Assembly: GCA_012840965.1 (NCBI GenBank)
Contig: DUVQ01000009.1
Location: 10,694-74,693, forward strand
DNA: 64,000 nucleotides
Reading direction: 5' to 3'
Source of the DNA: Oligoflexales bacterium
GTDB lineage: Bacteria > Myxococcota_A > UBA9042 > DTJE01
In this document: positions 1 to 64,000 of the stretch, in pieces
Layout of the letters: each line of letters opens with the position of its first letter
Numbering within the stretch: position 1 is the stretch's first letter
Position numbers and translations under genes: made by a program
The notes under the pieces: model-generated
Told to the model about the DNA's origin: nothing
What the model saw: only the letters and a program-made list of their open reading frames with translations
Databases searched by the model: none

Positions 1-439
1 GGAGAAACGGGACTTCAGGTTTTGCGTATACTTCCGAACGGCTGAATCCAAACAGGGAAAGCAGTCCAACTCTACCGGCTAATGACTCGCTGACATTCTT
101 CATCATTCTAAACATTTGCGAACCTGTAAGATAATATTGGCCTGGTTTTCTGTTTTCATCGACTTGGATTTTTATGTACACAAGAAGTTCCGGCGCATAT
201 TGTATTTCATCGATTATCACCGGTGTCTGATATTGTTGAAGAAAGAGCTCAGGGTCGTTTTTCGCCAGATTTCGTATTCTCGGATAGTCCAAAGTAACAT
301 AAGTAACATTCTCTCGCGATCCGAAAGTTTCTTTTACCAATGTGGTCTTACCGGTCTGTCTCGCTCCTGAAACGACAACTACGGGGAAATGGGCAGCCAA
401 GTATTTTAGTTGAGATTCAATTTTACGCTCTATATACAT
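1..439 (-). CDS. AAA_14/DUF4143-type ATP-binding protein, 3' end outside the window
   Basis: Hand translation from ATG at 439: MYIERKIESQL...VVVSGARQTGKTTLV (Walker A)...PVIIDEIQYAPEL (Walker B)...YYLTGSQ...ESLAGRV. No stop before position 1, so it is not in the ORF track. Confidence 0.9.
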   Translation of the reverse strand, partial: MYIERKIESQLKYLAAHFPVVVVSGARQTGKTTLVKETFGSRENVTYVTLDYPRIRNLAKNDPELFLQQYQTPVIIDEIQYAPELLVYIKIQVDENRKPGQYYLTGSQMFRMMKNVSESLAGRVGLLSLFGFSRSEVYAKPEVPFL

Positions 440-649
440 GAGTGAGCCTCCTTATACGCCTAAGTTATAGTGTAAAACGGAAGCCGAATCAATACATTTT
501 CGGAGTGGCGCTCCAAAAATGTATACTTTTATTTCAGTTGGATATTCCTTTGTCCCATGGTACATTTCCCGCGCTTTTGAAACCGGCTTGCTGCTTTGGT
601 GGGCCTGTTTGGTCATGGTTGTAAAACCTGTGAAAATAATGGTGGAAAA

Positions 650-1897
650 ATGGAAAAACTAGCGCTGTTTGGTGGCACTCCTGTCAGAGAGGGCGGATTT
701 GCACCCTGGCCTCAGTATGATGAGCGGGAAAAAGAATACTTGCTTAAGGCTCTTGAATCGCGTCGTTGGGGTGGATATCCATATCCGTCTCCCTTGTCTC
801 TTGAATTTGGGCGACGATTTGCAGAGTACCACGGTGCCAAATATTGTCTCCCAGCCGCTAACGGTACGGTAACCTTGGAAATTGCTCTGCATGCAGCTGG
901 TCTAAAAGCTGGCGATGAAGTCATCGTTCCGGCCATCACCTTTGCGGCAACTGCCGCCGCGGCAGTCCGCCAAAACGGCGTACCAGTGTTTGTCGACATT
1001 GAAGAGCGCAACTACTGCATGGACCCAGACGCCTTTGAAGCGGCAATCACGCCAAAAACCAAGGCAGTAATTCCAGTGCATCTCGGCGCATCAATCGCTG
1101 ACATGGACCGGATCATGGAAATCGCCAAAAAGCACAACCTGATTGTTATCGAAGACTGTGCACACGCCCATGGTGCCCAATGGAAGGGCCAAGGCGTTGG
1201 ATCTATTGGCGATTTAGGCTCTTTTAGCTTCCAATCCTCCAAACTGATGACCTCTGGCGAAGGTGGCTGCATCACGACTAATGACGATATTTTGCGCCAA
1301 AAGGTGATGAGCTTGATTAACTGCGGACGCAAAGGTCCTGGCTACGACGGCTATGAAGGGCAGTTGTTTACTGGCAACTACCGGCTGTCTGAGCTGCAAA
1401 TAGCCGTTTTAATGGGCCAAATGGACCGCCTTGACGAGGTCACCAAGGCTAGAGCCGAGATGCATGACTACTTCAAAAAAGTGCTCCACTCTGAAGTTAA
1501 GGGCCTGACTGTGTTGGAAACAGACCCAAGGACCACCAGAAAGTCGGCTTACCAGACCATCATGAAGTACAACAGCGAGGCCTTTGCTGGCGTTCACCGT
1601 GATCGTTTCTTGGAAGCCCTTGAAAAAGAAGGCGTCGAGCTGGACGGGGAATTCTATACCCCCTTGTACCACGAGCCGATTATGAACGCCCTTTCTGACG
1701 AATATCCTGCATTACGTGACCGCTATGGCGAGGGAATCTTGTTCAACAAGGACATTTCCTGCCCAGTAGCCGAAAAGATGTCGTATGAGCAGGGAATCTG
1801 GATGCACTATTCCTATCTGTCGGGAACGAAAAAGGATGTTGAAGACATTGTGGCAGCAATAGCAAAGGTCCAACGTCTGGCCAGCGATTTGCGTTAA
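650..1897 (+). CDS. DegT/DnrJ/EryC1/StrS PLP-dependent aminotransferase, AHBA-synthase (RifK)/aminocyclitol aminotransferase-like
   Basis: Motifs WPQYD, NGTVTL, VIPVHL, EDCAHAHGA, SFSFQSSKLMTSGEGG (PLP lysine), GNYRLSE. Start placed at MEKLALFGG. Confidence 0.92.
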   Translation: MEKLALFGGTPVREGGFAPWPQYDEREKEYLLKALESRRWGGYPYPSPLSLEFGRRFAEYHGAKYCLPAANGTVTLEIALHAAGLKAGDEVIVPAITFAATAAAAVRQNGVPVFVDIEERNYCMDPDAFEAAITPKTKAVIPVHLGASIADMDRIMEIAKKHNLIVIEDCAHAHGAQWKGQGVGSIGDLGSFSFQSSKLMTSGEGGCITTNDDILRQKVMSLINCGRKGPGYDGYEGQLFTGNYRLSELQIAVLMGQMDRLDEVTKARAEMHDYFKKVLHSEVKGLTVLETDPRTTRKSAYQTIMKYNSEAFAGVHRDRFLEALEKEGVELDGEFYTPLYHEPIMNALSDEYPALRDRYGEGILFNKDISCPVAEKMSYEQGIWMHYSYLSGTKKDVEDIVAAIAKVQRLASDLR

Positions 1898-1966
1898 GAT
1901 CCTGGCTGATGGCCGCACCCAAAAGCTGCTCAATCACTGTTTTCGATAAGTAATCTGGAGGCTGAT

Positions 1967-3067
1967 ATGGAAACATTACGCTTTGGTTTGATAGGCGCCG
2001 GATTCATCTCTAAGACACACTTGGATGCCTTGAGAACCATCCCAAACGTTGAGGTTGTTGCGATTGCCGACCTTGACGTTGAAAGGGGCACAAAGTTCGC
2101 TAACGACTATGGCGTGCCAAAGTTTTACCCATCCCACAAGGCGATGCTTGAGGACCCAGCCGTTGATGGTGTGGTGATTGGGATACCAAACAAATTCCAC
2201 GCTCCAGTTGCAATTGACGCGCTAAATGCTGGTCGCCATGTCATCTGTGAAAAGCCGCTGGCGCTTACGATTGATGACGCCGAGGCAATGATTAACCTGG
2301 CGAAAGAAAAAGGATTAGTGCTTGGATACGCTGAGGAACTGTGCTTTGCTCCAAAGTTTGTCAGGGCCAAGCAATTGATGGAGACCGGCGGCATCGGAAA
2401 GCCATACCTACTGCGCCAATGTGAAAAGCACGCTGGCCCCTATTCACCATGGTTTTGGCAGCCAGAACTGGCTGGCGGCGGAATCTTGATGGACATGGGC
2501 TGTCATTCGATTGAATGTATCCGCTGGGCGCTTGGTAAGCCCAAAGTCAAATCAGTTCTCGCGCACATGGGAACTTATCTGCACAAGGATGAGACCAAAC
2601 AAGAAGACCACGTGATAATCATTATGGAATTTGAAGATGGCACCATTGGCCAAGCCGAATCCTCTTGGGCCTTGAAAGGCGGGATGGACAGCACCCTCGA
2701 AATCTTTGGCACCGAAGGCGTTATTTATGCCGACCTTTTAAAGGGCAGTTCGCTTAAGACTTTTTCGGAAAAGGGCTTTCCAGGGGAAGATGATTCCCAA
2801 GGATGGGCTCACCCAGATTTTGAATGGCTATGGAACAATGGTTATCCCCAAGAAGACAAGCACTTTGTTGACTGCATGAGAACGGGCAAAACCCCAATTG
2901 AGTCTGGCATTGACGGGCTGGAAGTACTTGAAATCATGTTGGCAGCCTATCACTCCGCCGGCATCGGCCAAAAAGTCAACCTGCCATTTAGACCCAGAGA
3001 CGTCAAGGTACCTGTTGACTTGTGGATAAACCCACGTCCAGAACTTGGCGTCGGCCCGATTCCATAA
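1967..3067 (+). CDS. Gfo/Idh/MocA NAD(P)-dependent oxidoreductase
   Basis: GLIGAGFIS Rossmann motif, HVICEKPLA, GGGILMDMGCH; GGAGG RBS. Confidence 0.93.
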   Translation: METLRFGLIGAGFISKTHLDALRTIPNVEVVAIADLDVERGTKFANDYGVPKFYPSHKAMLEDPAVDGVVIGIPNKFHAPVAIDALNAGRHVICEKPLALTIDDAEAMINLAKEKGLVLGYAEELCFAPKFVRAKQLMETGGIGKPYLLRQCEKHAGPYSPWFWQPELAGGGILMDMGCHSIECIRWALGKPKVKSVLAHMGTYLHKDETKQEDHVIIIMEFEDGTIGQAESSWALKGGMDSTLEIFGTEGVIYADLLKGSSLKTFSEKGFPGEDDSQGWAHPDFEWLWNNGYPQEDKHFVDCMRTGKTPIESGIDGLEVLEIMLAAYHSAGIGQKVNLPFRPRDVKVPVDLWINPRPELGVGPIP

Positions 3068-3192
3068 ATTGTTTTTCAGGTCGACCTAAAACCGACGTCT
3101 AATCAATGCCTAATTGTTTTTGGGCTGAGGCTCTTTTCAACTCGTTCACCTTGTGATAGGGTTTTGCCACCTGTTTTCTGGGGATCGGATAG

Positions 3193-3684
3193 ATGGACCT
3201 CAAGGCTAGGTTGGATCAGATGGCCGCAGGGCGTGCCCGTGAGCGCCATCAGGGGAAACGTCGTTCTCGGACTATCGCCGCAAGGCGCCTGGGACGCGTC
3301 GATTTCTCGGATGGCATTCAGTGGGATGAGGAACTGGAAGCTCTACGTCCTAAAACTAGGGCTGATTGTAAAGATGGGGAACGTCCATGTCCTTGGGTGG
3401 GGTGTAAGTACCATCTTTGGATGGATGTGAATCCTAAAACAGGGTCAATCAAAATTAATTTTCCGGACATTGAACCAGACGAGATGGCTATTTCGTGCGT
3501 GCTCGATGTTGCAGACATGGGTCCTGTAACCCTTGAGGAAGTTGGACAAATCATGAATCTGACCAGGGAGCGCATTCGCCAATTGGAAGCCGGCGCCTCC
3601 GAAAAGATACGGACAACCAAGCTCGCTGTGGAGTATCGCGAGTATTCGATCGAGGGAAAGTCTTACCGCCGAGACCCTACCTAA
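3193..3684 (+). CDS. Small DNA-binding protein: Cys/His cluster plus sigma-70 region 4 HTH
   Basis: C-terminal [20 protein letters not shown] is a typical region 4.2; upstream RPKTRADC...[12 protein letters not shown]...SCVLD. No sigma region 2. Confidence 0.8.
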
Positions 3685-3774
3685 ACACTAAACTTAGTCG
3701 TCTATTACAGACCACTTACCTTGAAAGCATTCGTGCAGCCTAGTATAATTGCGAGGCTTTTGTTGGGGGCGTTC

Positions 3775-6700
3775 GTGTATCTGAAAACCAGATATTTCCT
3801 TGTATATTCCATGATTTTGGCTTTCATGGCTTGCTCCGGTGGTGGGGAGCATGATGTTGATATTGTCAGACCAGGCGATTCAGGCAAGCAAGACCTGATG
3901 GAGGACAGCGAAATCCCCGTAGTTATACCTGATGATGGTCGTCCAGACACGCCACCTGACCCAGACGTTGAGGCCGATACAGATGACTGTGACGACTGCC
4001 TAGATGCCTTCGATGCCCATGATGAAACTGGCACCATCGAAGAAGGAACACCTGGGGCCCCATGCAGCGAAAACGACGAATGCCATTCTGGATTTTGTAT
4101 CGACTCACCCGGCGGGCGGGTCTGTGCCCGACTATGCGACTCTTCAACCGCCTGCCCAGATGGGACGCGATGTTTACAGGTCCAAGGTGAACCCGACGTT
4201 ATGTATGCCTGCGTGTATCTCTTCACCCGCCTTTGTCTGCCTTGTAATTCTGATATCTCGTGTGTAACCCCACTAGCTGTCGGGGCGCCAGCCTGTATGG
4301 GCGATGATGACGGGTGGTTTTGCGGCTCTCCTTGTGCAAGTGATGAAGACTGCCCCTCGACGCATCATTGCAGACTTGGAAAATCTATAGACAACGTTAA
4401 CACTAGGCAGTGCGTACCAAAAAGTGGCACTTGCCCCTGTACTCAAAGGGCCGTCGATGAAGGAATAAGAACTGCGTGCGCCATATCGAATGAGTTCGGC
4501 CGGTGCCCAGGAGAGCGTTATTGCCTTGATACGGGCCTTTCTGAGTGCTCGGCAATGATTCCAGTAGCCGAAATCTGTGATGGAATCGACAATGATTGCA
4601 ACGGCATTACAGACGACGTTGAACCTGTGGCATGCATGATAACTAACCGCTGGGGTTCATGCCCTGGTACAGCTAGGTGCTTAAATGGCAAGGACGATTG
4701 CTACGGAATCCCGCCTGAAAGGGAGGTTTGCAATGGAATCGACGACAACTGTGATGGACGGACCGACGAACAAGGTGCCATCGGCTGCATCAACTATCAC
4801 AAGGATCAGGACCAAGATGGCTACGGTTTAAGAGATGACGCCAAATGCCTCTGTGGGCCTGAATATCCATACACCGCAACTCCTAGAACAGATCGGGATT
4901 ATGACTGCGATGACAATAACGCCAATGTCCATCCAAACGCGGTGGAAATCTGCAATGGCATAGATGACAACTGTGACCAACGAATCGACGAGGAAAACGC
5001 ACAAGGATGCGAGATTTTCTATCGAGACCTAGACATGGATGGCTACGGTTTAAGCACTGATTTTCGTTGCCTTTGCGCTGGCAAGGGGTCTTACACGGCC
5101 ACATTGGATGGGGACTGCGATGACACCAATAACAAGGTGTATCCTGGTGCCATCGAACGCTGTAATGGTATAGACGACAACTGCGACGGACGTACGGACC
5201 CAGAGGGTTCTGCCGACTGCCAGCCATACTACTATGACGGGGATAGGGACGGCTACGGGACCGCTTCCAGACCTTCCAAATGCCTTTGTGGGCCTGAGTA
5301 TTCCAGCCGATACACTAGTCTCAACTCGAACGACTGTGATGACACCAACGCCGAGATTAACCCTGCAAGACCAGAGATCTGTGGTGACGGCATCGACAAC
5401 AACTGCAACGGCCAGACTGACGAAGACAACGCCCAAGGTTGTATCCTTCGCTATGAAGACAATGATGGCGACGGCTACGGAACTGGAAGTGGCTTGTGTA
5501 TTTGCGGCCTGCGCCCACCCTACACAGCTGACGTTGGTGGCGACTGTAATGATCTTAATAGAAACATCAACCCTGGCAAACCAGAGCTTTGTGGGGATGG
5601 CATTGATAACAATTGCAACGGGGACACCGACGAAGAAGGAGCTGTTGGCTGTGTCGACAGGTACTACGATTTTGACGGTGATGGCTACGGTGTTGGTGCC
5701 CCAAGATGTCTATGTGCCGACGAGGGTTACTATACCGCCCTCGAAGGAGGAGATTGTGATGATCACGAATCGTCGCTGAACCCAGGTCAACCAGAATTAT
5801 GTTTCGACGGCATTGATAACAACTGCAATGGCAAGACTGATGAAGAAGGGGCCCAGGGATGTGAGATTTATTACGCTGATCGTGACAACGACGGTTATGG
5901 AAACCCTTCGGATTCCAAGTGTCTATGCAGCCCAACGGACGTTTATACATCCCGTAACAACCGGGATTGTGATGACACAAACAAAGATGTAAACCCCGAT
6001 ATGCCAGAACTATGTGGTGATAACATCGACAACAACTGTAACGGCAAAACTGATGAAGAAGGGGCTCAAGGGTGTGTGGACTTCTACTATGATGGGGATG
6101 GCGACAATTATGGCGCCCTTGGTTCCACACCGCGATGCCTATGTGGGCCTGACGTGGCTGGAAAGTTCACGGCCACACTAGAAGGCGACTGTAACGACTC
6201 AAACCCGGCCATCAATCCTGGAGCCCGGGAAATCTGTGAACCAGAGGGGGTGCCACCTGTTGACGACAACTGTAATGGCCTGTTGAACGAAGAAAACGCG
6301 GTCGGCTGTGTCAGCTACTACTATGACGGTGATGGTGACGGTCGTGGCTCCAACCCAGACCAGCCAAAGTGCTTCTGCCGTGGAGGCAACCCAGCTATTA
6401 AATACACCAGCCTCTATTCCGATGACTGTAACGACAATGACCCTGAAATGGCGCCGGGCCTTGAAGAAAAGTGTGATGGCAAGGACAACGATTGCGACGG
6501 TTTCACGGATGAAGAAGGAGCTATTGGTTGCGACATTTACTATAAAGATCACGACCAAGATGGCTACGGTAACGATATCGACTTCAAGTGTCTTTGCTCG
6601 CCAGACCTGCTCAACCGTTACACAGCCACCGAGGCCGGAGACTGCGACGACGAAAACAGCGCGATTCATCCAGGGGCCTCAGTCTGTGGCATAGACGCTG

Positions 6701-7932
6701 ACTGCGATGGCAATTTCCTTGACCCAGGCGAAGAGTGTGATGATGGCAACACCATCGCTTGGGACGGTTGCACCAACTGCCAAATAACCGAGTTCAGAGT
6801 CAACTACAACGCATCTATGGACCAGTGGATGCCAGCGGTTGCACCTGTTGCTAACGGCAACTATGCGGTAATTTTCCAGTCCTGGCAGGCATTGAAGGAT
6901 GAAGAGATTGCCTTGAGATTTGTTGACGCCACTGGAAAACCCCAAGGAAACAATGACATATGGGTAAACTCGTTTAAAGACAATCCACAAACAGCACCCC
7001 ATATTGCGGTGTTACCAAATGGAAACTTGGTTGCGGTATGGGAATCAACCGGCCAGGATAGCCAAGGTAAGGCTGTGATTTTACAAAGGTTAACGCCAAC
7101 AGGAACCAAGATTGGTGGCGAGATACTCGTAAACTCCTTCACTCAGTACGATCAAAGACGTCCGTCGGTTGCGGCCCTCCCAGATAACGGATTTGTGGTG
7201 GTTTGGCAGTCCTATCTGCAAGATGGTGATAATAATGGGATAGTTGCCAGGCGCTTTAACGCGGATGGATCTTTTAATGGTAGTGAATTCGTGGTCAACC
7301 AGACAACGGCTGGGGTCCAGGATTCTCCCAGAATTCTGGGCCTTGATGATGGAGGCTTCATCATTGTGTGGCGTTCTGCAGTAAGTCGCGGTCCTGGCGT
7401 TAGCGACTACGATATATTCATGCGCCTCTACAACAATGAGGGGGCTGCTATAGGTGGTGAACAGCTTGTAAACACCACTACGACCAAGAATCAATCCAAC
7501 CCCTCAATAGCCCAGATTACCAATAATCAGTACGTGGTTGTTTGGGATTCAGAGGACCAAGACGGGTCTGGGCTTGGCATCTATGGGCAGCGTTTTACCC
7601 TTTATGGTACAGAACACGGCCCAGAGTTTAGGATAAACAGCACCACTATTAGCGATCAGGCCCAACCTGTCGTTGCTGGGTTCCCCTCCACAGGAAGGTG
7701 GGTTGTGTTGTGGCGCTCCAATGCTCAAGACGGTTCAGGCCAGGGGACCTACGCACAACGGTTTTACGGTCCTGCAGCTTATGCTGGCGAATTCAGGGTT
7801 CACGAGTTTACGACCAGTGACCAGTGGTACCCAGCTGCGGCATGCCATGCAGATCAATTCCTTGTGACCTGGTCCTCGTATGCACAGGACGGCTCAGGTT
7901 ACGGGGTTTATGGCCGACTGTTTAGCTGGTGA
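3775..7932 (+). CDS. Large Cys/Asp-rich surface lipoprotein with tandem MopE-like metal-binding repeats and C-terminal propeller-like repeats
   Basis: Lipobox-like LAFMAC; many ExCxGIDxNCxG repeats alternating with YxDxDxDGYG and DCDD..NP; one ECDDGN..DGC Myxococcus-type Cys repeat; C-terminal VN..Q..P.VA....FVVVW.S..QDG units. Start uncertain (GTG 3775 or ATG 3811). Confidence 0.85.
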   Translation: MYLKTRYFLVYSMILAFMACSGGGEHDVDIVRPGDSGKQDLMEDSEIPVVIPDDGRPDTPPDPDVEADTDDCDDCLDAFDAHDETGTIEEGTPGAPCSENDECHSGFCIDSPGGRVCARLCDSSTACPDGTRCLQVQGEPDVMYACVYLFTRLCLPCNSDISCVTPLAVGAPACMGDDDGWFCGSPCASDEDCPSTHHCRLGKSIDNVNTRQCVPKSGTCPCTQRAVDEGIRTACAISNEFGRCPGERYCLDTGLSECSAMIPVAEICDGIDNDCNGITDDVEPVACMITNRWGSCPGTARCLNGKDDCYGIPPEREVCNGIDDNCDGRTDEQGAIGCINYHKDQDQDGYGLRDDAKCLCGPEYPYTATPRTDRDYDCDDNNANVHPNAVEICNGIDDNCDQRIDEENAQGCEIFYRDLDMDGYGLSTDFRCLCAGKGSYTATLDGDCDDTNNKVYPGAIERCNGIDDNCDGRTDPEGSADCQPYYYDGDRDGYGTASRPSKCLCGPEYSSRYTSLNSNDCDDTNAEINPARPEICGDGIDNNCNGQTDEDNAQGCILRYEDNDGDGYGTGSGLCICGLRPPYTADVGGDCNDLNRNINPGKPELCGDGIDNNCNGDTDEEGAVGCVDRYYDFDGDGYGVGAPRCLCADEGYYTALEGGDCDDHESSLNPGQPELCFDGIDNNCNGKTDEEGAQGCEIYYADRDNDGYGNPSDSKCLCSPTDVYTSRNNRDCDDTNKDVNPDMPELCGDNIDNNCNGKTDEEGAQGCVDFYYDGDGDNYGALGSTPRCLCGPDVAGKFTATLEGDCNDSNPAINPGAREICEPEGVPPVDDNCNGLLNEENAVGCVSYYYDGDGDGRGSNPDQPKCFCRGGNPAIKYTSLYSDDCNDNDPEMAPGLEEKCDGKDNDCDGFTDEEGAIGCDIYYKDHDQDGYGNDIDFKCLCSPDLLNRYTATEAGDCDDENSAIHPGASVCGIDADCDGNFLDPGEECDDGNTIAWDGCTNCQITEFRVNYNASMDQWMPAVAPVANGNYAVIFQSWQALKDEEIALRFVDATGKPQGNNDIWVNSFKDNPQTAPHIAVLPNGNLVAVWESTGQDSQGKAVILQRLTPTGTKIGGEILVNSFTQYDQRRPSVAALPDNGFVVVWQSYLQDGDNNGIVARRFNADGSFNGSEFVVNQTTAGVQDSPRILGLDDGGFIIVWRSAVSRGPGVSDYDIFMRLYNNEGAAIGGEQLVNTTTTKNQSNPSIAQITNNQYVVVWDSEDQDGSGLGIYGQRFTLYGTEHGPEFRINSTTISDQAQPVVAGFPSTGRWVVLWRSNAQDGSGQGTYAQRFYGPAAYAGEFRVHEFTTSDQWYPAAACHADQFLVTWSSYAQDGSGYGVYGRLFSW

Positions 7933-7958
7933 TAGGCCCTAAAATTCAACGGTAATCG

Positions 7959-8423
7959 TTATTTTACTGGTTTGGGCTTAGGCTCTGAGGCTGGCTTTGC
8001 CTTTGGGGCGGCCTTTGGCTTATCGGCCTTTGGGGCGGCCTTTGGGGCGGCCTTTGGCTTGGCGGCTTTTGGGGCGGCCTTGGGAGCAGCCTTCGGAGCC
8101 GCTTTGGGGGCAGCCTTCTCTGGCTTCGGCTCGGCGGCCTCCGCTTCCTTTGCCTTGGCAAGTTCAGCTTGCAAATCAGCTACTTCCGCTTCCAATGACT
8201 TCACCACTGCACGCAAAGATGACAGCTCATCACGGGTGACCAGCTCCAAAGTTCTGGCCACCAGCTTGATTTGCGCCTCCATGTTTTGCCGCATGTCGGC
8301 TTGGAAGTTTAACGCCTGGGAAAGCAGCGTTTGAACACGCTGATCGGATAGAATCTTTAGAGCCATTGGTGAAAACTTCTCTAAAACTGCCTTTATAACC
8401 ACTTCACGCCATATATCAGACAT
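7959..8423 (-). CDS. Phasin/PhaF-like coiled-coil protein with histone-H1-like AAPK tail
   Basis: AAGGAG RBS before ATG 8423; LELVTRDELSSLRAVVKSLEAEVADL coiled coil, then (KAAP)n repeats. Confidence 0.6.
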   Translation of the reverse strand: MSDIWREVVIKAVLEKFSPMALKILSDQRVQTLLSQALNFQADMRQNMEAQIKLVARTLELVTRDELSSLRAVVKSLEAEVADLQAELAKAKEAEAAEPKPEKAAPKAAPKAAPKAAPKAAKPKAAPKAAPKADKPKAAPKAKPASEPKPKPVK

Positions 8424-8544
8424 CGATACAACTCCTTGAAAAAGCGCCCATTGGATGATCAACCGTTTGAGAGAACTTGTCAAATCAGGCTGTAAATTCA
8501 AAGTGGCAAACTTCAAGTAACATTAGGATTATTAGCGAAAGTTA

Positions 8545-8572
8545 TTGACAGAGCGTCATTCGGGAATAGAAT
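8545..8572 (+). promoter_or_regulatory. Putative sigma-70 promoter of gap
   Basis: TTGACA (8545-8550), 16 bp, TAGAAT (8567-8572). Confidence 0.55.
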
Positions 8573-8638
8573 CCGTGACCGTCAGGGTTCGAGTTATTCG
8601 AATTCATGCTGATGTCTTTTCGATATGGAGTGTTTGGA

Positions 8639-9688
8639 ATGAGTAAAGTAATCAGAATCGGAATAAATGGCTTTGGGCGAATTGGACGTCTGGTGGCCAG
8701 AGCGGCCATTGAGCAAGGTGGATTTGAGGTTGTTGCGATCAACGATTTGATCGATCCAAAAAATTATGCCAAGGGTGTCAGATTTAATGCCAAGCTGTTT
8801 GAGTTTGACTCTGCCCATGGCCGTTTCCCTGGGACTGTCGAATATAACGACACCCAAATTATCATCAATGGTAAGCCCGCGGATTTTCTGTCTTTCAGGT
8901 CTCCTGAGGAGATTCCATGGGCCAAGTACGACGTCGATTTTGTCGTTGAAGCCACTGGTGTTTTCCGCAATCGCGCCCAGATTGAAGGCCATCTGAAGGC
9001 TGGTGCCAAGAAAGTGTTGCTTACGGTCCCCCCAAAGGATGCGATTGATGCCCTGATTGTTCATGGGGTCAACGACGCGGATCTGAAGCCTGAGCACAAG
9101 CTGATCTCTAATGCTTCGTGTACAACGAACTGTCTGGCTCCAGTGGTTAAGGTTCTGCACGAAAAATTCGGGCTTGTGCGTGGTTTCATGACCACAGTTC
9201 ATGCCTACACCAACGACCAAAAAATCCTGGACCAGATTCACAGCAGCGACCTGCGAAGAGCTAGAACTGCCGCAGTTAACCTGATCCCGACGACAACTGG
9301 TGCTGCCAAGACAATTGGCAAAATTATTCCAGAACTTGAAGGCCGTCTGGATGGTCTGGCAGTCAGAGCCCCTGTACAAGATGGCTCTTTGGTTGACTTT
9401 GTGTGTGAGCTGGAAAGAATCCAGGTTCGCGATCCAAAGGAAATGATTAAGGAAATCAATGCAGCCATGAAGGAAGCTGCAGAAGGTCCAATGAAGGGTG
9501 TATTGGAATACTCAGAAGACGAACTGGTTTCCACTGATATCATTCATAACCCTGCTTCCTCTATCTTTGATGCGAATTCAACGATGGTCATGCCAAACAG
9601 CCGCATGGTTAAAGTGCTGGCTTGGTACGACAACGAGTGGGGTTACTCCTGCCGTTGCGTAGACCTAATGCGAATCGCCCAGAAGTAG
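8639..9688 (+). CDS. gap: Type I glyceraldehyde-3-phosphate dehydrogenase
   Basis: GINGFGRIGR, catalytic SNASCTTNCLAP, TTVHAYTNDQ, TTGAAK, WYDNEWGYS. Confidence 0.98.
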   Translation: MSKVIRIGINGFGRIGRLVARAAIEQGGFEVVAINDLIDPKNYAKGVRFNAKLFEFDSAHGRFPGTVEYNDTQIIINGKPADFLSFRSPEEIPWAKYDVDFVVEATGVFRNRAQIEGHLKAGAKKVLLTVPPKDAIDALIVHGVNDADLKPEHKLISNASCTTNCLAPVVKVLHEKFGLVRGFMTTVHAYTNDQKILDQIHSSDLRRARTAAVNLIPTTTGAAKTIGKIIPELEGRLDGLAVRAPVQDGSLVDFVCELERIQVRDPKEMIKEINAAMKEAAEGPMKGVLEYSEDELVSTDIIHNPASSIFDANSTMVMPNSRMVKVLAWYDNEWGYSCRCVDLMRIAQK

Positions 9689-9690
9689 TT

Positions 9691-9731
9691 CAGCCCAGCC
9701 CGCCCTGGCCATGCCCCCGTCCCTGCCCCCC
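9691..9731 (+). repeat. C-rich short-repeat tract after the gap stop
   Basis: cagcccagcccgccctggccatgcccccgtccctgcccccc, with six tracts of >=3 C. Confidence 0.55.
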
Positions 9732-9810
9732 GGGATACACGCTTACCATAACCGGTAAAACAGGATACAATCCGCGCAGCTCTTTGTTAGAAACCAAAGG
9801 AAAAGCGGTC

Positions 9811-11852
9811 ATGAAACAACAAAAATGGGCTTTATGGGTCGTTGTAAGCCTGACACCCCCGATAACGGACAAGAACCTCCAGAGCCATGTGAAACTGCCG
9901 CCATGACCGACAAGATAGAGGCAGCTACCACGGCGATGCAGGAGGCCAAGGCTGCCTATCAGGCCAAGCGTGAATCCGGTGAGCAAGAGGCAACAAGCGC
10001 TGCGATTGCCTATCTGAAAACCAAAGAAGCCGTATCTGATATAAACACCGACGGGTCGGCGATTTTTTTCACCTGGGCATCCAGCATTAGGTGCGGTATT
10101 TACACTGCCCCTATGTCCTCTTTCGTCGGAAGTTACGCCCCACAGCCCCCACCACCAGCTCCATCGCCGATAAATGCGCCCGTTGGCTCTGGGAAGGCCG
10201 CTGTTTACTCAACGCTGCCCCCCGAGGAAGGCTCGCAAAACACTCACCAGGAAATAAGACGATTGCTAACAAATGCCGGCTTTGATGTTGCTCCCGCATT
10301 TGAAGGCCCTGCAGTTACCTTGGAAGCTATCCGCCGGATATCCAAGTTAGACGTGGTTTACATTCGAGTCGATGGTGCCACCGACGATGAAGTCTTCGCC
10401 TTTTTGACCGGTCAGTCTCCAACTGGCGACCTCTGTCCAATGGCCGGCGAATTCAGTAGTCGCGCCATTGGACTTGGTACAACGGTAGACGACGATGGCA
10501 CATACTTCACGATCTACCCGAATTTTTTCAAAGGCTTTGAATTTAAAGACGACAGTCTGCTTTATTTTTCGGCCTCTGACGGGCTCAGGAATGACAGTCT
10601 AGCATCCGTCATGCATGAAAAGGGACTAGGCGTGTTCATCGGCTGGAACAACAGCATATCGACTGGAACAGAGGACGAAAGGACAAACGTCACCCTTTTC
10701 GAGCGACTTTTACAGGGTGCATCACTTGGCGCCGCGATGACAGAGCTAAAGCAGGAGGACGAATCATTCGGCCAATGCTCAATAGTAATCGACGATGAGG
10801 AAGTCCTTGCTGAGCTTGACTACTACCCTAAACTGGAGGGCGCATCAATCCGGATCGTTACTGGATGCGATGAAGATTCGGAGTGTTTGCAAGAGCCTGA
10901 CGAACAAGTCTGTCACAGTCACCAGTGCACCAAAAAAAGTTGCGTTTTGGAGTGTCAGCAACAAGGATGCGGCGTCAGTTCTCAGTGTCCTGAGTTGTCA
11001 TGTGGTACTTGTGCTGATAATACAATCTGCGATAGCAACCTCAAGTGTATGCCGAAAGAGGTTAACGACTGTGTAGGTGGCTGGTGCTACATTCCTGCAG
11101 GCTCGTTTAAGATGGGAACTTTCGGCTCAGGGGTCAACGCTGATGAACAGCCGAAACATTCGGTCACGATTACACGCGCTTTCTATATACAGGAGACCGA
11201 GTTAACCCAAGGTCAGTGGAAGTTGCTTAATGACACGAATCCGTCTCACTTCAACACATGTGGTGATGACTGTCCCGTTGAGATGGTTAATTGGTTTGAT
11301 GCTGCAAACTATGCAAATCAGCTTTCCGAAAATGAGGGGTTCCAAAAGTGTTACCAGTTTAGCAATTGTGGAACTCCCTTGGGAACGAACCAGGACTGTG
11401 TAGTCACTTTTGCAGGTCTTGATTGCAGAGGTTATCGTTTGCCTACTGAGGCTGAATGGGAATATGCGGCTCGGGCGGGTACTACGTCATATTACTATGG
11501 CGATCTTGATGAAATTGCTTGGTATTACAGCACCAGTCACAATAGAACAGAAAGAGTGGGCCAGAAAACACCTAATGCGTGGGGATTATATGATGTTTCT
11601 GGCAATGTGTGTGAGTGGGTTAATGACTTCTACAGTGCCACTTATTATGAGGATCATTGCAAATCAGGTTGTAAGGATCCTCTGGGTCCCTCGAATGGCT
11701 GGCAGCGGGTTCATCGCGGCGGCGGGTTTGACTTTGACCCAGATGAGGTGCGTTCAGCTAGCCGTGACAAACGCGCACCTAATAGTGGCTTCATGGCCCT
11801 AGGCTTCCGCCTAGTAAGGACGGTAACCGAGCCCGAATTCCCACCCTTGTAG
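9811..11852 (+). CDS. Protein with C-terminal SUMF1/FGE-sulfatase (CLec-fold) domain; 5' end apparently frameshifted
   Basis: IPAGSFKMG, ETELTQ, CPVEMVNW, YRLPTEAEWEYAARAG, PNAWGLYDVSGNVCEW, RVHRGG, LGFRLVR. The RBS-backed ATG at 9811 is out of frame with the long ORF 9825-11852. Confidence 0.85.
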
Positions 11853-11880
11853 CCCTGCCCCTGTCCCTGTCCCCGCCCCC
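11853..11880 (+). repeat. Hexamer (CCYGYC) tract directly after the FGE gene stop
   Basis: ccctgcccctgtccctgtccccgccccc. Confidence 0.75.
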
Positions 11881-12061
11881 TGACGGTCGCGTCCGCTACC
11901 GCCTGCACCGTCCCTGGCCCAAGGCCCTCCATCGTCTTGCCGCTGGGCTTGGCGATGTCAGTCAGGTCCACCGCCACGTACGGCAGCTTACTGGCAGTCA
12001 GACGACCAACCTCCGACAGGTAACTGGTCAGTCGAACATTACTGCAGTGGGGAAGGTCTAA
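11881..12061 (-). mobile_element. IS remnant: terminal repeat plus a short transposase-like fragment
   Basis: 12032-12061 is the reverse complement of 17227-17256 at 29/30 positions. The inward frame reads YVAVDLTDIAKPSGKTMEGLG, which resembles (from memory, unverified) the first catalytic-Asp region of some DDE transposases. Confidence 0.6.
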
Positions 12062-12129
12062 TTCGAACACCGTTGCTTCCAAATATCGGCTGCGGTACAC
12101 TTGATGTCCCCAATGGGAGAAACGCGACC

Positions 12130-13248
12130 ATGAAACTCATGTTTTCATTCCTGGCTGTTTTGATCGCCTGCGGCTGTGCCTCAAGAGACTCTGCCTCAAT
12201 ATCACCCACGAAGGGGGTTTCCGTTGATGAAATGGACACGGCTCAGTTCGATGGAACCGGCTGTGTGCTGTCCAGACAGATCGATGCAGTCACGGCGGAA
12301 ATGATCTGCATGGAATTCGACGACATCTGGCAGATGGGCGCAAAAATTGTCACGGTGCGAATCGGGCAGGAGGGACTGGATTTCGTTAAGAAAGATTTGT
12401 CCAGTATTGCTGAAAGCGACGAGTACGGCACGGCGTTCAAAAAATCAGTCAAGGACGCTGCTGATGGTGAATCTTACGTAAAGCCTATCGAAGTTGTTCT
12501 GTCTGGGTCGACGGCTACGCTACCGGGCACTGATTTCACGCTGAAGGTAGAGTCTTCGAATGAAGCGTTCGGTCTCGCGATTTCAAAGGACAATTTTGTC
12601 GTGAGCTCTTTCAGTCAGCCTCGGCCAGAGTTTCACGATATTTCGCTGGTTGGTGCATGGTTTCTTGCTGATATGAAGGGGGTGCTCGCGCAGATCGTCG
12701 ACCACCTCAACGCACCGGGCCGCAGCCCGAGTGTGGAGGGATTCAGATACGTCTATCTGTCCTTCAAGGACGCGCCGACCGGCCCTATTGAGCCGAAACC
12801 TTTGAAACTGACTTACCGCAATACTAAAAGTAGACAGGCGTTCGATGTCATCTGGCCGTACATCAATGGGCGCTTGGAAATTGAGGACCTCCATATGGAA
12901 GGCGATTGGTCGAGCGATGCCCAGCCAGACCCCGGGTCTCTTATTGTCGAAGGTGACAACCTCCTGGCCTTCTTCGGCGCGGAGGTCATGTCGACGCTCC
13001 CCATGTACTGGAAGGATCGACAGCGTGCAAACTTCGCATGCTTCTGGGAACCGGAATCCGTATATTGGACTGCAGAGAAGAAACTGGTCACCGTGAAGGG
13101 AATGTCTCTGGAAGCGATAGCATACCGACTGGTTCATTTGGAAGGTGATGGGTTTGACAGCAAAGAATACTGGGTATCACCAGAAGTCGGCCTGGTTCGT
13201 GGTCCGAACATTGTTCTGGAGAAGGTCGTAGAAATGAATGCTAGGTGA
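12130..13248 (+). CDS. Hypothetical lipoprotein
   Basis: Signal MKLMFSFLAVLIACGC with GGAG upstream; no recognised domain. Confidence 0.7.
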   Translation: MKLMFSFLAVLIACGCASRDSASISPTKGVSVDEMDTAQFDGTGCVLSRQIDAVTAEMICMEFDDIWQMGAKIVTVRIGQEGLDFVKKDLSSIAESDEYGTAFKKSVKDAADGESYVKPIEVVLSGSTATLPGTDFTLKVESSNEAFGLAISKDNFVVSSFSQPRPEFHDISLVGAWFLADMKGVLAQIVDHLNAPGRSPSVEGFRYVYLSFKDAPTGPIEPKPLKLTYRNTKSRQAFDVIWPYINGRLEIEDLHMEGDWSSDAQPDPGSLIVEGDNLLAFFGAEVMSTLPMYWKDRQRANFACFWEPESVYWTAEKKLVTVKGMSLEAIAYRLVHLEGDGFDSKEYWVSPEVGLVRGPNIVLEKVVEMNAR

Positions 13249-13323
13249 CCCGAGCGGTTCAGAAGGAGAGATGGCGCTTTCGCGGGTCCTTCTCGCATGC
13301 GCCTATGCCCTAGTTACCCGGCA

Positions 13324-16300
13324 TCAGTCGTTTCCGGTTCCGAACCAGCCCGTCGGAGGCGTCTCCATCATGAGCAATTCAACGCGGCGGTTGCGGGCAT
13401 GGGCACGCGGCGAGTCGCCCGCTTGTACTGGCTGTCGCTTGCCAAACGAAAGCACGAACATCCGTTCGGCCGGGACTCCCATGTCGTCACTAAAAATCTG
13501 CGCCACGGATTCTGCACGGCGTGCGGCCAGCGCATCATTGAGTTCATCGGAGCCCCGCTTGTCGGCGTGACCCTCGACACGCAGGAAGGCCTTTGGATAC
13601 TGCTGCATTGCCAAAGCAATCTCGCGAAGGAACGGCATCATGGCAGGCGATGGATTGTGGTCGTTGGTCTCAAAGTAGACGGAACTGCTCGGAAGTTCTC
13701 GGGTCAGCACGCGCATCAATCGGTGGATCCGGCCCCCCGACGCCAGGATGAGCTGCCCATCAACAACGGCTAGGCCACTGGAGGCGTTCTGCTCGTAGCC
13801 AAGTCCCACAGGAAAGAACTCGAATCCCCCATTCTCGCTGCACTGAACCTCACGGTGCGAAACGGCGCAGACCACCTCGGGGGATGTCCCCAACCGAACA
13901 AGGCGCCGCGCCCCGCTGCCGGGCGCCAAAACACGTGTCCAGTTCCCCGAATCGCCGATGCTGCGATACAATGAGCCATCCGCGCCAGCCAGCAGCCAAA
14001 TTTGCTGGTGGACCGGAAGCATCATCTGGCTCGCAACGCCCTTCAGGCAGGGTTCGGCCAGCCCACGCACCGCTCGCTCAACCCAGTTCTCGCCGCCATC
14101 GGTGGTGCAGATCATTCGGTCATGGCTGCTCAACACGCAAAATGCCCGGGGGTTGGTTTCCTGGCCTCGCCAGAACACGACCGGTATGGCACCAGCCGGA
14201 GGGGATACGGACAGTGCCGGCACGACCATTCGCCGAATCCGTTCGGGTGCCGCGTCAAGGCGCCATTGCTCAAGAACAAGGGCCCCTGCGGCGTCCCTAC
14301 CCAGAACCAGAAATGCACTACGCGCCAACCAGGCCACGTGCAGCAGCTCCGACAGATCTGTGGTCACCTGACTCGGCCGGCCCTCCGCATCCAACAGCCA
14401 CAGTCGGTGGTCGGATCCCACGATCAGGGACCGGTTACCTAATGGTCGCACCTCCCTAAATGGCGTTGCAATCTCGACAGCAAGTGGCAACCATTTTGCG
14501 CCACACGCATCCGAACGCAGTAGTCCATCGGATGCGGCAACCACTAGGCTCGGACACTCCGGGCGCCCACCAAGCCCCCACATGTCCAGGAAATCGACAT
14601 CAGGAGACGCACCGAACTCGTTCCACCGGTGGATCGGGCGTACGGCGACTTGTACCTCCCCGGCGTTTCGGGGAGGACGAACCCGAACCACGTACTGGCG
14701 AGACAGTCGTTCGGCAATCTCCTGTAAGGCATCAACGTAGGGCTGCGGACTCGTCGTATCGTCGGGAACGTGGATGACCTGTCCCTGCAGCTCCGAAGCG
14801 AGTTGCCTAAAGGCGGAGTCACCCGGGTTCGCGTCGGGCGTGACCAGTAGGAATGGCCGAATCTGGCGGGTCTCCAGTTCCCGGATCAGTTTCACGGTCT
14901 CAGGGTCGTTCGCTCGGATTACCGGCTCTCCACATGTATGAAGCATCGTGCGAAGCGCATTGTCCCAATAGCCATCTTGAACGCACCTGGGAAGGCCGAA
15001 CTTCTGAGCACACTTGGACAGGAGCGACGGGGCATCCCCCCCCAGTTTCCGAATACAACCGGCTTCGCAGTTGGCAGCCTCGCCGGAAGCCAATGCCCGA
15101 CAGTTCCTACGACACTGGAGAATCTCTTTCCCCTTGTTGCACGGACTATTCGAATGAGTCCGCAACCTGTCATGGCCTCCAGTGTTGATCTGCAACGGTT
15201 CGTCGGTCATCAGGACGACAACACGTTCGCCCTTCGCCCCCTGAAGCATTGTTCCCGCCTCCAAGAGCGCCGCCACACCGTCCTCACCGTCCCCGCCGCC
15301 AGTGGCGGATGACAGTTGCTGCATCCATCGGATGAACTGATCAGACTTGCTGGAGGGGCGATGCACATCCATCACCTGCTCGGTAAAGGTCAGCAACCCC
15401 AGGCGGGCACTGCGCCCCCGGTAGTTCAGGGTACTCGCGAAGTGGGCAACGGCCATGCGCACGGCCTCCCGTTCGGTGCTCATGCTGCCTGACATGTCGA
15501 TCGCGAAAACAATGTCGAGGGGGCGTTCCTCCTCGAATCCCCAGAACTGGAGGATCTCGACCTTACGGCTGCCAAAGAAGACACGAAACGCATCGCGGGT
15601 CAGGCCAGAAACGCGGGCTCCAGATGCATCGCGCACCTCGATATAGAGATCAAGATCCCCGTTGGCCTGGCGGATCGTTCGAGTAATCGCCGCCCGCATC
15701 CCGAACGCATCCTTTCGCTGGAGTTCGACGAAGGCCAGAAACCGTTCCTCCGCCTCGCGGGATTCGCGGGCCTCTGGGAACCAGCGGACAAAGCGCAACC
15801 ACTTCGCGGGCTGGTCCGCCAACTCGGCCTCCTGCCAGTAGAACGTCACCGCACGCTTCTGGAACCGTTCGGCCTCCCGATCATCCGGGAAAAGGCGCGC
15901 ATATAGCAGACTCATCGGACCGGACTTGTGGCGGCTGGCGGCTTTGGCCAGTTTCGCACGAAAGCGCTCAGCCTGCTCGGAGATTCGTGGAACCGATTCC
16001 ATTACTTGAAGCAGGGTATCCGTCTGTTCATCATCCAAAGGCTGGCCGGCCTCCAGTGCCTGTCTCAGCGCACGCAGGTGGTAGTCGGCAATCGCTCGCT
16101 CGAAGCGCTCCGGCCACTGCCCCCGGGTGTACCGTTCCAGACCGGCGATCAGCTGATTGAGTTCATGCGACGCGTGCGCATCCTGGAATGCACGACGCGC
16201 CTCCCGATCGTAGAGCTCGGGTTCGAAAGGTACCATCTCGGGCCATTCGCCGTAAGCCTCCATGAGTTCCTGGTAGGCAGCGACGGTATCCGTACGAATG

Positions 16301-17028
16301 GCTAGATCCCGGGCCACGCTCAATTCATTCACCCGCACTCCGGAAAGCATCTCGGCAGCCTCGGGCCAACTCTCATAGGTCAGGCGAAACTCGCGCCACC
16401 CAGCCAACGAGGAAGCAGACTGGGCCTCTGCCAATGCCTTCAGGACTTCATGCTGCCGGGCTTGCGCAACCGACGCGGCGGCCTCCGGTCGTGCCCCGTA
16501 TGTACGAAGAAAGGCGCGAACTGCATCGAGGCTGTCCTGGTCCAGCGCCCGACGCAACGCGATCTCGGCCTCACGTCGGCCGGCAATCTCCGCCTCGGGA
16601 ACACCCGGGTAGCGAGACTGAAACTCCTGGTAGCCCTCCAGGGTATCCAGGGGTTGGGTTTGGTCCCGGAAGAACGCGGTGGCTTCGAAACCGCGTGACC
16701 GATGAACCAGGTCCGCCACTATGGGCTCCCGGGCGTAACGCCTCGCGAATTCCCGGTAGGCCTCGACCGTGTCAGCACGTCGAGCCAATCCCAGCCGCGC
16801 CTCGCCCACCAGAACAAAGACTTCATCGCGCTCGGGCGGGTGCTTGCCCCGCGCCTGCTGCTTGTCCAACCAGGACTGCCCTTTGCTCACAACGCGGTCC
16901 AAGGAGCCGTTATCCAGGAGTTTGCGAAGGGATACCGGCAGACCGGCACATCCGGTTCCCAGGAGGCACAGCCCCAGGGCAACAACAACGATTCGGGAGA
17001 ATTGCTTGGAACTACTCATACACCTCAC
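13324..17028 (-). CDS. Lipoprotein with helical repeats, vWA domain, propeller-like region and OmpA C-terminal domain
   Basis: Lipobox LGTGC; MIDAS DMSGS; VLMTD; SxDGG-like motifs (TTDGG, SENGG); VYFET...EGHADKRGS...N..L...RA...NRRVE. Visibly GC-richer than its flanks. Alternative start ATG 17019. Confidence 0.85.
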   Translation of the reverse strand: MRCMSSSKQFSRIVVVALGLCLLGTGCAGLPVSLRKLLDNGSLDRVVSKGQSWLDKQQARGKHPPERDEVFVLVGEARLGLARRADTVEAYREFARRYAREPIVADLVHRSRGFEATAFFRDQTQPLDTLEGYQEFQSRYPGVPEAEIAGRREAEIALRRALDQDSLDAVRAFLRTYGARPEAAASVAQARQHEVLKALAEAQSASSLAGWREFRLTYESWPEAAEMLSGVRVNELSVARDLAIRTDTVAAYQELMEAYGEWPEMVPFEPELYDREARRAFQDAHASHELNQLIAGLERYTRGQWPERFERAIADYHLRALRQALEAGQPLDDEQTDTLLQVMESVPRISEQAERFRAKLAKAASRHKSGPMSLLYARLFPDDREAERFQKRAVTFYWQEAELADQPAKWLRFVRWFPEARESREAEERFLAFVELQRKDAFGMRAAITRTIRQANGDLDLYIEVRDASGARVSGLTRDAFRVFFGSRKVEILQFWGFEEERPLDIVFAIDMSGSMSTEREAVRMAVAHFASTLNYRGRSARLGLLTFTEQVMDVHRPSSKSDQFIRWMQQLSSATGGGDGEDGVAALLEAGTMLQGAKGERVVVLMTDEPLQINTGGHDRLRTHSNSPCNKGKEILQCRRNCRALASGEAANCEAGCIRKLGGDAPSLLSKCAQKFGLPRCVQDGYWDNALRTMLHTCGEPVIRANDPETVKLIRELETRQIRPFLLVTPDANPGDSAFRQLASELQGQVIHVPDDTTSPQPYVDALQEIAERLSRQYVVRVRPPRNAGEVQVAVRPIHRWNEFGASPDVDFLDMWGLGGRPECPSLVVAASDGLLRSDACGAKWLPLAVEIATPFREVRPLGNRSLIVGSDHRLWLLDAEGRPSQVTTDLSELLHVAWLARSAFLVLGRDAAGALVLEQWRLDAAPERIRRMVVPALSVSPPAGAIPVVFWRGQETNPRAFCVLSSHDRMICTTDGGENWVERAVRGLAEPCLKGVASQMMLPVHQQIWLLAGADGSLYRSIGDSGNWTRVLAPGSGARRLVRLGTSPEVVCAVSHREVQCSENGGFEFFPVGLGYEQNASSGLAVVDGQLILASGGRIHRLMRVLTRELPSSSVYFETNDHNPSPAMMPFLREIALAMQQYPKAFLRVEGHADKRGSDELNDALAARRAESVAQIFSDDMGVPAERMFVLSFGKRQPVQAGDSPRAHARNRRVELLMMETPPTGWFGTGND

Positions 17029-17229
17029 CCTTGGAAGTCTTGCCGAGAAACAAGCATGTGGTCGCCGCTCCTGTCAGTCACCGGCCCTTCCCGACGTATG
17101 GGTCCCGAGGGTCGTTGCGGGTGACGCGGGCGTTCCCTTCACCGGCGCCACCGACAGCGCCACGGACAGCAGCGACGCTGAACAGCCAATGCCACCTATC
17201 ACAGATGCTCGCAGGTCGCAATGATTTTA

Positions 17230-17374
17230 GACCTTCCCCACTGCAATAATGTTCGAATTGGTCAAGATCGAGCGCATACGACTACTTTGATTCAAGAAAA
17301 ATGGACATAAATTCGGCGAGTTATCGAGGACAACAACAAACATTGCATCGTCTACGAGGGGAGTGGGGAAGGTC
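17230..17374. mobile_element. MITE of ~145 bp with perfect terminal inverted repeats, flanked by TA
   Basis: tttagaccttccccact (17226-17242) and agtggggaaggtctaaa (17362-17378) are perfect 17-bp reverse complements, counting the flanking TA; the interior has no transposase. Confidence 0.8.
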
Positions 17375-17380
17375 TAAATT

Positions 17381-17458
17381 CCCGCCCCTGCCCCTGTTCC
17401 CGTCCCCTTCCCCGTCCCTGTCCCCGCCCCTGTCCCTGTCCCTGTCCCCGCCCCTGTG
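17381..17458 (+). repeat. About 13 tandem degenerate hexamers (CCYGYC)
   Basis: cccgcc cctgcc cctgtt cccgtc cccttc cccgtc cctgtc cccgcc cctgtc cctgtc cctgtc cccgcc cctgtg, followed by TGcTATAGT (extended -10-like). Confidence 0.9.
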
Positions 17459-17513
17459 CTATAGTTCCAGCCGGTTCCTTTTTCTTTCTCTAACACAAAG
17501 GAGTGAATTTGCC

Positions 17514-18431
17514 ATGATCGTAAGGACGCCCTCTGAATTTTTGGACGCCTTTGCTGCTCTTAAGCCTCTCGAAAACCCACAGGCCACGGCCAGGGGCGCC
17601 TTTTTGCTGGCTCCAGCCGATTTTTCCTTGGCCCAGGAGTCTGCCACCGATAACAAATACATGGCCATGGACCAGGTCGTAGACCCCTTGAAGGCCTTGG
17701 CCCAACACTCTAACTTGGCCTCTGCACTGCGTCAGGATGTGCCAATCATCGTGTTCCCTGGGGATCCGACTACTCCCGACGCTGTATTTCCCAACAACGT
17801 GTTTGGGACTGCCCCTGGGACGTTTATCGTTGGAAAAATGCGCCATCCTGTGCGCCAAGTTGAGGCAACTCGTCAGGACATTCGCTCATTTTTCACTGAC
17901 ATAATGGGCTACAACCAGTATGACATGTCCGGACGTGACGACTTGGTGGCTGAACTTACAGGGTCCTTGATCATCGATCACATCCGCAAGGTCGGTTATG
18001 TCGGCCTGACTGAGCGGTGCGACCTGGAAGGAGCAAAGGCCATGCATGAGGCCTTTGGCCTGCGTCTGACCTTTGCCTTTGATTTGGCTGAAGGTGAGTA
18101 CCACACCAACGTGGTGTTTACTATGCTGGCTGGGCGTGGCGCCATTTTGTCGGCTGACGGCTATAAGGATCCTGAGGTACCAAAGGCAATCGCCAAGGCT
18201 TATGACAATAAAGTCGTGTGGTTAACACCACAGCAAAAGGCCGCGTTTGCTGGAAACGGAATCACCCTGACAGAAGATAGAGTCTGGCTAAGCACAGCAG
18301 CAGTCAATTCGTTGACCAAGGAACAAATGGACCAATTCGCGAAGTACGGCTTTAAGGTCGGCCACGTTGATTTATCTGAAATAGAAAAAGCAGGTGGAAG
18401 CCTGAGGTGCTGTGTTGCCGAAATCTTTTAA
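17514..18431 (+). CDS. Amidinotransferase/arginine deiminase-related (pentein) hydrolase, CtlX-like
   Basis: TPDAVFPNN, YHTNV, EKAGGSLRCCVAEIF; AAGGAG RBS before ATG 17514. Confidence 0.88.
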   Translation: MIVRTPSEFLDAFAALKPLENPQATARGAFLLAPADFSLAQESATDNKYMAMDQVVDPLKALAQHSNLASALRQDVPIIVFPGDPTTPDAVFPNNVFGTAPGTFIVGKMRHPVRQVEATRQDIRSFFTDIMGYNQYDMSGRDDLVAELTGSLIIDHIRKVGYVGLTERCDLEGAKAMHEAFGLRLTFAFDLAEGEYHTNVVFTMLAGRGAILSADGYKDPEVPKAIAKAYDNKVVWLTPQQKAAFAGNGITLTEDRVWLSTAAVNSLTKEQMDQFAKYGFKVGHVDLSEIEKAGGSLRCCVAEIF

Positions 18432-18478
18432 TTAATTCCAACACTTAAAACATCTTTTATCGCATCAAAAGCCCACTG

Positions 18479-19519
18479 TTACTGAATCTCTTTTGGTCCT
18501 GGGACAATAAACATTTTGTCCTCTAAGGACTCCTCGTCTGTAGCGGCTGCCTGCGATTCAGAACCCCGCCATCCTTTAAACGCATCGATTGCCAATGCTT
18601 GGTCCCCTGTGGTTTCAGTCGGCACCCACCCTGTAGCCATCTGATCCTGCAGGGCCCACATCTCCTGCTTTAGCTTGGCACGAAGTTTTTTGCGCCTGTA
18701 GACAAACAAAAACAGCAGAGTTATCGCCAACCATATCGCAGCGGCACTTGTCAGCACCACTATCAAGCTATCAATCCGACTAAACGAAGATTTAAAGTCC
18801 TCAAAGGCCTCTTCTGGATAGACTCCAAATGCACGATGAAAGGCCGCTTCAAACGGCTCACCATTGCGCAAGAACTTGATAGTATTAGCTATTCCCTCAC
18901 CAGATGAAACGCGGTTTAGATATCTGAAAAACAGCATCGATTGGGAATATGCCAGATGTACCTGAGCGCCAGAACTTGGGAAACCGTTTGTGATCTCGGC
19001 CAAGGGAATAAACGACTTGGTTAAGCTGGCATCCATGGACGACCTCAGACGATCAGCCACGCTTTCATCGGCCACAAGCATGGCAAACCCTTCATGAAAC
19101 CAGCGCGGGACCTGACGCCCTTCAAGCGCTGAGTCCAGGTATATGTGGGCAAGTTCATGGACGAACGTGTCACGAACCTTAAAAACCTCGTTTCCTCGCG
19201 CTGATATGACTATTTTGTCCATGTGCGACATGGCAATACCAGCGACCCAACCCTTGATTGGCCGCGACGTGCCCACCATTTCGCTCATGGATTCATCATC
19301 GGAAGCAATTGCAACCTCGATCACCCTTGGGTCATCAATGCCTAAGACACCTAAAACATAGCGACGCTTTGATTCTGCATCACGCTCAAGCCACTCTACG
19401 ACGTGCTTTGCCCCTGGAGCAGGGTTAAACACAAAATGAGGGTTTTTCTGGGCGTACGCCAAACCCGAGGTAAACAAAAGCACTGCTGCCATGACTGGAA
19501 CTATTTGCAAATTATTCAT
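18479..19519 (-). CDS. Peptidase MA-like zinc metallopeptidase with a C-terminal TM helix
   Basis: Signal peptide; HELAH...PRWFHEGFA...LAYSQS; hydrophobic segment followed by RRKK. Confidence 0.85.
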   Translation of the reverse strand: MNNLQIVPVMAAVLLFTSGLAYAQKNPHFVFNPAPGAKHVVEWLERDAESKRRYVLGVLGIDDPRVIEVAIASDDESMSEMVGTSRPIKGWVAGIAMSHMDKIVISARGNEVFKVRDTFVHELAHIYLDSALEGRQVPRWFHEGFAMLVADESVADRLRSSMDASLTKSFIPLAEITNGFPSSGAQVHLAYSQSMLFFRYLNRVSSGEGIANTIKFLRNGEPFEAAFHRAFGVYPEEAFEDFKSSFSRIDSLIVVLTSAAAIWLAITLLFLFVYRRKKLRAKLKQEMWALQDQMATGWVPTETTGDQALAIDAFKGWRGSESQAAATDEESLEDKMFIVPGPKEIQ

Positions 19520-19533
19520 GGTCGTTTTGGGCG

Positions 19534-20604
19534 TTAAGGACGTTGCCAGAAAAAGCGCCCGCGTGAAGCCCCAACCTCCAACAAGAAGCCAAAGTTAAAC
19601 TTGATACGACCAGACTCATCCGCAAGGCCTGCAGGTGGATTTAGAAACGGGCCAGCCTCCCGAAAAGCCCGCAAGGCCTCGTCATCTAGGAACGTCAGCC
19701 CTGATTGGCGCACAACCTCCAACCTGCTAATCGCCCCCTTGGCGTCCAGTTCCACGGCAACCACAGTCAGCCTATCCTTTTTGCCGTATACCTCACCGGT
19801 TGGGTCTCGCGATGCATAAAGGTCACCAGGAGACCAAGTTCCCCTGACGCCGTTTTTAACCCTTTGGAAAAAGTCCCAATATCTGAAGCTTCTGGAATTA
19901 ACCATTGTAGTTTCGCCCTCGTCGGTCACCCCAAGAAGCGCATCATCTGAACCTGAAGGGCCGGCAGTACCATAACTGCCACCATCGCCACGCCCCATCC
20001 GACCAGCAAAACCACCTCCAGCCCCTAGTGATGGGACCATCAACCTGCCAAGGGCGGCCATATCTATTTTGCCCGCCGCGGCCTTTTCCCCCTTTAGCAC
20101 GGTTTCTTGGGCATCAGGAAGCTTGCCCTCACCCGCCTTTTTTCCAGCCCCAGCGACCGCGTCGCCATCAGTCCCTTCATCACCTGGCGCCACTTTTGCA
20201 TCCGGACGCGCCCTATCACCCGGCGCCCCAGGCTTACCGGGGCTAGCAGCCGGCCTGCCCCTATGGCGCGACCGCTGTTCCTTTTTTACTTTGGTGTCAT
20301 ATTTGCTTAAAAAGCGGGCATGTTCCGGAACTTCTTCGACGGCAGGCTTTGGGATGTCAACAATCTGCCCGTCCGCCACTTCCTGTCTGGCCTTTTTGGC
20401 TTGCTCAGCCTCGGCCTTCTCCTTGGCCTCCTGGGCACGCTCCAGCACCCTCAAGCGGACTGCCTGCTTGGCCTCTTGTTCAACTTTGGCAGGTGGAGGT
20501 TCAACATTAAGCAGCAGTACGAATAAAAGCAGGTGGAGCAATGCTGAAACGGCAATGCCCCATACAATCTGTCGAGAGCTAGATTTGTCGCGCATCTCGA
20601 TCAT
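19534..20604 (-). CDS. TonB/TolA-family energy transducer
   Basis: N-terminal TM with SALLH, low-complexity linker, C-terminal SGLTFLDDEALRAFREAGPFLNPP. Confidence 0.85.
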   Translation of the reverse strand: MIEMRDKSSSRQIVWGIAVSALLHLLLFVLLLNVEPPPAKVEQEAKQAVRLRVLERAQEAKEKAEAEQAKKARQEVADGQIVDIPKPAVEEVPEHARFLSKYDTKVKKEQRSRHRGRPAASPGKPGAPGDRARPDAKVAPGDEGTDGDAVAGAGKKAGEGKLPDAQETVLKGEKAAAGKIDMAALGRLMVPSLGAGGGFAGRMGRGDGGSYGTAGPSGSDDALLGVTDEGETTMVNSRSFRYWDFFQRVKNGVRGTWSPGDLYASRDPTGEVYGKKDRLTVVAVELDAKGAISRLEVVRQSGLTFLDDEALRAFREAGPFLNPPAGLADESGRIKFNFGFLLEVGASRGRFFWQRP

Positions 20605-20612
20605 CCTGGCAG

Positions 20613-21023
20613 CTATTGAGCCTCATCAGGCAAGTGCTCAAGGGCCGCCGCAAAGTTTTTCACACCCAGTCCCCTTAAAGTATCAATTAGGCCCATCACC
20701 TGCCCATATTCTACAGTCCGGTCTGCATCAATAACGGCCATGGCAGACGGATTTTCTTCCAAAATCGCGGGTATTCGCGCCTTAATCTGGTCGATATCCA
20801 TAATCTCGTCATTCAACATGAACTGGCCATCAGAAGAAACTCGAAAAGCCAAGGAACTTTCAGCAAGTTCATCACCAGTACTACCTTCTGGCAACTGCAC
20901 CTCAAACCCCTTTCGAGTTATATAAGTTGCTGTAACCATGAATATAATCAACAAAACCAACATAACGTCGACCATCGGCGTCACGTTGATCTCAGTAATC
21001 ATTCTACGTTTTTCCAGCCCCAC
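20613..21023 (-). CDS. exbD: ExbD/TolR biopolymer transport protein
   Basis: EINVTPMVDVMLVLLIIFMVT; IDADRTVEYGQV. Confidence 0.92.
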   Translation of the reverse strand: MGLEKRRMITEINVTPMVDVMLVLLIIFMVTATYITRKGFEVQLPEGSTGDELAESSLAFRVSSDGQFMLNDEIMDIDQIKARIPAILEENPSAMAVIDADRTVEYGQVMGLIDTLRGLGVKNFAAALEHLPDEAQ

Positions 21024-21228
21024 AATAGCTTCTCCGCAAACACGGCAATCATACTATCTATTCGATTACTCAATGGTCAAGGTCTTGGCTAAAACAGGTC
21101 CTATCTCGTACCCTAAGACACTCACTCAAATTGCTTTGCCCATGTAGACTGCTTTCTCGATAATGGAGTACACTAGTGAAGGTGGAGCAGTGAGCATTAG
21201 GGTTTTCGGCGTGTTAGAAGGAGGCTTT

Positions 21229-22158
21229 ATGAATCTTATCACTGCAGAATGGCGGTTTTTGACCCTTGCGATCACTGTTCTCGGCGCGGCGCTCTTTTTG
21301 GGGTGTGACGCTGTTGGACAGGGGGAAGAACCGGACGGGGATGCTAATTCGAGGCAGGTTGACGCGGTCGTCGAAGCTCCTCCACTTGAGGGAGGTTCCA
21401 ACAACGCCGAGGACCGAGTTGACCTTGATTCAACTGGGAATCTACGACGTACAAACCCTGAGGTGAGCTTGGAGGATCCCAAGCCATCAGATGCCTCGCA
21501 GGATGATGCGGACGAGCCTGAGTCTGACCCTTTGGATCCTGAAACACCGGCGGATACCTCGACTGACGATGGGGACGTTGAAAGGCTTTGTGAAAAGACT
21601 GAGTGTTGTTTCGACGTGGCCATAGATCCGGCCCCCGTCTCGCTCTCGCCCTTCCAGATTCAGCGGGTGACCGAGTCGGCTTACCCAGTGCCAGATGGGG
21701 TTCCTCTGGAGAGTGACCTTCTACTAATCAGGGCAAAGTGGCGCGACGTCTTCGCGGATCCTTCGAGTGGGGTCTGTCAAACGCCCTGTGGTGGACACTG
21801 TGTGCCGTCGGGGGGAAAGGTTTATTTGGTGGACACTCGGACCGACGCGGTACGGTTCGTAGGGGACGAGGACACCGAGACCTGGAAGAGCTGGGGGCCA
21901 GCTATTGTTCACACTCCCACCATCTATGGGTATGAAGTGGAGCTTGATGACGGGAAGCTGTACTACTTCAATTCAACGGACAACGCATGGCAAGAGCCGG
22001 CTGCGGGCAACGGGACAGTACGCCCCTGGGCGGTATGTTTTCTGACGGTGGGGCGAAACGGTCGCTGCATTCATTTCCCACTTACAGCCGATCCAGGCCC
22101 GTGCCCCCTAGATGTGCCAGAGTACTTGATGTCTGGTGGCCAATGCCCCACTTTCTAA
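21229..22158 (+). CDS. Hypothetical lipoprotein
   Basis: AGGAGG RBS, LFLGC lipobox, acidic linker, Cys-containing C-terminal region. Confidence 0.7.
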   Translation: MNLITAEWRFLTLAITVLGAALFLGCDAVGQGEEPDGDANSRQVDAVVEAPPLEGGSNNAEDRVDLDSTGNLRRTNPEVSLEDPKPSDASQDDADEPESDPLDPETPADTSTDDGDVERLCEKTECCFDVAIDPAPVSLSPFQIQRVTESAYPVPDGVPLESDLLLIRAKWRDVFADPSSGVCQTPCGGHCVPSGGKVYLVDTRTDAVRFVGDEDTETWKSWGPAIVHTPTIYGYEVELDDGKLYYFNSTDNAWQEPAAGNGTVRPWAVCFLTVGRNGRCIHFPLTADPGPCPLDVPEYLMSGGQCPTF

Positions 22159-22225
22159 ATGAACCCCTAAGAACCTTCACATCAAGCAAAGCATCAGCAA
22201 CGTGGTGCCAATACCTAGGACAAGG

Positions 22226-23391
22226 TTACTGCTCTACTTGATCTCTCAAATCAAGCAAAACCTGAATGTACTCGTCAGGTAGGTCGGCGTGTATGTCGTG
22301 GGCAGACTTAAAGTCCCCTATATATTTGCCATTTGGTATTAAATCCACAACTCTTTGAGCATCTATTTCGTCCATAGCGGCTAGAAGAACGTCGTTTCCA
22401 TCGTAATATCCGGGTGCAGTTACCTCATTAGGTGCTACATGCATCACAACTGTAGGCGACTTGATGCTTTTCAGGGTTTCTTCTTGGTCAAATCCAGCAA
22501 ACCATGAAAAATCATAAAAAGTCACTCCGAATCTCAAATCATAATTGCCTGACCCGTCCTGCATATTCGCATTCAAGGCATAAAGGGCGTTTATCCCAAG
22601 CTTGGGTGGGTAGTACCATATTTTGGGTATTTCCCCGGGATGTTTATCCAAATACCTCAATGCCGGGGCTTTTACCAACTGATTCCAGGCTTGTGGATGC
22701 TGGGCGTCAAAGACTTCCTGCATGTAGTCATTTTCTAGCGAAAACTGCATGAATGTATCTATCTCACTTTGATTCAGATAGTCATACATGTTCTTAAACC
22801 CTAGCCACGCAATTGTTTTTTCCGCCCTTCCAGGTAGGGTTGAAAAGAAAGGACCATCCTCCAAAACAGTCGCAATGATGTGGTCAGGTCTGTTGGCAGA
22901 AACATAAGCGGCAAGCAATGCTCCCGAGGAGTGCCCCGAAATATAGACCTTGTCCTTAATCACGTTTTCGATGAACCATATTATGTCGTTTCCTATTGTG
23001 ACCGCGTTGTATTTATCGCGTTGTATTTATCAGGATTCTTGGATGATTTTCCGTGCCCATAGTAGTCAAGGGCGTAAACATGAAAATGTTCTGATAGCCT
23101 TGGCAGTACTTTTGCGTAATCGTAGCAGTCGACCTGTTGCCCATGAAGTAAAAGGAGTTTTGGTCCGTTGTTTGGGCCCTCAATGTAATAAATCTCCAAA
23201 CCACCTTCTAACCTGGCCATGTCTTCGGTAAAACCTAGTTTGTATCCACTTTCTTCTAAAAAACTTGCGTTTAGGTAGTCGAAATTCAAATTCCTGTACG
23301 CAAAAACGCAAACGGCCATTGTTACTGCTAGAGCGACTATTCCAACTGCTACGGCGAGCTTAAACTTCATAGCTTTCGTCGATTTTGCCAA
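22226..23391 (-). pseudogene. Alpha/beta hydrolase split by a 14-bp tandem duplication
   Basis: ORF 22993-23391 (TM, LLLHGQ, ALDYYGHGKS) and ORF 22226-22963 (GHSSG nucleophile, AHDIH) join in frame if one copy of cgcgttgtatttat (23003-23016 / 23017-23030) is removed. Confidence 0.9.
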
Positions 23392-23429
23392 AACAGCACC
23401 TTCAAAGCCGACATCAGAGTTGATCAGCT

Positions 23430-23981
23430 TTAATGTTCCTTTCTTCTACGTAAGGATCGATGCATCTTTAAAACCTCGCCAAAGGCTATTTGGCGATCAA
23501 ATGCCTCTGCTATGCTGTATCCTTCTAGCTGTACCAAAAACGCCCTGATGATTCCGGCGTGTGTTACCACCAAAACGTTTTGTGATTCAACGTTTGGCAA
23601 ATCAGCAATGAAGTCGTCAACTCGTTTTGTCATTTGTACGTAGGATTCGCCTTGTGGGGTCGGCACATTGACGTAATCGTCAAACCATCGTTTTCCAGCC
23701 TCTTGGGCGTAGATGTCGTCCCATTTTACCCTTTCCCACTTGCCAAAACTGTATTCTGTTATGCGCTTGTCTATGATGACGTTTTTTGAAAATGCTTCTG
23801 CCAAACGCGTGCATCGCGTGAGCGGGCTGCTGTAGACCTTGCTAAAGGCCACCCCTTCTAGCTGTTTTTTTACAGCCTCCAACTCCTGCTCAAAGCTGTC
23901 AGCAAGCCCAACATCTGTATTGCCGTAACAAATGCCTTTTGGCATGGAAACGCTGGTATGACGAAGCAAATATAAGGCCAC
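23430..23981 (-). CDS. cobC: Alpha-ribazole phosphatase (histidine phosphatase family)
   Basis: LLRHT, GICYG, YSSPLTRC, EYSFGKWE, VVTHAGIIR; follows cobS. Confidence 0.88.
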   Translation of the reverse strand: MALYLLRHTSVSMPKGICYGNTDVGLADSFEQELEAVKKQLEGVAFSKVYSSPLTRCTRLAEAFSKNVIIDKRITEYSFGKWERVKWDDIYAQEAGKRWFDDYVNVPTPQGESYVQMTKRVDDFIADLPNVESQNVLVVTHAGIIRAFLVQLEGYSIAEAFDRQIAFGEVLKMHRSLRRRKEH

Positions 23982-24013
23982 AGCTGGATAAGACCCTTAA
24001 AGAAGGCGACCCA

Positions 24014-24775
24014 TTATACCCACACAGCGATGGCTGCATATGCTAGATAGAAGGCTATTTCGTTGAATTGCTGCATGGCTCCCAATACATCACCGGTAAA
24101 GCCACCAATTCTTTTTTCGATGTATCGCTTCAAGACTATGTAAATCAAGGCGAATATGGGGAGAATTGCTAACATTATTTTCCAATTCAAAAAAACCAAA
24201 GGAACGGCTGCCAAAACTGCAGCAATAACTATCGTCGCAGTATCAGGCTTGCGTCGAGTATGCCCCGCCTTGCTGTTTTCGACGCGTGCGTATTGCGAGT
24301 TTCTGATCATCAAAATGGGGGTAAACCTGCTTGTGGAGTGAGCCGCCACCAGCACCCAGGGAAGCTGTGACGACGATATAGAAACAAAAAGCGAAAACTT
24401 AAGTAAAAACGCCAGGATCAAAGCCATGACGCCGTACGCTCCAGAACGGCTATCCTTCATTATTTCCAGGATTCTTTCTTTGGTATAGCCACCTCCAAAA
24501 CCATCGAAAAAGTCAGCAAAACCGTCCTCGTGCAAGGCCCCTGTCGCAAGGATCATTGCTGCCAAAGCTGCAACGGCCGCAACTGATTGTGGAAGACGCA
24601 AGGCCAAAGCAAATAAGGCAAAAACCACCGCCGCCAAACCACCAACAATAATTCCCACCAAAGGAAAGTAGCGTAATGCCGGCGTAAGTTTTTCCTCGCA
24701 AAAATCAATCTGCCCCACCGGAATGCGAGAATAGTACTGTAAGGCGTGAAGAAATAAACTAAATTCCTGCTTCAT
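24014..24775 (-). CDS. cobS: Adenosylcobinamide-GDP ribazoletransferase
   Basis: TGALHEDGFADFFDGFGGG, LEIMKDSRSGAYG, GGFTGDVLGA. Start at 24775 or 24796/24799. Confidence 0.95.
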   Translation of the reverse strand: MKQEFSLFLHALQYYSRIPVGQIDFCEEKLTPALRYFPLVGIIVGGLAAVVFALFALALRLPQSVAAVAALAAMILATGALHEDGFADFFDGFGGGYTKERILEIMKDSRSGAYGVMALILAFLLKFSLFVSISSSQLPWVLVAAHSTSRFTPILMIRNSQYARVENSKAGHTRRKPDTATIVIAAVLAAVPLVFLNWKIMLAILPIFALIYIVLKRYIEKRIGGFTGDVLGAMQQFNEIAFYLAYAAIAVWV

Positions 24776-25796
24776 GCTTTCTATCAATTTGCTCATCACA
24801 AACTTCTGCTTCGTCGAAGCTTGCCATTTGGTTCAAGAAATTAACCGCAGATTCCAAAATTGGGTAGGCAACCGCAACGCCTGTGCCTTCGCCCAAACGT
24901 AAATCAAGGTGCAGTATCGGGTCGGCCTTCATGTATTCAAGCATGTGGCGGTGTCCTGGCTCGTTGGATGAGTGGCAATAGATAACATTATCCAACACAT
25001 CGGGCTGCATGTTGTAGGCCGCCAAAAAGCCGGAAGTTGCGATAAACCCGTCTGCCAGAATCGTCATATTCAATCGTCTGGCCTCTATAACCCCACCACA
25101 AATCATGGCTATTTCCAGTCCGCCAAACGTTGCCAGCGTTTCAATTGGCGTTTTTGGGTCATATTTTTCAGCTACTTGGCTCAAAATCCGACATTTGCGT
25201 TCCATTCCGTCGGCCTTAAGCCCGGTACCAGGTCCAACACAATCGCGAAGTGGTATGCCCGCGATTTTATGTAGTAACAACGACGCTGACGACGTGTTAC
25301 CGATGCCCATTTCACCAAATCCTATTACATTGCAGCCTCGATTAAACTCCTCTTGCACACACTGCGCACCGGTTTCAATCGCCTTTTGACATAGTTCGAT
25401 TGACATTGCTGGTGCGTGCATCATGTTTTGCGTGCCACGAGCCAACTTGTGATTCTCAACGTTTGTGCCTTCAGGAAAGTCGTAATCAACACCAGCATCA
25501 ATGACTCTAAGGTGGATGCCGTGTTGGCGTGTGAACACATTTATTCCAGCACCACCTTGCACAAAATTCATGACCATTTGCCAGGTAACTTCTTTGGAAT
25601 AAGCGCTGACACCTTCATCGACTATGCCGTGGTCGGCAGCAAAAGTCAGAATTGCGGGTTTTCTTAACTCGGGTGTCGAGCTGTTTTGGATTATGCCAAT
25701 TTTCAAAGCCAATTCTTCTAATTTCCCCAGAGATCCCAAGGGCTTGGTCCGGGTGTCTATTTTCCTTTGCAATTCTTGTCTTATCATTTCCTGCAC
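24759..25796 (-). CDS. cobT: Nicotinate-nucleotide--dimethylbenzimidazole phosphoribosyltransferase
   Basis: TKPLGSLGKLE, FAADHG, GEMGIGNTSSA, GGLEIA, LRLGEGTG. Confidence 0.96.
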   Translation of the reverse strand: MQEMIRQELQRKIDTRTKPLGSLGKLEELALKIGIIQNSSTPELRKPAILTFAADHGIVDEGVSAYSKEVTWQMVMNFVQGGAGINVFTRQHGIHLRVIDAGVDYDFPEGTNVENHKLARGTQNMMHAPAMSIELCQKAIETGAQCVQEEFNRGCNVIGFGEMGIGNTSSASLLLHKIAGIPLRDCVGPGTGLKADGMERKCRILSQVAEKYDPKTPIETLATFGGLEIAMICGGVIEARRLNMTILADGFIATSGFLAAYNMQPDVLDNVIYCHSSNEPGHRHMLEYMKADPILHLDLRLGEGTGVAVAYPILESAVNFLNQMASFDEAEVCDEQIDRKHEAGI

Positions 25797-26018
25797 CCTT
25801 AAAAAATCAGCAGAAGCAGCTAATCAAGCCTCAGATTGGGGCCATTCTAATTGGCTTTTGAATAAAGACAAGGTTGCAAGGACGCGAAAGCGCCACCGTC
25901 TAATTGATGTCAAAGGTTCACAATTATGGCTATGATCCTGGGATAAATTGAGAAAATTCCTGAACTGGTCAAGAATAGGCACCTTGGGCGTTGTCGGCAA
26001 AAGTTTATTTTTGAGCGT

Positions 26019-26876
26019 GTGATGATAGGTAAATTTGGTTCCGCTTTAGGTGTGATTTTCAGAGGTGTTGGGCAAGTAATGCTTCAAGAAAATGCTTTGA
26101 CTGGTCTGCTGTTGCTGGTCGGCATTTTTTATGGCTCGATTTCCATGGGCCTTGCAGCGCTTTTGGCCACTGTTTGTGGCTCACTGACCGCTCGTGCACT
26201 TGGCTTTGGTAATGCCAACTTGCGCAAGGGGCTGTATGGGTTTAGCGCCGCACTGGTCGGAGTGGCGGTGATGCTTTTCTTGCGGCCGTCGCTTGTCGCT
26301 TGGGCCATTGTGATTGTTGGCGCTGCGTTAGCGGCCGTCCTCCAGCACCTTTTCATAAAGCTCAAAATCCCGGCGTTCACCCTGCCGTTTGTTTTGGTGA
26401 CGTGGCTCATCCTCTTTGTTTGCAGAACTTTTTGCGCCGATCTGTTGGCTGTCCCGACGCCAGCTTTGGCTAACTCGTGGGATTCCTTGGCTGACGGCTT
26501 TAAAGGCTTTGGTCAGGTGATTTTTCAGCCAAGCCTAGTGTCAGGTTTGCTTTTCTTTTTGGCAGTGTTTATAAGTTCGCCCATAGCAGCGCTGTACGGT
26601 CTTTTTGGTGCCATTGTATCTGCAATGTTGGCCTTTGCCTTCGCGGCACCCATCACAGATATAAACCTTGGCATCTATGGATTCAACGCGGTCCTTTGTT
26701 CGCTGGTATTTGCTGGAAATCGTGTAAGGGACGGCTTTTGGGTCTTGATCGCGGTACTGCTGTCGCTTGCCATAAGCCTGCTGATGATGCGTTTGCAGTT
26801 AACACAACTGACCTTCCCGTTTGTGCTTGCCACTTGGATTACCTTGTTGCTTAAGCGACTGCTGCCGAAGTCATAA
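26019..26876 (+). CDS. Urea transporter (UT family)
   Basis: Internal duplication GVGQVMLQ / GFGQVIFQ, GLYGFS / GIYGFN, TLPFV / TFPFV; very hydrophobic. Confidence 0.92.
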   Translation: MMIGKFGSALGVIFRGVGQVMLQENALTGLLLLVGIFYGSISMGLAALLATVCGSLTARALGFGNANLRKGLYGFSAALVGVAVMLFLRPSLVAWAIVIVGAALAAVLQHLFIKLKIPAFTLPFVLVTWLILFVCRTFCADLLAVPTPALANSWDSLADGFKGFGQVIFQPSLVSGLLFFLAVFISSPIAALYGLFGAIVSAMLAFAFAAPITDINLGIYGFNAVLCSLVFAGNRVRDGFWVLIAVLLSLAISLLMMRLQLTQLTFPFVLATWITLLLKRLLPKS

Positions 26877-27018
26877 GGGACGTTTAATTCAACCCAAAAA
26901 ACCGGCTGGCTAGGTTGCCGACACCCGTTTAATCCTATAACATCCGTATTTCAGACAGGAGAAACCTGATTTAGGCAGACACTGATAAATACAGGTTTTT
27001 AGACTGGAGGGATATAAC

Positions 27019-28671
27019 ATGAATCGAACAACCTTTTGGAAGCTATATTTTGTGACAATTCTTAGCGTTCCAATCTTGGCAGTGTCCTGTGCATCTTCAA
27101 GCGACACCCCCACCGACCTGCCAGATTCTGTGTCCGATGTTGGGCAGGATACAAACGATAAGGATGTGCCGACGGGCGACGCGGATGTGACGGATGACAC
27201 AGTGGCGCCGGGTGACATAAGCCCCGCGGATGCTACTGACGACACAGATTTAACAGGAGACGCGGATGTGGCCGATGATGCTGATGTGACGGGCGACAAT
27301 GAAACGATTGACGATACAGATGACGGCTTCACAGACGATCAGCTGGACAAGTGCCTGACTTGTGCTCCTGGCGATCAGGTCCTGCCACATCTAGCCGTAA
27401 GTGGGTCCTCAAACGTTTGGCTATCCTGGTTTTCATCCACCAGCACAGGCTTCGACATGTACTTGCAGCTGATGGATAAGGACGGTAAGCCAAAACTTGA
27501 CGCCAATGGCTTATTGGTCAGCGACCACCCGTCCGCAACTTGGGTCATGGACTATGGGCTTGCATCCGACAATGAAGGCAACGCCATACTTGCCTTTAGC
27601 GACATGCGCGTCGCAAACCGCCTGACGCTTCGTGCTTACAAGATTGCTCCTGAAGGAACATTCATGTGGGGCGATGACGGCATCGCGCTTTCGCTTGGGT
27701 CGGGCGAAGACATGTCTCCCACTTTGGTTGTGGCTAGCGACGGCGATGCGGTCGTGGCCTGGACTGAAAACGATGATAGGGCTGAAACTAGTATCATCCG
27801 TGTTCAGCGCATTGCCCCTGACGGAACCTTGCGGTGGCCTGAAGGGAAGACACTTACCCCCGACAATGAAAACCTGTTTGTGCGGCCCCAAGTGGTCGCC
27901 GCACCAGACGGCGGATTCATCGTTATGTGGGTGGAGACTCCAGACATGATGAGCACCGACCGAGTCATTTGGGCCCAGAAATTTGCAGCGGATGGAAGCG
28001 CCTTGTGGGACGATCCGGTAACAGTCAGTAATTCCATGGGCATCGCCTTCTATCACGCACCACTGATGGTCGCCGATGCTAGTGGCGGAGCCTTCGTGGC
28101 TTGGTTTGGGGTGGGGCAATCCGAACTCAAGGGATTCATCCAACACGTGGATTCAACAGGAGCTTTGACCATGGGGGCAGAGGGAGCCGCTTTTTCCACA
28201 TCCGAAACCACCAACCAAATCATCAGTGGTTTAGTCTTCGTACCTGAAACTGGCGGGGCTGTGGTTTCCTGGAAGGAAACGTCATTAAATCAAGATGATT
28301 GCGGCCTATATCTGCAAGCGTTTAGCGCGACCGGAACACGGCTATGGGCTGACGAAGGACTGGCCTTGGTGCCACGAACCGACACACAGGTACTGGCTGG
28401 TGCGCTGAAAGCCCACGGACAAAGCGTCATCGTGCTTTACGGGGAATGGATCTACGAAAACATCTTGGATGCTCAGATGGCGGTCGCACAAGTACCTCTT
28501 GTCGCCGAGCCTGAACCGGTTTCAACCGTGTTATGTAATCACGTAACCAGCAAGGACCATGCAACTGGAAGCGACCTTGTAAACAACGGCTTTTGGTTTG
28601 CATGGGAGGAGGTAGGGGCCAGCGAAGAAAAAGACATCTACGGCGCTTTCTGGTCGCCCACAGCCCCCTGA
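27019..28671 (+). CDS. Lipoprotein with acidic linker and propeller-like repeats
   Basis: LAVSC lipobox; repeated D..GG.FV.W...Q.....G...W units. Confidence 0.75.
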   Translation: MNRTTFWKLYFVTILSVPILAVSCASSSDTPTDLPDSVSDVGQDTNDKDVPTGDADVTDDTVAPGDISPADATDDTDLTGDADVADDADVTGDNETIDDTDDGFTDDQLDKCLTCAPGDQVLPHLAVSGSSNVWLSWFSSTSTGFDMYLQLMDKDGKPKLDANGLLVSDHPSATWVMDYGLASDNEGNAILAFSDMRVANRLTLRAYKIAPEGTFMWGDDGIALSLGSGEDMSPTLVVASDGDAVVAWTENDDRAETSIIRVQRIAPDGTLRWPEGKTLTPDNENLFVRPQVVAAPDGGFIVMWVETPDMMSTDRVIWAQKFAADGSALWDDPVTVSNSMGIAFYHAPLMVADASGGAFVAWFGVGQSELKGFIQHVDSTGALTMGAEGAAFSTSETTNQIISGLVFVPETGGAVVSWKETSLNQDDCGLYLQAFSATGTRLWADEGLALVPRTDTQVLAGALKAHGQSVIVLYGEWIYENILDAQMAVAQVPLVAEPEPVSTVLCNHVTSKDHATGSDLVNNGFWFAWEEVGASEEKDIYGAFWSPTAP

Positions 28672-28710
28672 TCTGATATAATTGGACGACTTTCATTGAA
28701 CGGAAATAAC

Positions 28711-29388
28711 ATGGAAACCCCTGTACCCGAAGAAGAAAGCGTCCAACAAATCAACTACAACAAGCTGTTCGACGGCATTCGTGGTTTCAAGGCCAACGAA
28801 CACATTCCACGTCAAGAGTTTTATGCTGAGTTGAGCAAGCACCAGAATCCGCACACCCTGTTTATTGGCTGCTCCGATTCGCGTGTTATTCCAAATCTTG
28901 TCACCAGAACAATCCCTGGTGAACTGTTTGTGGTGCGCAACATAGGCAATTTTGTGCCCTTTTATGACAGGCGTTCCGAGACTTTTGTGGCCACCTCGGC
29001 GGTAATCGAGTATGCCGTCAAGCAGCTGCAAGTAACCAATATAGTAGTCTGTGGGCACTCGAACTGTGGTGGTTGTGCCGCGCTTTACAACAGCGATAAG
29101 GACATGAGGCAGCTACCACACACCAAAAAGTGGCTTGAGCTTGCAGCACCTGTAAAAAAGATCGTCGAAGAAAAGATAGCCAAAAAGATAATTTCCATCG
29201 AAGAACGCGGCCCATACACCGAAAAAATGAACGTGGTTGTACAAATTAGCCACCTGATGAAATACCCATACATTCGCAAACTTGTAAAACAAGGCGAGCT
29301 AACTGTAATGGGCTGGTACTACGACATTGAAACAGGTGAAATCTACAGTTACGACAAGGAACTTAAAAGGTTTATTAGGGTGGAGTAG
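28711..29388 (+). CDS. Beta-class carbonic anhydrase
   Basis: FIGCSDSRV, GELFVVRNIGN, EYAV, CGHSNCGG. Confidence 0.96.
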   Translation: METPVPEEESVQQINYNKLFDGIRGFKANEHIPRQEFYAELSKHQNPHTLFIGCSDSRVIPNLVTRTIPGELFVVRNIGNFVPFYDRRSETFVATSAVIEYAVKQLQVTNIVVCGHSNCGGCAALYNSDKDMRQLPHTKKWLELAAPVKKIVEEKIAKKIISIEERGPYTEKMNVVVQISHLMKYPYIRKLVKQGELTVMGWYYDIETGEIYSYDKELKRFIRVE

Positions 29389-29412
29389 TTAGGACGGGGC
29401 AAAAAACTTTGG

Positions 29413-30489
29413 TTAGGCATCTGGAGTGATGCATACCTTAGTTTCGGGGTCGCACTTCGCACCTGCCCCTTCACAATCAGCAGCTTCCGCTAAACTGCCA
29501 TCAGTGCAGATCCGAATTTGGTCGCCGACACACACGTTTTCGGTGCAGTCTGTGCAATCTATTGCGTCACCCTCTACAGAGCCGCAGACCTTTCCATCTG
29601 CACACTCAGTTGGAAGTGCCAAGACGCCATCGTTTCCACACAATTGAATCTTGGTCACATCATCATCAACACAGGCATTATCCTCACATTCTGGAACACA
29701 AACCTTCTCTAAGGGATCACACACAAAAGCAACCCCCGGATATTCCTCCTCATTGGTTTCACAAACGACAGCTTCTGCCAAAACGCCAGTGTCTGTGTCA
29801 CAAATGCGAATCTTAGTTACATCTTCAGCATCGCACACGTTTTCAGTGCAATCCTCAACAACTTCCTTACAGGCGGTGCCTTCCTCGTTGCACTCCTTGG
29901 GATCGCAGTCAGTCACGGCCGGGGCCTCGCCCTCTACGCAGGTGGTTAAAACGCCATCTTCGCAAGAAGTCTTGGTCTCGGTGCATGTCTCCACTACTTC
30001 TTTGCACCCAGTGCCTTCCTCGTTGCACTCCTTGGGATCGCAGTCGGATACGACTGGGTCCTTATCCTTCTCACACACCGTCAAAACGCCATCTTCGCAA
30101 GAAGTCTTGGTCTCGACGCATTTGTCGGTAGCAACTACTTTGCAGCCTGTGCCTTCAGCATTGCACTCCTTGGGGTCGCAGTCAGTCACAGCCGGGTCCT
30201 TACCTTCCTCGCACACGGTTAAAACGCCATCTGTGCAAGAAGTCTTAGTCTCGGTGCACTTTTCTGTGACAACTTCCTTACAGGCAGTTCCAGCTTCGTT
30301 GCACTCACCTGACGCACAGTCAGTCCTAACAGGGTCCTTGTCTTGTTCACATGTCACCAACACGCCATCTATACATGTGGTGGAATTGATGAGACATTTG
30401 CCGTCGGCTGGGTCGACGGGGTCATCACCACAGGCAAATGTGCCTAGTGATATGCCAAACACGACGATAAAAAGTAGTAAACGTTTCAT
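29413..30489 (-). CDS. Cys-rich repeat lipoprotein
   Basis: GGAGG RBS; TFAC lipobox; about four 44-46 aa units of CxETKTSCxDGVLTxCE..DCDPKECNxEGTxCK with close DNA identity. Confidence 0.8.
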   Translation of the reverse strand: MKRLLLFIVVFGISLGTFACGDDPVDPADGKCLINSTTCIDGVLVTCEQDKDPVRTDCASGECNEAGTACKEVVTEKCTETKTSCTDGVLTVCEEGKDPAVTDCDPKECNAEGTGCKVVATDKCVETKTSCEDGVLTVCEKDKDPVVSDCDPKECNEEGTGCKEVVETCTETKTSCEDGVLTTCVEGEAPAVTDCDPKECNEEGTACKEVVEDCTENVCDAEDVTKIRICDTDTGVLAEAVVCETNEEEYPGVAFVCDPLEKVCVPECEDNACVDDDVTKIQLCGNDGVLALPTECADGKVCGSVEGDAIDCTDCTENVCVGDQIRICTDGSLAEAADCEGAGAKCDPETKVCITPDA

Positions 30490-30636
30490 GATCAAAACCT
30501 CCAATAACAAGTTAAAAACGATTGACCATCGCAGAAAGTCTATGAATCGGAAAAGCGCTTTGCAAATCCACGACAAAAAAAGTCGCATTTCTCCAGAATA
30601 ACAGTCGTCGGAAGCGAGGTTCGGTATGAAAATTAT

Positions 30637-32145
30637 CTAATGATTTTCACCCAAAAACTTGAAGATTCTCAGTGACTTATCAACGCGAGCCGCCCACGCG
30701 GCCTCATTGTGTAGAGCACCTGGTTCGTGCCAATGATATAAATCCTTTTGATATTCATATCCCATCGCCGCCAAGGCATCAGCGAATGCTCTGGTGGCAC
30801 AATAGTTGTCGCGCTCGTTTTCGTCCTCATGGGCGTCTTGTGGGCCTGTAGAGCAACCTGAGCCCTCACCGCCGCCAGAATCAACGTAGACAATAAAGTC
30901 GCGTTTCCCAACCTCGACGTACAGTTGTTGCATTGTTGGTTGGTCTAATTCAAATCGCCCCCAAGCCAAAGTTCCTGAAAGAGAGGCTGCAAATGCATAG
31001 TCGTCAGGGTACAGGTGGGCTATGTAAAGGCTAATTAGACCTCCTAAAGATGACCCCATAAGACCGCGTAAGTCCTTGGTAGCAAAGTGGCTTTCAACAA
31101 ACGGACGCACATCTTTTTGGATAAAATCAGCGTAAGCGTCGCCTTTGGCATGCCATACCCTGCCCAAAACTTTGTCGTCGACATGGATGTATTCCTCCAT
31201 GCGATCATCGGTGTTGTCGACGCCAACGATCAGAAAATTGCCTTGGATTGCGCTCATGGCCTCACGCAGTTTCCACCCACCTCCAATGGCATCAGGTGCA
31301 AACAGGTTTTGCCCATCATGTGCATACAGAACAGCCCAAGGACCTGCCATTGCTGGGACATAGACTCTGATGTCACGAGCTTCAAGCCCTTGACCAGATA
31401 GAAACCGAAAACGTTGTAAGTGCGCCGTTTGTGGCGCTGTAACAAAGCTGATTTCACCGTGTTCATCGTATTGATGGGCCCGCGCCCATGGATCGGCTAT
31501 GTAGGTGTCTTCATAGGTGTTTTCTTTAACGAATTTATAGCCTGACCCAATTGGATTGGGGATGCTAACTTCAATGTGCCACAAATCATCGCCACTCTTG
31601 GTCATGGCTTGTTTTTGCCAGTTGTTGAAGTCCCCAGCAACAAACCATGGGCCATCAAAGTGTCGGTGTAAAAACAGATAGTTTCCATCCCTACATTTAA
31701 TTGGAAACCCGGTGCCATGTGAGATCTGGATGAAAGCTTGATCGACATCAACGCTGCCAGCGATGGCGGCCCTGGCCCAGTATTCAGCATCCTTGGGCTC
31801 CTGGGTTTCAGGGGTGTCTAAGTCAGAAGCGTCTGAATCTGGGGCATCTAAATCAAGGTCATTGGCGCCTATTTCATCCGTGGGTACGGAATCAGGCGAG
31901 TTTTCATCTGTTTCTGCAAGGGTGTCCACGTCTGCGTCGCCTTGAACGTCATCGGCTTTGGAATCAGAAACTATATCCACGTCTGCGTTGCCTAGATCAC
32001 TATCACTTTGGTAATCAATAATAATGTCGAGGTCTACCCTGCTGCCTGAACCTTCGTCTGCTTGGGAATCAGATGGCCCAGATGAACACGCGCTTACTGC
32101 GGCTACCAAAGCGATCCACAAAACCAATTTTAGTCGCCCAATCAA
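30637..32145 (-). CDS. Lipoprotein esterase (alpha/beta hydrolase) with a CBM48-like domain
   Basis: VSAC lipobox; VAGDFNNW..YKFV..DPW; LYAHDGQNLF; GSSLGG; HNEAAWAAR. Confidence 0.87.
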   Translation of the reverse strand: MIGRLKLVLWIALVAAVSACSSGPSDSQADEGSGSRVDLDIIIDYQSDSDLGNADVDIVSDSKADDVQGDADVDTLAETDENSPDSVPTDEIGANDLDLDAPDSDASDLDTPETQEPKDAEYWARAAIAGSVDVDQAFIQISHGTGFPIKCRDGNYLFLHRHFDGPWFVAGDFNNWQKQAMTKSGDDLWHIEVSIPNPIGSGYKFVKENTYEDTYIADPWARAHQYDEHGEISFVTAPQTAHLQRFRFLSGQGLEARDIRVYVPAMAGPWAVLYAHDGQNLFAPDAIGGGWKLREAMSAIQGNFLIVGVDNTDDRMEEYIHVDDKVLGRVWHAKGDAYADFIQKDVRPFVESHFATKDLRGLMGSSLGGLISLYIAHLYPDDYAFAASLSGTLAWGRFELDQPTMQQLYVEVGKRDFIVYVDSGGGEGSGCSTGPQDAHEDENERDNYCATRAFADALAAMGYEYQKDLYHWHEPGALHNEAAWAARVDKSLRIFKFLGENH

Positions 32146-32200
32146 TGAAAATCCCCTGTCTTGCCAGGTCTACACAGCAAAACCGCCCCAAACCAGAGCC

Positions 32201-34536
32201 CTATCGGCATACACCAGCAGGACTACACGTTCCATTATTACACGGCCCATTGTTTAGATTAAAACCCCAATTCCCAAAATCAAGATCCCTGCAATAACAG
32301 TTTAAATTCAAGGTAGAACCAGAATATGTCCCAACACAGACCTTGGAACCGTCAGTCGGGATATCGCACTCTCCGCACTCTTCAAAACACGCTGGATATG
32401 GATAGTCAGGCCGAATCTCCCAACCCTTGATAGTCCCCCCAGTACAAGTCAAGTTGCCGCTAGTACACCCACCTGAATTACACGGCGCGGAGGCCTCGCA
32501 CGCTGGATATTCCAGATGATTATTCGGGCAACGGCACATGCAGCCAGTAGAACGTGCCTTGCCATCGCAGGCAGTACCGTCTTTATCACGGCAGGATTTG
32601 GTGGGCGCGTAGTATTCGCATGCCGCCTGACTGCATACACATTGTGAATCCTTGCAGTTGTAACCCCGGGGGCACTGATTCCCACAGCCACTGCAATGAT
32701 TCCGGTCACTTGAGATATTTACACAAACCCCACCGCAGTTGATCAAACCGCTGGGACACTGGCAATTACCGTTGACGCAAGTCTCTAAATGACTACAAAC
32801 CCTGCCACACTGGCCGCAGTTTTGCGTATCTGAAGAAAGATCAATGCACGTACGGGCGCAACAGCTCTTACCGGGATCGCACTTGAACCCGCAACTACCA
32901 CAGTTATTGTTGTTTTTCGTAATATCCGTACAGTTGCCTGAACAACAATCAGAACCTGAGACACACGAATTGCGACAGCTGCCGCAATTCATGCGATCCG
33001 TTAGCAAATTGACACAATTACCTTTGCAACAAGTTTGACCTGAAGAACAAAATGTGCCGCAACTACCGCAGTTATTGTTACTGGTCATCACATCAGCGCA
33101 CGTGCCACTGCAGCATAACTCGTCTGGGCCGCAGGCATTACCACAAGTGCCGCAATTATCTACGTCTGATGATTTCAGCACGCACTCACCACTGCAGCAG
33201 CTATAGCCAGTAGGGCATTTTCTGCCGCAAGTGCCGCAGTTGTTGACATCATTTTCAGTATCTTCACACCCACTAAGACAGCAAGTTTGACCAGCACCAC
33301 ACCCCGAGCCGCTCCCGCACTTACACACGCCATTGTCGCAAATCTCGCCAGGACGGCATTTTTTCTCACAAGCGCCACAGTTATTGACATCAACCCCGTT
33401 AACCCTGACACACCGAAGGTTGCAACACGATTCACCCGAAAGGCAATTTCTTCCACAACTACCGCAACTGTCTTGTGTATTCAAAGGCGTCTCACAACCA
33501 TTGCCATGGGAGCCATCGCAATCACCCCACCCCTGGTTGCATCCCAGAAGTTTACAATCGCCAGTAGCACAGGTCGCCGTTGCATTGTCAAACTGACACA
33601 AAACCCCACAACCGCCGCAATTCTCGACGGAATGTAAATCCACCTCACAGCCGTTATCTGGATTGCCATCACAATCATCCCAACCCCAATTGCACTGGGA
33701 AAGCTCGCATTCACCCGAATCGCAAGTCGCCGTTGCATTGTCAATCCAACACGCTTTTGAACAACCGCCACAATTCGTTAACGTGTTTAAAGGCGTCTCA
33801 CAGCCATTGATGACCACGCCGTCACAATCACCCCAATTAGCATCGCAACTAAGCTCGCATTTCCCCTGATTGCAGACTGGCGTCGCATTAGCCTGTTTTG
33901 GACAAACAATCCCACAGGAACCGCAGTTTTCGACCAAACTCAAATCAGCTTCGCAACCAGTCGCAAAATCCGTGTCGCAATCGCCCCACCCTTCGGCACA
34001 TTGCGAAATCTTACATTCCCCACGATCACAAATAGGCGTCCCGTGCTCTACCTCGCACTCAACGCATTCAGGCCCACAACGCTCAGCTTCCTCTGAAACG
34101 CAACCACCTAGCCCAACCCACTCATCTTCGCGACCACACGGAGCTTCACCCGGACGACAATCGCATTGCCCATCAACACAGGTCCCATCACCACAATTCG
34201 TCCAACACTGTCCGCAATGCCTTGTGGACGTGGTCAAATCCACACATTTGGTCCCACAAACGACCTTCCCATCCTCATCGCAAACTTGCCCCTCACAGTC
34301 CTCACCCTCACAATCCATTGGCATGGCGTCATCATGATTATCGTCACTGACTTCGTTGTCCTCGCCAGGCCTATCCTTCCCAGAATCCACCCCCCAGCCC
34401 TATCATCAGTCGGGGCCTGCAAAGAATCGCCACCATCCCCCATAGAATCTAGCTGCCCTTTGACAGAACTTGAACCACAAGCCAAGAAAAAGCCCGCCAT
34501 CACAGCCAACACAAAAATACCACGAAATTTATGCAC
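32201..34536 (-). pseudogene. Cys-rich (NCGxCG repeat) myxobacterial-type surface lipoprotein frameshifted at a G6 run
   Basis: The signal/lipobox frame (GTG 34536, FFLAC) is separated from the 729-aa repeat ORF by a one-base shift at C6 34390-34395. Could be a sequencing error. Confidence 0.75.
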
Positions 34537-34684
34537 CCAAACCTCCAAAGGGCCAGTCCTAGTCAAGGATTCTAGCATTTAAGGCAACCATATCCCACCT
34601 CAAACACCCCCTTCACCCCAAGTTCCCGGAATTGGCGCCTAGTCGATGTGTGAGAATGGTGGCTTTGGGATGGCAATCTAGTCG

Positions 34685-34712
34685 TTGACGTTGATGAACT
34701 GGAGTGTATATT
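34685..34712 (+). promoter_or_regulatory. Putative promoter of the SIR2-TPR gene
   Basis: TTGACG, 16 bp ending in TG, TATATT. Confidence 0.4.
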
Positions 34713-34761
34713 TGTCATTGGTACTAGATGGCTGGATTGGCACTGCGGTGAGGAAAATAGA

Positions 34762-36789
34762 ATGGAGATTCCTTTAGGACTACAAAAGGCGATAAAGGAC
34801 AACAGGTTAGTAGTATTTGTTGGTGCAGGACTATCATATGAGCTCAAAAACTCACAAGGCAAAAAATTAGGAGGTTGGGTCAACCTAGTCGCACATATTA
34901 TAGAAGAACTAGAGAGAAAAGGACATGATGTCGCTTACTTACAACCAGTACTTAGTAAGCATGACCCAACAGCCGCACTCGCTCTCATTGAGTCTCGAAT
35001 TGAACCTCCAAATAACGAGTTATCAAAGGACGAAATCTATCGAATTGTCAGGTCTTTTTACGAACTAAGTGACGAAAACGAGTATTCTCTGCATAAAAAG
35101 GTACTTAAGCTAACTAACAGAGTCATCACTACGAACTATGACACAGCGTTTGAAGAGGTCGAACCTCGATTTAGAGGATACAAGGCATACAAAGGAAAAG
35201 ACCATGAGTTAAGAGAACTCGTGGAAAATGATAATAACGGATTCTTGATCAAGTTACATGGTTGTTCTGAAAACACCGGTTCCATGATTTTGTTTCCATC
35301 TGACTACAAAAAGCTTTACGAAAGCAAAGAAAGAGATGCTCTGCATTTATTAACGGTCTTGAGGACCATCATACTGCACAAAACAATTCTCTTTTTAGGC
35401 TTTAAACTAGATGAACCCCAGATAAATGGCATCTTCAAAGAGATAGAGTACATACAAGGTACAAAAGACCAAAGGCATTTTGTTGTTGCAAGGAAGGAGT
35501 CAACGGGCAATCCACCAGACTGTGTTGGATCGATTGTTAACATCTCTATTGAGGACTTCATTAATGAGCTTATTAGAATTAAAGAAACTCAAACAAGTAC
35601 GGATCCAGAAAAAAGAAGGCTAGAGGAGCAACTTAAAGCAGCTTCAAAAAAAATTGCCGAATTAGAAAAACAGCCTTCTTACCAAGAAGAACTCGCTGAA
35701 AAGACAAGACTTTTAGAAAGAGAGGCCTATAAATATTACATAAAAGGAGTGGAGTACAGTTTATCAAATGAATTCTCATTGGCCGCAGAACAGTATGAAA
35801 TGGCAACTGAATTAAAACCAGACTTTCACGAAGCCTTCAATAATTGGGGATATGCTTTACGAGAGCTAGCAGAAACCAAGCAAGGAAAAGAGAGAGATGA
35901 CTTGTATAAACAAGCCTTACAAAAGTACGAAAAAGCAATTGACATAGAATCCGATGCTTATGAAGCCTTTTATAACTTGGGAAATGCTTTACAAGAGCTA
36001 GCGAAAACCAAAGAAGGAAAAGAGGCCGATGAGCTGTACAAACAAGCCTTCGAAAAGTACAAAAATGCAATTGACATAAAACCAGACTATCATGGAGCCT
36101 TCAATAACTGGGGAAATGCTTTACAAGAGCTAGCAGAAACCAAAGAAGGAAAAGAAAGAGATGACTTGTATAAACAAGCCTTACAAAAGTACGAAAAAGC
36201 AACTGAATTAAAACCAAACGATCATGGAGTCTTGAACAACTGGGCAATTGCTTTACAAGCGCTAGCGAGTACCAAAGAAGGAAAAGAAGCCGATAGACTC
36301 TACAAACAAGCCTTGCAAAAGTACGAAAAAGCAACTGAGATAAAGCCAGACGATCATGGAGTCTTTTATAACTGGGGATATGCTTTACAAGCGCTAGCAG
36401 AAACCAAAGAAGGAAAAGAAGCCGATAGACTCTACAAACAAGCCTTGCAAAAGTACGAAAAAGCAACTGAGATAAAGCCAGACGATCATGAAGTCTTGAA
36501 CAATTGGGGAATTGCTTTACAAGCACTAGCAGAAACCAAAGAAGGAAAAGAGGCAGATGAACTGTACAAACAAGCCTTACAAAAGTTCGAAAAAGCAAGT
36601 GAATTAAAACCAGACGATCATGAAGTCTTGGACAACTGGGAAAATGTTTTACGAGCCCTAGCAAAAACCAAAGAAGGAAAAGAGGCCGATAGACTGTTCA
36701 TACAAGCCTTGGAAGCATATGAACGAGCCTTGGAGAGGTACAAAAAGGCAACTGGGGCAGTTTGGATATCCGTTTTTGATCATGATTGA
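34762..36789 (+). CDS. SIR2-like (SIR2_2) domain protein with coiled coil and tandem TPR-like repeats
   Basis: VFVGAGLS, VITTNYD, LIKLHGC and LFLGF are SIR2_2 motifs; the C-terminal half is repeats; visibly AT-rich. Confidence 0.88.
   Translation: MEIPLGLQKAIKDNRLVVFVGAGLSYELKNSQGKKLGGWVNLVAHIIEELERKGHDVAYLQPVLSKHDPTAALALIESRIEPPNNELSKDEIYRIVRSFYELSDENEYSLHKKVLKLTNRVITTNYDTAFEEVEPRFRGYKAYKGKDHELRELVENDNNGFLIKLHGCSENTGSMILFPSDYKKLYESKERDALHLLTVLRTIILHKTILFLGFKLDEPQINGIFKEIEYIQGTKDQRHFVVARKESTGNPPDCVGSIVNISIEDFINELIRIKETQTSTDPEKRRLEEQLKAASKKIAELEKQPSYQEELAEKTRLLEREAYKYYIKGVEYSLSNEFSLAAEQYEMATELKPDFHEAFNNWGYALRELAETKQGKERDDLYKQALQKYEKAIDIESDAYEAFYNLGNALQELAKTKEGKEADELYKQAFEKYKNAIDIKPDYHGAFNNWGNALQELAETKEGKERDDLYKQALQKYEKATELKPNDHGVLNNWAIALQALASTKEGKEADRLYKQALQKYEKATEIKPDDHGVFYNWGYALQALAETKEGKEADRLYKQALQKYEKATEIKPDDHEVLNNWGIALQALAETKEGKEADELYKQALQKFEKASELKPDDHEVLDNWENVLRALAKTKEGKEADRLFIQALEAYERALERYKKATGAVWISVFDHD
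35815..36738 (+). repeat. Seven tandem 132-bp (44-aa) repeats
   Basis: Units start at 35815, 35947 and so on; shared core aaaccaaagaaggaaaaga...tacaaacaagcc...aaagtacgaaaaagcaa. Confidence 0.92.
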
Positions 36790-36983
36790 TGCCATCACAC
36801 CAGCTACTTTTGTGGGGCTGTAAGGTGCTGTCTGCCGTTGCCGCTCCCAATTGCTGAAACTCCTTACTAGCCTTACCCTCTGATTAGACAGGAAATTAAA
36901 AATAATTCTTTGACAAGATAGCCAATAATAATTATCAAAATAGTCAGGGTTTGTTTTTTAACACTTTTTCCAAGGAGGAAATC

Positions 36984-37427
36984 ATGGCTGTTATGAATGC
37001 GGTGGGTAAAGCGGTTTTGGATATGGGACCTGGTATGAAGGTTACCTGTGAGTCTCGGAAGATGCAGTTTGTGCTGGACGAGCCGCCGGAGCTTGGTGGC
37101 ACCAATTTGGGGATGAATCCGGTGGAGGCTTTGCTCAATTCTCTGGCTGCTTGTAAGTGCATTGTGGCAAAATGCTTTGCTAAGGCAAATGGGGTCGAGC
37201 TGGAGGGGCTTACCGTTTCTTGTAAGGGGGTGCTGGATCCTGATGGATTTATGGGCATCAATCCTGATGTCAAGATTGGTTTTTCCGAAATTACAACGAC
37301 TTACAACTTTAAAACGTCGTCACCAAAAGACAAGGTTGACGCCCTTGTCAAGTACATTGAATCACACTGCCCAGTGCACGACACACTTGTCAATCCTGCA
37401 AAGTTCAAATGCGTTGTGAAAGTCTAA
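36984..37427 (+). CDS. OsmC/Ohr family protein
   Basis: DEPPELGGTNLGMNPVEALLNSLAAC...HCPVHDTL; AAGGAGG RBS. Confidence 0.92.
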   Translation: MAVMNAVGKAVLDMGPGMKVTCESRKMQFVLDEPPELGGTNLGMNPVEALLNSLAACKCIVAKCFAKANGVELEGLTVSCKGVLDPDGFMGINPDVKIGFSEITTTYNFKTSSPKDKVDALVKYIESHCPVHDTLVNPAKFKCVVKV

Positions 37428-37523
37428 GCCTTCCTAAAATTACACCACGCCCAGCTAAAACAGTTCAATAATTCATCTATTGGTGATAACCTCCCACTGC
37501 TTTTGAATCCTTATGGGGGAAAA

Positions 37524-38687
37524 ATGGCTCAAAAAGAATCGTGTTCAAAATCAAGATGTTGGCTAATTGGCTTGGTGGCCGCACTATTATTTCTTCCAGT
37601 TGTATTGAATGGTTGGCCACAGGTGTTTAAAAACTGGGGAGTCTGCTCAAGGGTGAGCTCTCACCTCAAAAATTCCGACGCCGCGTTCGCCGAGGGAGAC
37701 TACGGTCTTGCAATGGCCGAGGCTAACCGTGCTAGACAATTGGAGCCCCAAAACGCAGCTGCCCAAAACCGCGTATCTAGGGCCAGGATATTCCTTTTAG
37801 GGTGGAATCCTGAAGGACTGGCTAACATGGATATTGGCGAGCTGAAGGCAGATATAGCTATTGTTGAAAAGGCGTTTGCCGCGGATAAGGCAACGGTGAC
37901 CGCGTTTAAGGGCATGTTGGCGTACGCCCAAGCTGCTAGAGATGAGGCAGACAAGCACTTTAACGCAGCCTTGGCACTTGATGGAAACAATGGACTTGCC
38001 CACTTTGGCCTTGCGGTTGCACTATTGAACCAAAGGGAGATAGACCAAAACTTGGTGGAGCATCTGAAGGTGGCCCTTGAAGCTCGCCCCAACCAGGCGG
38101 ATCTTCACGTATTTATGGGCAACACTATGCAAACTTTGGGGGATTTAAAGGCCGCCGAGGAGGCCTATGCTAAGGCGACTGCCATAAGGGCCAATACAGT
38201 TTGGCTGACAAAGCTTGCCCGAGTCCAGATGATGCAAAATGAAGCAGAAAAGGCCGTCTTGTCAGCCCAAAAAGCCCTGATGGCTGATGAAAACAACCAG
38301 GCCGCGTGGCTGATTCTTGGGCAGTCGTTTTTAGCTGGCAAGAAGCACCAGGAGGCCATTGGGGCCCTGCAACATGCCCTAAGCATGCAAGAAAACCAGG
38401 ATGTTTTATTTAATCTGGGTCTAGCCTACAACTCCGCTCAGCTATACTCCGAGGCGTTGCCGGTCTTCAACCGAATGGTTCAGGCAGGAAACCGTGATCC
38501 AGTGGTTATGTCTGAGCTTGCAATCGCATTAGAGGGCACTAACAACGTTCCAGAGGCAGTCAAGATATATACAGCCCTGGTCCAGATGACTCACCCTCAA
38601 CCAGAATCGCCCCAAGGAATGGCTCTGGCCCAAATAGTTGAGCGTGCAAAGAACCGTCTAGCGGCCCTTCAGGGTGGCGGGCAATAG
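37524..38687 (+). CDS. Membrane-anchored TPR protein
   Basis: N-terminal hydrophobic helix; several TPR-like units (AHFGLA, AWLILG, VLFNLGLAY). Confidence 0.82.
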   Translation: MAQKESCSKSRCWLIGLVAALLFLPVVLNGWPQVFKNWGVCSRVSSHLKNSDAAFAEGDYGLAMAEANRARQLEPQNAAAQNRVSRARIFLLGWNPEGLANMDIGELKADIAIVEKAFAADKATVTAFKGMLAYAQAARDEADKHFNAALALDGNNGLAHFGLAVALLNQREIDQNLVEHLKVALEARPNQADLHVFMGNTMQTLGDLKAAEEAYAKATAIRANTVWLTKLARVQMMQNEAEKAVLSAQKALMADENNQAAWLILGQSFLAGKKHQEAIGALQHALSMQENQDVLFNLGLAYNSAQLYSEALPVFNRMVQAGNRDPVVMSELAIALEGTNNVPEAVKIYTALVQMTHPQPESPQGMALAQIVERAKNRLAALQGGGQ

Positions 38688-38698
38688 AACGGGCAGGT

Positions 38699-39094
38699 TT
38701 AATCAGCAACTGTATTTACTGTAATCTCAGGCGGGTTCACCAAGGCCCGTTTCACGGCACATAGCTCCGCGGATTTCTCAAGAGCCCTGTGATATTTTTC
38801 AGGAAAGTCGGCTGGCACATGTACCTTCAGGTCGATTTTGGCCATACGTCTTTCAGCGTGGTCATAACGCATTTCCTGGGTCAGGTAGACGCCTTCAGTT
38901 GGCAGGCCATGGTTTTTACAAAAGCTCAAAACGTAGATACCAGCACACGTCCCGATGGAGGCCATAAACAGGGTGAATGGCTCAGGGGCCGAGCCTTCGC
39001 CACCTGAAGCAACACCTTGGTCAGTAGCAATCACTTGCTCACCCAATTGAGCGTTTACTCGCAAGCCACCTGGGAAAGTAATCTTCATTTGCAT
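38699..39094 (-). CDS. OsmC family protein
   Basis: TDQ..GGEGSAPEPFTLFMASIGTC...ELCAVK. Confidence 0.9.
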   Translation of the reverse strand: MQMKITFPGGLRVNAQLGEQVIATDQGVASGGEGSAPEPFTLFMASIGTCAGIYVLSFCKNHGLPTEGVYLTQEMRYDHAERRMAKIDLKVHVPADFPEKYHRALEKSAELCAVKRALVNPPEITVNTVAD

Positions 39095-39174
39095 TTAATC
39101 TCCTTGCCGACAAACGGCGCCCTAGCTGCGGACTAAGATGGACATTTAAGTTGGGATGGCAAGGTGGGACAGGC

Positions 39175-40005
39175 TCAGGGGCAGGAGCAGGGATCGGGGT
39201 GGAGGCATGATCGTTGGACCAATACCACCGTTATGTTGTCTGCTCCACCGGCGCTGTTGGCTGCTTCGATCAGTCGTTCGGCTCGTTGATTTAGAGAGCC
39301 TGGTCCACACAAAATATCCGAGATCTCTTTATCTTCCAGCATGTCGTTTAGACCATCGGAGCAAAACAAAAACACGTCTCCATGCTCGTAGCGCACTCGC
39401 ATGCTTTCGATGTCTGCCCGTTTTTGCAACCCAAGAGCCTTGGTAATTATGTTTCGCATTGGAAAGTCACGTTCCTGGCTCTTTGAAATCATCTGCATCT
39501 TCAGGTATTCGTTGAGCAAGGAATGGTCCTTGGTAACCGGTCGAAGTCGACCTTTTCTAAGCCGATAAAGCCGACTATCACCCGACCAGACCACAAAGAC
39601 GCTACGCCCTTGAAACATTGCTATAACTAGCGTTGTCCCCATGCCTTCATGGGCTGGGCTTGATGAACCAAGACTGAAAATCTCGCGATTAGCAAAAACA
39701 ACTGAATTAATCAGCTCCTGTTCAGGCGCCTTCAACGTCTCATCTGCCACTGACTCAGAGTGTAGCAGCTTTTTCTTAACCGCCCCCTCGACTTTACCGT
39801 CAAACCATCGCTGTATCGAATCAACACAAATACCAGAGGCCACATCCCCCTTACGATGACCTCCCATGCCATCAGCCACACCAAACAGCCCAAGATCAGG
39901 CCGAACAATATATGAGTCCTCATTTCTTGAACGTATGCGCCCAGGATTAGTCGATGCAACACCTGTATAGTCACCCTCAAGTCTGATTGTTTGAGTCTCA
40001 ATCAT
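39175..40005 (-). CDS. PP2C/Stp1 Ser/Thr phosphatase
   Basis: NED, VADGMGGH, GMGTT, GDSRLY, TKDHS, FCSDGL, GGADNITV; start overlaps the tldD stop (ATGA). Confidence 0.95.
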   Translation of the reverse strand: MIETQTIRLEGDYTGVASTNPGRIRSRNEDSYIVRPDLGLFGVADGMGGHRKGDVASGICVDSIQRWFDGKVEGAVKKKLLHSESVADETLKAPEQELINSVVFANREIFSLGSSSPAHEGMGTTLVIAMFQGRSVFVVWSGDSRLYRLRKGRLRPVTKDHSLLNEYLKMQMISKSQERDFPMRNIITKALGLQKRADIESMRVRYEHGDVFLFCSDGLNDMLEDKEISDILCGPGSLNQRAERLIEAANSAGGADNITVVLVQRSCLHPDPCSCP

Positions 40006-41690
40006 CTTTTTTTCCCCTTGGGAACAACTGGCGGTTTCAAAATCTGAGGTCGCTCAGGGTTTTGGCTTCCTCGCTGAGTCTCCATCTCAGCAAACAGCAT
40101 CGCTGGAGCCACGGCCGATACTGGGACCAAACCTGATTCTGCCCCACAATAACCGTTAAATACACCATATTTGTCACCAGTGGCCAATATTCTGTTAATT
40201 GAAGATAAAGGAGTCCCTACCACTTCAAAGCCGCGCACCAAAGTAGCTTCCCCAGTCTCAGCGTCCACACGCCAAGCAACCCTAGGCATCCCCTTGTAAG
40301 CCTGAAAGCCATAAGAGCTGGTATTGGTGGCCCCACCAGCTATGGTATCGATGATGATACCGTAAGGCTTGCCCTGCCGCCTGACTTCATCGAGAAGCAT
40401 CTGTTTCAACTCACCATCAGTAACTGAATTGGAGGCTTTTACCACCAAAGTAGCCATCCGACCAACTGGCCTCTGATAACCATCAGAACGGCCATGACCA
40501 TTGGACTTGTCCACCCCTTCAACTGGTCGACGCCCCATCAAAAACCCCTTCAACCTACCCTTTTCGACCAAATCCACGCGGCTACCAAGAACCCCCTCAT
40601 CATCGACCTTGTAGTAGCCATTAAGCGATTCACCTTCCCAGTCTAACATGCCGGGATCATCATAGATATCAATAAATTCAGGCAGTATTCTTTGCCCCAA
40701 CTGCCCCTTAAAGGTGTGTCCCTCTTCGTCGCTGTTTTGCCTAAATCCCTCCAACCTATGCCCAACAGTTTCATGGAAAAAAACACCCGTTGCCTGAGGA
40801 GACATCAAAACTGGCACAGTTTGCGGCTCTAGCACCTCGGCTAAACGAAGCGCAAGGACCCTTTGGGCAAGCTCTCTTGCGTCCTTTTCAGCCTTGGCTG
40901 CACTTGGAAGGTCTTTTTCAAAACGACCGTAGTATGACACTGAATCCTGAACCAAAAGCCCATCATCAGCCCTAGCGACAGCTGTAATGAACATCTGGTA
41001 GTAGTTGTCCACGGTCCTGACCCGACTTCCCTCGCTGTTTACCATGTACCTGGTCAGAGAAACAGCAGCAACCTCAACCGACGAGTCAAAGATTTCATCG
41101 TAATCCAAGAAAACTGTTGAAACCTTACGAACTATTGATTCCCAAGGCTTACGATCAAACTTCCACTCTTTTTCCGGTTCAATGTGCTTGTAAGGCGCTT
41201 CCTTACTAAGACTTGCGACCTTTCGCTCCTTTGGGTCATTGACCGCTTTTGCCTTGACAGTAAGAAACGACATCAACGCCGATTTGTAACGATAATCCAT
41301 CAATAGCCACAACACCCGCCGCAAGCCTTCCTCTGATTCATCAATGGGAACCAAGTTGTTAGGCTCATACTTTTGATTCAGATTGAAAAATTCTTCAGGG
41401 TCCTCCGACGAATCCATTGAGTAATCACCCACTCGGACATCAACAGAGGCGAACCTGCTCTTCACGTCGGCACTTTGAAACACAGCTCCAGCCTTACCAG
41501 AAACGTAGGATCTGTTTAGGTTACGAACTGTTACCGACATAAAGTATGGCAGATCATAACCGTCGAGCTGCAGTTGAGCGCTATTACGCTCAAGCTCTGC
41601 TGTCATTGCAGGCAAAATCCAGTCATTCTCGCCAGCGGTTACAGGTACTGAAATCAACAAGATAGCAAAAGCCACAACGTACTTGTTCAC
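40002..41690 (-). CDS. tldD: TldD/PmbA family metalloprotease with signal peptide
   Basis: FHETVGHRLEG, DDEG, SNGHGR, GYCGAESG. Confidence 0.88.
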   Translation of the reverse strand: MNKYVVAFAILLISVPVTAGENDWILPAMTAELERNSAQLQLDGYDLPYFMSVTVRNLNRSYVSGKAGAVFQSADVKSRFASVDVRVGDYSMDSSEDPEEFFNLNQKYEPNNLVPIDESEEGLRRVLWLLMDYRYKSALMSFLTVKAKAVNDPKERKVASLSKEAPYKHIEPEKEWKFDRKPWESIVRKVSTVFLDYDEIFDSSVEVAAVSLTRYMVNSEGSRVRTVDNYYQMFITAVARADDGLLVQDSVSYYGRFEKDLPSAAKAEKDARELAQRVLALRLAEVLEPQTVPVLMSPQATGVFFHETVGHRLEGFRQNSDEEGHTFKGQLGQRILPEFIDIYDDPGMLDWEGESLNGYYKVDDEGVLGSRVDLVEKGRLKGFLMGRRPVEGVDKSNGHGRSDGYQRPVGRMATLVVKASNSVTDGELKQMLLDEVRRQGKPYGIIIDTIAGGATNTSSYGFQAYKGMPRVAWRVDAETGEATLVRGFEVVGTPLSSINRILATGDKYGVFNGYCGAESGLVPVSAVAPAMLFAEMETQRGSQNPERPQILKPPVVPKGKKR

Positions 41691-41787
41691 CAGTTAACAC
41701 CTCTAAATATCAAATGAATCCAGCTTCAACAATTCATACCAGTTATTGGGTAACCTGATAAAAACCTGAGTTGGTGACCATTTAACA

Positions 41788-41837
41788 GGACTCTAAATGG
41801 ACTCCAAATGGACTCCAGACCAAAACGGACTCCAAAT
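41788..41837. repeat. Four 11-bp direct repeats in a divergent intergenic region
   Basis: ggactctaaat ggactccaaat ggactccagac caaaac ggactccaaat. Confidence 0.8.
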
Positions 41838-42019
41838 CAGGAGAAAGGTTTATATTACGCCCCAAAGCCAGCCGTAGCAACCATTTGGGCCCAAAATCAC
41901 TGAGTTAGCCTAGGCCTTGCTGTCTTCGGGGAAATGATTACTTATGGATCCAGGCAAAGCCCCTGGGAACATGGTGGACGTAACATCCCAGAAACGCTGA
42001 TTATTGGTTTGGAGAGAAC

Positions 42020-42307
42020 ATGAAAACGAATCGCATGCCAAAATGGCTGGCCTTCTTTTGGCGGCCAAAAGTTCGAATCGTGCTATCAATTTTAATTGGT
42101 GGTGGACTAGGTTTTCTTTACTGGTACAAGATTGGATGCGCCTCTGGTGGGTGCCCTATAACCTCGGACCCTTGGCTGACAACAGTCTTTGGAGCGCTGA
42201 TGGGTGCTTCTATTGGATGGCCATCTCCTGACCAAAACAAATCATCGGCTCCAGAGACTGATGAAACTGAAAGCTCTGGTAGTTCAGCCAAGTCTGATGT
42301 AGGCTGA
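42020..42307 (+). CDS. Small membrane protein, DUF6132-like
   Basis: GGGLGFLYWYKIGCASGGCPITSDPW...FGALMG. Confidence 0.8.
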   Translation: MKTNRMPKWLAFFWRPKVRIVLSILIGGGLGFLYWYKIGCASGGCPITSDPWLTTVFGALMGASIGWPSPDQNKSSAPETDETESSGSSAKSDVG

Positions 42308-42336
42308 TACTGCCTTTTAGATAAAAGGAGATACAC

Positions 42337-43092
42337 ATGGGTTTTTTTTCAAGGCTGTTTGGCTCTAAAAAAGGTGAAGCGCAGTTAGCTGAAAAGCCAA
42401 CTCAGTCGCCACAGATATTGCGCTTGCAAAAAAGGGCGACAAAAAACTTTGGACAGCCTCAAGATCGACAGATGGCGTTGGCCTCACTTGCCGAAATTGG
42501 CACCGAGGAAGCCATAGACGCCCTGCTTTTGCGCTATACCTTCAGGATTGAGCAGACCATTGGTGACGAGGAAGAAAAGCGTACAGTCTACGGATATCTG
42601 ATCGATCTGGGGTCAGTTGCCGTAGACCCTATCCTGCGCTTTTTGGAAAAGCATAATGCACCGTTTTGGCCGACCAAGGCTTTGACCGAGATTGTTGGTG
42701 AAGAGCGAACTGTTGGCTATCTGATTGACATAGTGCAAGACATGGAAGCCATTTTTGATAAGGATATCGAGCAAAAGGTTGAGCTTATTAGCAACCTTCG
42801 AGAATTCAAGGATCCAAGGGTAAAAGACCTGCTTTTAGGGTATCTTGATGACGACAACGAGGAATTCAGAGTCCATGCGGTCGAAGGGTTGGCAGACTTT
42901 GGTGACGAAGAAATGGGAGACACCTTGGTTGAACGTCTGTTGTCCGAGGATGAAACTCAGCGAGTCAAGACTACTGTGCTCGAACTGCTAATTGACCGCA
43001 AATGGAAAATCAAGCGCCACAAAGAAGCCATTCGCAAGGTAATCCCTGATGCCTACTGGATCGACGATGTGGGCGTCATTCACCGGCGGTGA
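42337..43092 (+). CDS. HEAT-repeat protein
   Basis: AAGGAG RBS; LLGYLDDDNEEFRVHAVEGLA-type repeats; MGFFSRLFG N-terminus. Confidence 0.78.
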   Translation: MGFFSRLFGSKKGEAQLAEKPTQSPQILRLQKRATKNFGQPQDRQMALASLAEIGTEEAIDALLLRYTFRIEQTIGDEEEKRTVYGYLIDLGSVAVDPILRFLEKHNAPFWPTKALTEIVGEERTVGYLIDIVQDMEAIFDKDIEQKVELISNLREFKDPRVKDLLLGYLDDDNEEFRVHAVEGLADFGDEEMGDTLVERLLSEDETQRVKTTVLELLIDRKWKIKRHKEAIRKVIPDAYWIDDVGVIHRR

Positions 43093-43224
43093 CAGGAACA
43101 GGGGCAGGATCAGGGACAGGAGAACCTCTTTAACGTTAACTTCAGCTAGACAGTGAATTTGGGTTGCCAATTTCCCCATTAAGTGAAATTATCCGCCCGG
43201 GGGATTGGCCCCATATGATTTTAG

Positions 43225-44613
43225 ATGGCCATGACTTTGGACCAGCAGGTAGTAGACCAAGTTCAAGAGCTCTTGGATTTGGACAACGAACAATTACTTG
43301 GGGAATACTTAAATCAGCTTAACATCTCGGACATCCGTGAGCTGATTGACGAATTTCCAAAGCACGGGCACCTGTTTATTGAAAATCTTTCGATCACCCG
43401 AGCCGTTTTTGCCTTTAGTATCCTGGACTTTTCCGATCAGGAACGAGTTTTTAGAAAGCTTTCCGGGCCTAGGGTTTTTGCCCTGATCAATGAGCTTCCG
43501 CCAGACGACAGAACGGCTTTTTTCGAAGAATTACACGGCGATACTGTTAAAAAGCTGATCACCCTACTTCCTGCAGACGAACGAAAGCAGGCCTTGACCT
43601 TGCTTGGTTACAAGGAAGACAGTGTTGGCCGTTTGATGACCCCCGACTATGTGGCGGTTCGAAAAGACTGGCCAGTTTCCAAGGTTTTGGACCACATCAG
43701 AAAGTACGGGGTCAACTCGGAAACCATTGATGTCATCTACGTCATCGATGATGACGGCGTCCTTTTGGACGACTTGATGATCCGCAAGGTCTTGTTGGCT
43801 CAGCCTGATACGCTGATTGAAGACCTCATAGATAGCCGTTTGATTTTCTTGAAGGCAAACATGCCCCAAGAAGAGGCCATTGAAATTTTTAGGCTCAATA
43901 ACCGGGTTGCCTTACCAGTTGTAGACGACGTCGGCGTGCTTTTGGGTATTGTAACCATCGACGACATGTTGTGGGTCGCCCAAGAAGAGTACGCTGAAGA
44001 CATGCAGAAAATCGGTGGTACCGAAGCCCTGGATGAGCCTTACCTTGACACGCCTGTCATAGATCTTTTCAAAAAACGTGTAGTTTGGCTGGTTGTCCTG
44101 TTTTTAGGTGAGCTTTTAACTGCATCCGCAATGGGATTCTTTGAAGATCAAATCGCAAAAGCGACAGTTTTGGCGTTGTTTGTTCCTTTGATTATTTCCA
44201 GTGGCGGAAACACTGGTGGCCAGGCATCAACCCTCATTATCCAAGCCATGGCGCTTGGCGAGGTCACCCTAAAAGATTGGTGGAAGATTTTTAGACGGGA
44301 AATAGTGCAGGGAAGCCTATTGGGCCTGGTACTAGGCGTGATTGGCTTTTTACGCATTGTCGTATGGCACATGATTTTTCCCGATCTGTATGGTCCCCAC
44401 TGGTTTTTAATCGGGTTGGTAGTTGGCCTGTCACTAGTTGGTGTGGTTTTATTGGGTTCTTTGACTGGCTCAATGCTGCCTTTGATTATGAAACGCCTTG
44501 GTGCCGACCCTGCCTCTTCATCGGCACCATTTGTTGCTACTTTGGTCGACGTTACTGGGGTGATACTCTACTTTACAATGGCTATTTTGTTCCTACAGGG
44601 GACTCTGCTGTAG
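43225..44613 (+). CDS. mgtE: Magnesium transporter MgtE
   Basis: SVGRLMTPDY, CBS pair (LPVVD, GIVTIDD), SSGGNTGGQ, DPASSSAPFVATLVDVTG. Confidence 0.97.
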   Translation: MAMTLDQQVVDQVQELLDLDNEQLLGEYLNQLNISDIRELIDEFPKHGHLFIENLSITRAVFAFSILDFSDQERVFRKLSGPRVFALINELPPDDRTAFFEELHGDTVKKLITLLPADERKQALTLLGYKEDSVGRLMTPDYVAVRKDWPVSKVLDHIRKYGVNSETIDVIYVIDDDGVLLDDLMIRKVLLAQPDTLIEDLIDSRLIFLKANMPQEEAIEIFRLNNRVALPVVDDVGVLLGIVTIDDMLWVAQEEYAEDMQKIGGTEALDEPYLDTPVIDLFKKRVVWLVVLFLGELLTASAMGFFEDQIAKATVLALFVPLIISSGGNTGGQASTLIIQAMALGEVTLKDWWKIFRREIVQGSLLGLVLGVIGFLRIVVWHMIFPDLYGPHWFLIGLVVGLSLVGVVLLGSLTGSMLPLIMKRLGADPASSSAPFVATLVDVTGVILYFTMAILFLQGTLL

Positions 44614-46045
44614 GGTTTTGTAGCGCCAGAGCTTCCCAAACCGCCAACACAGACTTGTCGATGGCATGGCGAGCAGTTGCGAAGTTCATCTTTGCTGGGC
44701 TACCCTTAGAAGGCTTGTAGTTAATTAAAACCGCAAAGTCCAGCATCCGTCCATCGGGTAAGGAAGCCGAACCAGCCAAGCTAACAACATCATCAAGGGT
44801 GCCTGTTTTTGCCCTCAAATTGCCTTCCAGTGGGGTCTTCTTAAATCGCTTCTTCATAGTGCCCTGTTTACCAGCCACTGGTAAAAGGCCATCAAGTTGA
44901 TCACAGCAGGTACTGGCCCTGGAGTAGAACAACAGCTGAACTATCGAGCGAGCAGATGCTAAATTTGCATCATAAAGACCCGAACCATTGGTGAACTTGA
45001 AAGAATTCCTGGAAATACCAACTTTTTCTACCAACCAAGTCCCAAGCGCCCTTGCACCCTCAGTGAACCCGACCGGCTTTTTGCGACCACTGGCACCCAC
45101 AAGCCTCAGCATTGTTTCGGCAATCGGATTGATGCTGTCATGCATGACTGGGATCAACAGCTCCTTGACTGTAGCAGAAGAGCGCTCACAGATGACCTCT
45201 GCATTCTTTGGTGAAGTCCCCACTTTGGCCTGTCCCTTTACCTTGACGCCAGCCTTTCGCAAAGCGGCCTTAAAAACGCCTCCAGCAAAGGTTGCGGGGT
45301 TCGGGACTCGCTTTAAAACGGCCAAAGAGCCTTTTCCAGGGGACCTACCAGACACCGTCACTTCCAAAAATCCATCTTCAGCCAGCTCTACCTTGATTGT
45401 GGGTTGTGGTCGCTTGCCAACAGGCGCGGTCACAGCCGTGTTAACAATCCGTAAGTTATCGGATTCAGGGGTAACTTTAACTTTAGACGGATTTCCAGCA
45501 CCTCCAGGGGCGACTGAAACCACTATCGCGTTTCGATTTACTTGAAACCCAGCCACCCCAGCTCTGTAGGCAGAATCTGTACTTTTACGATCAAAAGCAG
45601 GAGGCACATCAGCGCTATTAAAAGGGTCCAACACGATTTTCAATGCGTTGGCCCTTTTGTAACCAGCATCAAAAACACACTTGGCAAGCTTTTCCAGGTC
45701 CTCTTGCTTTAATAAAGGGTCACCACTGGTTGAGATAATGATTTCCCTGGCGTTTGGAGCTTTGCCAACCACACTAACCTTCGTGGGTAAGGTGTAGTCA
45801 GCACCCAAAGTAGCCAGCGCTACAGCCGCAGTGAAGATTTTAGTGACCGAAGCAGGATTTAACAGCTTGTTTTCATTTAATTTAGCAACCGCCACCCCAT
45901 CGAGGGCAAAATAGGCGGAAACTGTAAGCTCATCTGATTGCAAGTCGACCAAGGGTGCCAACAAATCGGCACCATGACTACTTGCCCCGGTAAACAACAG
46001 GACTACCCAAAAAGGCAGCAACCATGAAGCAATTCTTACAGCCAT
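44582..46045 (-). CDS. dacB: D-Ala-D-Ala carboxypeptidase/endopeptidase (PBP4, peptidase S13)
   Basis: PASVTK (SxxK), GDP, SIN (SxN), NGSGL, AKTGTL; 3' end overlaps mgtE convergently by 32 bp. Confidence 0.93.
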   Translation of the reverse strand: MAVRIASWLLPFWVVLLFTGASSHGADLLAPLVDLQSDELTVSAYFALDGVAVAKLNENKLLNPASVTKIFTAAVALATLGADYTLPTKVSVVGKAPNAREIIISTSGDPLLKQEDLEKLAKCVFDAGYKRANALKIVLDPFNSADVPPAFDRKSTDSAYRAGVAGFQVNRNAIVVSVAPGGAGNPSKVKVTPESDNLRIVNTAVTAPVGKRPQPTIKVELAEDGFLEVTVSGRSPGKGSLAVLKRVPNPATFAGGVFKAALRKAGVKVKGQAKVGTSPKNAEVICERSSATVKELLIPVMHDSINPIAETMLRLVGASGRKKPVGFTEGARALGTWLVEKVGISRNSFKFTNGSGLYDANLASARSIVQLLFYSRASTCCDQLDGLLPVAGKQGTMKKRFKKTPLEGNLRAKTGTLDDVVSLAGSASLPDGRMLDFAVLINYKPSKGSPAKMNFATARHAIDKSVLAVWEALALQNPTAESPVGTK

Positions 46046-46080
46046 TACTTAGACCTTTAAATCTGACCTACCAGATGATT

Positions 46081-47130
46081 TTAGATATCGTCACTGTAGT
46101 CTGCGCATCTAAAGCCATAGACAGGATTGCTGGCTTCAAGGTGAACGTGAAAAAACCTATCAGTCGCCCTTGCACGACAGGTTTGCTGTTTGGTGACTTG
46201 GCAGTTACCACCCTTTAGCAGGCGTTCATTTCCGCGTTCAGGAACCAATTCCCGAGCATCAACCACTTCAGAATAGGCTATACAAACTGGCAGCCCCTTT
46301 GGAGAATACTCTGATGCGCAAACGCCAAAGCAGTTGTCATTTTCCTCACACTCACTGCATGTTGTATAGCAAGTCTCCTTGCAGTTGGGGGTTGCACACT
46401 TAAGACAGACACACTCATCCGGCAAACTTTCTTTACAGGTCATGTCAGCTTTGAAATAGCCTTCTACCCACTCAGAAACATTGCCAGTCATATCGTAGAT
46501 GTGCTCACCGTTTTCAACGATCAAATCATCAATGCTGGACATAACCTTAGCAGGCGACGAAATTCCGGTGCAGAACATCAAGCTCACCCTGTAAGCTTCC
46601 CTGTCGCATTTATTAATATCAATGTTTGGGTCAGAAATTGGCCAAGGTCGCTTTCTTTCAGCAGTTGTGGCCTGACCAACAGCAGCTCTTTCCCATTCAA
46701 CCTCCGTTGGTAGGCGTCTACCGTGGAAATTACAGTACTCACGGGCCATATCCAAGGTTACGTTCACGACTGGGAAATCATCATAAAGCGGGTTACCGTA
46801 GTAGTCTTCGATACCGAGCGTATTAAAGTACTTGGGTTCCCTACAGCCTCCCAACTCGACGCAGTGCCGATACTGAAGGTTTGTAACTTCATGCTGCTCA
46901 ATCAGGAAGGGCGCCACATCAACCTTGACGGCTGGATAAGTGCTTGGCATTCCAAAGGCATCTTTACAGCTTTTAGGGGTCTCATTGGCATTGTAGCAAG
47001 GAGCCTCATCGCCAAACAAAAACAACCCCCCTTTGATCTTCACCATTTTGGTCGGCTCTGGAGGTGTAACCCCTGTAACGCAAGAGACCGCCAACAAAAC
47101 GGTAACAATGCTTATCCAAAGGCGATTCAT
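46081..47130 (-). CDS. SUMF1/FGE-sulfatase domain lipoprotein with a Cys-rich insert
   Basis: LAVSC; HEVTN; PVVNV; RLPTEVEWERAA; DMTGNVSEW; YGFRCA. Confidence 0.88.
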   Translation of the reverse strand: MNRLWISIVTVLLAVSCVTGVTPPEPTKMVKIKGGLFLFGDEAPCYNANETPKSCKDAFGMPSTYPAVKVDVAPFLIEQHEVTNLQYRHCVELGGCREPKYFNTLGIEDYYGNPLYDDFPVVNVTLDMAREYCNFHGRRLPTEVEWERAAVGQATTAERKRPWPISDPNIDINKCDREAYRVSLMFCTGISSPAKVMSSIDDLIVENGEHIYDMTGNVSEWVEGYFKADMTCKESLPDECVCLKCATPNCKETCYTTCSECEENDNCFGVCASEYSPKGLPVCIAYSEVVDARELVPERGNERLLKGGNCQVTKQQTCRARATDRFFHVHLEASNPVYGFRCADYSDDI

Positions 47131-47146
47131 CGCAAACTCCTAAACG

Positions 47147-48388
47147 CTAGAAGGTTCCAGTAGCCCCAATCCATGCAGTCTCACCATCGTATCCACCAAC
47201 AAGGACTGGGCGGCGATTAGAATCGGAAACCCTATCTTCAGGGCGCACTGCCGAACGGGCCCCCTCCCAAATCAGAAGACTGGTACCCAAAACTGCCAAA
47301 CCAGCACCAACTCCATAACCAACATATGCCCACGTACGGTAAGTTTTGAAGTCATCGGAATCAGTGAATTTTTTGGCGGCCTCAGAGCGCATCCAGATGC
47401 CAGCGCCTGCAGCCCCACCACCTAGAATTAGGGACGTAATCCCAAGCCCACCACGCCATGAAAATGGTTTCTTACGCAAGTATAAATTGGCGTCTACCGC
47501 ATACTCACCTTCAGGTGTAACTTCAATAGTTTGCTGGAATTGAGTGTATTTCTCTTTTTCGATGATAATTTGGTGAGTTCCAGCCTCAACCACCAGCGGC
47601 TCGTAAAATGGGGTGACTGCTACAACCTTACCATCAACGTAAATTCTGGCGTTTCGAATATTGGACTTGACGTGCAAAATACCCTCTTTGCGAATCCTTT
47701 CCATTGAAAAAGTCATACTCAAGGGAGCTCGTGAACGCACTGTAAAGCCCTGGGATAAAGTATGGAATCCAGCTTTTTCCAGCCGGACAGTGTGGTTTCC
47801 CTCAGCCAAGTGAATGGAGACTGGCGTCTGACCAACCATCTGATCCGAGTCGTCTATGAAAACGTTGGCGCCCTCTGGATCTGACGATATATTGATCTCT
47901 GGCAGAGATATGTACGCCTTTTCCTTCATCAGGGCAATTGTGCTTTCAACGTCTTTGACGTCGCCTGGAGCCTCTCCCACCATCTTTTCATGCAACTCAA
48001 GATAGCCGCGAAAAGCATCTGCCGCCTTTTGATATTCCGCCGCTTTTTCATAAGCTTTTGCGAGGTTATAAAGAATCGAATAGTGTGGGAATAGCTTGTG
48101 AGCCTCTTCAAATGCCTTCACCGCCTCTACGTATTGACTGTTACCATAAAACTCAAGCCCTTCATTGGCCAAGCGGCTGGCCTTAGCCTTTGGGTCATCT
48201 GACCTGGATGAATCTTCTGAGTCAGCCTGTTGCGTGTCGGTTTGTGCAGACTCTGCGGCAGATTGTGAAGAGCCGCTTTCTTCGGGATTAGCCTGAAGGG
48301 ACGAATCGGTGGACGCTCGTGCCAGATGGCTCCATCCCATAAAAGCCAACGTTACAAGCAGGCAACAGGTTTTAGTTACCATATTCAT
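47147..48388 (-). CDS. TPR plus PEGA domain protein
   Basis: ILYNLAKAYE TPR; SSDPEGANVFID...GQTP...GNHTVRLEKAG PEGA and a second PEGA; Gly-rich hydrophobic C-terminus. Confidence 0.87.
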   Translation of the reverse strand: MNMVTKTCCLLVTLAFMGWSHLARASTDSSLQANPEESGSSQSAAESAQTDTQQADSEDSSRSDDPKAKASRLANEGLEFYGNSQYVEAVKAFEEAHKLFPHYSILYNLAKAYEKAAEYQKAADAFRGYLELHEKMVGEAPGDVKDVESTIALMKEKAYISLPEINISSDPEGANVFIDDSDQMVGQTPVSIHLAEGNHTVRLEKAGFHTLSQGFTVRSRAPLSMTFSMERIRKEGILHVKSNIRNARIYVDGKVVAVTPFYEPLVVEAGTHQIIIEKEKYTQFQQTIEVTPEGEYAVDANLYLRKKPFSWRGGLGITSLILGGGAAGAGIWMRSEAAKKFTDSDDFKTYRTWAYVGYGVGAGLAVLGTSLLIWEGARSAVRPEDRVSDSNRRPVLVGGYDGETAWIGATGTF

Positions 48389-48436
48389 AGCTACCACTCC
48401 GGCATTACGATTGTCACAGTTCCAAACCAGTCGTAA

Positions 48437-49198
48437 TTACTCTTCATCTTTCATCTGCACTCTTAGTTGGCGGCGAAGAAGCCCGATTAGCCATTCGGTT
48501 GGCCCAAGAAAAATGTACACAGCCCCAAACGCCAATAACGTATAGGAAGCTTTGATTTTTATCATGGCAATAATCAGGCTGGAAGCCAAAAGCATCAAAG
48601 CAATCCTGGTACCAAGCCCAGCGTTAATCTGTTTGAAATTGCGATATCTAACGTTGCTGACCATCAGCAAGCCCATTGCAATCATTGTCACCATAAATGG
48701 GATGATTCTTGAACGCTCTGAAACCCCAAGATCCGACATACCCCAAGCCAGAGTCGCGACGATACCTGCGGCAGCTGGAATGGGCAATCCAGTAAACCAT
48801 GGGGTAGGTTTGCTGCGCCTTTCAGTCATAACGTTGAAACGAGCCAGCCGCATCGCCCCACAGGCAACGTAGATAAAGGCAATCAAAAGACCGACCCAGC
48901 TAACCTCCATATGACTCAAGGCAAAGGAGTAGCCCAAAATACCAGGCGCCACCCCGAAACTAATCACATCGGCCAAGGAATCCAGCTGGACTCCAAATTT
49001 CGTCTCCGACCTAGTCATCCGGGCCACGCGACCATCCAAACCATCAGCAATCAAGGCAACCAAAATCGCTATGGCGGCTCGCCTAACACCTGTACTTCCA
49101 CCACCTTCCATTACTGAGGCTATCGCAAACAGTCCAAAGAAAACGCTGGCGAGAGTAAAAAGGTTTGGCAGAATATATTTGCTCTTTCGCAGATCCAT
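48437..49198 (-). CDS. pssA: CDP-diacylglycerol--serine O-phosphatidyltransferase
   Basis: LPNLFT, DGLDGRVAR...FGVQLDSLADVISFGVAP, RLARFN, FTGLPIP. Confidence 0.95.
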   Translation of the reverse strand: MDLRKSKYILPNLFTLASVFFGLFAIASVMEGGGSTGVRRAAIAILVALIADGLDGRVARMTRSETKFGVQLDSLADVISFGVAPGILGYSFALSHMEVSWVGLLIAFIYVACGAMRLARFNVMTERRSKPTPWFTGLPIPAAAGIVATLAWGMSDLGVSERSRIIPFMVTMIAMGLLMVSNVRYRNFKQINAGLGTRIALMLLASSLIIAMIKIKASYTLLAFGAVYIFLGPTEWLIGLLRRQLRVQMKDEE

Positions 49199-49377
49199 CG
49201 TTGAATTCTACAACCTGACGACGGTAAAATCAAAGGCGCACGCGCCTTGTCCAGGTAATAACCGAAATCTTCACCCTTTACAATCAATTTACAAGTTGTG
49301 TCATAATTTTTAATCCTTGCTGTTTTGCAGTAAGTGCTGATATTTTGATTCGCCCTTTCGATTTTGGGGAGGTTCGT

Positions 49378-50424
49378 GTGGCTCGTTGGTTAATTACTGG
49401 TGGTTCTGGTTTTTTGGGTATCAATCTGGCGCGACATCTTTTACAAACGGGACATGAAGTCGCGACCTTGGACAAGCTTGGCTTCGATTACAAAGATACT
49501 GTAGACAAAGTCACTCACTATCAGATTGACGTCAGAAATCGCGATGCTGTGGACAGGTGTATTGCCACAGGATTTGACGTAGTTGTCCATGGAGCGGCCG
49601 CTCTACCCCTTGAATCTAAAAAGGAAATTTTTAGCACAAACGTTGATGGCACCAGAAACGTCCTTGAATCCATCGAAAGACACAAAGTTCCTCGCTCGGT
49701 CTACATCTCATCGACTGCTGTTTATGGATTGCCAGATCATCACCCCCTGCTTGAAACTGACCCGATGATTGGGGTTGGTCCTTATGGCGAAACCAAGATC
49801 ATCGCCGAGGCTATGGTCAAAGACTTTCGCAAAAAAGGGTTGACCATAACAACTATCAGGCCTAAATCGTTTATTGGCCCTGAACGTCTTGGGGTTTTTG
49901 CAATCTTTTACGATTGGGCTGCCACTGGACATTCATTTCCCATGATTGGGCGTGGAAAAAATCTGTACCAGTTGTTAGACGTGGAGGATCTGTGCACAGC
50001 CATTGTGGCAGCCGCTGAACACCCCGATGCAGAGGCGGTAAACACCGAGTTCAATATTGGTGCGATCGAATTTCAGACGATGAGGGAAGACTATCAAGTG
50101 GTCCTGGATAGAGCTGGTTTCGGGAAGAAAATCCGCAGTTCTCCGGCCAGTCTGGTGGTGCTTGGCCTGGAAATTTTAGATATATTGGGACTTTCACCCT
50201 TGTATCCGTGGGTATACAAAACAGCCACTAAGGACAGTTTTGTTTCGGTAGAGAAGGCCGAAAAAGTTTTGGGATTCGTTCCAAAATATTCCAACAAGCA
50301 GGCTCTTATTAGGAACTTCGAGTGGTACTTGGCAAACAAGGAATCATTCGAAAGTGCTGGAGGAACCAGTCACAGAGTGCCTTGGAAGCAGGGAATCTTA
50401 GGCATAGTAAAGAAATTCTATTAG
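49378..50424 (+). CDS. NAD-dependent epimerase/dehydratase (extended SDR)
   Basis: ITGGSGFLG, HGAA, ISSTAVYG, YGETK; GGAGG before GTG 49378. Confidence 0.93.
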   Translation: MARWLITGGSGFLGINLARHLLQTGHEVATLDKLGFDYKDTVDKVTHYQIDVRNRDAVDRCIATGFDVVVHGAAALPLESKKEIFSTNVDGTRNVLESIERHKVPRSVYISSTAVYGLPDHHPLLETDPMIGVGPYGETKIIAEAMVKDFRKKGLTITTIRPKSFIGPERLGVFAIFYDWAATGHSFPMIGRGKNLYQLLDVEDLCTAIVAAAEHPDAEAVNTEFNIGAIEFQTMREDYQVVLDRAGFGKKIRSSPASLVVLGLEILDILGLSPLYPWVYKTATKDSFVSVEKAEKVLGFVPKYSNKQALIRNFEWYLANKESFESAGGTSHRVPWKQGILGIVKKFY

Positions 50425-50561
50425 ATCCAAAATCCTTACTGGAATCTGACTCAAAGCCAAAACCGTTCAAAGCCAAAATCAAGAGCGTACCAAGCCTTAA
50501 CCATCAATTCAGGCAACGATTATTTTAGATTTGAAAGGAATATGGAGGGAGTCACATTTTT

Positions 50562-50975
50562 CTAGTAGCGACGATCACGGCCCCAGCCACCGCGGTCACG
50601 GTCGCCATAGCCGCGGTCACGGTCGCCATAGCCACGATCACGGTCGCCATAGCCACGATCACGGTCGCCGTAACGGTCACCGTAACCACCGCGATCACCG
50701 TAGCCACCACCACGGGGTCCACGCTCTTCACGCTCACGTGGGAAATCGACCTTAATAGTACGGCCATCGAGCATTGTGCCATCAAGAGCATTCTTCGCAT
50801 TTTGCGCAGCTTCGTCTGTTGTAAAAGTTACGAAGCCAAAACCTTTTGAGCGCCCAGTCGCTCTGTCAACAATGATCCGCACTTCCTCGATTTCGCCGAA
50901 CTCTTCGCACGCAGCTTTCAGGCTAGCCTCGGTTGTCCCCCACGCCAATCCACCAAAGAACAGCTTGTTACCCAT
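50562..50975 (-). CDS. RRM RNA-binding protein with GYGDRDR low-complexity tail
   Basis: RNP2 LFFGGL, RNP1 KGFGFVTF; 21-bp repeats encode the tail; AAGGAG RBS. Confidence 0.95.
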   Translation of the reverse strand: MGNKLFFGGLAWGTTEASLKAACEEFGEIEEVRIIVDRATGRSKGFGFVTFTTDEAAQNAKNALDGTMLDGRTIKVDFPREREERGPRGGGYGDRGGYGDRYGDRDRGYGDRDRGYGDRDRGYGDRDRGGWGRDRRY

Positions 50976-51203
50976 GGAAACCCACTCCTTAAGAAACACT
51001 TTTTCACGGGGAAGCCGCCTCCCCGTAGGCTGCCCGCACCTGCGGGCTTAGGAGACAAAGATCCACCCAACCCCAAAGACCCCAAAATTTCCTGAAAGCG
51101 TGGATACCACGGTGCACAAGACACAACGGTGACTAAGCGAACAAGAAGACACTGGGAGCAAAACACGGGTCAAGGCAGGACTACCACCTCCAATAACCTT
51201 GGC

Positions 51204-51232
51204 AGGATACACCTGTCGAAAACTCGGGTCAA
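51204..51232 (-). promoter_or_regulatory. Putative sigma-70 promoter of the RRM gene
   Basis: Minus strand: TTGACC, 17 bp, TATCCT. Confidence 0.5.
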
Positions 51233-51296
51233 GGGAATAATTTCAGTTATTTGAGTTATTTTTGGATGGCCATTTTCCCGAAAACTTTTCAAAAAA

Positions 51297-54200
51297 TCAT
51301 TGAAAAGACACAAGCGCAACAGAAAAGGCTTCTTGCTTGTAATAATTCGTGTCTGTTGAAGAATAAGCGTTGAAATTAAAGCCTGGGGTTTTCGAGCAAG
51401 TCAAATTAAGCCTCTTGGTTCCATCTGCTATTGGGGTATAGCCATGAAAAATCCTGGCAAAATCTGGAAGAGGTACTGACCTGACCTGACCTTGAGCCAT
51501 AATTACCCAAAAGGTATAGCCAGTGGGACCAGAAAGCAAAAGTTGTTGATAAGATGGCTGAATAGCACTTTCCAAAGTCCAGCTGATGCCGTTTTTAGCC
51601 CAAAATGAGTTTTCAACTGGCTCTACTATTTGGGGAAAACCCATAGCCTGAGGCAAGTAAGTGTAGTACCGACCGGCCACAAGCAGGCGCCCACCAAATT
51701 GGGCAGCGGCCATAAAATCGTTGTTTTCCTGTGAAACAGAAAGGTTAGAAAAAGAGTTACAGTCAAAAGCTACCAGTGCGCCTTCTCTACCGTACACCAA
51801 AACGTCGCACTCTCCCCTTCTAACAAGCCCTTTGTAATCGGCTGGCCAAGGGATCTGCCAAACCTCAAAATCATCACCTTTTTTGCGGATCAACTCGCCG
51901 GCCTTGCTAAGCGTCCAAAAATCATCAACGGCAACGGCATCCAAGGCGATTAATTCGCCTTCAACCGGGTATTCCACCTGAAGTGGCGTTCCAGATACGC
52001 CTGTGACAACGGCCCCATTGACACCGACTGCTACTATCGTGTTGTCAAAAAAGCGTTTCACTGCTCTGGTTTGGACGCCACCTGGCACCATTTCAAACCG
52101 AAAGTCCGAGTTTTCATATCGCAACAAATATGGGCCACCAGCTAGCGACATCGCTAGCTCACCATTATCGCCGACAACCCCTGAAATCCCATAAAAATCA
52201 ACAGCTACCCCTGATACAACCCGGGTTGCCACCCTACCATCGAAATGCCACACCCTTCCCATTTCCCCAACAACCCAGAAATCATCTTTGGAAACGCCCC
52301 AGATACCTCTGATTGGGGTACCGGTCCTCATACCCTGAACGATGATGTCATTTCCATCGTACAGATAGATTGCCCCGCCATCATCAGCCATCAGTATGCC
52401 TTCTGGGACTGTCGCCACGGCGCTGATGGCCCTGGGGATTGAGGTCTGTTCAAAAAGGACATCTGATCCCTCAATGATGGCCACCGGCAGGTTGGTTTCG
52501 GGTTTCAATCCAGTGGTCATGGTGACTGAATAAGGCATTCCATTCATGGAGCGTGTAGAAATGGACTGATAAATCGAATAACCCTCGCCAGCAATGGGAC
52601 CTGTAAATTCTTTGGGCTGCCAGGAAATCCTTATGCGGTCAGGCTCGACTCGCTGATAACCCTTCAAAAGGTCTAAAAAGCCATCAGCGCCCAAATTCCA
52701 GCCACCCAAAAGTCCTGGACCGTTTATTCCAAGTGGATGCTCGGGTAGTTCAGGTACGGCCAGCCATAGGTCTCGGTCGGTTTCTATGTTTAGCCGGACA
52801 TTTATTCCCTCAATAGGCGCTCCACTGCAGGTCACGCCTGGAACAACCCCCATCCTGACCATATAAGCGTTGCCAATTGGCGGTTTAACCATGGCAGCGC
52901 AGACTACCGAAAATTGGCCTCTACGAACATTTATCTTGAAATTTCCCTTTCGGTCGGGAAAGGCTCCTGGCCCAGGATCAGGATTTCCACCAAACATGGT
53001 AGAACCAGAGGTCCAACATTGCCCGTACATGTGCCCTTCGGCCCAAAAAGGTTTGATGAAGTACTTTTCGTAGTCAAGCACCCTGCCACTGACGGTACAA
53101 GCCGCTGAGGTGCCAGTGCCTGGTGGGTTGACTGGATTTTCGGGAGAGGCCAAGCCGCTGATGTACAGGGTGACGTTTCTGGCATCAAAACCAACGATCG
53201 AAGAAGCCGAATAACCTAAAGATGTTGCATGAACAGCAACTGGACCCGTCAAATCAGTTCCAGCAAAAGTGATCTGCCCCCTATCGTCAGTTAGCCCTTG
53301 ATACGGGGTATGGGGGTCGGCGCCCAAGATTACATACGCGTCAGGTAAGCCACGACCCGTCTGGCTGGACAAGACAGTGACATTAACGTCGCCTCGAATG
53401 GGCGGGCCCCAAGTTCCGGCGCCCCGTTGCGTTGGGTCAAAGTAACGAAAGGCCTTTTCCCTTGCGGCCTCACCATCACCTATGGTTGTTACTGTAACAG
53501 CTCCAGTCTCATCAGCCCTTGGTGCCGTTGCATATACTGAGGTCGCGGATTCCACCACGACCTTTGGTGAGGGAATGTCACCGAAAAACACTGAATCAAC
53601 GTCAGCTAAGCCGTACCCCATTATGCGAACAATGGTGCCACCTGCTATGGCGCCAGATTCAGGCTCAACGGCCAAGATCTGCATGTCAGGTGCTTGATAC
53701 TCAAAGCCATTTACCAGTGTGGTATCACCAACAACAACGCGCACAGATACATCGACCAAACCAGGGCTGCCAACTGGGGTGACTGCCTGGATCTCAGTTT
53801 CCGAGACCACAACCACTGATGTTGCAGGAATTCCCCCAAAGCGAACTGAAGTTCCAGGGGCAAAACCAGTTCCAACAATTGTCACCCTGGTACCACCTGC
53901 TGCAGGTCCCTTATCAGGAAACACAGACGCTACGGACACGCCTGGCAAAGATGGACGCACCACCTTTTCTTCAAACAAATAAGCATCTTCAAGTACTGTT
54001 TGACCGACATCAGTGATTGCCCTTAAGTTGACCAAACCAGGGTCATGAGGTGGGGTGATGGCAAAAGCGGTGCCGTCATCACCAAACCGCACTGAAACTG
54101 CTTGCCGGTCGCCAAGCATAAAAATCGGGCGCATCGCAAAGCCAGAACCTTTGATAACAATTGGAGAACCGCCAGTGGCAGACCCTGAACTAGGTTCGAC

Positions 54201-54767
54201 GCTGACCAAAGACAGTGGCTGTTCATAGGTGAAAGCGTCTTTGATGCTGCCAACTTCGCCATCGGGTCTTTTGGCAAAGACATCAACTAAGCCAGCTGGA
54301 GCAGGAGGAACGGTACAGTTTGCAAGCTGTGAATTCAGGACAAACACAAAAGGCGACTTATTTGCGCCAAACCATACCTCCATACCTTCGTAAAAGCCTG
54401 AACCATGAAGAGCTACCGTACCTGGTTTTACGCTGCTGCCACGGTCAGGATCGACTCGGTATATTTCAAATGGACCAACTGGTTCATCAATGTCATTCGG
54501 CGGTTCACTAATGTCGGAACTGTCCACATCTTGAGCATCAGGCTCAGCATCATTTGGATCCGGTGTAGAAAGATCAAAGACTTCAGTGTCCGACAAATCA
54601 CCTTCATCGGTGACATCAGGAATCGCAGCATCAAAGGCGTCGACGGTTGGAGCAATGGCATCAAAAGGCTCGCTTGCTGAAAAGTTATTTCCTTCACAGC
54701 CAGCAAACAAGAGAACAAAGCCAAGACATGCAAGCGAACAAACTACTTTAAAACCAAGGCATCTCAT
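51297..54767 (-). CDS. IPT/TIG-domain surface lipoprotein
   Basis: LFAGC lipobox; four units of P..G...GG..V.I.G.GF...V.FG; carboxypeptidase-regulatory-like segment; propeller-like C-terminal part. Confidence 0.87.
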   Translation of the reverse strand: MRCLGFKVVCSLACLGFVLLFAGCEGNNFSASEPFDAIAPTVDAFDAAIPDVTDEGDLSDTEVFDLSTPDPNDAEPDAQDVDSSDISEPPNDIDEPVGPFEIYRVDPDRGSSVKPGTVALHGSGFYEGMEVWFGANKSPFVFVLNSQLANCTVPPAPAGLVDVFAKRPDGEVGSIKDAFTYEQPLSLVSVEPSSGSATGGSPIVIKGSGFAMRPIFMLGDRQAVSVRFGDDGTAFAITPPHDPGLVNLRAITDVGQTVLEDAYLFEEKVVRPSLPGVSVASVFPDKGPAAGGTRVTIVGTGFAPGTSVRFGGIPATSVVVVSETEIQAVTPVGSPGLVDVSVRVVVGDTTLVNGFEYQAPDMQILAVEPESGAIAGGTIVRIMGYGLADVDSVFFGDIPSPKVVVESATSVYATAPRADETGAVTVTTIGDGEAAREKAFRYFDPTQRGAGTWGPPIRGDVNVTVLSSQTGRGLPDAYVILGADPHTPYQGLTDDRGQITFAGTDLTGPVAVHATSLGYSASSIVGFDARNVTLYISGLASPENPVNPPGTGTSAACTVSGRVLDYEKYFIKPFWAEGHMYGQCWTSGSTMFGGNPDPGPGAFPDRKGNFKINVRRGQFSVVCAAMVKPPIGNAYMVRMGVVPGVTCSGAPIEGINVRLNIETDRDLWLAVPELPEHPLGINGPGLLGGWNLGADGFLDLLKGYQRVEPDRIRISWQPKEFTGPIAGEGYSIYQSISTRSMNGMPYSVTMTTGLKPETNLPVAIIEGSDVLFEQTSIPRAISAVATVPEGILMADDGGAIYLYDGNDIIVQGMRTGTPIRGIWGVSKDDFWVVGEMGRVWHFDGRVATRVVSGVAVDFYGISGVVGDNGELAMSLAGGPYLLRYENSDFRFEMVPGGVQTRAVKRFFDNTIVAVGVNGAVVTGVSGTPLQVEYPVEGELIALDAVAVDDFWTLSKAGELIRKKGDDFEVWQIPWPADYKGLVRRGECDVLVYGREGALVAFDCNSFSNLSVSQENNDFMAAAQFGGRLLVAGRYYTYLPQAMGFPQIVEPVENSFWAKNGISWTLESAIQPSYQQLLLSGPTGYTFWVIMAQGQVRSVPLPDFARIFHGYTPIADGTKRLNLTCSKTPGFNFNAYSSTDTNYYKQEAFSVALVSFQ

Positions 54768-55075
54768 TTTGAAGCCAATCAAAGTCAAATCTCAGGCAAC
54801 AAAAATTACCAACGGTCAGGATATCCCAAACGTTTTCGTCAAGATCATATATCTTAACAGAATAAAATGCAGTTGCCCCAACATTATTGCAGTTTTTAGA
54901 AAGATTTAAGGCGCCAATCCAAGAGAATTGGACTCTAAAAGCAGGTCAAAGTGCGAAATATTTTTAAATCTTACACCAATAAACCTTGCCATTTCAGCAA
55001 CAAGTGCATAATATATCCGCGGTTCCAGGCAAGGTGCCCTTGGAACATTGCTATTTTCTTTATGGAGGAATACAG

Positions 55076-56308
55076 ATGAAAGCGTTTGCAAGGGTATTCG
55101 CCGTTGGCCTGATGACAGTTGCATTGGCCACATTTGTCGCCTGCGGTGACGACGACACCCCAACCCCTCAGCCAGACTCAGTTGAGACCCCTGACGATGG
55201 CGACACGGACACAACTGAGCCAGGCGACGATGTGAAGCCAGGCGAAGACGTTGATGCAAGGGAAGACACCGATCCAGGCGAAGAGCCTGAGCCCGACACC
55301 AAGGAAGACGCCGACACCGAGGACGACACCGACACCGACACTGAAGAGCCACCAGAGTGCGTCAAGGACTGTGAAGGCCGTACATGCGGACTCGACCCAG
55401 TTTGTGGGGAGAGCTGTGGCGAATGTGACACAGACGGTGGCGAAATTTGCGTCGAAATGATTGGCCAGTGCCTCGAAGCGAAAAACTGGGATACCGACAA
55501 GCCCACATCTTGGGGCCCAGCTGGTTTGGTTCAAACTCTCGACCTGCCTGACACAGGAACTTCCAAGGAAGTTTGCTTTGACTACACGGATGACGGCTCA
55601 GGAGACAACGGTTTGGCAACCGCCAAGGGCCTCATCGGCGATGCTCTCAAAGATGCCCATACATTCGGAATCATCTTTGAGTTTGAAGATGTAGCCAACT
55701 TCGAGAATTCCGGTGAGTTCAGACTGATTGGCCTGATGGGCGAGCCTGATGAAAGCGAAGGAGCTGAGCCAGGCGACTACCTGATTAACGAAGACTCCTA
55801 CATCAAGGAAGCCGCGGTACCGATGATTACTTTCCCCGGCTCCGAGGTTACAAACCGCGTGCTGACAACTCCTAAGGCTCGCTTTGTCCTGACCGTTCCG
55901 GTCAAGGATGATCTTGTGATTAGCGCCAGCTTGTCAGATGCCCAAATAAAGGGTGACGTTGTCGCATGTGATGATGATGACAAGTGTGCAGATGGTGTCG
56001 TAATTGAAAACGGCGTGCTGTCTGGTATCCTGACCAAACAAGATTTCCAGCGTGTGGCAGATGATCTGGTGGCTTGGTGCGATGCTCAGCCTGAGGACGA
56101 AAGAGACAGTATATGCGGTTACCTGAAGCCCGCAACCATCAACATGGTTCTTGGCTTGTTCGACTTGCACAAGAAAGATGATGGAACCTACGTGCCAAAG
56201 AACCCTGAAGAGGGCTTCCCAGCTAACGCTCTGTCTGCGTGCGTACAGTTCACCCTGAGCAAGATTGTCATCAAGGGCTTCATTCCTGAAGAGCCCGCAG
56301 CCGAATAA
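55076..56308 (+). CDS. Hypothetical acidic lipoprotein
   Basis: GGAGG RBS; FVAC lipobox; D/E/T-rich linker; Cys cluster. Confidence 0.8.
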   Translation: MKAFARVFAVGLMTVALATFVACGDDDTPTPQPDSVETPDDGDTDTTEPGDDVKPGEDVDAREDTDPGEEPEPDTKEDADTEDDTDTDTEEPPECVKDCEGRTCGLDPVCGESCGECDTDGGEICVEMIGQCLEAKNWDTDKPTSWGPAGLVQTLDLPDTGTSKEVCFDYTDDGSGDNGLATAKGLIGDALKDAHTFGIIFEFEDVANFENSGEFRLIGLMGEPDESEGAEPGDYLINEDSYIKEAAVPMITFPGSEVTNRVLTTPKARFVLTVPVKDDLVISASLSDAQIKGDVVACDDDDKCADGVVIENGVLSGILTKQDFQRVADDLVAWCDAQPEDERDSICGYLKPATINMVLGLFDLHKKDDGTYVPKNPEEGFPANALSACVQFTLSKIVIKGFIPEEPAAE

Positions 56309-56452
56309 TCTCACCTTTCCTTAATTGAATACCTAAAAATTCATTAATCCCCCATGGCTATTCCAGCCGACAGATTTGATCTAATCTTCAATTACGCCTT
56401 ACAATATGCGTGTTGACATTACGCAATGTGCACTTGCTAGTTGGAGGAAATC

Positions 56453-57172
56453 ATGAGATTAAGTTTTGTAGTAACAAGTGTTGTCGCCACAATGTTTTTG
56501 CTTGCCTGTGGGGGTAAGATTACTGAGTTCAAGCCCACTGAACAGGAAAAGGCGCACGCTGCCGCCCTGACAACTGATACACTAGAACTTAAGGAACTTA
56601 AGGTTAATCTTCAGGGAGAGGGAGCGCTTGGAGCGCTAAACAGCATTCAAGAGAGCGCCTTATATCTGACCAGTCAGCAGCAGCAGCGAAATGTCTCGCC
56701 AAATAATGTGCTCGGCCTTCTTTCCGGTGGCATGGAACTGCGATCATTCGGTGATTGCGCTTCGGTAAGCGGCTCCAGAGTCACGTACAACAATTGCGGC
56801 GACGAAAATAGTTCAATTAACGGCTACTTTGAGGTCGATGGAGATGTGGTCAAGATGGACATCACCATTCGCTCAAAGGGTTATGACGATATTGACTTGG
56901 TATACAAATATGAAGGGGCCGTTATCGTCAGCGACACGTTACTTGATGGAGCTTTAAGCATTAGTTTGAGTGGTGCCACCTTCTCTTACACTCTTGATGT
57001 TAGGTACAGTCAAATTGTGATCGCTTCAGACTGTGCTGTTGGTGGAAGCTTAAGACTTGAGGTGAACACCAAGGTTTCCGGCACGTCAATCTCGACTGGG
57101 GCCACCAGCGCAACTGTCATAGTTGATTTTGGACCCAATTGTGGTGCTATGACCATGAAGGGTGGAAAATAG
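56453..57172 (+). CDS. Hypothetical lipoprotein
   Basis: GGAGG RBS; LLACGG lipobox; beta-rich body. Confidence 0.78.
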   Translation: MRLSFVVTSVVATMFLLACGGKITEFKPTEQEKAHAAALTTDTLELKELKVNLQGEGALGALNSIQESALYLTSQQQQRNVSPNNVLGLLSGGMELRSFGDCASVSGSRVTYNNCGDENSSINGYFEVDGDVVKMDITIRSKGYDDIDLVYKYEGAVIVSDTLLDGALSISLSGATFSYTLDVRYSQIVIASDCAVGGSLRLEVNTKVSGTSISTGATSATVIVDFGPNCGAMTMKGGK

Positions 57173-57179
57173 GTACTGA

Positions 57180-57698
57180 TTAACCTAGCTTACGAGTCCG
57201 CCTCAGTTCTTCTTGCACTTTCTTGTACTGAACCTCAAAGGCTACGGTTCCCTCTTGCATGTTTCTGATGCGTTTTTTAACCTCAAGGTCCAAATCCTCG
57301 TCGGCGTTCAGATGGCGTCGTAAGATTGGGGACATCACGACAACAAGCTCGTTGTCCATGCCGTAAACCTCGTCAACGTGCCTGGAATGAAAAAGCATGT
57401 CAGTAATTTGCCTGATCAGATATTCAAGCATCTGGTCCCCGATACCAAACTCACGATCCCTTGCTACTTGAGCTTTCACTCTATTTGTTTCGTGATAATT
57501 CAAATGCTGAGTGGCAATGATATCGCGGGCTCTGTCAGAAATCTCCTTGTCCAACCTGATGTATTCCTTAAGGACAGACTCAATGTCCATCACCACCTCT
57601 TCAACCATGTCGTCAGCAACTTCTATTAATTCAGCATCGAGCAGAGCTTGCACGACGTCCTTGGCAATAGGAGAGACCTTACCGCTCAATAATTTCAT
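57180..57698 (-). CDS. DUF507 family protein
   Basis: MKL..K...IA start, EKE/DxxAR-like helical core, acidic/basic C-terminal helix; AGGAGG RBS. Family call from overall resemblance. Confidence 0.7.
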   Translation of the reverse strand: MKLLSGKVSPIAKDVVQALLDAELIEVADDMVEEVVMDIESVLKEYIRLDKEISDRARDIIATQHLNYHETNRVKAQVARDREFGIGDQMLEYLIRQITDMLFHSRHVDEVYGMDNELVVVMSPILRRHLNADEDLDLEVKKRIRNMQEGTVAFEVQYKKVQEELRRTRKLG

Positions 57699-57824
57699 TT
57701 AATCCTCCTAGGAACTGTCAAAAGGCAATCAGCCTGCCCAAAACGGCGCAGAAGTCTACCACGTAAACACCACAAGCCGCCATAAAAATTTAGGAATTTT
57801 TAGGCAGTTTCTTGAAGTAAATCA

Positions 57825-60353
57825 CTAAAAGTCAGCTAACTCTTCATCTATCGCCAACCAATCGTTTTCAGTGGCGTATTCAGTTGGCTCGGTACCAACC
57901 AGGTGTGGCATCGGAGTACCGCCACTGGAAGCAAGAAGACCTGTTTCAAGGTCAATGTTTACGATAACCACACCTTCTGGAACTTCTTCAAGATCGTCAA
58001 CAACAGGCAGGCCATCTGTAGCCACGGCCATGAAGTCCATCCAGGCGGGCAAGGCTGTATCAGCACCAAACACACGCCCCTTTTCCTTGGAGCGGCCAAG
58101 CCACCTTTCTCTAAGGTCCTGTCCAAGCCATGTAACAGTTGTCAGCTCGTGGGTTGAACCGATGAACCAAACATCAAACGGCAAGGTGCCAGTTTTGCCA
58201 TAGACAGGACGACTGAGCTTTTTGGCGGCCCTTCCAGTTCCACGCTCTGCCACGTTTCGTAGGTTGTGAGTGATAATAAAGGCAGTTTCTTCGGTCATCA
58301 CCCTCAAAGCATCTTCAGTCTGAGCGGCAGTTTCAAGTGAAATTGCGTCAAACAATGAGGTGGCGGCGTCTCTGGATGATCTGTTATCGACGACCAGCGT
58401 CCCTGTGGAATCTCGAATTTCCCTTATTAAAACAGGCTTTACAGCGATCCCTTCATTATGGAAAGTAGCAAAGGCAGTAAGCATTTCCATTGGACTTGCG
58501 TCTGCGCCTAATGCTTCCGGCGTGTAGCCGCCAAGAGTTTGGTTAAATCCAAGGCCACGTAACCAGTCATTAAGACCGCTAATTCCAATGGAATCCATGA
58601 CTGTTTTAAAAACTCGTAAAGAAATGCGGTTTTCCGACCTAGTCAAAGCCTCATACAGCGTCATATCCTTGGTGTCGTCTTTGTCGCCAGTCGGCGCCCA
58701 CTCACCTTCGCGGTAAGGAGTACCAGCCAGCACCGTGGAAGGAGCGACTCCCATGTCATAAGCCTTGGAATAGTAAAGAGGCTTGATAACACTGCCAGTC
58801 TGGCGGATAGATTCTGTTCTATTGACTTGGGAAATATCGAAGTCGCTGCCACCAACTAACGCGACAATGCGACCAGATTTCGGTTCCACAGATGCGATGG
58901 CTACTTGGGGACCGGGAAAGACTTCAAGTTGAAATTCTGGGCTTCCAGGTGCGACACCATTTGCAGCAGTCTTGGCACCACGTTTTTTGGATTTTGGCTT
59001 GGGCCGGTTGGGGTCAGCCAACCTGACTAGCAAAACATCGCCGGCGGTAACGGCATCAGCGGCAGACTTTAATTTGCCATCAAGGGAGGTTCTGGCCCTG
59101 TCCTTGTTCTTTTTTGGGAACTCTGTGTATTTGGTGGCCCATTTCATAAGCTCCAAGGGAATGAATCCTTTGATTTCAGGGGTTACCTGGATGTGCACAC
59201 CTCCAGAATCCACGCTGGAGGCCAATGCCAACACGGTGTCTTGCGGCGAAAGCTGTGAGACACCAGAAATCGCCAAAAAACTCTGGTTGCGCTGCAAAAA
59301 CTCATCCCATCTTGGCGCTTCTATATGGGCTATAGGACCTGAATACCCCTGCCGTTTAGCCAAACTTACAGCGGCATCCCTAGCGACTTCTTGGGCCACC
59401 AACTGTAATCCCAGATCAATTGTTGTAGTGGCTGTAAGGCCGCCTTCACCTGCCAAGACAGGGGCAGACGACGATTTTTTGGCAAGCGGAGCGATAGCCT
59501 GCATAGCTTTGGTGGCTGGGATGGGGGCCCTTTCCCTTAGGTTGTTTTTGGGACGTACCGCCTGAACCTTTTTGGCGAGTGCGGCGTTAAAATCCTCTTC
59601 ACTTAAGATTCCCTTCAGGTGCATCCGCCTAAGGACATGGTTTCGTCTTGATTCCACAACGTCAGGCTTAGAAACTGGGGTAACAGAGCCTGGAGACTGA
59701 GGCAAAACCGCAAGAGCTGCAGCCTCGGCCGCATCCAATTCATGAAGCTCCTTACCAAAATAGGCCCTGGAAGCAGCCTGGACCCCATACGAATTGTTAC
59801 CAAGAAAGAGCATGTTCAGATACAGGGTCAGAATTTGATCCTTAGTATAGATGTCTTCAATCCGCCTAGCCACGATTGCTTCACGCACCTTTCTGGCCAT
59901 CTTGCGTTCTGAAGACAGCAACAAAGTTCTAGCTGTCTGCTGGGTGATGGTGCTGGCCCCCTCCTTGACACGCCCACTCCTTATGTTTACGTAGGCGGCC
60001 CTTAAAATAGCCCTTAGGTCAGTCCCTGAATGGTTGAAAAACCTTTCGTCTTCCGAGGCTAAAAAGGCGTTTACCACCAAAGGAGGCATCTCCTCGACCG
60101 GAACCATATACCTACGCTGGGAATACACTTCAGACAGAATCTGGCCATGTGCCGCACGAACTTGGCTAACCGTTTCAAATCGAATGGCATCATATGGAGG
60201 AATCAGCGGCAAGTCCCGAGCCAGCCAAACATAGGCGCCCCCCAACAGAGACGCGACAACAAGCCCCCCAGCAATCATGCAAACAAAAACAAGGCGGATT
60301 ACCACAAGAGGCCAAGATCTGCCGCGAGGATTTGTAATTTCAAGCTTGGACAT
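57825..60353 (-). CDS. mrcA: Class A penicillin-binding protein 1A
   Basis: EDERFFNH, GASTITQQ, RKVRE, YLN (transglycosylase); GSVIKP, SEN, KTGT (transpeptidase). Confidence 0.93.
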   Translation of the reverse strand: MSKLEITNPRGRSWPLVVIRLVFVCMIAGGLVVASLLGGAYVWLARDLPLIPPYDAIRFETVSQVRAAHGQILSEVYSQRRYMVPVEEMPPLVVNAFLASEDERFFNHSGTDLRAILRAAYVNIRSGRVKEGASTITQQTARTLLLSSERKMARKVREAIVARRIEDIYTKDQILTLYLNMLFLGNNSYGVQAASRAYFGKELHELDAAEAAALAVLPQSPGSVTPVSKPDVVESRRNHVLRRMHLKGILSEEDFNAALAKKVQAVRPKNNLRERAPIPATKAMQAIAPLAKKSSSAPVLAGEGGLTATTTIDLGLQLVAQEVARDAAVSLAKRQGYSGPIAHIEAPRWDEFLQRNQSFLAISGVSQLSPQDTVLALASSVDSGGVHIQVTPEIKGFIPLELMKWATKYTEFPKKNKDRARTSLDGKLKSAADAVTAGDVLLVRLADPNRPKPKSKKRGAKTAANGVAPGSPEFQLEVFPGPQVAIASVEPKSGRIVALVGGSDFDISQVNRTESIRQTGSVIKPLYYSKAYDMGVAPSTVLAGTPYREGEWAPTGDKDDTKDMTLYEALTRSENRISLRVFKTVMDSIGISGLNDWLRGLGFNQTLGGYTPEALGADASPMEMLTAFATFHNEGIAVKPVLIREIRDSTGTLVVDNRSSRDAATSLFDAISLETAAQTEDALRVMTEETAFIITHNLRNVAERGTGRAAKKLSRPVYGKTGTLPFDVWFIGSTHELTTVTWLGQDLRERWLGRSKEKGRVFGADTALPAWMDFMAVATDGLPVVDDLEEVPEGVVIVNIDLETGLLASSGGTPMPHLVGTEPTEYATENDWLAIDEELADF

Positions 60354-60439
60354 CAACCCAGACTCTCAAAAACTTTTGCATTGTAATCTAAAAGAGGTGG
60401 TCAGCAAAATCATATCCTTGGATTTCGAACCATTTTTGG

Positions 60440-60469
60440 TTGACAACTTGATAAAACTTCATCTAAACT
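60440..60469 (+). promoter_or_regulatory. Putative tRNA promoter
   Basis: TTGACA, 18 bp, TAAACT. Confidence 0.5.
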
Positions 60470-60491
60470 GCTCCGGCTTTTGAAAACCGTT

Positions 60492-60567
60492 GGCGAAGTA
60501 GCTCAGACGGTAGAGCAGGCGGCTCATATCCGCCGAGTCGGGGGTTCAAGTCCCTCCTTCGCCACCA
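60492..60567 (+). tRNA. tRNA with CAT anticodon, probably elongator Met (Ile2 not excluded)
   Basis: Acceptor GGCGAAG/CTTCGCC, D arm GCTC..GAGC, anticodon arm GGCGG-CTCATAT-CCGCC, T loop TTCAAGT, encoded CCA. Paired G1-C72 argues against an initiator. Confidence 0.95.
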
Positions 60568-60838
60568 AAGTCTAAGATTTCTGTTTTTCTTTAGTCTGTC
60601 GTCGACTAATTTTTGATCAAATTACTGGTTGAGAGCATACGCCCAAAACAGCGATATAATTAAACAAAGACCATCGGAATCGTAGAAATTCAATTTTTAG
60701 ATGAAAAAAGCGTGAAAGCCCCTTTAGTTTTTTTTGCATTGCGGGCATAATCTTTCGGATTGTCGGATGACTGCGCCGAGTAGTTCTGGTTCAGTCCCAA
60801 CCGGCGCAGCCTGCCTTTGAGAGGTTTGGAGGTTACAG

Positions 60839-63800
60839 ATGAAGGCCCGATGGCAATTATGGGGGTTGGCGTTAAGTCTAACTGGCTTAGTCGCCTGTGC
60901 CACAGACGTTGGCACTATTGATAGGACACAAAACGACAAGCTAGAAAAGAAGATGTTCGCCGGTCTTTGGTACCTTGCCCAAACGGTTATCGACATCCCC
61001 CAAAGCGGCGCATTCAGCTTCGTTGGAGAGATGAACTTTGGTGGTACCAGTAAGGTCGTCTTCGACATCAGCGAATCCACTTTGACTGTGTACCCCGTTT
61101 CTGAGTACATCGAAGGTGCGGAAAAGAAATGGAACACGCACAAAATCCGCAAATACTGGGATGACAGGTGCCTTGACCGAGAGTCCGATGCTCCTGAGTA
61201 TGGGTGCATTGATGGCAAAGACAACTTGGGCAACCCAGATAAGCTTTGCTGCTACGTCGAGCAGTACGTTGGGCAGCCTGTTGCCATCTTTGACATCAAG
61301 TCCCACTTTGATGTCATCCGTAGGTACAATCCGCAAACTGGTGAACAGTCCAACGTGATCGAGGAGAACACTACGGATAAGTTCTGGTGGCAGCGTAAGT
61401 ACATGCGGGTTAACTGGGCTCGCAATAGGGTGGCTGACTATACCTTCATGGCTAGGATGATCGACCAGTCCCCCGTTGACTACTACGTCCAGGAATTCGA
61501 GGGTGAGAGGGGAAATCCTGATGCTCCGACAATTACTGACGATTACATCGACGTGGTCACCAAGGTATATGGCCAGCCGCAAAGTACTGGAAGCTGCGAC
61601 GTTTATGGAGTTTCCTATGGCGACTGCGCCCCTGCGGTAGTTAAATTCAGGACCGCCTTCCGCAAAGTGGATCCAGACCAAAACTACGAACCGTTGCGAT
61701 TCCACAACGAGGTTGAGCAGGCCCTGTTTGGTTACTTCCTGACGGAACGAAACACATATGACGAAGATTGGGGGTTGATTGAATCTGGTAGAACTTCTTT
61801 CATCAACCGTTGGAATCTGTGGGCTAATTCCTTCAAGGAAGAAGAGGTGATTGGTCTGGATGGTAATCCTAAGCCTTGTTTCAAGGATTGGGCCAATACC
61901 GGTTGCGATACTGAAAACATTGAAGGTTCAAAGGAATTCTGTAAGGCAGACGATTGGTACACCCATGGAACCTGTGTACTGCGAACTCCGCTGCCTTACT
62001 CTGCGCGTGGACTGAAACCGATATTGTTTACAGTATCCCATGAACTGCCTGAATCGCTTTGGCCAGCCACAATGAGAATGGCCGAAGTTTGGTCAAAGGC
62101 CTTCAAGGAAACAGTCGCGTGGCTGTACTTCTGGGAAGAAAAGGGCTTGATTCATGGCCAAAATCAGCTTCGTGAGTGTCAAACAAACGCCGATTGTGCA
62201 AGCCATGCACTTGTTGATACAACCTTTGAACTCGACAAGGTCGATGGCGACAACCTGCCTAAAAACAATAGGGGCGGAATTCTGTGGTCTAACATGAACA
62301 AAACCATGGTTATACTGCCAAACAAGGGCATTTCCATGCCTGACTGGCGGTTTCCAGATGGTTTAAATGCAAAGTGCGCCGTGCGACTTGTTAACTTGGC
62401 TGGCGAAGCACCTGCCAACCTAGACGTTGCTGGCGTAAATGTCCTTTCTAACGTGCCAGCTTTGACCACCTCCTCCTACAATCCTGATGTACCCGGATAT
62501 GCTGTAATTGACCCAGTAAACGGCGCTAATTTCGAAGTGCGAGGCGTTGGCTCTGTTACTGCCGATTGCCCTGCCAACCACATCGTTACCGTTGTCGCTG
62601 CCCCTGGGAAGGTATTCACGGCGACCACACCCAAACTTGTGACCGCTATTTCAGGCCTTAGGGTTATAAACGCGACTGACATCGACATTGACGTCTCGAT
62701 CAATGGCGGTCTGCGATTTGGCAATCTTGCACCAAAAGCCAACACTGGTTACATGGAAATTGCTGGTGGTAGCAATGGAACTTATCTGCCCGCAGATTTC
62801 GTCCCACAACGCCTTGTTGCCACTGAGGCCGGCAGTCGTGGTGACCTGACCTGTTTCCGCACAGATCACCTTAACAAGTGCGTCGGTTATGGCCATAACC
62901 TTACCGAGGCTGACTGGACAAGATGGGAAACCATCCTGGGTTCACTTCCCGAAATGTTCGTCCTGTGCCGAAACACTTACACCCCCAAGAACGATGAGAC
63001 TGGGGAACAAAACGACGACATGTGGCAGACCAACCTGTACGCTCCGTGGACTGAGATCGTCAATGCCACAAACGAACAACTGGCCTTGCTTCCAAAGGTC
63101 AACCCCTGCGTTGACTTCCTGTTTGGTGCTGACAAGTTGGGGCCAGAAGAGAGGCTTGAAAATGCCAGCAAGATGAAGAAAATCGGTGACTCTCGCTACA
63201 GCAGTGTTAACTGGGTCAGCGAATCTCAGTACTCGTCTCCGCTTGGTTATGGTCCTAGCGCCTCAGACCCAGACACTGGCGAAATCTTCTGGGGTACCGC
63301 CAATATTTATGGCGCCTACATGTATTATTACGCGAACATGTATCGTGACCTCTTTGACCTGATCTCCGGCAAACTCAGCACCTCGGACTACGTCCTAGGC
63401 CAAAACGTCAGGGAATGGGTCGCCGGCAAGGCAACAGGCTCCAGAGAAGCGGCACTGCAAACGGAAAGTGTTGATTCTATGATGTCTATGCCTGATCAGG
63501 GTGCTGCGATGAGAAGTGCCATGCAGCATGAATTGGACCCATCCGTTTACATGGCTCACGATGGGCGCCCAGTCAGTCACATGGACATCTACAACGTGAT
63601 CCTTGACAAGGACCTCGGCCGCAAGCTTCAAGGCGCACTGCCTACCCTTGGTAATGGCCAGGGCAAAGTCAGACTTAACGCTGTTAAGGGCACTCCTTAC
63701 GAGCACCTGTTGTACAACTCCGAAGTTGAGATGCTTCATGAGGCTGGCCAAGTTGCATCAGCTTCACCTGTTGACTGGGCAACGTTGGAAGACTTCAACA

Positions 63801-64000
63801 AGAAGGAACGTCAACGCCATCAATTCCTGGGCGCTCATAACTACTGCTACTCGGACTTCTCGGACGAAGGCTTGATTGGTAGTGTCAAGGCTTGGGCGTG
63901 TATCGGTGATGACCCAAGACCTCGATGCACCAGGGAAAGCTTCGACCCGTTAGATGTAACGACGTACTACAACAACAAGTGCTGCATTGACGATGGCGAG
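60839..64000 (+). CDS. Large lipoprotein resembling myxobacterial zinc-dependent metalloproteases, 3' end outside the window
   Basis: GGAGG RBS; MKARWQLWGLALSLTGLVAC; SHFDVIRRYNPQTGEQSNVIEEN, FGYFLTER, SPLGYGPSASDPDTGEIFWGTANIYG, all in one frame. HExxH is not seen within the window. Confidence 0.75.
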   Translation, partial: MKARWQLWGLALSLTGLVACATDVGTIDRTQNDKLEKKMFAGLWYLAQTVIDIPQSGAFSFVGEMNFGGTSKVVFDISESTLTVYPVSEYIEGAEKKWNTHKIRKYWDDRCLDRESDAPEYGCIDGKDNLGNPDKLCCYVEQYVGQPVAIFDIKSHFDVIRRYNPQTGEQSNVIEENTTDKFWWQRKYMRVNWARNRVADYTFMARMIDQSPVDYYVQEFEGERGNPDAPTITDDYIDVVTKVYGQPQSTGSCDVYGVSYGDCAPAVVKFRTAFRKVDPDQNYEPLRFHNEVEQALFGYFLTERNTYDEDWGLIESGRTSFINRWNLWANSFKEEEVIGLDGNPKPCFKDWANTGCDTENIEGSKEFCKADDWYTHGTCVLRTPLPYSARGLKPILFTVSHELPESLWPATMRMAEVWSKAFKETVAWLYFWEEKGLIHGQNQLRECQTNADCASHALVDTTFELDKVDGDNLPKNNRGGILWSNMNKTMVILPNKGISMPDWRFPDGLNAKCAVRLVNLAGEAPANLDVAGVNVLSNVPALTTSSYNPDVPGYAVIDPVNGANFEVRGVGSVTADCPANHIVTVVAAPGKVFTATTPKLVTAISGLRVINATDIDIDVSINGGLRFGNLAPKANTGYMEIAGGSNGTYLPADFVPQRLVATEAGSRGDLTCFRTDHLNKCVGYGHNLTEADWTRWETILGSLPEMFVLCRNTYTPKNDETGEQNDDMWQTNLYAPWTEIVNATNEQLALLPKVNPCVDFLFGADKLGPEERLENASKMKKIGDSRYSSVNWVSESQYSSPLGYGPSASDPDTGEIFWGTANIYGAYMYYYANMYRDLFDLISGKLSTSDYVLGQNVREWVAGKATGSREAALQTESVDSMMSMPDQGAAMRSAMQHELDPSVYMAHDGRPVSHMDIYNVILDKDLGRKLQGALPTLGNGQGKVRLNAVKGTPYEHLLYNSEVEMLHEAGQVASASPVDWATLEDFNKKERQRHQFLGAHNYCYSDFSDEGLIGSVKAWACIGDDPRPRCTRESFDPLDVTTYYNNKCCIDDGE

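What the first reader, a model, noticed from the sequence alone, without database searches (positions are those of the whole stretch)
34762..36789. Stand-alone SIR2 domain fused to a position-variable 44-aa TPR-like array: candidate immune receptor
Seen: an AT-rich gene with SIR2_2 motifs, a coiled coil and seven 132-bp repeats. The scaffold (TKEGKE..LYKQA..KYEKA) is nearly invariant, while the first helix varies at fixed positions: FHEAFNNWGY, AYEAFYNLGN, YHGAFNNWGN, DHGVLNNWAI, DHGVFYNWGY, DHEVLNNWGI, DHEVLDNWEN. Units look like mosaics of each other (ERDD in units 1 and 3, EADR in 4, 5 and 7, EADE in 2 and 6). Known: SIR2 domains are NAD+-depleting effectors in Thoeris ThsA, DSR1/2, SIR2-HerA and Avs systems; TPRs are phage sensors in Avs; high-identity repeat arrays are reshuffled in fungal NLRs. 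Inference: a single-gene sensor-effector with no NTPase, whose specificity could change by repeat recombination.
Basis: partly seen in the sequence, partly recalled or inferred. Interest (0 to 1): 0.75.

Follow-up and report, generated by a model that had tools for sequence, protein, structure and literature searches.

The report
Stand-alone SIR2 enzyme with TPR array
A foreign-looking gene in an uncultured myxobacterium joins an NAD-cleaving-type SIR2 enzyme to seven near-identical 44-residue TPR repeats, and it probably works as a one-protein sensor and suicide enzyme against phages, though nobody has tested this.

Summary
ORF 34762-36789 (+) encodes 675 aa: a SIR2_2 domain with intact GAGLS, TTNYD and KLHG motifs, a helical linker, and seven 132-bp/44-aa TPR units. 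Its G+C is 0.37-0.40 against about 0.50 around it. There is no NTPase, no conserved neighbour, and no TIR gene in the genome.

It belongs to an uncharacterised family, mostly Bacteroidota, with 1-12 units per protein. The host is a Myxococcota MAG, and 0 of 40 related genomes have the gene, so it was probably acquired.

Across the family, the six most variable unit positions within a protein are six of the seven canonical concave-face TPR positions. Units resemble each other more within a protein than between proteins. Synonymous sites between units are unsaturated. Proteins with identical heads carry different unit numbers. This fits intragenic recombination, but assembly collapse is not excluded.

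- No defence genes lie near 7 loci.
- The array is identical in 4 metagenomes.
- Within-array dN/dS in this gene is below 1.
- This copy lacks the C-terminal cap found in 113 of 121 relatives.

The closest known system is DSR2 (SIR2 plus helical-repeat sensor). I rate it a new variant of a known kind. Earlier notes of this scan describe SIR2-TPR fusions on other DNA.

The parts
34685..34712 (+). promoter-like site (TTGACG, 16 nt spacer, TATATT; 10 of 12 matches), about 50 nt upstream of the start codon
   Evidence: The number of such sites in the region (4) equals the chance expectation (4.5), so this is weak.
34750..34754 (+). GAGGA, a Shine-Dalgarno-like motif 7 nt before the ATG
   Evidence: read directly from the sequence
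34762..36789 (+). CDS of the 675-aa SIR2-TPR protein, stop codon included
   Evidence: The start agrees with homologues, whose alignments begin at residues 1-3.
34762..35586 (+). SIR2_2 (immune-type sirtuin) domain, aa 1-275
   Evidence: Pfam PF13289, E 1.4e-22. The AF2 model shows a Rossmann-like alternation of strands and helices. Sequence matches to ThsA 8wc0 (7.8e-10), KomC 8zsf and DSR2 8wkt.
34822..34836 (+). GAGLS glycine-rich NAD-binding loop, aa 21-25
   Evidence: G21, G23 and S25 are invariant in 81 aligned family members
35128..35142 (+). TTNYD motif, aa 123-127, with the catalytic-type Asn125
   Evidence: T124, N125, Y126 and D127 are invariant in 81 sequences. The motif aligns with TTNYD of ThsA and KomC.
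35251..35262 (+). KLHG motif, aa 164-167, with the catalytic-type His166
   Evidence: H166 and G167 are invariant. The motif aligns with K[MLF]HG of ThsA and KomC. The PDB entry titles show that the His of this motif type is the one mutated in DSR2 H171A and KomC H146N.
   Evidence: AF2 secondary structure. Pairing was not shown.
35689..35820 (+). degenerate TPR-like hairpin ('unit 0'), aa 310-353
   Evidence: helices 310-334 and 338-351. The unit HMM matches only its last 13 residues.
35821..36744 (+). seven tandem 132-bp / 44-aa TPR units, aa 354-661. Each unit is helix A (unit positions 3-17), a loop (18-21), helix B (22-42) and a loop.
   Evidence: Pfam TPR_11, TOM20_plant and TPR-S all score above their cut-offs.
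36271..36358 (+). first copy of an 88-nt stretch repeated exactly at 36403-36490 (end of unit 4 into unit 5, and end of unit 5 into unit 6). This is the junction of the one-unit deletion seen in the 631-aa form P0002.
36403..36490 (+). second copy of the 88-nt identical stretch
   Evidence: the same 88-nt contig lies at either place and has about twice the depth of its neighbours
36745..36786 (+). 14-aa C-terminal tail, standing in place of the family's conserved cap of about 60 aa
   Evidence: tblastn found no remnant of the cap downstream in any frame.

Best explanation
This is a horizontally acquired single gene for a one-polypeptide sensor-effector of the 'defence-associated sirtuin' kind. 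The proposed mechanism has three steps. First, the TPR superhelix binds a macromolecular cue in its concave groove, most likely a phage protein. Second, binding changes the conformation or oligomeric state of the protein. Third, this switches on the N-terminal SIR2_2 domain, which hydrolyses NAD+ and stops the infected cell (abortive infection). Shown here: the architecture; intact and invariant NAD-site residues; absence of an NTPase and of a conserved partner gene; a foreign origin; variability between repeats concentrated on canonical concave-face positions; and concerted evolution of the array. Inferred from DSR2, ThsA and Avs5: NADase activity, activation by a phage protein, oligomerisation and a defence role. 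Specificity probably changes over evolutionary time by duplication, deletion and conversion of units. Rapid reshuffling within populations is not shown.
For: Architecture: SIR2_2 plus TPR_11, TOM20_plant and TPR-S, with no other domain. The AF2 model has pLDDT 88.1, with a SIR2 fold at 1-275 followed only by helical hairpins. Foldseek gives whole-length matches to DSR2 (8z18, 8wyb and others, E about 1e-9) and EfAvs5 (9jap), ranked below pure TPR superhelices.

Enzyme: G21, G23, S25, T124, N125, Y126, D127, H166 and G167 are invariant in 81 family members and align with ThsA, KomC and DSR2. The PADLOC ThsA, LmuA and PDC-S25 models match the SIR2 part only.

Stand-alone: 6 homologous loci have unrelated neighbours. 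No TIR_2, ThsB_TIR or TIR match was found in the gene's own genome, which is 95.7% complete. None of the 120 longer proteins listed carries SIR2_2.

Foreign and accessory: low G+C. 0 of 40 relatives have a match to the head, and 5 match the TPR part only. In a same-genus genome the downstream synteny (TPR394, OsmC2, PP2C, TldD) is kept without this gene. The host is Myxococcota, while the family is mostly Bacteroidota.

Sensor-like array: within-protein entropy in 84 proteins (682 units) is highest at unit positions 2, 11, 15, 14, 7 and 4. These correspond to TPR positions 34, 9, 13, 12, 5 and 2, six of the seven concave-face hypervariable positions named in PMC1261162.

Array turnover: 291 of 654 units have their nearest unit in the same protein, against 0.9% expected. 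Synonymous differences between units are unsaturated (pS 0.30-0.37 at scaffold positions) in 4 of 5 arrays. The same 44-aa array also sits on a divergent SIR2_2 head (16 of the 21 proteins that lack this head type) and on a ParA-like NTPase head (P0090). Such head swapping is typical of conflict systems.
Against: No defence genes lie nearby. Of 85 neighbouring proteins from the window and 6 homologous loci, PADLOC matched only housekeeping look-alikes (MutY, RecG, topoisomerase, PP2C, HEAT) and gave one weak hit to a MADS component, E 1.1e-7, in L021.

No full-length member was found on plasmids (0 of 16 matching records cover at least 80%) or in viral contigs (1 distant SIR2-only match).

This copy lacks the C-terminal cap found in 113 of 121 relatives, so it may be impaired.

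Contigs of 4 runs from 4 studies show no differing letter over 2.6 kb, so there is no sign of fast diversification.

Within-array dN/dS at concave positions is 0.62 in this gene, and 1.02 pooled over 5 arrays (range 0.37-2.05, only 7 codons).

No RNA run holds the gene. No activity has been measured for any family member that I could find.
Confidence: 0.5

Rival explanations
1. A signal-activated effector rather than a direct sensor. In this reading the TPR array (Pfam TPR-S, 'sensor') binds a small nucleotide-derived second messenger, such as a cADPR isomer, made by a TIR or other generator encoded elsewhere. The SIR2 head is then the executioner, as in Thoeris ThsA. In this genome it would be an orphan effector.
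For: PF20308 TPR-S scores 42.2 bits against a cut-off of 27.6. A bioRxiv preprint (10.64898/2025.12.03.692087, passages read) reports that the type VIII Thoeris effector ThsI carries a TPR domain. The authors presume it perceives cADPR, and say Aravind and colleagues had predicted a role for that TPR domain in TIR signalling. The closest SIR2 sequences in the PDB are ThsA proteins.
Against: No TIR_2, ThsB_TIR or TIR match was found in the gene's own genome, which is 95.7% complete. No TIR or other generator gene lies next to the 6 full-length homologues. A pocket for one conserved small molecule does not explain 1-12 units with unit-to-unit variation along the whole groove. I did not test whether ThsI's TPR belongs to PF20308.
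Confidence: 0.12
2. A non-immune regulatory enzyme. The TPR array recruits a cellular client protein or peptide, and the SIR2 head deacylates or ADP-ribosylates it, or consumes NAD as a metabolic or stress switch.
For: The gene sits among housekeeping genes in all 7 loci examined. TPR arrays are general protein-binding scaffolds. Earlier notes of this scan on Asgard SIR2-TPR proteins read one of them as a built-in ligand-gated switch (unchecked).
Against: The head is of the SIR2_2 type. According to PMC12700824 (passages read) this type lacks the zinc module needed for deacetylation by canonical sirtuins, and it groups with ThsA, DSR1 and DSR2. The distribution is sporadic (0 of 40 relatives), the composition is foreign, heads are swapped on the same array, and arrays turn over quickly. 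None of this is typical of a housekeeping regulator.
Confidence: 0.2
3. This particular copy is a decaying or inactive remnant of a transferred gene, whatever the family does. Loss of the conserved C-terminal cap and the divergent last unit would have disabled it.
For: The cap is absent here but present in 113 of 121 relatives. Unit 7 is the most divergent, 50-61% aa identity to the other units. There is no evidence of expression; 0 RNA runs hold the gene.
Against: The 2,028-nt frame is fully open, with an SD-like motif. All catalytic residues are intact. Identical sequence persists in 20 runs from 17 studies dated 2016-2025. Six other family members also lack the cap. The AF2 model is confident through unit 7.
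Confidence: 0.13

Closest known systems
DSR2 (defence-associated sirtuin 2, Bacillus subtilis; PDB 8z18, 8wyb, 8wkt and others)
   Same: A single polypeptide with an N-terminal SIR2_2-type NADase head carrying the catalytic His, followed by a C-terminal alpha-solenoid repeat domain that acts as sensor. It has no NTPase and is a one-gene system. Foldseek aligns the whole model to DSR2 chains (E 1e-9 to 4e-8), and the SIR2 parts match by sequence (2.4e-4).
   Different: DSR2 is about 1,000 aa, with a MID helical bundle and irregular HEAT-like repeats. It forms a tetramer and is activated by a phage tail tube protein (PMC11850899, abstract and passages read). The protein here has 675 aa, no MID domain, and a regular array of seven 44-aa TPR units. 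No PADLOC DSR model matched at E up to 1. TM-scores are only about 0.3. Oligomeric state and trigger are unknown.
ThsA of type I Thoeris (PDB 8wc0, 6lhx, 7uxt, 8bto)
   Same: It has the closest SIR2 sequences among solved structures (7.8e-10 to 3.8e-5) and shares the TTNYD and K[LM]HG motifs. The PADLOC ThsA1 model matches aa 8-248.
   Different: ThsA carries a C-terminal SLOG domain that binds 3'cADPR, and it needs a TIR partner, ThsB. Here there is no SLOG domain and no TIR gene in the genome.
Avs5 / SIR2-STAND (EfAvs5, PDB 9jap)
   Same: An N-terminal SIR2 effector with a C-terminal repeat sensor. It gives a whole-length Foldseek match (2.1e-9).
   Different: Avs5 has a central STAND NTPase that drives oligomerisation. 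None is present here.
Plant Tom20 TPR-like repeats (PF06552; PDB 1zu2) and Pfam TPR-S (PF20308)
   Same: The repeat type is the same: a TPR hairpin lengthened to about 44 residues. PF06552 scores 75.9 bits and PF20308 42.2 bits, both above their cut-offs. 1zu2 matches aa 513-627.
   Different: This is a likeness of the repeat scaffold only. Plant Tom20 is a mitochondrial import receptor and has no enzyme head. That TPR-S is regarded as a sensor in conflict systems I take from its Pfam name and from recall.
Highly internally conserved repeat arrays of fungal NLRs
   Same: Near-identical tandem repeats with variation at ligand-facing positions, and repeat number that changes between close relatives.
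   Different: Those proteins have a NACHT or NB-ARC NTPase, and for them recombination and positive selection were shown with population data. Here neither was shown beyond doubt.

Membership tests
SIR2_2 (Pfam PF13289; immune-type sirtuins, 'SIRim') | Profile match above the gathering score | tested here: met
   80.8 bits against a cut-off of 24.5, aa 120-247
SIR2_2 (Pfam PF13289; immune-type sirtuins, 'SIRim') | Catalytic-type Asn and His and the glycine-rich NAD loop are present | tested here: met
   N125, H166 and G21/G23/S25 are invariant in 81 sequences and align with ThsA, KomC and DSR2
SIR2_2 (Pfam PF13289; immune-type sirtuins, 'SIRim') | NAD+ hydrolase activity | not testable with these tools
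   needs an enzyme assay
DSR2 | Match to DSR2 sequence models | tested here: not met
   no DSR model is among the 9 PADLOC families at E up to 1. Only the SIR2 part matches DSR2 chains, at 2.4e-4.
DSR2 | SIR2 head, MID domain and HEAT-like C-terminal solenoid, about 1,000 aa | tested here: not met
   675 aa, no MID domain, and a regular TPR array in place of HEAT-like repeats. The overall head-plus-solenoid plan is shared.
DSR2 | Tetramer activated by a phage tail tube protein, conferring phage defence | not testable with these tools
   the homodimer prediction gave no verdict; no experiment was done
Thoeris type I (ThsA with ThsB) | SLOG sensor domain fused to SIR2 | tested here: not met
   no SLOG match. 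The PADLOC ThsA1 model matched at profile positions 14-228 of 478 only.
Thoeris type I (ThsA with ThsB) | A cognate TIR-domain gene | tested here: not met
   0 matches for PF13676, PF08937 and PF01582 in the gene's own genome, 95.7% complete. None lies next to the 6 homologues.
Avs5 / SIR2-STAND | Central STAND (NACHT or NB-ARC type) NTPase | tested here: not met
   no NTPase family in Pfam. After aa 275 the model holds only helical hairpins.
TPR-S (Pfam PF20308) | Profile match above the gathering score | tested here: met
   42.2 bits against 27.6, 2 stretches, aa 514-622. However, TPR_11 (107.9 bits) and TOM20_plant (75.9 bits) score higher on the same residues.
Undescribed SIR2_2 + 44-aa TPR family (mostly Bacteroidota) | Homologous head plus an array of 44-aa units in strict register | tested here: met
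   100 of 121 proteins share the head at E < 1e-10. Units are in exact 44-residue register. Atlas clusters carry SIR2_2, TPR_11 and TOM20_plant together.
Undescribed SIR2_2 + 44-aa TPR family (mostly Bacteroidota) | Conserved C-terminal cap of about 60 aa (SYNLAC..D.DW..D.DF) | tested here: not met
   present in 113 of 121 proteins; absent from this protein, from P0002 and from 6 others

The most novel reading that the evidence does not exclude
The family is a bacterial counterpart of the repeat-shuffling immune receptors of fungi. It would be a one-gene NADase defence whose sensor is a cassette array of near-identical 44-aa TPR units. Unequal crossing-over and gene conversion between units would add, delete and recombine units within strains of one species. 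Alleles with identical heads but 5, 6, 7 or 8 units are seen in the data. Specificity-determining residues on the concave face would then be re-sorted much faster than point mutation allows, with no NTPase involved.
Probability: 0.25. Interest if true: 0.75.

Novelty: new variant of a known kind. Interest (0 to 1): 0.5.

Why it matters
One-protein sirtuin defences are known from DSR1 and DSR2 only, and there the sensor is an irregular solenoid. A family with a short, perfectly periodic TPR sensor would be a simpler model. The ligand-contact positions can be read from the sequence, and unit number varies from 1 to 12, so one could study how a repeat sensor gates a SIR2 NADase and how specificity evolves.

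The family is common in Bacteroidota, and members are named from Prevotella intermedia, Dokdonia and Flexibacter, so it may matter for phage-host relations in gut, oral and marine communities. If the unit-number alleles are real, they would be evidence for recombination-driven receptor diversification in bacteria. If they are assembly artefacts, that is a useful warning for anyone mining repeat-bearing defence genes in metagenomes.

Tried and rejected
2. Homodimer prediction of aa 1-352 (2 copies): no verdict, median score 0.41 against a mark of 0.42. This is no evidence either way.
3. The other 675-aa ORF, at 9825-11852, is unrelated.
4. Remnant of the C-terminal cap downstream or in other frames: none.
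5. Insertion scars: no flanking direct repeats, and only weak inverted repeats. No mobile-element family (integrase, transposase) appeared in the Pfam matches of the 15 neighbouring ORFs scanned. I ran no tRNA scan.
6. Longer fused forms (1,183-3,375 aa): 289 hits. The best 120 listed are generic TPR proteins, and none lists PF13289. By the tool's own caveat this is weak evidence.
7. Plasmids: 16 records match, and none covers 80% or more of the protein. Viral contigs: 1 distant SIR2-only locus.
8. Laying contigs of 4 runs to see repeat-number variants: Logan contigs break inside the array into the same 7 pieces in every run. No joints, no other letters. The one-unit deletion has no diagnostic 31-mer, so this could neither show nor exclude it. 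Depth of the unit-5-specific piece relative to the flanks (about 0.8-1.1) is too rough to use.
9. Positive selection: Nei-Gojobori ratios never clearly exceed 1 for this gene.
10. Literature: the string 'SIR2-TPR' gave 0 papers. Searches for SIR2 with TPR, anti-phage, TPR-S, SIRim or Bacteroidota turned up no study of this architecture. Supplementary tables of the SIRim preprint and of the Thoeris preprint (bioRxiv; closed) could list it and were not seen.
11. Synteny in a same-family genome (G005) was too eroded to use.
Full report
WHAT IS THERE

The ORF 34762..36789 (+) encodes 675 residues. A GAGGA motif lies 7 nt before the ATG, and one promoter-like site lies at 34685-34712, although such sites are no more frequent here than chance. 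Tandem Repeats Finder reports 7.0 copies of a 132-bp unit at 35792-36710 with 83% matches.

G+C falls to 0.373 and 0.402 in the two 1-kb bins that hold the gene, against 0.48-0.52 around it. Units share 66-92% nucleotide identity but only 50-86% amino-acid identity. 14 of 44 positions never vary.

DOMAINS AND MODEL

Pfam finds SIR2_2 (aa 120-247, 1.4e-22) and, on the array, TPR_11 (1.9e-31), TOM20_plant (4.5e-21) and TPR-S (1.3e-10), all above their cut-offs. It finds no NTPase or other domain. PADLOC models of ThsA, LmuA and PDC-S25 match only the SIR2 part, and no DSR model matches. NCBIfam gives only sub-threshold TPR look-alikes.

An AlphaFold2 model built on 81 aligned relatives has mean pLDDT 88.1 and pTM 0.63. 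It shows:
- a SIR2 fold at aa 1-275;
- long helices at 282-303 and 310-334;
- a degenerate hairpin at 310-353;
- seven hairpins, each with a 15-residue helix A, a 4-residue loop and a 21-residue helix B.

The unit is therefore a canonical 34-residue TPR lengthened by ten residues, as in plant Tom20 (1zu2 matches aa 513-627).

Foldseek ranks consensus-TPR and OGT superhelices first. Whole-length alignments to DSR2 chains (E 1e-9 to 4e-8) and to EfAvs5 (2.1e-9) follow, with TM-scores of about 0.3.

By sequence the head is nearest to ThsA (8wc0, 7.8e-10; 7uxt; 6lhx), KomC (8zsf), DSR2 (8wkt, 2.4e-4) and human FAM118B. G21, G23, S25, T124, N125, Y126, D127, H166 and G167 are invariant across the 81 sequences. 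They align with the TTNYD and K[LM]HG motifs of those enzymes. That the Asn and His of these motifs are catalytic in ThsA I recall from the literature. The PDB entry titles 'DSR2 H171A' and 'KomC(H146N)' agree with this.

FAMILY

A word-indexed search found 704 proteins at E <= 0.001 among 7,999 candidates scored. Of the best 120 plus the query, 100 of 121 share this head at E < 1e-10.

Named members come from Prevotella intermedia, Flexibacter flexilis, Dokdonia pacifica, Fulvivirgaceae, Crocinitomix and Bacteroidales MAGs. Genome loci come from Dokdonia, Roseivirga, Saprospiraceae, Crocinitomix, Melioribacteraceae and one contig binned as Synechococcus.

An exhaustive HMMER scan with the head alone (aa 1-352) against 1.84 billion cluster representatives gave 1,832 hits at 1e-3, 269 at 1e-10 and 61 at 1e-30. 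The ESM Atlas holds clusters of 240, 119, 69, 57 and 52 members that combine SIR2_2, TPR_11 and TOM20_plant, most commonly from Bacteroidota.

Protein lengths step by 44 residues. An HMM of the unit finds 1 to 12 units per protein (mode 5), in strict register.

The same array also occurs on other heads. Among the 21 proteins without this head type, 16 carry a divergent SIR2_2, one (P0090) carries a ParA-like AAA_31/CbiA NTPase, and four (P0077, P0110, P0114, P0120) have no head that Pfam recognised at E <= 1e-6; for P0120 the precomputed Pfam list names CbiA and VirC1.

113 of 121 proteins end in a conserved cap of about 60 residues. The window's protein does not, and no remnant lies downstream.

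CONTEXT AND ORIGIN

The neighbours in the window are ordinary genes: urea transporter, carbonic anhydrase, esterase, a Stig1-like cysteine-rich protein, OsmC, a TPR protein, OsmC, PP2C, TldD/PmbA, HEAT, MgtE.

The TldD neighbour has its named relatives in Myxococcota and 'Deltaproteobacteria' MAGs at 54-65% identity. The host is therefore an uncultured myxobacterium. Its assembly is 3.09 Mb in 218 contigs and 95.7% complete. The gene is single-copy there.

In 40 related genomes (2 of the same genus, 17 more of the same family) no match covers the head. Five match only the TPR part. In a same-genus genome the downstream genes (TPR394, OsmC2, PP2C, TldD) are syntenic, but the SIR2-TPR gene, the first OsmC and the Stig1-like gene are not found in the 10 kb upstream.

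I found no insertion scars. With the low G+C, the best reading is horizontal acquisition, plausibly from a Bacteroidota-like donor.

Contigs from four runs join the gene to both flanks, so it is not a binning or chimera artefact.

IS IT IN A DEFENCE ISLAND?

In this sample, no. Around six full-length homologues the neighbours are unrelated to each other and are housekeeping genes: TonB receptors, peptidases, CTP synthase, RecG, SSB, GldD, pseudouridine synthase, amidohydrolase, topoisomerase and others. A TerB-like gene sits next to the Dokdonia copy, and an EVE-domain gene lies 6 kb from the L016 copy.

PADLOC on 85 neighbouring proteins (window plus six loci) matched only helicase, glycosylase, topoisomerase, PP2C and HEAT look-alikes, plus one weak MADS-component hit.

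No full-length member was found on plasmids (0 of 16 matching records at 80% cover or more) or in IMG/VR (1 distant SIR2-only match). This is the main evidence against a defence role. However, 7 loci is a small sample.

THE REPEATS

Which positions vary. Aligned to consensus TPRs, unit position n corresponds to TPR position n-2, and unit positions 1 and 2 correspond to TPR 33 and 34. Across 84 relatives with five or more units (682 units), the mean within-protein entropy is highest at unit positions 2, 11, 15, 14, 7 and 4. These are TPR 34, 9, 13, 12, 5 and 2, six of the seven positions that Magliery and Regan found most variable and exposed on the concave, ligand-binding face (PMC1261162, passages read).

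The window's own profile correlates with the family's (Spearman 0.60, P = 2e-5). I could not measure surface exposure on the model itself because no coordinates are given. The 'concave groove' statement therefore rests on this homology.

They are also what any TPR ligand site shows. What is less ordinary is how uniform the scaffold is.

Concerted evolution. In 102 proteins, 291 of 654 units have their nearest unit in the same protein, against 0.9% expected if units were exchangeable. For this protein the figure is 6 of 7. Mean unit identity is 0.657 within proteins and 0.508 between them. At scaffold positions, synonymous differences between units of one array are unsaturated (pS 0.30-0.37) in 4 of the 5 arrays for which I had DNA, although the proteins themselves are only about 45-55% identical. 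Arrays are therefore renewed by duplication or conversion within each lineage.

Mosaicism in this array. 108 of 231 pairs of informative sites fail the four-gamete test. A PHI-like permutation gives P = 0.088 for all seven units and 0.013 without the divergent unit 7. Units 4 and 5 share an identical 78-nt stretch, and units 1 and 3 share 46 nt. This supports recombination between units only modestly.

Selection. Nei-Gojobori dN/dS between units of this gene is 0.43-0.49 overall, 0.73-0.81 for helix A and 0.30-0.35 for the rest.

| Array | Concave positions | Other positions |
|---|---|---|
| Window | 0.62 | 0.45 |
| L015 | 2.05 | 0.43 |
| L018 | 0.37 | 0.33 |
| L020 | 0.94 | 0.26 |
| L021 | 0.92 | 0.26 |
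| Pooled | 1.02 | 0.37 |

The concave set has only seven codons and the pairs are not independent. This shows relaxed or diversifying evolution of the groove, not proven positive selection.

Unit number among close relatives. The database holds a 631-aa protein (P0002; 9 member sequences, 7 contigs) that is identical to this one except for the exact loss of 44 residues (aa 504-547). The junction lies in an 88-nt stretch that occurs twice (36271-36358 and 36403-36490).

Among 120 heads compared, 23 pairs are at least 99% identical, and 19 of these differ in unit number. They form 7 groups, 6 of them with mixed counts. One group has identical heads and caps but 5, 5, 6, 7, 8 and 8 units, and its arrays are recombinants of one unit pool.

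There are two caveats:
- The database is clustered at 90% identity, so identical heads appear twice only if the arrays differ. The proportion is therefore inflated by construction.
- Short-read assemblers can skip or chimerise near-identical units. MAG contigs do end inside these arrays (L016, L017 and L026).

For this gene, Logan contigs of four runs from four studies break into the same seven pieces, with no differing letter and no joint. The unit-5-specific piece is present in all four, and the 88-nt piece has about double depth. This fits the 7-unit form everywhere. The 6-unit form has no diagnostic 31-mer, so it can be neither confirmed nor excluded.

The stretch is held at 98% of its words by 20 runs from 17 studies of digesters, wastewater, sludge and one soil, dated 2016-2025. 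None is an RNA run. So there is no sign of rapid diversification in this population.

MECHANISM

The best-supported reading (confidence 0.5) is a DSR2-like one-protein sensor-effector. The TPR groove binds a phage-derived macromolecule. Binding alters conformation or oligomeric state. The SIR2_2 head then depletes NAD+.

The architecture, the intact active site, the lack of a partner, the accessory and foreign status, the head swapping and the sensor-like variability are shown here. Activity, trigger, oligomerisation and defence are inferred from DSR2, ThsA and Avs5. DSR2 is a tetramer allosterically activated by a tail tube protein captured by its HEAT-like repeats (PMC11850899).

Rivals:
- A Thoeris-like effector whose TPR-S array senses a nucleotide signal (0.12). 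This draws on the report that ThsI carries a TPR presumed to perceive cADPR (bioRxiv 10.64898/2025.12.03.692087). Against it, no TIR gene is found in the genome or beside homologues.
- A non-immune regulatory enzyme (0.2).
- An impaired remnant, given the missing cap (0.13).

COMPARISON AND NOVELTY

The protein fails the membership tests for DSR2 (no model match, no MID domain, TPR instead of HEAT-like repeats), ThsA (no SLOG, no TIR partner) and Avs5 (no STAND NTPase). It works most like DSR2.

I found no paper on this architecture. 'SIR2-TPR' gave 0 papers. Other searches gave only tree labels or general remarks. Closed supplements could hold more.

Earlier notes of this scan already describe stand-alone SIR2-TPR genes on other DNA: one bacterial, read as DSR2-like, and several from Asgard archaea.

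I rate it a new variant of a known kind, with interest 0.5. The added value of this case is the strictly periodic 44-residue array, with family-wide evidence of concerted evolution and apparent unit-number alleles.

Noticed in passing
window 32201-34390 (-) and 29413-30588 (-): Two cysteine-rich repeat proteins. The first has 729 aa with four Stig1-like stretches (PF04885, 6.5e-34). The second has 391 aa with repeated 'C.E.K.SC.DGVLT.CE...DP..TDCDPKECN' units and no Pfam match. Stig1 is a plant stigma family, so its presence in a myxobacterium is odd.
   Followed up: partly
window 13001-17000: A high-G+C block (0.585-0.631 against about 0.50 elsewhere) that holds a 1,234-aa ORF on the minus strand (13324-17028). 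It may be another foreign segment.
   Followed up: no
G000:C8:7432-7938 (locus L084): A second SIR2_2 match in the same genome (35.2 bits, open frame 292 aa) near a contig end. It is unrelated in context to the gene studied.
   Followed up: no
window 34500-37100 in runs X1-X20: 98% of the stretch's words are held by 20 runs from 17 studies (digesters, wastewater, sludge, one soil; 2016-2025). Four of them show no differing letter over 2.6 kb, and three of those have nearly the same contig depth (about 38). The organism seems remarkably clonal and widespread, or the data sets are not independent.
   Followed up: partly
L016 (contig end at about 11,690), L017 (contig end) and L026 (contig start): MAG contigs end or begin inside the 44-aa TPR arrays. 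In the Roseivirga MAG the gene appears split between two contigs. These arrays break short-read assemblies.
   Followed up: partly
L053:9884-11029 (+): An Ignavibacteriae MAG encodes a 382-aa TIR_2 domain fused to canonical 34-aa TPRs (TIR_2 3.1e-20). This is a different effector-TPR fusion that the search picked up through its TPR part.
   Followed up: no
proteins P0090 (817 aa) and P0120 (982 aa): The same 44-aa TPR array with its cap sits behind a ParA-like head. In P0090 this is an AAA_31/CbiA NTPase by my own Pfam scan. In P0120 it is CbiA/VirC1 by the precomputed list only. Neither has a SIR2 head.
   Followed up: partly
window 36951-37427 (+) and 38699-39094 (-): Two OsmC-like genes flank a 394-aa TPR gene. 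Only the second OsmC is syntenic in the same-genus genome G001, so the first may have arrived together with the SIR2-TPR gene.
   Followed up: partly
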